Assembly (NCBI GenBank): GCA_032249315.1
Contig: JAVVGB010000003.1
Location: forward strand, 19,099-51,098
DNA from: Thermoproteota archaeon
GTDB lineage: Archaea > Thermoproteota > Thermoprotei > Gearchaeales > Gearchaeaceae
Length of the DNA: 32,000 nt
Direction: 5' to 3'
The position numbers were made by a program, and so were the translations under genes. How positions within the stretch are numbered: position 1 is the stretch's first letter; each line of letters opens with the position of its first letter. Positions 1 through 32,000 of this stretch are shown one piece after another. The notes beneath the pieces were generated by a model. That model worked only from the letters and a program-made list of their open reading frames with translations. It was not told where the DNA came from and ran no database searches.

Positions 1-203
1 AGAATATAATCTTCAATCTTCTTAATTTCTTCGTCATTTAAGTATCCTATTTTGGTTAACGGATTTATATTTAGCATCTTACAGATAGCTAAAGCAGTAT
101 TAAAACCTATACCCTTGATCTTTTGTAATGCATAATAAACTTGATCCTCTCCTTTCAGATCTTTACCTGTTATTCTAACTATTTGTTTGATTTCGGTGCT
201 CAC
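1..203 (-). CDS. rps13: 30S ribosomal protein uS13, N-terminal 67 codons; the gene runs off the window start
   Basis: Hand translation of the minus strand from GTG at 201-203 gives VSTEIKQIVRITGKDLKGEDQVYYALQKIKGIGFNTALAICKMLNINP... with no stop down to position 1. This is the typical uS13 N-terminus. An in-frame stop lies just upstream at 216-218 and there is no ATG, so a GTG start is inferred. The gene is not in the supplied ORF track. Confidence 0.8.
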   Translation of the reverse strand, partial: MSTEIKQIVRITGKDLKGEDQVYYALQKIKGIGFNTALAICKMLNINPLTKIGYLNDEEIKKIEDYI

Positions 204-255
204 GATAAAAGTATATTATTATTTTTTGCTTAAATTTTTTTCTAAAAGAAAAAGC

Positions 256-265
256 AAAAATATTT
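256..265 (+). promoter_or_regulatory. Candidate TATA-like element (AAAAATATTT) for tRNA-Ser(GGA)
   Basis: The A/T box is centred about 27 nt upstream of tRNA position 1 (288), which is the usual archaeal TATA-to-start spacing. Specificity is weak in such AT-rich DNA. Confidence 0.3.
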
Positions 266-287
266 CTGAAAAAATTATTTCTTTAGA

Positions 288-372
288 GCCGGGATTGCCT
301 AGCCTGGTAAGGCGCAGGCCTGGAGAGCCTGTGGGGATTTTCCCCGCGTGGGTTCAAATCCCACTCCCGGCG
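288..372 (+). tRNA. tRNA-Ser(GGA), class II with a long variable arm; 85 nt, no intron, CCA not encoded
   Basis: Manual cloverleaf: acceptor GCCGGGA/UCCCGGC, D arm GCCU-AGCCUGGUA-AGGC, anticodon arm CAGGC-CUGGAGA-GCCUG, variable arm UGGGGAUUUUCCCCGC, T arm GUGGG-UUCAAAU-CCCAC, discriminator G. Confidence 0.9.
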
Positions 373-1333
373 TTTTCTATAATTCTTAATACTTTATCTA
401 CTTTTGCAACTATACCAGATTTTGACTTTACAATTTCCTCAGAATTTAGCTCAGATTTAGCTATAGCAATTATTTCGTTATATACTGTATTAATAGTAAC
501 TATAGATTTAGCTTTAACATCAGAAGTTACAGCTATAACTGCAGGAGAAGCTACAAAGGATCCATGGGTAATCGAAAATAAAGAAGAATCTTTAACATAA
601 ATTTTAGGTAAAAAGAATAACAATTCTTCCAAAGGTCTTACAAATTCATTTAAATAAGTAGGATTATTATAGTTTTTCCATTCTCTATAAGCACCAAAAA
701 GTTCATGCAAGGTTATTACTCTTTTATCATTTTCATTTAAGGTTCCTATTCCTATTCTTCTTAAATCTTTCATATGAGCTCCACAACCTAATATTTCACC
801 TATATCATGACATAATTTTCTAACATATGTTCCTGCTTGACATTTAATTTTTAATAATACATCTCTATCTTTAAAATCAAGAATTTCTATGTTGTAAATT
901 TTCCTTCTCCTAGGCTTTTTGCTAACAGCAGATCTTAAAGGTGGTTTTTGATAAATCTCTCCTATAAACATTTTAATAACTTTTTCAAGTTCATTTTTAT
1001 CTACATTTTCATGCAATTGCATTTCGCAAATATATTCTTTATCCATTTTAGCTAATAAATCAGCTACTTTTCTAGCTTTTCCAAAAAGTATTATTAATAA
1101 ACCCGAAACAGCGGGATTTCTCCTTAATAATCTAGAGTCCCGCTGTGGGCTACAGGAAATTGAAATTCATCTCTTATCCATGCAGCTATTTGATGACTTG
1201 TAGGTCCTTTAGGTTTGTCAATAATTGAATAACCTAATTGTAATTTTTCTTCGATACTTTTTTTTACCAAAGGTACTGGAGAAAGTATAATTTTATGTTT
1301 TGTAGTCTCTTTATATAAGATCTTTCTTTGCAT
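354..1333 (-). CDS. cbf5: Pseudouridine synthase Cbf5 (TruB family, H/ACA RNP catalytic subunit). It is encoded as two ORFs (1124..1333 and 354..1046) that become one reading frame of about 321 aa after removal of a 14-nt BHB intron (1118..1131)
   Basis: The upstream ORF ends ...KPKGPTSHQIAAWIRDEFQFPVAHSGTLDY*. The downstream frame reads PAVSGLLIILFGKARKVADLLAK before its first Met. Deleting 1118-1131 gives HSGTLD-PAVSG, the conserved TruB motif-II context (GTLDP). A C-terminal PUA-like region is present. The gene sits in the conserved position after L14e. Confidence 0.85.
1118..1131 (-). other. Putative 14-nt bulge-helix-bulge (archaeal endonuclease-type) intron in the cbf5 pre-mRNA
   Basis: The mRNA reads CAGCGGGA-CUCU-AG|A-UUAUUAA-GGAG-AA|A-UCCCGCUG. 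There is an 8-bp outer helix (1138-1145 with 1109-1116) and a 4-bp central helix CUCU/GGAG. It is flanked by two 3-nt bulges on opposite strands. Cleavage after the 2nd nucleotide of each bulge removes exactly 14 nt and restores the frame. Confidence 0.65.
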
Positions 1334-1610
1334 CTATAACAACACCTTCCCTAAAGAAAGAGATTAGATTTTCTTTCTCTATACTTTGTAATACTTCAGA
1401 ATCTGAAGCATTTTTGCTTATTTTTAATACATGTGGCAAAAATATTAAATGGTCAATATTTACTTTTCTCCTTCTTACTCCTGTTAAGCTTTTTGGTCCT
1501 GTCACAACAACATAATTTTTATCTATAATGTTAACTATTACGCATTTTCTTCCAGCATCCCTTCCTCTTATTTTAACACAAACCCTTCCTAATGTTACCA
1601 ATGGTGGCAT
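1311..1610 (-). CDS. rpl14e: 50S ribosomal protein eL14
   Basis: 99-aa ORF with the KOW-like motif GRVCVKIRGRDAGRKCVIV. It lies in the conserved position between cmk and cbf5. Confidence 0.9.
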   Translation of the reverse strand: MPPLVTLGRVCVKIRGRDAGRKCVIVNIIDKNYVVVTGPKSLTGVRRRKVNIDHLIFLPHVLKISKNASDSEVLQSIEKENLISFFREGVVIDAKKDLI

Positions 1611-2148
1611 TTTTCTTAGAAAGATATGATTTTATTATAAATATAAGTATTTTTGCAACATCTTCAATTCCAAATAATGCAGTATTGATCATTATATCTA
1701 TAGGAGACAAATCATCAATGTTTATTCCATAAATTTCCATGTATCTTTTTTTATTGCTTTTCTCTCTAGCTAAAATTTCTTTTTTTGCTTCTTCAAAGCT
1801 TTTACCTTCTCTTTCCATTAGCCTTTTAATTCTTTCATTCAAAGGTGCAGTTACATAAATTTTTATATCTGCTATGTCCTTTAAGAGCCAACAAGCTAAA
1901 TGTCCTTCAACTACAATGTTACCTTTTTTAGCTTCTTCCAAAGCCATTTTATCTACCATAATATCATATTCATAATTCTTTTCAGCTAAAGCATGGAATT
2001 CTTCTAAGTTTATATTTAATTTTTTAGCTATTTCTCTGAATGCTGCACCAGTTGAAAATAATCTTAATCCTAATTCTTGAGATATAATTTTAGCATATGT
2101 TGATTTACCTGACGCAGGAGGGCCGCTAACAGTTATTATTATATTCAA
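1573..2148 (-). CDS. cmk: Cytidylate kinase, archaeal type
   Basis: 191-aa ORF with P-loop GPPASGKST and the archaeal Cmk-like layout (GLRLFSTGAAFREIAKK...). It occupies the conserved slot between L34e and L14e. Confidence 0.8.
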   Translation of the reverse strand: MNIIITVSGPPASGKSTYAKIISQELGLRLFSTGAAFREIAKKLNINLEEFHALAEKNYEYDIMVDKMALEEAKKGNIVVEGHLACWLLKDIADIKIYVTAPLNERIKRLMEREGKSFEEAKKEILAREKSNKKRYMEIYGINIDDLSPIDIMINTALFGIEDVAKILIFIIKSYLSKKNATIGNIRKGLC

Positions 2149-2405
2149 ATTTGAAAAGACTCAATTATTTTATTTTCAAGAATTTTTTTCAAACAATTGG
2201 GACATAAATATCCACCAAAGATTCTTTTAGGTCTTCTTGAAGATCTAGGTAAGCTTTTATAACCGTGATTTGTTCCGTGCAATTCAGATTTGCAAATTGC
2301 ACATTTATCTCTATTTCTTTTTTCTTTCAAGTAATGTATTGCATACCTTCCGCCAGGTGTCCTTACAATATGATATTTTTTACTTCTTAATGAAGGTTTC
2401 GGCAT
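2145..2405 (-). CDS. rpl34e: 50S ribosomal protein eL34
   Basis: 86-aa ORF containing RTPGGR and the Cys pairs CAIC...CPNC, which are typical of eL34. Confidence 0.9.
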   Translation of the reverse strand: MPKPSLRSKKYHIVRTPGGRYAIHYLKEKRNRDKCAICKSELHGTNHGYKSLPRSSRRPKRIFGGYLCPNCLKKILENKIIESFQI

Positions 2406-2426
2406 GTTATAATATACATATAATGT

Positions 2427-2888
2427 TTAATAAGAATATATACCTAATATTCTGTTTATTAAGAAACTTATAAAGAAAGTACATATCATATACCAAGCAA
2501 CAAAACCTATTTCATGGGAAATTAAAGGGAAAAAAGCAATACCTTGGATTAAACTAAAAGTTTGGTATAACCAAATAAAAAACAAATAAAAAGGTATAAT
2601 GAGAATAGTAAAATTCAAGAGACTTATTCTCAATGTTTGCCATTTCATTTTATCAATATAAGGTTTCTTTGCTTGTAATTTATTTAATTTTTGAGTATCT
2701 TTATTTCTCACTGCTTTAAAAAATTCTGAATCAAATTCTCTTATTTCCTTCATTATTCTTCTATATCTTTCCAAACCAAAAAATTTGCTTATAATTATTC
2801 TGCTAACCAATGCTGAAATTAAAGGAGAGGGTATAGCAAATAAAAATATTAAAAAAGTAGCAATGAATGGTGAATCGGCTATTATCAT
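2427..2888 (-). CDS. DUF106 / EMC3-TMCO1-like membrane protein (archaeal Oxa1/YidC-superfamily candidate)
   Basis: 153 aa with a hydrophobic N-terminal segment, a Lys-rich helical segment (KAVRNKDTQKLNKLQAKKPYIDKMK) and two more hydrophobic segments. It lies downstream of secY, the conserved archaeal DUF106 neighbourhood. Confidence 0.65.
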   Translation of the reverse strand: MIIADSPFIATFLIFLFAIPSPLISALVSRIIISKFFGLERYRRIMKEIREFDSEFFKAVRNKDTQKLNKLQAKKPYIDKMKWQTLRISLLNFTILIIPFYLFFIWLYQTFSLIQGIAFFPLISHEIGFVAWYMICTFFISFLINRILGIYSY

Positions 2889-4306
2889 TCTCCCTTCAAA
2901 AATCTTGCAAGTGATGGGAATTCTTCTTCAATTTTTTGCTGCAACAAAATTCTGTAATATTGATATATAATACCAACAGATAATAAAATACCTATTCCTG
3001 TTCCAATTATTCCCAAAGCGTCAGAAACTGATGCAAGAAGTCCTATAATTAAACCGCTAAACCAAGTTAATGTAGGTATATATCTGTTAAGAAGTTGCTT
3101 TAAAACAATTTCACTATGTCTAAATCCTTTTACTTGTATACCTGATTTGATCATTCTTTTAGCTTGTTCTTCAGCACTCATCCCAGATGTTTCTACCCAT
3201 GCTTTTGCAAAAAGAACACAAAGACCTGAAAAAATTAAAATATATATTATTGCATGAAGCGGATCATGCATCACATTATATATGTTTCTTGGCGGAGATA
3301 AATAATAAATTAAGCCACCAGTAGGCACTGCTTGATTTCCTACAACATTAAATTGAGCTATCATGTTTAAAAGAGGATCAGTATTAGATCTGTTATAATT
3401 ATTCCAAGTCATTTGAGAAAAGAAAAGTAAGTTAGCAGTTAAAGCTCCAGCTAATATTACAGGAACGTTTGAAACATATATTAACTGTAATGGTATTTTA
3501 GCTTTTAACCCTCCATATTTAGGATAAGCTACAGGAATTTCTATTTTTACTCCTTGAAGATAAACTATTAAAAATAAAACTATAATCATAGCTATTAAAC
3601 CTATAAGTGAAGAAGATCTTGCAATGTTAGGATTGCCAAATATTAAGTTACTAACAACATCGCCTCCAGCAGCAACATGAACCAAACGGGGAAAGAATCC
3701 AACATAGCTCCCGTTAATAATTACAGGGCTAAATAATTCAGTGAAAATTTGTGAAGCTACACCTGCTAATATGAATAGACTTACTGCACTACCAAAACCC
3801 CAGCCTTTTTGTAATATCTCATCAAATAAAATTATTAATATACCTACAGCAAACAACTGAATAACAACCAAAACTGCTGCAGACATACTTTGAACTCTTA
3901 ATAATCCACCTGCTATGAAAACAATTGCTTCCAATAAAGTAAATAATATTGCAAGTAATTTTTGAGTTCCAGTAAATAAAGCTCTTTGCTTTTTATCGGT
4001 AAGATCCAAATTAATTATCTTTGAACCTACCAGCAATTGCATTATTAAACCTGCAGTAACAATTGGTCCTACACCGAGTTGCGCTAAAGTACCAAATTTA
4101 GCAGCAAAAATTATCGAAAATAAAGGCGAAAATGCTTCTTGTTGTTCCTTTGCAATAGGATATAAAGGTATTTGTGTAAAAGCTAAATAAATTGTTAAAA
4201 CAATAACAGTCCAAACCAACTTTTCTCTAAAACCTACTATTCTTTTTGCTTTGGGTACTTCAGGTAATATAGATAATATAGGTCTTAAGGATTCAAGAAC
4301 TGTCAT
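2885..4306 (-). CDS. secY: Preprotein translocase subunit SecY
   Basis: 473-aa polytopic membrane ORF directly after uL15, the universal spc-operon position. Confidence 0.95.
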   Translation of the reverse strand: MTVLESLRPILSILPEVPKAKRIVGFREKLVWTVIVLTIYLAFTQIPLYPIAKEQQEAFSPLFSIIFAAKFGTLAQLGVGPIVTAGLIMQLLVGSKIINLDLTDKKQRALFTGTQKLLAILFTLLEAIVFIAGGLLRVQSMSAAVLVVIQLFAVGILIILFDEILQKGWGFGSAVSLFILAGVASQIFTELFSPVIINGSYVGFFPRLVHVAAGGDVVSNLIFGNPNIARSSSLIGLIAMIIVLFLIVYLQGVKIEIPVAYPKYGGLKAKIPLQLIYVSNVPVILAGALTANLLFFSQMTWNNYNRSNTDPLLNMIAQFNVVGNQAVPTGGLIYYLSPPRNIYNVMHDPLHAIIYILIFSGLCVLFAKAWVETSGMSAEEQAKRMIKSGIQVKGFRHSEIVLKQLLNRYIPTLTWFSGLIIGLLASVSDALGIIGTGIGILLSVGIIYQYYRILLQQKIEEEFPSLARFLKGE

Positions 4307-4748
4307 TTCTAACCACAGGTATGCTTCCTAATGATTTTATCTTTTCTAAAGCTTTCTCACTAAAGAATTTTGCTTTTATAATGAACTTATTATTTAATGA
4401 ACCATTACTTAAAACTTTATCATATCCCCATTCAGTTAAATCTATTTCATAGTAACCATTTTCATTAGGTTTTAAAATTCCTTTTTCAATTAAAGAAAAG
4501 GCAATATTTGAAATTTGGCTCAGATTTATTGTATTATAATATTTTCTATTTGGTCTTACAAATCCATGTTTACCAAAATAATCAGGCTCATACCTTAATA
4601 CCCAACTCCATTTGTGTTTGCCACTTTTTCTTCCTGCATTTCCAACACCACCCTTAGAACCGCTTTTTCTATGCTGACCAACTCTACCATAACCATGAGT
4701 ACGATAACCTCGAAGTTTTCTTGACTTTTTTTCTTTCCTTGTTACCAT
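4293..4748 (-). CDS. rpl15: 50S ribosomal protein uL15
   Basis: 151 aa with the Gly/Lys-rich N-terminus GYGRVGQHRKSGSKGGVGNAGR; operon position agrees. Confidence 0.9.
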   Translation of the reverse strand: MVTRKEKKSRKLRGYRTHGYGRVGQHRKSGSKGGVGNAGRKSGKHKWSWVLRYEPDYFGKHGFVRPNRKYYNTINLSQISNIAFSLIEKGILKPNENGYYEIDLTEWGYDKVLSNGSLNNKFIIKAKFFSEKALEKIKSLGSIPVVRNDSS

Positions 4749-4794
4749 ATAAGTATAATATAAAATACATATACAAAGAAATAAAAAGTTAACC

Positions 4795-5256
4795 TTAAAT
4801 CATACGTAAAATTAGCTCATTAATTTTTTCTCCTCTATACCCTAATTCCCCTCCTTGAGAGAAAAACTTTTTTGTAGAATGTTTAAAGCCTTTCTTCGGA
4901 GGTGAAAGTCTAAATACAGGTTTAATAAAGTTAGGAATTTTTCCTGTTTTTAAAATATATTCAGCTAATTCTTCGAACGTTGCAAAGTTATACTTTTGAA
5001 GAATTTCTTCAGTTAATTTTTTATTTCCTTTAATTCTACCTCTTTTCTTTAAAAGTTCTATAAGCACATCTTTATTTATTTCTCCATAGGTTGTAACTTC
5101 AGAAACAACTTTTAACATTCCAAGTATAGAAGAAGTTTTTGGATACAATGTACATATATTTACTCTTGTTAATCTCAAAAGACGGGCAGTAAACCTAACT
5201 TCAGGCCTTCTATCTATTAAGCTTCTTATTCTAATTACAGCTAATAATTCTGGCAT
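4795..5256 (-). CDS. rpl30: 50S ribosomal protein uL30
   Basis: 153-aa ORF between uS5 and uL15 with N-terminus LAVIRIRSLIDRRPEV, typical of archaeal L30/L7e. Confidence 0.85.
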   Translation of the reverse strand: MPELLAVIRIRSLIDRRPEVRFTARLLRLTRVNICTLYPKTSSILGMLKVVSEVTTYGEINKDVLIELLKKRGRIKGNKKLTEEILQKYNFATFEELAEYILKTGKIPNFIKPVFRLSPPKKGFKHSTKKFFSQGGELGYRGEKINELILRMI

Positions 5257-5870
5257 TAGAAAACGTTTAATTTATATAGATTTTTAAAAGCGTCATAAAC
5301 AGCAAATGCAAAATTTATATGATTACTTGTGTTCCCTTTTGTCCATGTCCATACATCATTTATGCCAGCCAATGCAAATATAGGTTTTATAAATTCTCCT
5401 GCTACTAAACCTAAACCATATGGTGCAGGAAACAAAGCTATTCTTACGCTTCCATATTTTCCTCTAACTTTAAAGGGAATACTATGAGGTCTATTACATG
5501 AGCATTCCCAACTCCCACAACCCCTTATCACAGGTATTATATTTAGTTTCGCATTATAGGTTGCTTTTTCTATAGCATTTCTTGTTTGTTTTGCTTTACC
5601 TAACCCTATACCTACATGGCCATTTTTATCTCCCACCACCACAAGACTTTCAAACCTTGTAACTTCCCCTGCAGCTGTTTGTTTTTGTACAGCTCTTGTA
5701 AAAAGCACCTGTACTTGTAAATTAGGAATTAAAATATCTACAATAGCTGGTTCTTGAATTCTTAAATTATTTTCAAAGATCTCATCTATAGAATTTATTT
5801 TACCTTCTCTTACTAATTTTCCTAATGTTGTGGTAGGCTCCCAACTTTCCAAGCTCGTCATTTTATCCAA
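5256..5870 (-). CDS. rps5: 30S ribosomal protein uS5
   Basis: 204 aa with motif VVVGDKNGHVGIGLGKAKQ; operon position agrees. Confidence 0.92.
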   Translation of the reverse strand: MDKMTSLESWEPTTTLGKLVREGKINSIDEIFENNLRIQEPAIVDILIPNLQVQVLFTRAVQKQTAAGEVTRFESLVVVGDKNGHVGIGLGKAKQTRNAIEKATYNAKLNIIPVIRGCGSWECSCNRPHSIPFKVRGKYGSVRIALFPAPYGLGLVAGEFIKPIFALAGINDVWTWTKGNTSNHINFAFAVYDAFKNLYKLNVF

Positions 5871-6444
5871 ACCTCTCTTTAATTAATGAAAAAGTTTTAT
5901 TAAAATATTCTTCTATATTTTCAGGCATAATATTTTGGGAAATAAGATAAGAAAAACGTTTTTTGTAATTTTCTTCATTTGTTTCTTTTAAAAGTTTAGC
6001 ATATTTGATTATATGATTACCTTTTATACGTTCCTCAGAAGGAAGCATTTCTGGATCTACAGGAACTTTTAATCCTGCATCCAAAATTCCTTTGATTACA
6101 GCAAAAATTCTTGAGCCTTTTGTAGCTGAATGTAAGCCTATGTCTAAAGCTACATTTTCTATTTTTTTCTGCAGAGCAATTTTTCCAGCTATATACCCAA
6201 TTAAATAACATGCAGACAAGTTTTTACAACTGTAAGGCCATCCAAATTTCTTTAAAATTATTGAATTGATACCTGCTAAACATATATCTCCTTTAATAGC
6301 TGGTTTAATAAATTGAATATTAATATATTTATTAGATCTTCTTACAACTAACCTTGTTTTCCCAGAAATTACGAATATTTTACGTTTATAATAATTGGTT
6401 AAACCTTTTCTTCTACGCTTAAATTTTAATAATTTCTTAGCCAT
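5863..6444 (-). CDS. rpl18: 50S ribosomal protein uL18
   Basis: ORF 5863..6474. I prefer the internal ATG at 6442-6444 (MAKKLLKFKRRRKGLTNYYKR), which gives the canonical uL18 N-terminus and starts just after the eL19 stop. The 6474 start remains possible. Confidence 0.85.
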   Translation of the reverse strand: MAKKLLKFKRRRKGLTNYYKRKIFVISGKTRLVVRRSNKYINIQFIKPAIKGDICLAGINSIILKKFGWPYSCKNLSACYLIGYIAGKIALQKKIENVALDIGLHSATKGSRIFAVIKGILDAGLKVPVDPEMLPSEERIKGNHIIKYAKLLKETNEENYKKRFSYLISQNIMPENIEEYFNKTFSLIKERFG

Positions 6445-6445
6445 T

Positions 6446-6889
6446 TTAAGTTTGACCGCTTTTATAACTTTCAATATATGCCCTAATTCTTGCTCGAGAT
6501 GTTAATATTCCTGCTTTAACATATTTTCTTAACTTTTGGTATAATTTATTATCAATAAGTCCTTTATCGTATAGATTCCTTAGGTATTTTCTTAATCCTC
6601 TTATCTTTTTTACATATTCCTTTTTCTTAATTTTGATCTTCTTCCCTTTTATGCTTCCTGGACCTTTTCGTAATCCTTTTCTCTTTTGCTTTAATTTTTT
6701 CCTAAACCTTCCTTTACTAATTCCTTTTTTTGACTTGATTTTTATTATACCATCTTCAATTAATTTCCTTATTTCTTCACGTGAAATTACTGTTGATAAC
6801 TTATCATAATATTCAGGATCAATATATACTCTGCTTTTACCTACGCCTTTTACTTTAGCAGCTAATTCTCTAACATAATCTAAGCTCAT
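6446..6889 (-). CDS. rpl19e: 50S ribosomal protein eL19
   Basis: 147-aa, highly basic ORF starting LAAKVKGVGKSRVYIDP; operon position agrees. Confidence 0.9.
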   Translation of the reverse strand: MSLDYVRELAAKVKGVGKSRVYIDPEYYDKLSTVISREEIRKLIEDGIIKIKSKKGISKGRFRKKLKQKRKGLRKGPGSIKGKKIKIKKKEYVKKIRGLRKYLRNLYDKGLIDNKLYQKLRKYVKAGILTSRARIRAYIESYKSGQT

Positions 6890-7273
6890 TTAAATCACCG
6901 GATTAGCTACTTTTATACCAAGTTTATTGGCAATATCTAATATTTGTAATCTTTTCTTTTTACCTACGGAAGCAGCTATTCTTATTATATGTTTATTTTT
7001 ATCTAATTTTTCTACTTCTTTAGCATTATGAACGATAACTTCCATTAAACCAGAGGGGTGCAAATATCTTGCCTTTTTAATTTTTCTATATCCTATATTT
7101 ACTATAGGAGGCCAACCTTTTCTCTTTAAACGCATTTTGGTATCTAAACCTTTAGGTCTTCTCCAACCCGAATCTTCAAGTCTTTTAACTTTCCATGAAT
7201 CTGCTCTTACAAAATCTGGCATTTTTCTTTTTTGTTTTTCTCTAATTTTTAAGGCTTTATTTATCTCCTTCAT
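6890..7273 (-). CDS. rpl32e: 50S ribosomal protein eL32
   Basis: 127 aa with motif GWRRPKGLDTKMR; lies between uL6 and eL19. Confidence 0.9.
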   Translation of the reverse strand: MKEINKALKIREKQKRKMPDFVRADSWKVKRLEDSGWRRPKGLDTKMRLKRKGWPPIVNIGYRKIKKARYLHPSGLMEVIVHNAKEVEKLDKNKHIIRIAASVGKKKRLQILDIANKLGIKVANPVI

Positions 7274-7839
7274 TTTCCTCTATAATAAACATAAATTCCA
7301 TCTAAGAATTTCCTAGGATCCTTATCTTTAATTTTTGTTGCTAATTGAATATTAAAAGCTGTTTGGCTTACTTCATCTTTATCTATTCCACTTATTATTA
7401 CATCTTCTCCTTCAACTTTTACCTGCGTATACTTACCTAAAATTTTTGCTACTCTTGGTGATCTCTCACCTATAAAGTTTTCAATATATACGGTATCTCC
7501 TTTAACTTTAACATTAATAGGAAAGTGAGTATGAACTATTTTAAGTTTATAAACATATCCTTCAATTACTCCTTTTATTGAATTTTTTATTTTCGATGCT
7601 AAAGTATATAATAAGGATTTACCTCTTTTGCCTTTAATATAAACTTCTATTATTATCTTGTTATTTTCCTTGTAGATTTTATACTTATTTTTGGAAATGT
7701 TTAACTTTCTTGGACTAAAGTCTTTTACAATTTCACCTTTTGGACCTTGTATTTTTACCAAATAATTATCGTCGATATCCACATTTATATCCTCAGGTAT
7801 AGGTAATTCCTCTTTAAAAATTAATTGATTAATAGACAT
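7270..7839 (-). CDS. rpl6: 50S ribosomal protein uL6
   Basis: 189 aa in the operon position after uS8, with the two-repeat uL6-like layout (VKIQGPKGE...). Confidence 0.9.
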   Translation of the reverse strand: MSINQLIFKEELPIPEDINVDIDDNYLVKIQGPKGEIVKDFSPRKLNISKNKYKIYKENNKIIIEVYIKGKRGKSLLYTLASKIKNSIKGVIEGYVYKLKIVHTHFPINVKVKGDTVYIENFIGERSPRVAKILGKYTQVKVEGEDVIISGIDKDEVSQTAFNIQLATKIKDKDPRKFLDGIYVYYRGK

Positions 7840-8212
7840 AAGCTAAAGCTACTCCTCCAATTCTTTTTTCAAATGCCTCTTTAGTTGTCATGACACCTTG
7901 GTTTGTTGTCACTATAATTATTCCAATATCTCTGCTAGGCAAGTACTTGCTCTCTAATTTTACAAATTCCCTATAACTATATCCTAGTCTAGGTTTTATT
8001 ATACCGCAATTATTTATTCTTCCAAGTAATTGTATTCTAATCTTAGAACCTCTTCCATCATCTATTACTTCAAATTCTCCAATATATCTATGACGTTGAA
8101 TTGTTTTTAACACCTCAATCAAAAGTTTTGATGAAGGATAAACTAGGCATTCTTTTTTATTCCTCATCTCTGCATTTTTAATTGAAGTTATCATATTAGC
8201 AAGGAGCCTCAT
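7829..8212 (-). CDS. rps8: 30S ribosomal protein uS8
   Basis: 127 aa with N-terminus LANMITSIKNAEMRNKKE; operon position agrees. Confidence 0.9.
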   Translation of the reverse strand: MRLLANMITSIKNAEMRNKKECLVYPSSKLLIEVLKTIQRHRYIGEFEVIDDGRGSKIRIQLLGRINNCGIIKPRLGYSYREFVKLESKYLPSRDIGIIIVTTNQGVMTTKEAFEKRIGGVALAYVY

Positions 8213-8249
8213 GATAACTTATTATTTTAAAAAAGCAACATATAAACCT

Positions 8250-8411
8250 TTATTCATATTTTTTAAATCCGACCAAAGGAGCAATTTCCCTAAAACATCT
8301 TCGACAATAATATAAATTATATTTCTTTATTACACCTTTTGTAGTACCGCATCGTTTGCATTTAGAAACGATTTTACCAAACTTTCTTTCCTTGGGTTTT
8401 ATTTTACCCAT
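8250..8411 (-). CDS. rps14: 30S ribosomal protein uS14 (zinc-ribbon type, 53 aa); absent from the supplied ORF track
   Basis: Hand translation gives MGKIKPKERKFGKIVSKCKRCGTTKGVIKKYNLYYCRRCFREIAPLVGFKKYE*. It has CxxC...CxxC and the CRxCFRE motif. Its ATG (8409-8411) overlaps the uL5 stop (8411-8413) by 1 nt. It fills the expected slot between uL5 and uS8. Confidence 0.9.
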   Translation of the reverse strand: MGKIKPKERKFGKIVSKCKRCGTTKGVIKKYNLYYCRRCFREIAPLVGFKKYE

Positions 8412-8959
8412 TATTCTATCACCGTGTTAAATCTTTCCTGCACAAATTGAATTGCTTCCTCTTTTTTAACTAAATGATTTTTTCCTATTTTATTTCTTCT
8501 CCTTTTCCTAAACTTAACTCTATAACCAGGTTTTTCTAAATTAACACAAACATCCATACCTACAATTCCTATTGTAGGATCATATTTCATACCAGGTATG
8601 CTTATATGCTCCTTTATTCCAAAGCTGAAGTTTCCTAACTCAGTAAACGAAGATGCTTTTAGTTTTTTATTTACAGCTTCTAATAATTTATCAAGCAAAA
8701 TTTCAGCTTTTTTACCTCTTACTGTTGCTATGCAAGCTATAGGTTCACCCCGCTTAATTTTAAATTCCTTAATTGTTTTTTTAGCTCTTCTTATAGAAGG
8801 CTTTTGCCCAGTTAATTTTTCTAATACGATCATGGCTTTTTTAAGCTTTTCTTCATTAGCTCCAACGCTAATATTTAATGTAACTGAACGCAATTTTACT
8901 TTAGTCATAGGATTTATTTTACTCTCCTCTTTAATTTCCAAAGTTTGTGTTTCGCTCAT
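8411..8959 (-). CDS. rpl5: 50S ribosomal protein uL5
   Basis: 182 aa with NPMTKVKLRSVTLNISVG; operon position agrees. Confidence 0.92.
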   Translation of the reverse strand: MSETQTLEIKEESKINPMTKVKLRSVTLNISVGANEEKLKKAMIVLEKLTGQKPSIRRAKKTIKEFKIKRGEPIACIATVRGKKAEILLDKLLEAVNKKLKASSFTELGNFSFGIKEHISIPGMKYDPTIGIVGMDVCVNLEKPGYRVKFRKRRRNKIGKNHLVKKEEAIQFVQERFNTVIE

Positions 8960-9711
8960 GTGTGATAAATTACAGGTTTAACTATATCTTCTTCTTTTTC
9001 TGCAACCTTTATTAAAGGCTTATCATATCCTATTGGCATAGTATACTTAAGACTTGTTCGAATTATTTTTCCATCATGAGATTCTATTTCTACTATCGAT
9101 TTTCTCCTAGGCATCAATTCAATAATTTTCTTTAGGAAACCATAATAGCCTGCATTTACTCCTCCTATAATTAGGCATAAAACTCCTTCTTGTAGCTTAA
9201 TTGTTTCTTTTATTTTTTGGTTTGGTAACTCTAATAAAATACTATCATAAGTTTTGAAATTGTTAGATTCAGTTTTATCTATTAAAAAATTTCTACCATC
9301 ATTTAAATTCACTTGCAATTTATTTCCTTTGATAGCAACTTTATTTTCTATCCTACAAATTTTTAAAGAAGATTCCTCTAAAGGAATTTTTGTAACGACT
9401 AGCGGATAACCTTTAAATGGTAATAATCTGTAAGCGAAAGGATCCTTAGCAAATTCCAGAGTATCCATTAAGCCTACAGGGAATTTATAGTCTTTTACTA
9501 CCGCTTTATCCCTTTTAACATAACCTTGATCTAAAATATACTTTACTTCTTTTAAATTTGAAGCATAACCTAGTATATCTCTGATAATTATTCCTAATGG
9601 TATACAGCTGGTTTTTTTATGGGGTCCTGGTGAAGGAGAAATTGTCCATTTATATTGTTTTTTAAGAATAGACCAAAAATCAGGAGCAGCTAACCTTTTT
9701 ATATGCGTCAT
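8956..9711 (-). CDS. rps4e: 30S ribosomal protein eS4
   Basis: 251 aa with N-terminus HIKRLAAPDFW, characteristic of eS4; lies between uL24 and uL5. Confidence 0.92.
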   Translation of the reverse strand: MTHIKRLAAPDFWSILKKQYKWTISPSPGPHKKTSCIPLGIIIRDILGYASNLKEVKYILDQGYVKRDKAVVKDYKFPVGLMDTLEFAKDPFAYRLLPFKGYPLVVTKIPLEESSLKICRIENKVAIKGNKLQVNLNDGRNFLIDKTESNNFKTYDSILLELPNQKIKETIKLQEGVLCLIIGGVNAGYYGFLKKIIELMPRRKSIVEIESHDGKIIRTSLKYTMPIGYDKPLIKVAEKEEDIVKPVIYHT

Positions 9712-9712
9712 G

Positions 9713-10069
9713 CTACACTGCTTTTAACTTTTCAGCACGATATTTATCATCTAAATATAACTTTACTATCATTACTTTCGAAGCATGAACAGGTATCATA
9801 ACAGGTCTTCCACGAATATTTTTCCTTGTAAGACCTTCAATAAATACATAGCCTTTTTTAGGATTAACCTTAGCTACTTTACCTTCAAACCCTTTATATG
9901 TCCCTCTCATCACTCTTACAATATCATTTACACGGACACGTAAAGATCTCCTTTTATATTTTTGTCTTAATTCTTCAGATAAATGAGCCGATAATAGTTT
10001 TCCGTAATCTTTATTGGTAAACTTTTTAAAAATTAACCTTCTTTGCTTTCTCGGTTGCGAAGATGTCAT
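9713..10069 (-). CDS. rpl24: 50S ribosomal protein uL24
   Basis: 118 aa with KOW motif VRVMRGTYKGFEGKV; operon position agrees. Confidence 0.9.
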   Translation of the reverse strand: MTSSQPRKQRRLIFKKFTNKDYGKLLSAHLSEELRQKYKRRSLRVRVNDIVRVMRGTYKGFEGKVAKVNPKKGYVFIEGLTRKNIRGRPVMIPVHASKVMIVKLYLDDKYRAEKLKAV

Positions 10070-10491
10070 ATTATAATTGAAGCAATACTTGCTATCTTTG
10101 GCCAGCGTTCCACAGCTTCTTTGGCAACAGGACCAATAATTTCCGTTCCTTTAACATCTCCTTCAGGTGTTAGAATTATTACAGCATTATCTTCAAATGA
10201 TATCCATGTTCCATCAATTCTTTTGTAGGGTTTTCTTTGCCTAATAACAACCGCATTCATTAATTGTCCTATTAATTCTGGTTTTCCTTTAGTTACGGAA
10301 ATCTTTACCATGTCTCCTACAGATGCTCCAGGAACTCTTCTTCTTCTGGTTTTAATACCAAATACATTAATTACTCTCCCCATTAATACACCGCTATTAT
10401 CTGCACATTTTACTATAGTATAATTAAATATACCTGCACTAAGTCTAGGTCTAATTATTGCAGCTGAAACTTTTCCTCCTCTTTTAACCAT
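10066..10491 (-). CDS. rpl14: 50S ribosomal protein uL14
   Basis: 141 aa with IVKCADNSGV and VVIRQRKPYKR; operon position agrees. Confidence 0.92.
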   Translation of the reverse strand: MVKRGGKVSAAIIRPRLSAGIFNYTIVKCADNSGVLMGRVINVFGIKTRRRRVPGASVGDMVKISVTKGKPELIGQLMNAVVIRQRKPYKRIDGTWISFEDNAVIILTPEGDVKGTEIIGPVAKEAVERWPKIASIASIII

Positions 10492-10542
10492 ATTTCACAC
10501 CGATATGAATTATTTGCATGATTTTTACTTATTAATTTTTCT

Positions 10543-10869
10543 TTATTTTATTACTTTTAAAATAACAGATGAAACAGTCTTAGAAATGGGCCTTATTTCA
10601 CCTATAATTACTCTGTCATTTTCTTTTACTTTAATACAGTCAGGTATATGAACATGATATTTACTTCTTCTCCTTTCATATCTTTGATATTTTCTAATCC
10701 AAACTAACCTTTCTTTAACAACAACTGCAGTTTTATTCATTTTTATTTTTAAAACTGTTCCTTCGTCAATTCTGCCTCTAACACTAATTTCACCATGAAA
10801 AGGACATGTTTTATCATTACATTCGGCTTCTGGAGGTTCTATACCAAAAATTATTCTTTTTCTCCTCAT
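10543..10869 (-). CDS. rps17: 30S ribosomal protein uS17
   Basis: 108 aa with CNDKTCPFHGEISVRGR, typical of archaeal S17. Confidence 0.9.
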   Translation of the reverse strand: MRRKRIIFGIEPPEAECNDKTCPFHGEISVRGRIDEGTVLKIKMNKTAVVVKERLVWIRKYQRYERRRSKYHVHIPDCIKVKENDRVIIGEIRPISKTVSSVILKVIK

Positions 10870-11129
10870 AGTTTTTTTATTCTATCTTCAGGTTTTCCTA
10901 AAAGATCTTCTCCTTTTATCATTACTTTATCACCATTTATTAAAAATAAAAAATTAAAACATCTTTTTAAATACTTTTTTATTTTATTATCTTTTGTTAA
11001 TACTTTTATAGTTTCCTTAGTTTCATCGATAATCATACCTTCACCTACTTTTTTATATTTTTTATCATAACATTCAACAAATAAACCCAACAATTCATGA
11101 TATATTATATTATCTTTTCTTAGCTTCAT
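10866..11129 (-). CDS. rnp1: RNase P protein component 1 (Rpp29/Pop4 family)
   Basis: 87 aa with HELLGLFVEC, IIDETKETIKV and GKPEDRIKK. It lies in the conserved archaeal slot between uL29 and uS17. Confidence 0.8.
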   Translation of the reverse strand: MKLRKDNIIYHELLGLFVECYDKKYKKVGEGMIIDETKETIKVLTKDNKIKKYLKRCFNFLFLINGDKVMIKGEDLLGKPEDRIKKL

Positions 11130-11322
11130 TTTTAAGTTCCTCTTCCCTATTTATAGTTAAAATTCTAGCGATCTCTTTTCTTATATTTTTAAGGAGTTTA
11201 ACATTTTTAGGAGGTTTTCCTGCTTCAAATAATCCTCTATTTTTTATTAATTCAAGCCTTAATTCTTCTAATCTTTTTAATCTTTCTTCTTTAGATAATT
11301 TTCTAAGTTCCTTTGTTTTCAT
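11110..11322 (-). CDS. rpl29: 50S ribosomal protein uL29
   Basis: 70 aa, helical, ELRKLSKEERLKRLEELRLEL; operon position agrees. Confidence 0.9.
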   Translation of the reverse strand: MKTKELRKLSKEERLKRLEELRLELIKNRGLFEAGKPPKNVKLLKNIRKEIARILTINREEELKNEAKKR

Positions 11323-11944
11323 TTGTACTCACCTCCAAAGCTTTTATTTTATCTACTAATTTAGGTATCTCATCCCAATATTCTAAAGGCGGAAATATTT
11401 TAACAGATATTCCATATATGCCTGGCTTTAAAAGAATGGAAGTTTTAGCTTTTTTAACGTATTTTTCATAAGGTTCACCAGATTTTGGCATAAAGCCAAA
11501 CCTAAATCTTTCAGTTCTTGCTCTATCACTATCAAGTTTTCCACTTATTTCTATTTCGGCACCTTTAGCTCCTGCATCCATTATTTGTTTAAGTATTAAG
11601 TTAGCAGCTCTTCTGAAATGTATGCCTTTTTCAATTAAACTAGCTAGTCTATTAGCCATAATAGATGCACTTAGAGCAGGCTCTTTTACTTCATTTATGA
11701 ATATTTCAATATTTTTAATGTTAAACTTCAATTTTAATTCTTCTTCAACTTCTTTTATTTTCAATCCGTGAGGACCTAATGCAAGCCTCGGTTTTTCAAC
11801 ATCAATAATTATTCTTATTCCTGCAGCGAATTGCTGTATATCAACATTATCGACACCTGATTCTTTTAATTTTTCAAAAATGTATTCTTTTATTCTAGCA
11901 TATAATTCATTAATTTGAAGAAATTGTTTTGCTAAGTTTACCAT
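11303..11944 (-). CDS. rps3: 30S ribosomal protein uS3
   Basis: 213-aa KH-domain-type ORF between uL22 and uL29. Confidence 0.9.
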   Translation of the reverse strand: MVNLAKQFLQINELYARIKEYIFEKLKESGVDNVDIQQFAAGIRIIIDVEKPRLALGPHGLKIKEVEEELKLKFNIKNIEIFINEVKEPALSASIMANRLASLIEKGIHFRRAANLILKQIMDAGAKGAEIEISGKLDSDRARTERFRFGFMPKSGEPYEKYVKKAKTSILLKPGIYGISVKIFPPLEYWDEIPKLVDKIKALEVSTNENKGT

Positions 11945-11945
11945 G

Positions 11946-12407
11946 TTATTCCTCTATACCGGCAACTTCGATATGAACAAGTTCTTTAAAATAAGGTGAA
12001 GAACGTCCAAATGCTCTAGGAATATACTTTTTTATTTTCATACCTTTCTGAGCAGCACAATGAATAATTTTAATCTTGGAAGTATCAAGACCTTTAAATT
12101 CAGCATTAGCTTCAAGAGATTCAAGAATTTTTAAGAGATGCTTAGAAACTTTTATAGGATATCTTGCAGGACCACTAGTATTATCATATTTATGATGTGG
12201 TACTTTTTTGTTAAACCTTTTATAAGGTATTGCTCTTTTACCTTCAATTACCTCTTCAAGAATTTTTTTGGCTTCGTCAAGTTTTCTACCTTTTATATAT
12301 CTACAAACTTCAACAGCTTCTTTAAATGAAATATTTAAATCTCTTCCACTTGCTAATACAGATTTATCAGGATCAAGTCCTTTAATTGAATAACCAAATT
12401 CTGGCAT
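11946..12407 (-). CDS. rpl22: 50S ribosomal protein uL22
   Basis: 153-aa ORF between uS19 and uS3 with the archaeal L22-like N-terminus (YSIKGLDPDKSVLASGRDLNISFK). Confidence 0.9.
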   Translation of the reverse strand: MPEFGYSIKGLDPDKSVLASGRDLNISFKEAVEVCRYIKGRKLDEAKKILEEVIEGKRAIPYKRFNKKVPHHKYDNTSGPARYPIKVSKHLLKILESLEANAEFKGLDTSKIKIIHCAAQKGMKIKKYIPRAFGRSSPYFKELVHIEVAGIEE

Positions 12408-12802
12408 TATTTCAATGCAACATACATAGAGCCTCTTGTAGCTCTTAGACCTGGTTCACCATGTATAACTTTCTTCGTAGTTATTGAAAACTCACCCAAT
12501 CTATGACCTATCATTTCAGGAGTAATTTCAACTGGAACAAATTCTTTACCATTGTAAACGTGAATTGTTAATCCGACCATTTCAGGTAAAATAATCATGT
12601 CTCTTGCATGCGTTCTAATCGGTTTACTATATGTTCCTTCTTTAGCTTTTCTAATTTTTTCTATGAGCACTTTATGTTTCTTTAGCAAACCTCTTTTTAT
12701 ACTTCTTCTTTCTCTTGCGTTTAGTAAATTTATAAATTCATCCATAGGTAATGATTTTAATTGATCTATTGTATAACCGCGATAGGTAAATTCTCTTGGC
12801 AT
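12407..12802 (-). CDS. rps19: 30S ribosomal protein uS19
   Basis: 131 aa with [21 protein letters not shown]. Confidence 0.92.
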
Positions 12803-12834
12803 ATTAAATTATTTTATAAGGTATAAATATAAAA

Positions 12835-13566
12835 TTATCCTTTTCTCCTTCCAGTCCTTCTAGGTCCATAATAACCTACTTTTTTGCCTGGCGGAGATGT
12901 TTTTTTAACAGGTCTTCCTCCTTTAGGATGGGCTCCCCCACCGTGAGGATGCGAAGCAGCATACATAGCTTTACCTCTTACAGTAGGCCATTTAAATGAT
13001 TTTGCTTTAGAAATATGATATTTCTTACCAGCTTTTAATAAAGGTTTTTCAATTTTTCCTCCTCCTGCAATCACTCCAATAGTAGCTAAACACTTTTTAT
13101 CAAGCTTTATTAATTTACCTGAAGGTAAGCTTACAATTGTTCCATCTATAGTTTGAGAAAATACTGTTGCATAAGATCCAGCAACTCTTACAAATTTTCC
13201 TCCATCAGCAGGTCTTCTTTCTATATTAAAAATTAAAGTTCCTTCAGGAAGAGAACCTATTTGCGTTATGTTGCCAGCTTTGATAGGAACGTTTTTACCT
13301 ATAAAACACTCACTTTTCTCAAATATTCCTTCAGCAGCAATTGTATAAAATTCTTTGCCGTCGCCTAAAGAAATCAAAGCTAGAGGTGCTTCCCTTCCAC
13401 TTTCAGAATCTATTTCCTTTACTATGCCTTTTATAGGTTGCTCACTATTCTCAATTAACTCATGAAGCCATGAAGGATATTTTATAGGAGCTATTCTTCT
13501 CCAAGTGGGCGCTATAAATGTAGATGAACCACGCCCAGCTCTTTGCTGCCTTAATCTCTTACCCAT
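12835..13566 (-). CDS. rpl2: 50S ribosomal protein uL2
   Basis: 243 aa with SHPHGGGAHPKGGRP and N-terminus MGKRLRQQRAGRGS. Confidence 0.95.
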   Translation of the reverse strand: MGKRLRQQRAGRGSSTFIAPTWRRIAPIKYPSWLHELIENSEQPIKGIVKEIDSESGREAPLALISLGDGKEFYTIAAEGIFEKSECFIGKNVPIKAGNITQIGSLPEGTLIFNIERRPADGGKFVRVAGSYATVFSQTIDGTIVSLPSGKLIKLDKKCLATIGVIAGGGKIEKPLLKAGKKYHISKAKSFKWPTVRGKAMYAASHPHGGGAHPKGGRPVKKTSPPGKKVGYYGPRRTGRRKG

Positions 13567-13567
13567 A

Positions 13568-13825
13568 TTATATTAAACCTAATTTTGAGTATAATTCTAA
13601 AGCGGAAAACTCCTTTGACAATTTTACTATGGCCTTTTTTTCATACTTTGGGGTGATTAAAACGTTTACTTTTTCTACCTTTACATTATATAAGTTTTCA
13701 ATAGCTTTCTTGATTTCTCTTTTATTTGAATTAATATCTACAATTAAAGTTAATTTATTTTCAAATTCAGCTAGTTTCAACGCTTTTTCTGTCACTATAA
13801 ACCTATGTATAATTTTAGAACTCAT
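13568..13825 (-). CDS. rpl23: 50S ribosomal protein uL23
   Basis: 85-aa ORF between uL4 and uL2, with IVTEKALKL... Confidence 0.88.
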
Positions 13826-14637
13826 GTCAATTCACCAATATAACCAAATTTTTCAGCTAAATATTTATATGAATTTATTGTCCAAATAGTAAGCCTTCCA
13901 GGCAAGCAACCAGGAGCTAATGCATGTATTGGTAAATTTCTTACATCATAAACATCTACACCTGGTAAATTTTTAAAAGCTTTTTTTATTGGTTCTTCAC
14001 CTAAAACTACCAATAAAGGTCCTTTTCTTTCTTTATATCTTCTTCCTCTTCTTTTACCTTTACCTGCTCTTATTTTAATGTTATCTTTAACTCTAATAAT
14101 ATCATCATAAATACCTATTTTTTTTAGAAATTCTTCGACCTCTTTAGTTTTGTTTATTTTCGCCACCTCTTCTCCAATTACTAGGGGTAATTTAAGTTCA
14201 GAGTTAGATATTTTATGTCCACGTTTTAATATCATGTTTAAATTAGCAGTACAGGCTATAGCGCTAAAGAAAGCTTTCCTTTTTTCTTTTTTGTTAATTT
14301 TAACTTTGATTACTTTATTAGATTTTGGTGCTGTAGGATTATAACCTCCTCGAGTCATAGGAGCAAAAGCTCCTTGAGATGCTTTTGGATAACCTGAACC
14401 TTTTACTCTGGGTACTCTTGCAATACCATAACCTACCCCCCAACTTTCAGCTGTAGTTTTTTTACCTGCCAAAGGATCAACACCTTTAGGTTGTTTCATA
14501 TTTTGAAGTTCGGTGAGAACAGCTCTTTTAATTAAATCATATCTATATTCTGTTAAAAAAGGTATGGGAACAAAATTTAATTTAGCTATTTCTTTTCCTT
14601 CAGCTCCAATTAAAGAAACAGAAAGCGATTTGCTCAT
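13822..14637 (-). CDS. rpl4: 50S ribosomal protein uL4
   Basis: 271-aa ORF between uL3 and uL23, with the basic loop [11 protein letters not shown]. Confidence 0.9.
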
Positions 14638-15593
14638 TTTATAATTTGAATTAATTTATAACTTCTAGCATGTTTTGGAGGCTTAATAGGAGCTCTTAAA
14701 AATATTACTCTTTTAGGTGGTCCCATAACAGAGCCTAATAATAATATAAATGAATTCTTGATTATGCCGTAATGAGGAATTCCTCCTTTTTTATTTATAA
14801 TTGAAGGATCCTTACCTAATAGAATTATTTTTTTATTATATATTGTCCGTTTATGAAAACCCATTTGGCCTGCTCTAGGCACAAATCTCATAAGAGTAGG
14901 TTCTATTGGTCCAATTGAACCAACTTTTCTATACCCCTTTCGATGCTTATGCCACCTTGGTAAGATTTTGACACCAAACCTTTTAACTACTCCTTGAAAA
15001 CCTTTACCTTTTGTTATTCCTATGATATCTATGTATTCTCCTTCATTAAACACATCATCTATTTTTACTTCTTTTCCTAATATACTTTGAGCATATTCTA
15101 AAGCTTTTACAGGTTCCCCTCCTACCTTTATTTCAAATATTTCAGGTTTTTTCCTACCTATTGTTGTTAAATAAGGCTGCGTACATGCTATTACTCTCAC
15201 TTCTGCTATATGATTTTTTAAAGAATCAACATTGATAGGTTTTTTGTTTTTGAATTTATAATACTTAGAAATTTTTTCAGGGATTTTTTCAGTAAAAATC
15301 GTGGTTAAATTAACCAATCTTCCATATCTATTACCATACAGTTTTATTCCTGCTATAAATAGAGGAGGTACTTCTATTACAGTACATGCTTTTACTACTT
15401 CTTTACCGTAGGTAGGAGATTTTTCATATGAATCAAGCAGTAAAACACTACACATAAAGGCCTTATATCCTACGAAACCTAATAACTTAGGCGTAGTTAA
15501 AGATATTTTAGGCCAAGATTTAACAGTAACACGAATACTTTTTGCTCTTACTCTTGGATAAAAACCCATTGAACCTCTTCTAGGAGCGCCCAT
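14634..15593 (-). CDS. rpl3: 50S ribosomal protein uL3
   Basis: The ORF track starts at a TTG (15611). I prefer the ATG at 15591-15593 (MGAPRRGSMGFYPRVRA), which matches the canonical archaeal uL3 N-terminus. Confidence 0.9.
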   Translation of the reverse strand: MGAPRRGSMGFYPRVRAKSIRVTVKSWPKISLTTPKLLGFVGYKAFMCSVLLLDSYEKSPTYGKEVVKACTVIEVPPLFIAGIKLYGNRYGRLVNLTTIFTEKIPEKISKYYKFKNKKPINVDSLKNHIAEVRVIACTQPYLTTIGRKKPEIFEIKVGGEPVKALEYAQSILGKEVKIDDVFNEGEYIDIIGITKGKGFQGVVKRFGVKILPRWHKHRKGYRKVGSIGPIEPTLMRFVPRAGQMGFHKRTIYNKKIILLGKDPSIINKKGGIPHYGIIKNSFILLLGSVMGPPKRVIFLRAPIKPPKHARSYKLIQIIK

Positions 15594-15617
15594 TTTTAAA
15601 TTGAATAACAAAAATAC

Positions 15618-15625
15618 TATTAAAA
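15618..15625 (-). promoter_or_regulatory. Candidate TATA box (TTTTAATA on the minus strand) for the L3 operon
   Basis: The box is centred about 28 nt upstream of the preferred uL3 ATG, which fits a leaderless or very short-leader transcript. The signal is weak in AT-rich DNA. Confidence 0.3.
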
Positions 15626-15995
15626 GGTATTAATAAATTTTGCTTTTAATTTATATTCAAGAAGAAGTGTTAATTGTATGATTTTAAAAAATTAAAAACC
15701 TAGCCTTTTATGGTGAGACGAAAGATTAAATATTTAAAAAGATATTTTTCTTCAACATGATAGCAACATCCCCTAGCTTGGATGATAATTAATGAGACTG
15801 GTGGAGAAGCATCCAGTATACATCAAACTTTTTTCTATGAATGATCTTTATTTTATCCAATCCAGAGACTCAAGAAATTTAAATTGCGTGACCATCTGTG
15901 TCACCTGACCACCCTCAAAGCTAGATTTGGCAACAAATCGATGAAAGAAACGATGAACTGTTTTGAAAAGTGAAATCTTAAGCTTTTTAAGTCAG

Positions 15996-16802
15996 CTAAA
16001 AAATTAGATTAAAAATACTTAATGTTCCGAAAATAGCTTCATCTGTTCTTATTGTAATCACTCCTTGATTTGGAAAAACATTTAAAATGACATCAGCTAG
16101 ATCATCTAGATTATAATTAAGTTTAAGAAATATTTCATATAATCCCTCTTTGGGCGAACCAAATAAAAAAATCAATTTTTGCTTGTCTTTTATAAGTTTT
16201 TGTAAAATTAATAAGTTTTCCAAGTTCAAAATTTTGCATTTAGGAGAGAAAAGTTCTTTGGAAGTTGCAATTATAAAAGATTTTGGTTTTTCAGATTTTA
16301 AGAAATTAATAAGATCATTTATTACTTTAATAGAGAAATTAAAATATTTTTCACTTTCATTAAATACCAATTCCCAACGACCATTAATAAAAGAAAGTTT
16401 GACAATTTCTCCTTTCTTTAGTTTAGAATTTTTAATTTTTATTAACTGTTTTAAGCCTGCATTTATAAAAGCAATTCCTTTTTCATTTTTAACAACAAGA
16501 CCTATTCTATTTTCTTTATCTTCTTCAATATTAGCTCTTATTGGAGGGGCTGCTCCTACATATTTTAAATCTTCATCTATTTTATACACATATTTACGCA
16601 AATAAGAAGGAATAGAAAAGAAATTTAACAGTTTAATTAAAACCTTATCATAGTTTTCATAATTAAATAAAATAGCTTCATTTACATTAAAAGTAAAAAA
16701 TGTTCTAGCTAAATTGGCTATTCTTATAGTTTTTTCACGTAAATGGGAAATATCAGAAAAAACGTTTGTGGGAAAAACTACACATATTTTTCGTTTTATC
16801 AA
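15996..16802 (-). CDS. SPOUT-superfamily putative RNA methyltransferase (DUF171/COG2106 family); apparent TTG start
   Basis: 268 aa with N-terminus ICVVFPTNVFSDISHLREKT and C-terminus NVFPNQGVITIRTDEAIFGTLSIFN, matching the family pattern. This family commonly sits immediately upstream of rpl3 in archaea. There is no in-frame ATG near the N-terminus. Confidence 0.7.
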   Translation of the reverse strand: MIKRKICVVFPTNVFSDISHLREKTIRIANLARTFFTFNVNEAILFNYENYDKVLIKLLNFFSIPSYLRKYVYKIDEDLKYVGAAPPIRANIEEDKENRIGLVVKNEKGIAFINAGLKQLIKIKNSKLKKGEIVKLSFINGRWELVFNESEKYFNFSIKVINDLINFLKSEKPKSFIIATSKELFSPKCKILNLENLLILQKLIKDKQKLIFLFGSPKEGLYEIFLKLNYNLDDLADVILNVFPNQGVITIRTDEAIFGTLSIFNLIF

Positions 16803-16803
16803 T

Positions 16804-16893
16804 TTACTTCTTTTTTTCCTTCTTTTCTTCTTTTCTTTCTTCTACAGATTTTGTTTCTTCTTTAAATATAGAAGTTCTTTGTCTTCCGCCCAT
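16804..16893 (-). CDS. Hypothetical 29-codon Lys/Glu-rich mini-ORF (MGGRQRTSIFKEETKSVEERKEEKKEKKK). It may be a real micro-protein, a frameshifted 5' extension of the SPOUT gene, or non-coding
   Basis: It is ATG-initiated, and its stop (16804-16806) lies 1 nt before the TTG start at 16802. Both frames are open across the purine tract containing an A7 run (16811-16817). Confidence 0.2.
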   Translation of the reverse strand: MGGRQRTSIFKEETKSVEERKEEKKEKKK

Positions 16894-16926
16894 ATAGTAA
16901 TAATAAATACTTTAATAGGATAAAAA

Positions 16927-17322
16927 TTATTCGTTAAAATTAAAACCTCTTTTAATTTCTATTACGTTAACATATTTAGGTTTTAGTTTACTGATTATAT
17001 ACATATATGCGTCCCAAGGCTTTGATTTTTCTCCGCATGTAAATATATCTATAGCTACATAACCATATTCAGGCCATGTATGTACAGAAATATGGGATTC
17101 AGCAATAAATAGCATTATTGAAAGTCCGCCCGTATTTTCAAAAATAACATACTTCTCATCTAAAATTTTAATATTTGCCAACTTTGCAGCTTCATAAAGT
17201 AATTCTTTCATTAAATGTATGTTGGTTAAATAAGAAGAATTTTTATCGATTCTAAGGTCTGCTATTACATGCTTTCCAATCTCGAACAACTTTACAGGTT
17301 CTAATTGTTCACCTACCCCCAT
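16927..17322 (-). CDS. speH: Pyruvoyl-dependent S-adenosylmethionine decarboxylase proenzyme family (SpeH type). A crenarchaeal paralogue of this family acts as arginine decarboxylase, so substrate is not certain
   Basis: 131 aa with the self-cleavage and active-site motif FIAESHISVHTWPEYGYVAIDIFTCG. Confidence 0.8.
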   Translation of the reverse strand: MGVGEQLEPVKLFEIGKHVIADLRIDKNSSYLTNIHLMKELLYEAAKLANIKILDEKYVIFENTGGLSIMLFIAESHISVHTWPEYGYVAIDIFTCGEKSKPWDAYMYIISKLKPKYVNVIEIKRGFNFNE

Positions 17323-17504
17323 TTAACATTTTTAACTTCATAATTTTAGCTTAAAAATTTTTCTTTTTTTAAAAATCAATGTAAATTCGGATTAAACTAA
17401 TGCACCTTCTTAAAAGATAAGAATTTCAACCCCTGTAATTTATTTTACAAAAAAATTAAAGGTATGTAATTTATGGAGGGGAAAATCAGATAAATGGAAT
17501 TATA

Positions 17505-17601
17505 CGCCGGGAGTGGGATTCGAACCCACGAGGGGAAAAATCCCCACAGGCTCTCAAGGCCTGCGCCTTGTCCACTAGGCTTTCGGGAATTTTATCCCGG
17601 C
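17505..17601 (-). tRNA. tRNA-Ser(UGA), class II, with a 12-nt non-canonical insert between acceptor stem and D stem; mature length 85 nt; CCA not encoded
   Basis: Minus strand: GCCGGGA-U[AAAAUUCCCGAA]A-GCCU-AGUGGACA-AGGC-G-CAGGC-CUUGAGA-GCCUG-UGGGGAUUUUUCCCCUC-GUGGG-UUCGAAU-CCCAC-UCCCGGC-G. Its stems are nearly identical to tRNA-Ser(GGA) at 288-372. Confidence 0.8.
17582..17593 (-). other. Putative 12-nt tRNA intron at position 8/9 (relaxed BHB: central helix plus 3' bulge, with the 5' site in the terminal loop)
   Basis: CGGG (17596-17599) pairs with CCCG (17584-17587). The flanking trinucleotides are AU|A and AA|A. Cutting after the 2nd nucleotide of each removes 12 nt and leaves U8-A9 before the D stem. 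Confidence 0.5.
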
Positions 17602-17630
17602 TAATTTCCCGGCAATATTATTAATAATAG

Positions 17631-17640
17631 AAATATAAAA
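17631..17640 (-). promoter_or_regulatory. Candidate TATA box (TTTTATATTT on the minus strand) for tRNA-Ser(UGA)
   Basis: It is centred about 22 nt upstream of the first GCCGGGA copy (17613) and about 34 nt upstream of the second (17601). Confidence 0.3.
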
Positions 17641-17671
17641 TAAATCTAAATATAAATGCAAACCATAAAAC

Positions 17672-17980
17672 TTACTTTATATTTATTGAAATTTTTACGT
17701 TAGGAGGTAATTTTATTCTTGCTAACTGTCTTACCATATATTCTGTAGCAAGCACATCAATTACTCTTTTATGAATTCTTAATTCCCATCGATCAAAGGT
17801 ATGAGTACCGTCTCCACAAGGGGTTTTTCTAGTAACAACTTTTAACCTCTTTGTCGGTAACGGTATCGGTCCAGCTATTCTTGCATTCAAACTATCTGCT
17901 AGCTCTTTTATTTCTTTAGCTACTCTTTCTAATTCTTCCACATTTGTGGCTGTCAAAAAAATTCTTGCTATTCTAGGCAT
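17672..17980 (-). CDS. rps10: 30S ribosomal protein uS10
   Basis: 102 aa, ARIFLTATNVEELERV...GPIPLPTKRL; lies immediately after EF-1alpha. Confidence 0.92.
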   Translation of the reverse strand: MPRIARIFLTATNVEELERVAKEIKELADSLNARIAGPIPLPTKRLKVVTRKTPCGDGTHTFDRWELRIHKRVIDVLATEYMVRQLARIKLPPNVKISINIK

Positions 17981-19281
17981 TAAATTTTAGCCGGCTCAAC
18001 GTCCAATACTACTCCTGCAGCTATTGTTCTACCCATATCACGTATAGCAAATCTGCCTAAAGCTGGAAATTCAGAATATTTCTCAACTATTACTGGTCTA
18101 ATAGGTCTTAGTTTAACTATAGCTGCGTCTCCTTGTTTTATAAATTTAGGATTTTCTTCTATCGTTGCGCCTGTCCTTATATCCAGTTTCTTTTGTATTT
18201 CTTCAAATTTTGTAGCTACTGTAGCTGTATGAATATGCATTACAGGAGTATAGCCTACTGCAATAGATGTTGGGTGGTAAATTACAAAAATTCTTGCTAT
18301 AAAGGAATTTGCTACTGTAGGAGGATTGCTAACATGACCTACTACATCTCCTCTTTTTACATCTTCTTTAGCTATTCCTTTAATGTTAAAGCCTATGTTA
18401 TCGCCAGGTAACGCTTCTTGAATTGGTGTATGATGAGTTTCTATTGATCTAACCTCACCTTTCTTACCTGAAGGCATCACAACAACAGTATCTCCAACTC
18501 TTAATCTGCCACTTTCAACTTTACCTACAGGAACTGTACCAACCCCTGTTATTGAATACACTGCTTCTATAGGAATTCTTAAAGGTTTATCTACAGGTCT
18601 TGGAGGGATTATAAATTCATCTAATGCTTCGACTAGAGTAGGGCCTGTATACCATGGCGTATTTTTACTTCTTTCTATTAAGTTATCACCGTACCATGCA
18701 GATATTGGAACAACCCTAATTTTATCAACAGGATAACCTAATTGTTTTAGTAAATCTAAAATTCCTTTTTTAACTTCCTCATACCTTTCTTTACTATAAT
18801 TTACTGAAGGATCGTCCATTTTATTAATTGCAATTACTAATTGGTTCACGCCCATAGTTCTTAAAAGGAAAGCATGTTCTCTTGTTTGTCCGGTTGCTCC
18901 TATGCCTGCTTCAAATTCTCCTTTTTTAGCTGAAACAACCAATATTGCTGCATCTGCTTGAGAAGCTCCGGTAACCATATTTTTAACGAAATCTCTATGC
19001 CCTGGAGCGTCTATGATCGTAAAGAAGTATTTCTTTGTTTCAAATTTTAAGAAAGTTAAATCGATCGTCATATCTCTTTCTCTTTCCTCTTTATAAGTAT
19101 CGAGTATCCATGCATATTTAGCAAATTCTTTACCTCTTTTCTTTGCTTCTTCTTCAATCTCTTTTAACTTTTTTTGGTCTACAACACCTAGTTCATATAA
19201 AAGATGACCTGTAGTAGTACTTTTACCATGGTCTACGTGTCCTGCCACTATTAAATTAAGATGCGGTTTCTTTTCCGACAT
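17980..19281 (-). CDS. tuf: Translation elongation factor EF-1alpha (aEF1A)
   Basis: 433 aa with GTPase motifs GHVDHGKST, DAPGHRDF and NKMD. Confidence 0.97.
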   Translation of the reverse strand: MSEKKPHLNLIVAGHVDHGKSTTTGHLLYELGVVDQKKLKEIEEEAKKRGKEFAKYAWILDTYKEERERDMTIDLTFLKFETKKYFFTIIDAPGHRDFVKNMVTGASQADAAILVVSAKKGEFEAGIGATGQTREHAFLLRTMGVNQLVIAINKMDDPSVNYSKERYEEVKKGILDLLKQLGYPVDKIRVVPISAWYGDNLIERSKNTPWYTGPTLVEALDEFIIPPRPVDKPLRIPIEAVYSITGVGTVPVGKVESGRLRVGDTVVVMPSGKKGEVRSIETHHTPIQEALPGDNIGFNIKGIAKEDVKRGDVVGHVSNPPTVANSFIARIFVIYHPTSIAVGYTPVMHIHTATVATKFEEIQKKLDIRTGATIEENPKFIKQGDAAIVKLRPIRPVIVEKYSEFPALGRFAIRDMGRTIAAGVVLDVEPAKI

Positions 19282-19330
19282 ATGAACTTAGAAAAATATT
19301 ATGTTTTTAGATTTATAAATATTTTTAGTT

Positions 19331-19909
19331 TTATCTTGATGATAACGCTATCCTTTCTACTTCTTCTTTTTTCTTTATAGCATAAGATTCAGGACTATTT
19401 TGAGCTGCTAATATTATTTCATCAGCTAAACTTTCTTCTATAGGTTTTGGTTTGTTAAACGAAGATAAACGTGCTCCTTCACAAATCCATCTTAACGCCA
19501 AATCTACTCTTCTTTGTGGAGCGACATCTACAGCAACATGATATACAATACCACCAAGTAATATTCTTGTTGTTGCTTCTCTTGGAGCTACATTTTCTAT
19601 AGCATTAACTAATACTTGTATTGGATTCATTTTTGTTTTTAATTCAATTATAGTAAAAGCTTTTCTGACAATATTTAAAGCTTTGATTTTTTTACCTTGA
19701 TTTCTACCTTTCTTCATTAAATGATTTGCCAATCTTTCATAAATAGGCATATTTGACTTACCAAATCTTTTATTTGCATATATTCCACTTGTGGTAGGTG
19801 CATGTAAAGCAGACAAATTAATATATTTTACTAAACTGATATCATTAACTTTTACGTCTTTAGTACTCCATTTATTAAATACTAAAATTTCTTTTTGAGC
19901 TAATACCAT
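19331..19909 (-). CDS. rps7: 30S ribosomal protein uS7
   Basis: 192-aa ORF between uS12 and EF-1alpha, with an archaeal S7-like sequence. Confidence 0.92.
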
Positions 19910-19911
19910 TT

Positions 19912-20352
19912 TTATCTTTGTGGTTTTTGTTTTTTACCCTTTAAAATTTCGCTTAACGCAACACCATTTACTTTTACCACTTTCCATCTTACACCAGGTA
20001 AGTCACCGTAAGCTCTTCCTTGAGGGCCTCCAATACCCTCTACAATAACCTCATCATGTTCACTAATTATATTCAAAGCTCCATCCTTAGGTACAAAAGC
20101 TGTTATTTGCTTTCCGTTTTTTACAAGTTGTACTCTTACACATTTTCTTACAGCTGAATTTGGTTGTCTTGATTCTACTCCTACTTTCTCAATAACTATA
20201 CCTCTTGCTTGCGGAGCACCCTCCAAAGGATCATACTTTTCTTTTAATCTTAGCAATCTTCTTTTATATTCTATCTTACTCCATCTAAATTTTTGCCTTT
20301 TTTTCCTTAATTTCCTAGCAGCAAATAAACCTAATGGAGATTTTTTACCCAT
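19912..20352 (-). CDS. rps12: 30S ribosomal protein uS12
   Basis: 146 aa with [14 protein letters not shown] and YGDLPGVR. Confidence 0.95.
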
Positions 20353-20384
20353 GATAAAGATAATATAAGTTAATATTTTTAAAT

Positions 20385-20822
20385 TTAAACAACAATAACA
20401 TTGCTTATTTCAAAATATCTTTTTGATATTATTCTGGCTCTTCCTACATTTTTACCCTTATATCCTATCACTTTAGCTTTAATCTCAGGATCAACATATA
20501 CTAATGCATATTTATTTCCTTTTGGATTGGTTATAATTTTTACATCTTGGATCTCAAAAGGAGAAAAACAACTTTTTATTAATTCTATAGGGTCTTCATA
20601 GTATGGAATTATTTCGGTATCTCTTTTAATTATTTTCTTTAATAATTGCACATTTTCTCCATTTTTACCTATTGCAAGGCCAACATATTTAGGTTCAACC
20701 AAAAAAATCACTCTATTAAAATTATCATCTATTATACAATCTTTAGCTTTAACAGAAGTTGTTAATTCAAAAATATTTAAAAACTCTAACTCAGTATTAG
20801 ACAAATTGATGCCTTCTTTCAT
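20385..20822 (-). CDS. nusA: Archaeal NusA-like protein (two KH domains)
   Basis: 145 aa with two GxxG-type KH signatures ([17 protein letters not shown]). It lies in the conserved slot between L30e and S12. Confidence 0.85.
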
Positions 20823-20825
20823 ATT

Positions 20826-21137
20826 CTAAGTCTTAAATAATTCAAAAATATTAGATTCACCAGGAGAAATTATAGCTATTGAAGTTATCGGAAACTTTTT
20901 ACCACATAAATTACCCAATTCTATACTGCTACCATTAAAAATGTATACTGGTGTTTCAGCTAATTTTGCATAGTAGAGAATTTTTGAATATATTTCCTTA
21001 GGTATTTTAGAAGCTAATATTATTCCTAATACTTTTTTATGATAAAGGGCATCCAATACCTCTTTGAAACCATAATAACATTTTCCTGTTTTTAACAATA
21101 ATTTTAGTTCTTTTTCAAGATCCACCATGGCTTTCAA
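20826..21137 (-). CDS. rpl30e: 50S ribosomal protein eL30
   Basis: 103-aa L7Ae/L30e-fold ORF in the conserved slot after rpoA''. Confidence 0.85.
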
Positions 21138-22332
21138 TTCCTACTAAATTAAGATATTTTTCTATATCTAAATAAGTTTTAATTATTGCAGTGCCTGTGG
21201 GAATATATTGACCAGCGATTATGTTTTCTGCTATTCCTTTAAGATTTTCATGCTCGCCACGAGCTGCAGCTTCAAATAGATGTTTAGTGGTTATTTCGAA
21301 AGCAGCTTTTGCTAATGGGCTACTTTTAATACCTACCACTCCGTGTCTACCTATCTGTCTAATTTTACCTGTTCTTGTAATCATATCAGCTAAAAGCATT
21401 ATATGTTTAACATTTACATCAAGAGCTTGTTCTTCAAGTAATTTCATCGATTCTTTTATAATGAGGTTCCGAGCTGCTTCTATTCCTAATATACTATAAA
21501 CTTCAAAAATGTCATTAGTATAAACCCTCCTCTTATCTACTTCCTCAATACTTAAGATTTCCTTTAAGTTTGATCCTTCAGCTTCTATTATATATTCTTC
21601 TTTGCCATCTTCAAGCGTAATTTTTCTAACCATAGTTCGTCTTATCTTAGGCACACCTTTTAACCTTATTTTTAAAATTTTTTCCCTTAGCTTATATAAT
21701 TGTGATACATTTAACGGTTTTTTAGCTTTGATTTTAATCGCATTTAATTTTTTAGATAAATGTACATCTACACCTTTAATTTGATTAATAGCTTTTAGGA
21801 TTGTATCAAAAGAGATATTTCGTTCCTTTATTATATTAGGATTCAAATAAAGCGTGATCGTAGATTCTAAGATATCTGAATCATATTTTTCTATAAGATC
21901 ACCAACAAATAATTCTTCAATTTTCTTTGCTATTTCATAAGCTTTTTTAAAACTTTGGCAGTAAGGTTGTTTTAAGGGTATGCGCATAATAGGTGTAGAA
22001 GGCCTCTTTCTTGCATCAAAAATTTCAATTAAACGAGGTAAACCTAAAGTTACATTTAATTCTTTAACACCTACAAAGTGAAATGTACGTAAAGTCATTT
22101 GGGTACCTGGTTCTCCTATACTTTGGGCTGTTACTACACCTATGTTTTCTCCAGGATGGATCTGTGCCTTATTATAACTTTCTATTACTTTTTTAATTAT
22201 TCTTCTTACCACCTTATTCCTAAGCTTTTTATATTTTTTTAATTCATCTTTAAGTTTTTCTATAACATATTCGGAAATTCCTTCGTTCCTTAATTTTTTA
22301 ATATAATATTTAGACAGTTTCATTTTCCACAA
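21115..22332 (-). CDS. rpoA2: DNA-directed RNA polymerase subunit A'' (Rpo1C)
   Basis: 405 aa matching the C-terminal third of the largest subunit ([14 protein letters not shown]...). It overlaps the rpoA' stop. The ATG at 22323 is an alternative start. Confidence 0.93.
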
Positions 22333-24913
22333 CTTCTTTTACTATATCATTTACATCAATTGGATCATGCCAGACACTCATACTTGGATCTACACCATCT
22401 TCCCCATATAAAAATTGAATTATATTTCCTTCAGCATCTTTAACAGTTCCGTCATAATCTACATAAACATCTAATAACGCATTGATCAATCTTCGTTGCA
22501 TATACCCACTTTGGGAAGTTCTTACTGCAGTGTCCACCAAACCTTCTCTGCCAGAAACTGCATGAATGAAAAACTCTATTGGAGTTAGACCAATTTTATA
22601 ATTACTCTTTATAAAACCTTTTGCGAAAGCCCCTAAATCTCCTTTATTGAAATGAGCTAAAATTCTTCCTTCATATCCTCTTGACATTCTTTTACCTCTT
22701 AATGTTTGTTGTCCAATACAAACAGACATATGAATAAGATTTAGCATTTTACCCCTTGCTCCTGTTTTAGCGGTGATCAAGATAGAATTATCTTTGGAGA
22801 AATATTTTTCTGCAAATCTTCCTGCCTCATCTCTAGCTAAATTTAATTCATCTATTATTTTTTGTTCTAAAGTATCTTCCAATGTAGAACCAGGTTCTCT
22901 TTCCAATTTTCCTTTCTTATATAACTCTATATATTCATTAACTTTTTCAACATGTTTATTGATTATTTTTTCTATTTCTTTATATGCTTCTTTTGGCAAA
23001 TCTTCTTCATCAAGACCTATTGTAAAACCATAATGATCTAAGAAAAATACCAATGCCCAACCCAATTTATTTAAGAAATCTTTGGTTTTCTCAGGTCCAT
23101 ATTTTAAGTATATTTTATGTAATAGCGTCTTGGCTTTTTGATCTCCAATAGCATTATGATCAATAACTCCTTTCAATATTTTACCTTTTTTTATAACTAA
23201 ATCTTTGTCTTCTTCTCTAAAAGCTGCCAAACATTTTCCTTCATAATTTATCTCAGGTAAGAAAAATTCGAATATTTCCTTACCTAAATATTCATCCTTC
23301 ACCAATTTTTCTTTATACTCTGAATGAGCAAGTATAGAAGCTGTTAAGAATTTATTTAATTTTGTTTGTCTATTTGTTAACAAATATGAAGCTGTAATAT
23401 AATCATGTAAAGCGCCTATTATCATACCGCCATATCTAGGTGTTACCATTTGCTTTTCTACTTTCATTATTACTTCTAACTCACTTTTTGCTTCTTCGTC
23501 TTGAGGAACAAATAAATTCATTTCGTCACCATCAAAATCGGCATTATAGGGTGGACAAACTAAAGGATGAATTCTGAATGTTTTATATGGAAGAACTTTA
23601 ACACGATGTGCCATCATTGACATTCTATGCAGAGAAGGCTGTCTATTAAATATAACAAGATCTCCATCCTTTAAATGTCTCTCAACAATATAGTTTAAAG
23701 TAAGCTGTTGCGCTAATTGATTTCTGTCTTTTACAAAACGTAAATCTATTTGACGACCTTCTGGCGTTATAACATAATTTGCACCTGGATGAGCATCAGG
23801 ACCATTTATTACATATGTTTGAAGTTCCTTTAAATTCCAACTTGTAACTTTTACAGGTATAGTTAGCCTTTTAGCAATTTCATATGGTACACCTACTTCA
23901 TCGATACTTATATATGGATCTGGTGAAATCACAGTTCTTGCAGAAAAGTCGACTCTTTTACCTGAAAGGTTACCTCTGAATCTTCCCTCTTTACCCTTTA
24001 ACCTTTGGGCTAAGGTTTTTAATGGTCTACCTGATCTATGAATTGAAGGTGAAGCACCTGCTATTTCGTTATCGAAGTAGGTAGCTACATGAAACTGTAA
24101 AAGATTCCAATGTTCATCTATTATTAACTGTGGAGAGGCTGAGTCTATACTTTGTTTTAATTTTTCATTTGTCCTTACAATATCTCCAAGCTTATGGGTT
24201 AGGTCATCTTCGGATCTTTCACCTGTTTCCAAAGTAATGGATGGTCTAATAATTATTGGAGGAACAGGTAAAGAGAATAAAATGGTCGATTCAGGTCTTG
24301 AATAAGGCGGATCAAATCCCAATAGCCTAGCTTCCTCATCACTAATCTTCCTTAACCTTTCGTATATATCAAAAGGAGTTAATGGTCTAGGTATTTTTTC
24401 TCTTTCTTCGTAAAAATAATATGGCCTTTCAAATTTTATTTTAGGCTGAATAGATTTACAGTGAGGACATGTTTCAATTTGAGAAGCACGTTTTATTACT
24501 AAATTAATTATTAAATTTGCTAATAAAGTAAGATTCTGCTGCTTAAACTTATCTAGTAATTTTTTATATTTTTCGATTCTTGCATCATCTAATAACAGTC
24601 TATTACAATTAGCACACGTGGCTTGTAAAGAATTTAAAATATTCTTAGTAAAGCCAATATGAATAACTGGCCTTGCCAAATCTATTCTACCAAAATGTCC
24701 TGGGCATTGATCTATCTTACCACCACAAGTATCACAACTTTGACCTGGTTCTAAAGTTCCTAATTTTTTATCCATAAGACCAAAGGGTATGGGAGTCCAT
24801 TCTTCATCATAAGTATCAGGAACGGTAACAGCTACAACTGATAACCTTCTAATTTGTTCTTGTGAAAGTATTCCAAATTTGATACCACCAATAATATATT
24901 CTTCTATTTCCAT
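22310..24913 (-). CDS. rpoA1: DNA-directed RNA polymerase subunit A' (Rpo1N)
   Basis: 867 aa with the N-terminal zinc motif [16 protein letters not shown] and the catalytic [10 protein letters not shown]. Confidence 0.97.
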
Positions 24914-27900
24914 TTTTTAACCACCTCTTCTACAATTATACGCGGCATAATGCACATGCTCATTAATTCTTGCAATAATAACTTAAACGCATAAGCTGTT
25001 TTAACTTTTGCCATATCATTATGCGGACCACAGAAATGACATGTCGTAACATTTCTTTTGAAATCAAAATAAGCTAAAGCATTGCATTTCTTACAAACAT
25101 AAATATACGTTGGATCAGATGCTTCGAGCAATCTATCTTTTAATGAAGCTGATGCACCGTGAGCAATTAAACAGTCTCTTTCCATTTCTCCAAAACGTAA
25201 CCCTCCTTCTCTTGCTCTACCTTCTGTAGGTTGTCTAGTAAGTATTTGAACAGGACCTCTTCCTCTTGCATGAATTTTATCACTCACCATATGATGCAGT
25301 TTCTGATAATAAACTATTCCAATAAAAATCTCTGCTATCATTTTCTCTCCAGTTAACCCGTTATACATGACCTCTTTACCTGTAGACTTAAAACCATATC
25401 TTTCCAACTCTTTTCTAATAAAATCTTCTTTAACATTTTCAAAAGGTGTACCATCTACTTGTTTAGCTGCTATTGCTGCATATTTACCTGCTATTGTTTC
25501 AAGTAATTGACCTACAGTCATTCTTGAAGGAATTGCATGCGGATTAATTATTAAATCAGGTATTATTCCGCTTTCAGTAAAAGGCATATCTTCTTGGTTT
25601 AAAAGTATACCTATTACTCCTTTTTGCCCATGCCTTGATGCAAATTTATCTCCAATTTCAGGTATTCTTTCATCCCTTACACGAACTCTAACCAAAACGT
25701 TACCTTCTATAGTATTACTTAGCAATACGGTATCTACAACTCCCTTTTCTTCATGTCTTAATGTCACAGAAGTATCTCTACGAGCTGCAGGACCAAACTC
25801 TTTAAATTCTTCAGCGAATCTGGGTGGGCTAGTTTTACCTATTAGAACATCTCCTCCTTTTACTTCCACTTCAGGCAATATTACACCATCATCTTCAAGT
25901 TTTGAATAAAATTCATGGGAATAATATCCTCTTACACCTGGCTGAGGTATTTCTATATGATCGCTTTCTCCTCCTGCATATCTATGCTCTTCTGCTTCAT
26001 ACAATCTCATAAACAATGACCTAGCCAAACCTCTATCTACAGCTGATTTGCTTATTATTACAGCATCTTGTATATTATAGCCTGTATAAGATAATACTGC
26101 AACAACCATATTTTGACCTGTAGGTCTCTTCTCTAATCCTATTAATTTTAACGGTTTAGTATAAACTAAAGGTACTTGTGGATAATAAAGTAGATGAAAA
26201 CGAGTATATGCTGTTCTATGAATATTTGATACCGGTAAACCTAATGCTTGCTTACCCATAGCTGCTTGAAAAGTATTCCTTGGAGAATGATTATGTTCAG
26301 CATATGGTATTATTGAGGCAACAACTCCAAATAATGTTGCTGGTGGAAATTCAGCATAATTATGTTCCTTTGTTATCGAATTAATATCTATACTAATATA
26401 GGCATTTTCTTCCTCTTCTGCATCAAGATATTCCACTGCATACCCAACAAGATCACTCCAGCTTAATTCTCCACGTTTTACCATTTCTACATATTGCTTT
26501 GTTAATTTTAGTTTTCCATTTTCTACTATTAGTAAAGGCCTTAATACTCGACCACCATCGGTATTAATGTATACCTCATTCCCAGCAGGCTTTTTATATA
26601 ATACAACATTTACCTCGAAACTAAGCTCAGCTTCTGAAAAAGGCGATTTCTTTCTTCTTAATTTTCTTAAATTATTAACTAATAATTCAGGATTTTTATG
26701 CTTCCCTACCAGCTCACCATCAACATAAACAGGAGTTAAATCTTCTCCTTTTTCTGTAGGAGGTAAAAGTCCTAATTTGCTTTTTAAAATTTCTTTTACC
26801 CTTTCAGCATGCCCTCCTACAGAAATCCTTGCAAGTAAAGCTAAATTTTTAACTAAACCACAATTAGGACCTTCAGGGGTCTCTATAGGACAAATCCTTC
26901 CCCATTGAGTAAAGTGCAAATCTCGAGCTTCAAAATGAGGCTGGGTTCTACTTAACGGTGAAACACATCTTCTTAAATGACTTAGTGTAGATAAATAATT
27001 TGTTCTATCAAGAAGTTGACTAACACCAGTTTTTCCTCCTACCCAATTTCCTGTTGCTAAAGCATATAGTATTTTTTCCGTTATTATATCAGTTCTTATT
27101 AAATTACTTAAATCAGCGAAAGCTGTTTTTTCACGAGTTTTTGAAAGCGTTTTTTCAATTTGATATTGTAAATCTTTAATAAATTGTTTAAACACGCTTC
27201 TAAATAATATAGCCAACAAATCTCCTGCAAGCTTTAATCTTTTATTTTTATAATGATCCTTATCATCTAATGGAACCAAACCTAAATATGCTTCTATTAC
27301 TTTTCTAGCCATTTGAGCTAAAAACTGAGCTTTAGCTAACCTTTTATCTTTAGTTGTTCCAAGATGAGGTAAAAAGTTTTTATCAAGAACATTTTCTGCA
27401 GCTTCTTTTCTTTTTTCTAAAGGTCTTCCGTGAGCTATTCTATTACCTATGTATTCTAACGCTTCATCCTCATTTCTAATTTTCTCAGCTTGGAATAATG
27501 AAACATAAAGTTCATTTACAATTTCAGGTTTTGTTGAGATAGCTTCTATAATTTCACTATCAGAAACTAAACCTAAAGCTCTTAACATTATCACCAATGG
27601 TATTTTAGCTGGGATGGCTGCGAATGAAACGTATAAAGAGCCGTCTCTGCGTCTCTCTACCAACATAGGTACTCTTTGACCTGGTGTTGCAGAAATGACT
27701 TTAGCTACATGTGTTGCAGAAGAACCTTTTTGAGCTGCTGTGACAATTATCCTATTTTCTGCCATATCTTCTTGTGCAATAAGCACTCTTTCGGAACCAT
27801 TAATGATAAAATAGCCTCCAGGATCTTCGGGATCTTCACCTAATGCTATTAATTCTTCTTTGCTAAGTTTAGAAAAATAACATATATCAGATTTAACCAT

Positions 27901-28293
27901 AACAGGCAGGTAACCAATTAAAAACTTACCTTTTTGCCTATTAATATGGTCCAATACTAATTCCATTTCAAGCATTAAGGGAGCTGAATAAGTTAAACCC
28001 CTAAGTCTACAGTCTGTGGGAGTAAGTTTAATTTCAAAACCTTTGGCTTCTTTAATTTTTGGTTCTTCAACAGTTATTTTACCTAAGATAATATAGCTTC
28101 CTTCCACAGCTTCTCTTTGTCCTGTTGTGGTTTTTATCATTATTTGAATAATTTTATTTTCATCGATAATCTGCTGTAGACCTTTTCTAATAAAATCGTT
28201 ATAAGAATCAAGATGTAATCTTGCTAAACCTTTTTCTTTTATAAAAGATTCTACTAGAACCCATAAATCTTCCCGTGTAATTTCCGTACTCAT
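24904..28293 (-). CDS. rpoB: DNA-directed RNA polymerase subunit B (Rpo2), unsplit
   Basis: A single 1129-aa ORF with [13 protein letters not shown] and the C-terminal zinc ribbon CKKCNALA...CHFCG. Confidence 0.97.
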
Positions 28294-28550
28294 GCTTCCC
28301 TCACCTTAATAGGTACAACATATCGATAAGCTACAGTTTTGCCTGCAGTAGGACTTTTTCTTATTATCATTATTACATCTCCTGGTTTAGCACCTATTCT
28401 TTTACAAACAGGATCCGATACTAATATCCATGGTAATTGATGGGGTTTAATGTTTAATTCCTTTAAAAGTTTTATTTTCTCTTTTTTGCTAAGTATAATA
28501 TGTTCTGGAACTAACTCATGCTCTAGAATATCAAAATTCTTCTTCCCCAT
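28290..28550 (-). CDS. rpoH: DNA-directed RNA polymerase subunit H (Rpo5)
   Basis: 86-aa [27 protein letters not shown]...; it overlaps rpoB by 4 nt (ATGA) and is first in the rpo operon. Confidence 0.9.
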
Positions 28551-28655
28551 TAATAATTGACTAATAAATATATATTAACTAATATAAAAAATTTCACCAC
28601 TGAAAAATTATTTATTTAAAGTAAATAAGAAAAATAAAATAATATAAGGTTTAAA

Positions 28656-28729
28656 GGGCGCGTAGCTCAGCCAGGAAGAGTATTGGGCTTTTAACCCAAG
28701 GGTCGCGGGTTCGAATCCCGCCGCGCCCG
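28656..28729 (+). tRNA. tRNA-Lys(UUU), 74 nt, no intron, CCA not encoded
   Basis: Manual cloverleaf: GGGCGCG-UA-GCUC-AGCCAGGAA-GAGU-A-UUGGG-CUUUUAA-CCCAA-GGGUC-GCGGG-UUCGAAU-CCCGC-CGCGCCC-G. Confidence 0.92.
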
Positions 28730-28734
28730 TATTA

Positions 28735-29796
28735 ATGAAAGAAAAAAATTATTTTAAGAAACCTGTTTTAGGCGTAAGTAAAAATTATGCCGAAGAAATA
28801 AGAAATTTTTTAAATAAATTGGATTTAATTGATAAACTTTATCATGTTTCAAGAAAAAATAATTATGTCTTTTTCCCTTTAAAAAAACCCTTATCAGAGA
28901 AAGAAATAAGTGATATCCGCAATATTACTAATGAGTTCATTTTAACCGAACAAGAAATGCTTGCCAGAGGAAAAATTTTTAAGATAAAAGAAGTTGTTAA
29001 CAAAATTAAAGAAAAAAAATTAATAAGTAAAGTTCCTTTCCGTTATTTGTCTCTCAATGGAATTGTTATAGCTGAAATTGAAGAGGAATTTGAAAAAGAT
29101 GCGATAGAATACTTTTTGTTGATTAAAAAAAATATTGAAGCTATCTATAAAATAGATAATCTTAATTTTATCTATAAAGGAGTAAAACCTCAATTAATTT
29201 TTGGGCAAGAGATTTCTGAGTATAAATTTAAGGAGAAAGATATAATCATGCAATTTAATTTTACACAATTTATTCCTGACCCTAGATTAATGTTATTTAT
29301 AAGAAAAATTTCAAATGAAATCACATTTGGCGAATTAATAGCCGAAATCGGTGCTACAACAGGTTATACTTCAATATTAATCGCAAAAAAATTTCAAAAT
29401 ACAGTTTATGCTTTTGAAGAAAATTTGTCCCTGTATTTTTATCTTTTGCAGAATATCAAGCTGAATAATGTAGAAAAATTTGTCTTCCCAGTTTATTTAA
29501 ATACTCTTAATTTTGAAATAAAATATTTAAACGGAAGATTTGACAGAATTATAATTTCCAAACCGCATAATTACTTAGAAATGCTTAACCTTGCATTACA
29601 ATTAATAAAAAATAAAGGAAAACTTTGTCTATTCGCAATATCAAAGGAAGAAGATTATCTTGATGTGAAAATAAATCTTGAAGAAAAATTACAACAGAAA
29701 GGTTGCTTTATACAACAAATCACTTTCAAAAAGGTTTTAAATTTATTTATTAACGAATATCTAGTTTATTCTGAACTAACTATTTTAAAGGAATGA
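28735..29796 (+). CDS. Class I SAM-dependent methyltransferase of the Trm5/Taw2 (Met-10+) family; putative tRNA modification enzyme, specificity unknown
   Basis: 353 aa. The N-terminal module (KNYAEEIRNFLNKLDLIDKLYHVSRKNNYVFFPLK) and the Rossmann part (LIAEIGATTGYTSILIAKK...VYAFEEN...FDRIIISKPHNYLEMLNLALQLIKNKGKL) align by eye with the archaeal Trm5/Taw2 layout. The glycine loop is divergent. Confidence 0.5.
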   Translation: MKEKNYFKKPVLGVSKNYAEEIRNFLNKLDLIDKLYHVSRKNNYVFFPLKKPLSEKEISDIRNITNEFILTEQEMLARGKIFKIKEVVNKIKEKKLISKVPFRYLSLNGIVIAEIEEEFEKDAIEYFLLIKKNIEAIYKIDNLNFIYKGVKPQLIFGQEISEYKFKEKDIIMQFNFTQFIPDPRLMLFIRKISNEITFGELIAEIGATTGYTSILIAKKFQNTVYAFEENLSLYFYLLQNIKLNNVEKFVFPVYLNTLNFEIKYLNGRFDRIIISKPHNYLEMLNLALQLIKNKGKLCLFAISKEEDYLDVKINLEEKLQQKGCFIQQITFKKVLNLFINEYLVYSELTILKE

Positions 29797-30385
29797 AAAT
29801 TTCATCAGTGGTCGCCGTATCTATTATTAACATATCTACCCCATCACCTGATAAAACGTCTCTTCCACAAGCTAATTTTATTGCTTTATATGCCAAATTC
29901 TTAGCTTCTTCATAAGTCATTTTTTCATCATATTCACCTTCTATTACACTTAAAGCTAGTTCTGAACCGCTGCCCAATGCTGTATATTTATCTTCAATTA
30001 AAGAACCAATAGGATCTAAGCTAAATAAATGCTTACCTTCTTTATCTATTCCGCCTATTATAGTTGATGTAAGAAAAGGAAAATATTTTCTGCTATATAA
30101 TATATTAGATAACAATTTAGCAGAAGTTCTAACCGAAGCTTGCCTTTTATTCTCAAGTTCATATAACTTTATATCCGCAGCTAAAATTTTAGCGATTGCT
30201 TGCATATCAGCTAAGATACCTGCACTCGCAATTCCTATTTTATCTAGAACTCTAAAAACTTTTTTACCAGTTTTACTTAAAAGATAATTTCCTATCGCTA
30301 CTCTTTTTTCTCCTGCCAGAATAACACCAGTTGAATATATAATTCCTACAACAGTCGCTCCCGTAAATTCAAATTCGTATGGCAT
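29780..30385 (-). CDS. psmB: Proteasome beta subunit, possibly a non-catalytic beta1-type paralogue
   Basis: 201 aa with GATVVGI...AGEKR...TGKKVF...GSGS...RDVLSGDG, which is the beta-subunit fold signature. Ala occupies the position aligned to Thr1. Confidence 0.85.
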   Translation of the reverse strand: MPYEFEFTGATVVGIIYSTGVILAGEKRVAIGNYLLSKTGKKVFRVLDKIGIASAGILADMQAIAKILAADIKLYELENKRQASVRTSAKLLSNILYSRKYFPFLTSTIIGGIDKEGKHLFSLDPIGSLIEDKYTALGSGSELALSVIEGEYDEKMTYEEAKNLAYKAIKLACGRDVLSGDGVDMLIIDTATTDEIFIPLK

Positions 30386-30414
30386 AGATTAAAAATATTT
30401 GAGAAAATATTAAT

Positions 30415-31473
30415 TTATATTCCTTTACCTTCAATAATTATACGGGCTGGCTCGTGCAATTTTCCTTCAACAGTATAATTGACTTCTAAAATTTCTTTTA
30501 AAATATGTAAAGTTGTAAAAGCATGTAAAGTAAATTTATGTGTTTTGACAACAGTTTTCCCCTTGGCAATAGAAGCCCATATTAATATTTGATCTCCAGC
30601 AAACATATCCAAAGGAGCGTTAGTATTAAATATATTTTCCAACAATATTTGAGTAGGTTCTCGAGAAACTTTTTCCGCAGGTATTCCTTTTAAACCTATA
30701 CTGTCATATCCTATTATTGCATCAGTTATACTCTTGCTCATAATAAAAAAGAAGTTACCAATATTTCCTTTACTTTCTTCTAATCTTAATGATTTTTGAT
30801 TTACTTTAATTATTTTACTCGAAATATTATGAGAAGTTAAAATTCTTAAACACTCATTTATTTCTCTCATGACAACGTGTTCAGGCAAACCTTCTGAGTA
30901 AGCTTCACAATATACTTCTTTTATTTCACCAAATTTTTCATAGGTTAATGCGTTTAATTTTGAAGGTTCTAAATTTACTTCTAAGATCCCACCTCCCTTA
31001 GGATAAAAACCATGTTTTATTAAATTAACATCAACATGAAGACCCATTTTAGATAAATAATGTAATAAAACATTTTTAAAATAAGAAAACGTAGGAGATT
31101 TAGGTACTTCAGTACCTCCTATAAGACGAATAAAAATTGGTCTTTCTGCAAAATTTAAAACAGGAAGAAGAGCTTGCAAGACCAGAGTAACTGAACCAGC
31201 GGTTCCGATATTAAATTCATAATTTTTTGCTAAAATATTTCCAGGAATAAATGTTATTTCCTTCGACTCTATTTTTAATCCCTCCACTTTAGCGTTACAT
31301 ATTTCTGCAATAGCCTTAACAGCAGTAAGATGTTGAGGCCTTAAACCTGGTTTATCCCTTTTAGCTCTTATGTTATATATATGTATTGGTTTTCCAGTTA
31401 TTGCAGATAATGCAATTGCTGTTCGTAATATTTGACCTCCTCCTTCACCGAAACTTCCATCTATTTTTATCAT
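30415..31473 (-). CDS. rtcA: RNA 3'-terminal phosphate cyclase
   Basis: 352 aa with N-terminus IDGSFGEGGGQILRTAIALSAITGKPIHIYNIRAKRDKPGLRPQHL, diagnostic of RtcA. Confidence 0.9.
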   Translation of the reverse strand: MIKIDGSFGEGGGQILRTAIALSAITGKPIHIYNIRAKRDKPGLRPQHLTAVKAIAEICNAKVEGLKIESKEITFIPGNILAKNYEFNIGTAGSVTLVLQALLPVLNFAERPIFIRLIGGTEVPKSPTFSYFKNVLLHYLSKMGLHVDVNLIKHGFYPKGGGILEVNLEPSKLNALTYEKFGEIKEVYCEAYSEGLPEHVVMREINECLRILTSHNISSKIIKVNQKSLRLEESKGNIGNFFFIMSKSITDAIIGYDSIGLKGIPAEKVSREPTQILLENIFNTNAPLDMFAGDQILIWASIAKGKTVVKTHKFTLHAFTTLHILKEILEVNYTVEGKLHEPARIIIEGKGI

Positions 31474-32000
31474 GCTCTGCTAAGTTGAAGTCGATCATTA
31501 ACATTTGCTTTAAAAAAATTCCTAGCATCGCCTTGGTTAACAGCCAACTCGACTAAGTTGAAACTATTTATTAAAATAAGAGGGGAGCCTACACTTACTT
31601 CAGAGTATGTTCGAACAAAAGGCAATTTGTATTCAATATCATTGATGTTAACCTTTAATTGACTAACTGATGTTAGATTAGCTTTTATAAGATCATTTTT
31701 CGATATGTTGGTTATTAAATTCCCAAAATCATCTACGTATATAATTTTTCCTGAAACTGACTCATTAGTTATTGATGGTTTTTCTATTTCCAATTCTGAC
31801 ATAAAATTTATAAGCGTACCAAAAACATCTGGCCTAAAACCTATGTCTAACATGGCTGCAACCTTAGCAAATATATCCCTTCCATGAAAAGTCATTGAAA
31901 TATTATTAAATATTTTTGAAATTTCAATTCTGTAAATAGAATGTATTCCTTCATTTTTAGCAACGTAATAGAATAAGCCATTATCTGGACCTACGTAAAT
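31470..32000 (-). CDS. SAM hydroxide adenosyltransferase family protein (DUF62, SAM hydrolase/halogenase-like), C-terminal part; the gene continues past the window end
   Basis: The frame stays open upstream of the listed Met to position 32000 (IYVGPDNGLFYYVAKNEG...). The VGPDNGL and FHGRDIFA motifs are typical of DUF62. Confidence 0.75.
   Translation of the reverse strand: MYVGPDNGLFYYVAKNEGIHSIYRIEISKIFNNISMTFHGRDIFAKVAAMLDIGFRPDVFGTLINFMSELEIEKPSITNESVSGKIIYVDDFGNLITNISKNDLIKANLTSVSQLKVNINDIEYKLPFVRTYSEVSVGSPLILINSFNLVELAVNQGDARNFFKANVNDRLQLSRA

Follow-up and report, generated by a model that had tools for sequence, protein, structure and literature searches.

The cbf5 genes of Sulfolobales and of most Desulfurococcales are interrupted by an intron of 16-44 bp (Yokobori 2009, PMC2738675, and work cited there), known from several studies (Watanabe et al. 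2002; Yoshinari et al. 2006; Yokobori et al. 2009, PMC2738675). It interrupts the catalytic Asp codon (Yokobori 2009, PMC2738675), is flanked mostly by relaxed forms of the bulge-helix-bulge (BHB) motif and is an EndA substrate, cleaved between bulge residues 2 and 3; for several species the splicing is backed by cDNA (PMC2738675). All Thermoproteales sampled in 2009 were without the intron, whose origin was inferred to lie in the ancestor shared by Sulfolobales and Desulfurococcales (PMC2738675). According to a 2023 review it is confined to a small group of related archaea, and in the literature that we searched no report of a cbf5 intron outside Sulfolobales and Desulfurococcales was found. 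Besides cbf5, the one archaeal mRNA reported to be a target of the splicing endonuclease is that of Haloferax volcanii HVO_1309, which has a BHB intron in its 5' UTR (Schwarz et al. 2020, PMC7714728). That intron is euryarchaeal, interrupts no codon and is unrelated to the cbf5 intron by sequence or position.

In this work we are presenting an analysis of a 32,000-nt stretch of DNA (the window; 30% G+C) from a member of Thermoproteota, in which the pre-mRNA of cbf5 very probably contains a 14-nt archaeal BHB-type intron, homologous to the known crenarchaeal cbf5 intron. This conclusion is drawn from comparison of sequences. The gene is located on the minus strand in the archaeal arrangement SecY - L34e - cytidylate kinase - L14e - cbf5 - tRNA-Ser - S13. 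As stated in a preliminary description of this DNA, it appears as two open reading frames (ORFs) in different frames with a stop between them. The ORF listing gave 1333..1124 (-), 69 aa from ATG 1333 with the C-terminus HSGTLDY followed by the stop, and 1046..354 (-), 230 aa counted from the first ATG and comprising the rest of a TruB-family protein; direct reading of the sequence revealed no in-frame start codon in exon 2 upstream of ATG 1046 (Met92). Deletion of positions 1118-1131 in silico joined exon 1 (1132..1333, minus strand), which runs from ATG 1333 through the Asp codon's initial G (...CAC AGC GGG ACU CUA G) and fits the N-terminus of the NCBIfam Cbf5 models, with exon 2 (354..1117, minus strand), which opens with AU CCC GCU GUU and ends in the stop codon 356..354. 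The result was a single ORF of 321 aa reading ...HSGTLD/PAVSG... (here and below the slash marks the junction), which bears out the ligated CUA GAU CCC GCU and the length of about 321 aa proposed earlier.

The spliced product scored 349 bits against the NCBIfam Cbf5 equivalog NF003280 (cut-off 242) and 304 against TIGR00425 (cut-off 238), and its score against the TruB equivalog model was under the cut-off. The Pfam domains TruB_N, TruB_C_2 and PUA were all found in it. The interrupted gene is cbf5. Alignment with Cbf5 of P. furiosus (3hjw, E = 1e-72) was free of gaps at the junction and placed GTLDPAVSG of the window on GTLDPKVSG of the chain. The Asp of the GTLD motif is known as the catalytic residue in the TruB/Cbf5 family, and the break lies at its codon, with the cut following the G of GAU, just where it had been placed at the outset. 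The expectation that naive annotation would split the gene is borne out by public records, in which the exon-1 ORF is a 69-aa hypothetical protein, present on 75 contigs, and the remainder is a truncated Cbf5. Because AU opens both the intron and exon 2, deletion of 1117-1130 or of 1116-1129 gives an identical 321-aa product. From the genome alone the cut position is known to within 2 nt, and the BHB rule selects the cuts between G1132 and A1131 and between A1118 and A1117.

The RNA of positions 1146..1108 (-) reads A CAGCGGGA CUCU AGA UUAUUAA GGAG AAA UCCCGCUG U, and its inner part (1145..1109, minus strand) is exactly as first transcribed. The outer, exon-exon helix is formed by the 5' strand ACAGCGGGA (1138..1146, minus strand) and the 3' strand UCCCGCUGU of exon 2 (1108..1116, minus strand), paired in both the minimum free energy (MFE) structure and the centroid and backed by the relatives and the codon test described below. 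The perfect 8-bp helix of the preliminary description is thus present but is 9 bp long, as A1146-U1108 pairs too. The 4-bp central helix between the exon strand CUCU (1134..1137, minus strand) and the intron strand GGAG (1120..1123, minus strand) was likewise predicted in MFE and centroid and recovered in the alignment of relatives; it contains one U-G wobble. Two 3-nt bulges had been described. The AAA at the 3' splice site (1117..1119, minus strand; cut between A1118 and A1117) is such a bulge in MFE and centroid, while the AGA at the 5' splice site (1131..1133, minus strand; cut between G1132 and A1131, placed by geometry) falls inside a hairpin loop of 9-10 nt in the energy model and not in a well-defined bulge. 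Between them is a 7-nt variable loop, UUAUUAA (1124..1130, minus strand), whose outermost bases are always able to pair. The minimal inner hairpin UU-AUU-AA had to be given up: ViennaRNA predicts at most one pair of this UU/AA helix in the MFE structure and none in the centroid, and the relatives keep the outermost loop pair only. The 14-nt intron AUUAUUAAGGAGAA (1118..1131, minus strand) is delimited by the canonical cuts, behind the second nucleotide in both 3-nt stretches, and its removal in the simulation restores Cbf5 with GTLD/PAVSG, as claimed.

Set against a strict hBHBh' motif, the outer helix is perfect over 9 bp, and the inner side consists of one conserved, covarying closing pair with no helix in ViennaRNA. 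The two 3-nt stretches lie on opposite strands around the 4-bp helix, with the AAA bulge and the pairing of CUCU with GGAG present in MFE and centroid and with constant spacing across the relatives. We would place the predicted motif between BHB and bulge-helix-loop, nearer to the latter than to strict hBHBh'; since the 5' site is modelled in a loop, its cleavage may need an endonuclease of relaxed specificity.

The 45-nt segment folds with -18.3 kcal/mol (ViennaRNA; z = -4.55, with 0 of 200 shuffles as stable), and the same structure is retained in a 121-nt context. Among 21,304 sliding 45-nt windows taken from both strands (mean -3.6, sd 2.7 kcal/mol) only three tRNA genes were more stable, so this is the most stable non-tRNA local structure of the 32 kb; neither ARAGORN nor Rfam reported a tRNA within the insert region. 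The bare BHB geometry, with G-U allowed, had 52 matches in the window when the outer helix was required to have 6 bp or more, and 8 matches when 8 bp or more were required. Being frequent by chance in DNA of 30% G+C, it was dropped as a test of significance in favour of the sliding-window energy rank, and significance therefore rests on stability, position and conservation. A BHB-like match at 1306-1359 (-), across the stop of L14e and the start of cbf5, was taken as a chance occurrence; it is not kept in the related loci L005-L008.

The geometry is that of archaeal tRNA introns at position 37/38, with two opposite 3-nt unpaired stretches separated by 4 bp and cut after the second nucleotide, and 14 nt falls within their size range of 11-175 nt (PMC2738675). 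A 5' site located in a loop is also a feature of the relaxed, bulge-helix-loop motifs of tRNA introns, which are reported to be cleaved by the crenarchaeal heterotetrameric enzyme (PMC3241643). In contrast to tRNA introns, the cbf5 insert lies in an mRNA that codes for protein and lacks a tRNA body, and its exon strands have to satisfy both coding and pairing.

Comparison with the known cbf5 intron was made on reference loci of Sulfolobales and Fervidicoccus, obtained with a 200-aa exon-2 protein query; a 117-aa S. solfataricus query of approximate sequence returned short partial Cbf5 proteins only and no Sulfolobus locus. Intron lengths were 23 nt in S. islandicus, 31 in S. tokodaii, 19 in M. 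sedula and 29 in Fervidicoccus, those of M. sedula and S. tokodaii matching the published table exactly. It had been asked whether the insertion site is that of the intron-bearing cbf5 genes already known. In 4/4 reference loci the cut position is identical to that of the window, following the first base of the Asp codon (CUAG/A, and CUGG/A in S. islandicus), in accord with the published introns of Sulfolobales and Desulfurococcales (PMC2738675) and with the preliminary description, according to which such introns have been reported in some Crenarchaeota. The core of the four loci is A-CYCU-RGA-[hairpin]-GGGG-NNA. The form A-CYCU-AGA...GGRG-NAA-U, of which a part is forced by the Thr-Leu-Asp codons, is common to the window, M. 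sedula, S. tokodaii, Fervidicoccus and two further loci, L047 and L076, discussed below. Written side by side, M. sedula has GGGA CCCU AGA GCCCUAAUGGGC GGGG CAA UCCC and the window GGGA CUCU AGA UUAUUAA GGAG AAA UCCC.

The window insert thus agrees with the known intron in the gene, in the catalytic Asp codon and in the nucleotide (after the first base of GAY), as well as in topology, with the 3' bulge adjoining the exon-exon helix and exon CYCU pairing with intron GGRG; the proposed enzymes are also the same. Because the cut nucleotide and the core are shared, the window intron is the known cbf5 intron with its inner hairpin deleted and its outer helix extended from about 4 to 9 bp. It differs in size, the 14 nt (13 in some relatives) lying under the published 16-44 bp, which upholds the early remark that the insert is very small. 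The inner helix of 3-11 bp in known introns is here a single covarying pair, whereas the outer helix, about 3-4 bp in the reference loci, is a perfect G+C-rich one of 9 bp held by synonymous codons. The host differs as well, being a member of candidate division YNPFFA / NAG1 'Geoarchaeota' and not of the Sulfolobales and Desulfurococcales of the published distribution.

The closest homologues in the protein search were mostly C-terminal fragments of 220-250 aa beginning at or downstream of VSGLL, the mark of genes interrupted in the same manner. In the six full loci nearest to the window (L003-L008, with 59-96% identity in Cbf5) a 14-nt insert is present at the identical nucleotide (6/6). A pattern scan of the JGI metagenomes yielded 11 further cbf5 contigs with an insert of 14 or 13 nt and no insert-free cbf5 junction; the 13-nt inserts are those of L088, L090, L096 and L097. 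Another match to the search pattern, L087, with an 18-nt gap in DNA of 63% G+C, contained no cbf5 and was discarded as a chance one. Altogether 10 distinct motif sequences with a 13- or 14-nt insert were collected, from a single-cell genome, metagenome-assembled genomes (MAGs) and metagenomes, with identities to the window Cbf5 going down to 59%.

In an alignment of eight 14-nt versions all pair cells were paired (112/112, 100%), and sliding the 3' partners by 1-3 columns as a control lowered pairing to 37-53%. The central-helix pair U1136-A1121 is U-A in four sequences, C-G in three (L006, L008 and L092) and U-G in one (L003). The loop-closing pair, formed by the first and last bases of 1124..1130, is U-A in four, A-U in two and G-C in two of the eight, and C-G in the 13-nt L090; the loop interior is unconserved among relatives. 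All 14-nt relatives retain the 5' AGA, for which the 13-nt ones have AGG, and the 3' bulge is AAA or AGA. The 9-bp outer helix is invariant in the eight aligned relatives. As an invariant helix gives no covariation, comparative support for it comes from a test of synonymous sites and from nothing else.

This test employed ten spliced cbf5 genes and 73 columns of invariant amino acid, with Met and Trp excluded. A single codon was used across all 10 sequences in 8 of the 73 columns, and 7 of these 8 are within the nine-codon motif His-Ser-Gly-Thr-Leu-Asp-Pro-Ala-Val, so that codon fixation amounts to 7/9 in the motif vs 1/64 elsewhere (Fisher p = 1.7e-7). The variable third positions of the motif are those of the Thr codon, where the change is compensated in the intron, and of the Val codon, just beyond the helix. 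Synonymous sites are under selection for the RNA structure here, and it is thus this structure that keeps codons as rich in G+C as AGC GGG and CCC GCU in a genome of 30% G+C.

Contigs without the insert were found as well. The protein search returned a full-length 321-aa protein (P0001), 97% identical to the spliced product. This protein and a second such one (P0131) are encoded on four contigs that are without exactly the 14 nt and read CUCUAG/AUCCCG. They fall into two populations, A and B, about 91% identical to each other. To population A belong the window and L103-L106, all with the insert, together with the insert-free L083 (JGI Ga0450860) and L084 (Logan SRR35977026), which are 98.4-98.6% identical to the window. 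Population B comprises L003, L085, L086 and L095 with the insert, and the insert-free L001 (JGI Ga0450875) and L002 (Logan SRR35977028), 98-99% identical to the intron-bearing L003. Whether they derive from cDNA or from DNA, the junction is confirmed by these contigs with single-nucleotide precision. The end of L084 coincides with the 5' end of tRNA-Ser, and in L083 a chimeric junction falls at the anticodon; both features were set aside as evidence on RNA origin, given that shared segments of isoacceptor tRNAs could break a DNA assembly graph there.

We consider it likely that the four contigs are assembled cDNA of spliced mRNA, because insert-free sequences occur in both populations and in only two sample/run pairs, and the exon-1 ORF is present on 75 contigs. 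A search for intron-bearing tRNA genes with ARAGORN (introns allowed), intended as a test of cDNA origin, gave none in the window and the clade loci. The same contigs could be genomic DNA, in which case a recent and exact loss of the intron would have left natural intron-less alleles in populations that otherwise keep it. This explanation, which we regard as rather unlikely, has points in its favour: individual lineages of Desulfurococcales are documented to have lost the cbf5 intron, L001 extends over 17 kb, passing through intergenic regions and an antisense tRNA gene and so is more like DNA than a transcript, and the two JGI and two Logan assemblies are concordant. However, as both populations have insert-free contigs, two independent exact losses would be required, and those contigs are restricted to the pairs Ga0450860/SRR35977026 and Ga0450875/SRR35977028, whereas Ga0450847 of the same JGI series contains insert-bearing contigs of both populations. 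The pattern scan of the JGI metagenome collection, with 0 insert-free junctions vs 11 insert-bearing ones, also speaks against loss, as does, weakly, the sense orientation in which all four contigs are stored.

Very improbable in our judgement is that the mRNA stays unspliced and is either recoded by the ribosome, through a frameshift or a bypass like that of T4 gene 60, or translated into two polypeptides which assemble. There is a resemblance to recoding signals in the stable hairpin and in the stop that, in the window, comes right behind the Asp codon. Yet no matching landing codon lies downstream, there being no second GAU or CUA ahead of CCC GCU, and the stop is missing in L005-L008, where the out-of-frame residues are unrelated (EIFGE, EDFGE, DNTGE and EIDGE). 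A frameshift would put 4-5 extra residues into the invariant catalytic loop GTLD-PxVSG, and a separate second polypeptide would have no start codon in exon 2 upstream of Met92. Moreover, the conserved structure is exactly the endonuclease motif, and contigs lacking precisely the 14 nt exist. Lastly, an assembly or sequencing indel, or a decaying pseudogene, is excluded for practical purposes because the insert recurs with covariation: the frame-shifting 14 nt do create a stop (TLDY and stop) and public annotation does split the gene in two, but the insert is present in independent assemblies (the single-cell L004, the MAGs L003 and L005-L008, the 11 JGI contigs and Logan contigs), the exon-1 ORF alone is on 75 contigs, the loop varies while pairing is maintained, and the remaining gene is conserved at the protein level with no further lesion.

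From the comparative evidence together with the insert-free contigs we infer that the cbf5 mRNA is spliced, and we propose the following course of events. In the transcript ACAGCGGGA of exon 1 and UCCCGCUGU of exon 2 would pair as a G+C-rich helix of 9 bp, and exon CUCU with intron GGAG would form the 4-bp central helix. The two scissile phosphates would thereby come to lie on opposite strands, each within an unpaired stretch of 3 nt, with 4 bp between the stretches. The tRNA-splicing endonuclease EndA would cut after the second nucleotide of each stretch (AG/A and AA/A), and a ligase of the RtcB type would join the exons to CUA GAU CCC, restoring the catalytic Asp codon, the frame and the 321-aa Cbf5. 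Both enzymes are presumed ones, and any regulatory role of the intron is likewise a presumption. Unspliced mRNA would give a truncated 69-aa peptide only, and production of Cbf5 would therefore depend on splicing.

The nearest named relative of the host, with 86% identity in Cbf5, is Crenarchaeota archaeon SCGC AAA471-B05, which NCBI lists under candidate division YNPFFA, Thermoproteota incertae sedis. JGI-tagged YNPFFA single-cell genomes from Great Boiling Spring correspond to NAG1 ('Geoarchaeota') and have 28.6-31% G+C (Becraft et al. 2017), with which the 30% of the window agrees. NAG1 has been regarded as branching deeply within Thermoproteales, or close to that order. An insert was found at this site in a Nezhaarchaeales MAG (L076, 21 nt) and in a 'Bathyarchaeota' MAG (L047, 33 nt) as well, in each case with the fold of a complete hBHBh' motif.

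Elements of this kind are already known, and the advance is an incremental one, consisting in part of a new host lineage, uncultured and from hot springs, and a wider known distribution. With 14 nt, and 13 nt in relatives, this seems to be the smallest cbf5 intron so far. Its predicted architecture, reduced to near bulge-helix-loop with a long exon helix in compensation, is also new, and the insert-free contigs are probably natural evidence of exact splicing. The known principle of cbf5 splicing is unchanged by these results.

For annotation the finding matters in that an essential RNA-modification enzyme appears broken across a whole lineage when its gene is split, and a junction rule of the form CUAG/A.../AY would mend cbf5 calls in several groups of Thermoproteota. 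As regards mechanism, introns of 13-14 nt with the inner helix gone and an outer helix of 9 bp would be natural minimal substrates, showing what the endonuclease needs in a context other than tRNA. As regards evolution, the origin inferred in 2009 and the remark of the 2023 review need revisiting, because the site is occupied in YNPFFA/NAG1, in a Nezhaarchaeales MAG and in a 'Bathyarchaeota' MAG. A broader reading, which we put forward as a speculation more doubtful than not, is that the cbf5 intron is ancient, has been held at one nucleotide across much of Thermoproteota (YNPFFA/NAG1, Nezhaarchaeales and the 'Bathyarchaeota' MAG, plus the two known orders), was pared down in NAG1 to the minimum of the endonuclease and has a function. 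If this were true, its persistence and the selection on synonymous sites would imply that the intron is functional and not a neutral relic; it might, for example, link the synthesis of Cbf5 with how active the tRNA-splicing machinery is.

In the public annotation of both NCBI and JGI, the cbf5 gene of the window (minus strand, 354-1333) and its relatives (homologous proteins P0121-P0134) is split into two products. The first is a polypeptide of 69 aa, described as 'hypothetical protein' or 'TruB' and present on 75 contigs, and the second is a 'Cbf5' of 230, 268 or 270 aa. Among the 15 cluster members listed, none bears a name indicating a spliced gene and only two are full-length (321 aa), both of them derived from insert-free contigs.

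At its 3' end cbf5 meets the convergent tRNA-Ser(GGA) gene (288-372, plus strand), the 3' end of which overlaps the final 19 nt of cbf5 (354-372), including the stop codon (356..354). The C-terminal residues of Cbf5, AGSGI, are encoded by the antisense of the T-arm and acceptor stem of the tRNA. The same residues were seen again in the distant relatives P0002, P0004, P0009 and P0012, a recurrence presumably explained by conservation of the tRNA.

Two insert-free contigs from the population of the window differ in this region. The final 83 nt of JGI contig Ga0450860_01299 (L083:3527-3609) repeat positions 2283-2365 of the same contig, and the junction fuses window position 322, where the contig is antisense to the first base of the tRNA-Ser anticodon, to window position 1579, a site 31 nt within the L14e gene. 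The junction is absent from Logan contig L084, which represents the same population and ends precisely at the 5' end of the tRNA (window 288). The junction in L083 is probably an assembly chimera.

At the opposite end of cbf5, a pattern resembling a bulge-helix-bulge (BHB) was noticed on the minus strand at 1306-1359, where it runs from the stop of L14e across the start codon of cbf5. Many of its pairs are A-U or G-U, its outer helix measures 8 bp and its inner part 24 nt. We rejected it as a real element and take it as a chance occurrence, because it is not conserved in the insert-bearing relatives L005-L008.

Nearly all genes of the window (1-32000) lie on the minus strand, and the GC skew is persistently negative. 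Judging by ORF order and length, with a Pfam check of the stretch from SecY to S13 only, RNA polymerase, EF-1alpha and the large S10-spc ribosomal protein cluster appear to be encoded here. The RNA genes found in the window were those of just three tRNAs (Ser, His, Lys), with no other Rfam family.

The cbf5 mini-intron measures 13 nt in L088 (9894-9929), L090 (3607-3642), L096 (5505-5540) and L097 (903-938), with a loop of 6 nt (GGUAAC or CAUUUG) and AGG as the 5' bulge. The source contig of L088 has 48% G+C and encodes a more divergent Cbf5 of 336 aa.

Longer inserts interrupt cbf5 at the same nucleotide as in the window: 33 nt in a 'Candidatus Bathyarchaeota' MAG (SKYB62; L047:3187-3260) and 21 nt in a 'Candidatus Nezhaarchaeales' MAG (L076:3118-3180), each folding as a full hBHBh' motif, with helices on both sides. 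By this shared position and predicted fold, the range of the cbf5 intron extends beyond Sulfolobales, Desulfurococcales and the YNPFFA lineage, to which the host of the window belongs.

Follow-up and report, generated by a model that had tools for sequence, protein, structure and literature searches.

The tRNA-Ser(UGA) locus

The window, by which we mean the whole 32,000-nucleotide stretch of contig JAVVGB010000003.1 that was analysed, comes from a hot-spring archaeon and carries a tRNA-Ser(UGA) gene on its minus strand between positions 17613 and 17505, and direct reading of the window found every element described here base for base at its coordinates. Read 5' to 3', the locus opens with the heptamer GCCGGGA (copy 1, 17607-17613), a candidate stand-in, or surrogate, for the 5' acceptor strand that lies at or near the 5' end of the transcript. 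The spacer AAUUA (17602-17606), presumed to be a portion of the 5' leader, separates it from a second GCCGGGA (copy 2, 17595-17601), the true 5' acceptor strand, which provides tRNA positions 1-7. Exon 1 ends with U8 (17594), a base that is U in all 11 orthologues, and is followed by a putative 12-nt intron, AAAAUUCCCGAA (17582-17593), whose removal by cuts between U8 and A and between AA and A9 gives a canonical product. Exon 2 (17505-17581) starts with A9 (17581) and GCCU, and holds the D arm, the anticodon arm with the anticodon UGA (17554-17556), a long variable arm, the T arm, the 3' acceptor strand UCCCGGC (17506-17512), and the discriminator G73 (17505). Upstream of copy 1 the sequence is AT-rich (17614-17645) and contains a candidate archaeal TATA-like box at about 17632-17639, a placement that is tentative in this genome.

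Copy 2 lies 14 nt from the D stem, and the first-pass annotation had read this distance as a 12-nt insert at position 8/9, downstream of an exact repeat of the acceptor strand, in a gene whose body is nearly identical to the tRNA-Ser(GGA) gene at 288-372; all three descriptions agree with what was found, the identity to tRNA-Ser(GGA) being 94% from the D stem onward in an alignment. The Rfam tRNA model matched only the body of the locus (17511-17584; model positions 6-65, 39.7 bits) and ARAGORN miscalled the unspliced gene as a tRNA-His (17505-17580), which together indicate that the tRNA's 5' end is truly disrupted. After splicing in silico, ARAGORN reported a canonical tRNA-Ser(tga) of 85 nt, and the spliced sequence and the Rfam body match between them account for all features of a class II tRNA-Ser: the long variable arm, G73, a 7-bp acceptor stem, the anticodon UGA, and canonical D and T arms.

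Failure of standard tRNA finders on a locus is what a decayed pseudogene would produce, but this tRNA has all its arms intact, and conservation of the locus extends over 11 genomes. The assembly (1.44 Mb in 125 contigs, 28.6% G+C, estimated to be 91% complete) contains no other tRNA with a UGA anticodon, such as the intact second copy that, with no expression, had been proposed as a mark of decay, and UCA accounts for 27% of the Ser codons in long open frames. Because the cell would otherwise have no encoded reader with this anticodon in the assembly for so frequent a codon, the locus must, as judged from its sequence, be a functional single-copy gene, and we find decay hardly credible. The practical consequence is that the sole tRNA for this codon was labelled tRNA-His; standard finders miss or miscall such genes, and the layout described here could serve annotators as a rule for recognizing them.

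A probable splicing-endonuclease intron between U8 and A9

The canonical archaeal intron at 37/38 provides a cut rule, in which each strand of the splice-site motif contributes four helix bases and two further bases before the cut (derived from PMC4090602). Within the intron, CCCG (17584-17587) pairs with C3-G6 of copy 2, so that these four bases have a double use, as part of the acceptor strand and as one strand of the splice-site helix. The rule is satisfied on both strands, by A7 and U8 before the first cut and by AA before the second, and splicing leaves U8 joined to A9.

Similarity searches recovered 11 orthologues from two families of the order, all with the same arrangement. The central 4-bp helix between C3-G6 and CCCG is present in the window and in all 11, the base after copy 2 is invariably U, the future position 9 is A or G, and splicing in silico gave a canonical tRNA-Ser(UGA) in every case. 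A metagenome scan added 70 distinct tRNA-like loci as well as two named Bathyarchaeia genomes, bringing the geometry to 81 loci (11 in genomes and 70 in metagenomes), although the metagenomic loci are no independent test of the helix, because the search pattern fixed C3-G6 and CCCG. An additional pattern scan of contigs gave at least four useful loci, the first Bathyarchaeia examples among them; most of its matches were chance hits in GC-rich bacteria. Distant families of the class have a plain gene, GCCGGGG U G GCC.

The intron in the window has no inner helix, and its 5' cut falls within the hairpin loop, making it a relaxed motif of the bulge-helix-loop form. The place of the 5' cut and the outer helix both count against the explanation, the outer helix having at most 2 bp (G1C2 with G10C11) or being a stacked D stem. 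An outer helix formed by the spacer with a D-stem strand or with the trailer was considered and rejected by eye, as the pairing is not kept between lineages. A Geoarchaeota relative has the complete motif, with the helix C3-G6/CCCG, the bulge G7 U8 A, and an inner helix GGCCCGC/GCGGGUC. Introns at the metagenomic and Bathyarchaeia loci are 21-30 nt long with an inner helix, in which two Bathyarchaeia loci differ by a compensatory change between G-C and A-U. Inner helices were found in locus L014, in the Bathyarchaeia loci, and in a tRNA-Phe gene discussed below, and true 3-nt bulges in the Geoarchaeota relative and in tRNA-Phe. The strict form of this intron occurs in relatives, so the relaxed one in the window is a derived, minimal version.

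The first-pass annotation had also offered another reading, in which copy 1 is the tRNA's 5' end, a single intron of 24 nt is taken out, and A8 stands in the mature tRNA. ARAGORN accepts the product of that splice as a tRNA-Ser too, but this would put A, C or U at position 8 according to genome, with U standing after copy 2 in all of them, and the inner helix of the relatives abuts the bulge after copy 2 and not after copy 1. This reading fails because position 8 would vary between genomes, and we regard it as very improbable. Returning to the 12-nt intron, the comparison of orthologues, which all share the layout and in which the canonical motifs of relatives are built on copy 2, bears out the predicted CGGG/CCCG helix and the excision of 12 nt to leave U8 A9, as well as the description of the motif in the window as a relaxed bulge-helix-bulge (BHB) without inner helix. 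At the level of sequence comparison the intron and its cut geometry can be taken as established, and a splicing-endonuclease intron of 12 nt between U8 and A9 is very likely.

Relaxed motifs are a matter of the host's endonuclease, and a look at its subunits had been proposed. The genome encodes two splicing endonuclease proteins (PF01974/PF02778) of 181 and 173 aa. In the long single-chain enzymes, the catalytic half is matched by one of the two and the structural half by the other, which also gives weak matches to beta-subunit models. The predicted two-subunit alpha/beta enzyme fits, as expected, the broad-specificity type that is able to cut relaxed motifs.

Conservation of the upstream copy

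Copy 1 was left out of the requirements of the metagenomic pattern, and yet it was found in 70 of 70 metagenomic loci and in 11 of 11 intron-bearing loci from genomes. Across the 11 genomes six of its seven columns are invariant, and at position 7 an A to G change occurs in copy 1 and copy 2 jointly with a change of U66 to C66 in the 3' strand. Copy 1 has a mean pairwise identity of 0.94, versus 0.42 and 0.44 for the 12-nt flanks of the gene, which have no invariant column. The metagenomic copies of copy 1 are exact in 62 loci and altered in eight, always at position 7 and to G or C, and copy 2 does not vary in the 70 loci. The spacer varies in sequence by lineage and in length from 0 to 8 nt (classes of 0, 1, 3, 5 or 6 nt in metagenomic loci and up to 8 nt among the genome orthologues), with A as its final base in 10 of the 11 genomes.

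Six intron-less orthologues from other families lack copy 1. Among the chance matches outside tRNA genes, none had an exact copy 1 and one had a near-copy with a single mismatch. When the whole assembly was scanned for a duplicated 7-mer with a downstream complement beside a T arm, the only match in a tRNA was this locus, and no tRNA gene of this genome without an acceptor-proximal intron had such an upstream copy. The layout is not a chance occurrence, given this single tRNA match and a pattern scan in which 11 of the order's 12 genomes had the arrangement, against 0 of 108 other genomes of the class.

These data bear on the possibility that copy 1 is a neutral scar of an insertion event, for example a small duplication, within an ordinary leader and with no role in folding. 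Direct repeats commonly flank insertions, and RNase P would remove the leader anyway. Copy 1, however, has been kept across two families of the order and Bathyarchaeia, over a span in which flanks and spacer diverged freely; it covaries with the 3' strand, and, as described in the next section, the layout recurs in unrelated tRNAs. We consider a scar unlikely. Conservation and covariation demonstrate instead that copy 1 is under selection, so that of the first-pass view of the duplicate its presence stands, and its treatment as a mere ambiguity over the 5' end does not.

The position of copy 1 relative to the promoter is also informative. Relatives (genus g2, family f2) have a conserved BRE/TATA-like block that ends 20-23 nt upstream of copy 1, a distance that places the transcription start at or adjoining copy 1. 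Transcription thus probably starts at or beside copy 1; in the case of the window this is carried over from the relatives, its own sequence being too AT-rich for confident placement of a box.

The two Bathyarchaeia MAG contigs CAZJVZ010000006 (L121) and JBAVVE010000078 (L123) each have a tRNA-Ser(UGA) gene with the stand-in strand and an 8/9 intron. Both appear to have an encoded CCA and two further insertions, one in the D loop (about 22 nt) and one in the anticodon loop (about 23 nt); the leader (U)GGU ahead of the stand-in pairs with G73-C74-C75.

The same layout in other tRNA genes

The genomes G009 and G010, from a sister family, have a tRNA-Phe(GAA) gene of the same design (L166, G009:C3:102325-102382, minus strand; also G010:C15:17335-17482), with GCCGAGG, a 5-nt spacer, a second GCCGAGG, U, and a 23-nt intron at 8/9. 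Its motif in G009 is complete, the helix being CGAG/AUCG and the inner helix GCGAU/AUCGC. The tRNA-Phe of G011, from the sister genus, has neither intron nor acceptor copy, so that the layout in tRNA-Phe is a younger and separate instance.

tRNA-Val(GAC) of the same two genomes (L172, G009:C2:274628-274701, minus strand; also G010:C3:17894-18025) has its intron inside the acceptor strand, at 4/5: an upstream GGGUCGG is followed by GGGC, a 17-nt intron, and CGG. The inner helix gains one base pair in G010, from UGC/GCA to UGCC/GGCA. The spliced strand, GGGCCGG UC GUCU, is identical to that of the intron-less orthologue in the genome of the window (G000), and the stand-in differs from it (U4) yet still pairs, as U.G.

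More distant examples were found in G013, a complete genome of 2.1 Mb from another family of the class, where introns of the 3/4 type occur in two tRNA-Glu genes and one tRNA-Asp gene, each with a stand-in (L316, tRNA-Glu(CUC); L317, tRNA-Glu(UUC); L318, tRNA-Asp(GUC)). A full GCCCCGG lies 10 nt upstream, and fold prediction pairs it with the 3' strand. The motif of tRNA-Glu(CUC) is perfect, with the helix GGAG/CUCC and cuts between CC and G and between AA and C, and that of tRNA-Asp has one G.U pair. The mature sequences are identical whether these introns are called as 21 nt or 38 nt, an ambiguity through which databases may hide a stand-in within a "long intron".

Taken over five sequence types, all 35 of 35 stand-in:3'-strand cells pair and five of the seven pairs have changed on both sides, a count that carries ascertainment bias because the stand-ins of tRNA-Val and G013 were spotted by eye.

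tRNA-Lys(UUU) of G009 was examined as a counter-example, an intron of this kind lacking a stand-in, and was rejected, as by the cut rule it has a canonical 24-nt D-loop intron at 15/16, which calls for no stand-in. The 3' end of that intron (L165, G009:C3:62076-62134) mimics the 3' strand of the D stem (helix GCGU/GCGC) and misleads the Rfam alignment, which puts the intron behind the acceptor stem as an insertion.

Predicted folding and a proposed strand exchange

The predicted folds of the precursor are alike in 11 of 11 genes, with copy 1 paired to the 3' acceptor strand and copy 2 forming a hairpin with CCCG (z = -5.2). Before splicing, the conformer in which copy 1 holds the 3' strand is predicted to be the more stable by 6-13 kcal/mol (37 C), a margin that shrinks to 0.6-4.8 kcal/mol after splicing in silico. 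The splice-site helix has a predicted probability at 75 C of 0.33-0.89 in 9 of the 11 genes, which drops to 0.12 or less if the transcript is made to begin at copy 2. The stand-in would thus remove a competition, because a 7-bp acceptor helix would otherwise beat the 4-bp splice-site helix.

From these predictions we propose the following course of events. Transcription would begin at or just before copy 1, and the precursor's 3' acceptor strand would be paired with copy 1, the stand-in. This would leave copy 2, the true 5' strand, unpaired; its C3-G6 could then join CCCG of the intron in a 4-bp helix, that of a relaxed BHB, at which the two-subunit endonuclease would cut after U8 and before A9 and a ligase would join the exons. 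With CCCG gone after splicing, copy 2 would have lost its partner and could displace copy 1 from the 3' strand, and RNase P would then irreversibly cut away copy 1 together with the spacer, like any 5' leader. Both the strand exchange and this RNase P step are inferred. RNase P RNA itself was found at full length in G002, G003, G005 and G009 (131-169 bits); in G000 it runs off a contig end (C11:32926-33078; 28.8 bits, model positions 21-191).

Some of the predictions count against this scheme. The smaller margin after splicing in silico still slightly favours the stand-in conformer, and L008, L014 and tRNA-Phe have a low predicted probability of the splice-site helix despite their stand-ins. 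The metagenomic class with a 6-nt spacer presents another weak point: its leader pairs in addition with G73 and with C74-C75 from the encoded CCA, which gives a stand-in helix of 10-11 bp, and copy 2 would have to displace this longer helix.

The stability of the stand-in helix after splicing, which is at least that of the true helix, is one argument for the alternative that copy 1 is itself the mature 5' acceptor strand, and that, once the 8/9 intron is out, the spacer and copy 2 are either excised too, as a second micro-intron of 12 nt (7-15 nt at other loci), or persist as a 7/8 loop of the mature tRNA. The micro-intron would be excised at a palindrome, CCGG of copy 1 with CCGG of copy 2, by cuts between GA and N and between GA and U; CCGG occupies positions 2-5, exactly as the cut rule demands, and transcription apparently begins at copy 1. 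tRNA-Phe, however, shares the layout without the palindrome (CCGA), and in tRNA-Val it is the spliced copy 2, and not copy 1, that equals the orthologous acceptor strand. The putative motif would lack flanking helices and consist of a bare 4-bp hairpin, and it is copy 1 that takes G or C at position 7 in some metagenomic loci (above), with copy 2 constant. On balance a mature copy 1 seems improbable.

The role of copy 1 as a stand-in that RNase P later removes, which depends on modelled folds, is mildly favoured by these observations. For the explanation as a whole, a functional tRNA-Ser(UGA) with an 8/9 intron whose stand-in strand is cleared by RNase P after splicing, we estimate a probability of about 0.6. 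The broader rule it suggests is that a stand-in in the leader goes with those introns whose splice helix recruits the 5' acceptor strand of the tRNA itself, and forms a one-way folding switch that holds the 3' strand until splicing, then yields and is cut off; this generalization we would put at even odds. If the scheme is correct, splicing precedes 5' maturation by RNase P in these tRNAs, and they represent a distinct pre-tRNA architecture common to Bathyarchaeia, the order that contains Geoarchaeota, and G013. A stand-in would also explain how an intron in or beside a tRNA's strongest helix, its acceptor stem, can still offer a splice site.

Relation to known introns

Endonuclease-spliced introns with non-canonical positions and relaxed motifs have been described before, an intron at 3/4 among them (PMC4090602, PMC3218864, PMC8450103). 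Non-canonical BHB introns are known from the tRNAs of Crenarchaeota and Thermoproteales, and the review passages dealing with them term the 3/4 intron an extreme case (PMC4090602, citing Sugahara 2008). The intron reported here resembles them in being of the protein-spliced type, with a 4-bp helix and cuts two bases past each strand (PMC4090602), in having a host with a two-subunit endonuclease, and in its 12 nt, which lie within the reported range of 11-129 nt (PMC4090602). It differs in its position, 8/9 being missing from the positions given in the open-access reviews covered, and in its helix, which is made from the tRNA's own 5' acceptor strand and an intronic mimic of the 3' strand. It differs also in the full upstream copy of the acceptor strand, which is found beside the 3/4 introns of G013 as well and is unmentioned in the open-access papers covered. 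A search of an open-access library turned up neither an 8/9 intron nor a leader-borne duplicate of an acceptor strand, though an earlier description may exist.

Relaxed motifs (hBH, HBh', and bulge-helix-loop) are cut by heterotetrameric endonucleases (PMC4090602, PMC5829648). The motif in the window is similar, with a 3-nt bulge beside the helix at the 3' site and the 5' site in the loop that closes the helix, but for this intron the strict form is found in relatives. In split and permuted archaeal tRNAs, leader and trailer pair to build the splice site (PMC3218864), and there too transcript sequence beyond the mature tRNA sets up the structure for processing; in the present case the gene is contiguous, and the extra strand would form no part of the splice site but take up the 3' acceptor strand, the partner that competes for copy 2. 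The 14-nt intron of the cbf5 pre-mRNA in the same window is likewise minimal and A/U-rich and obeys the same cut rule, whereas its substrate is an mRNA and it has no stand-in strand.

Further intron-bearing tRNA genes in the assembly

Several additional mini-introns or non-canonical introns were found in tRNA genes of G000, in keeping with the earlier suggestion of an intron-rich lineage. They include introns of 12 nt in tRNA-Phe(GAA) (C8:39449-39533) and tRNA-Ser(CGA) (C24:10634-10730), of 13 nt in tRNA-Thr(CGU) (C1:36898-36984), near position 26 in tRNA-Pro(UGG) (C2:55894-55988), and in the anticodon stem region of tRNA-Leu(UAA) (C14:876-978). ARAGORN mislabels several of the intron-bearing tRNA genes of this genome, and its "tRNA-Ile" with a 77-nt intron at C89:1307-1479, which has neither tRNA-like arms nor an Rfam match, is probably a false positive. 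Another intron-bearing gene, a tRNA-His or tRNA-Pro at C28:6181-6294, encodes its 3' CCA, unlike most tRNA genes of this genome.
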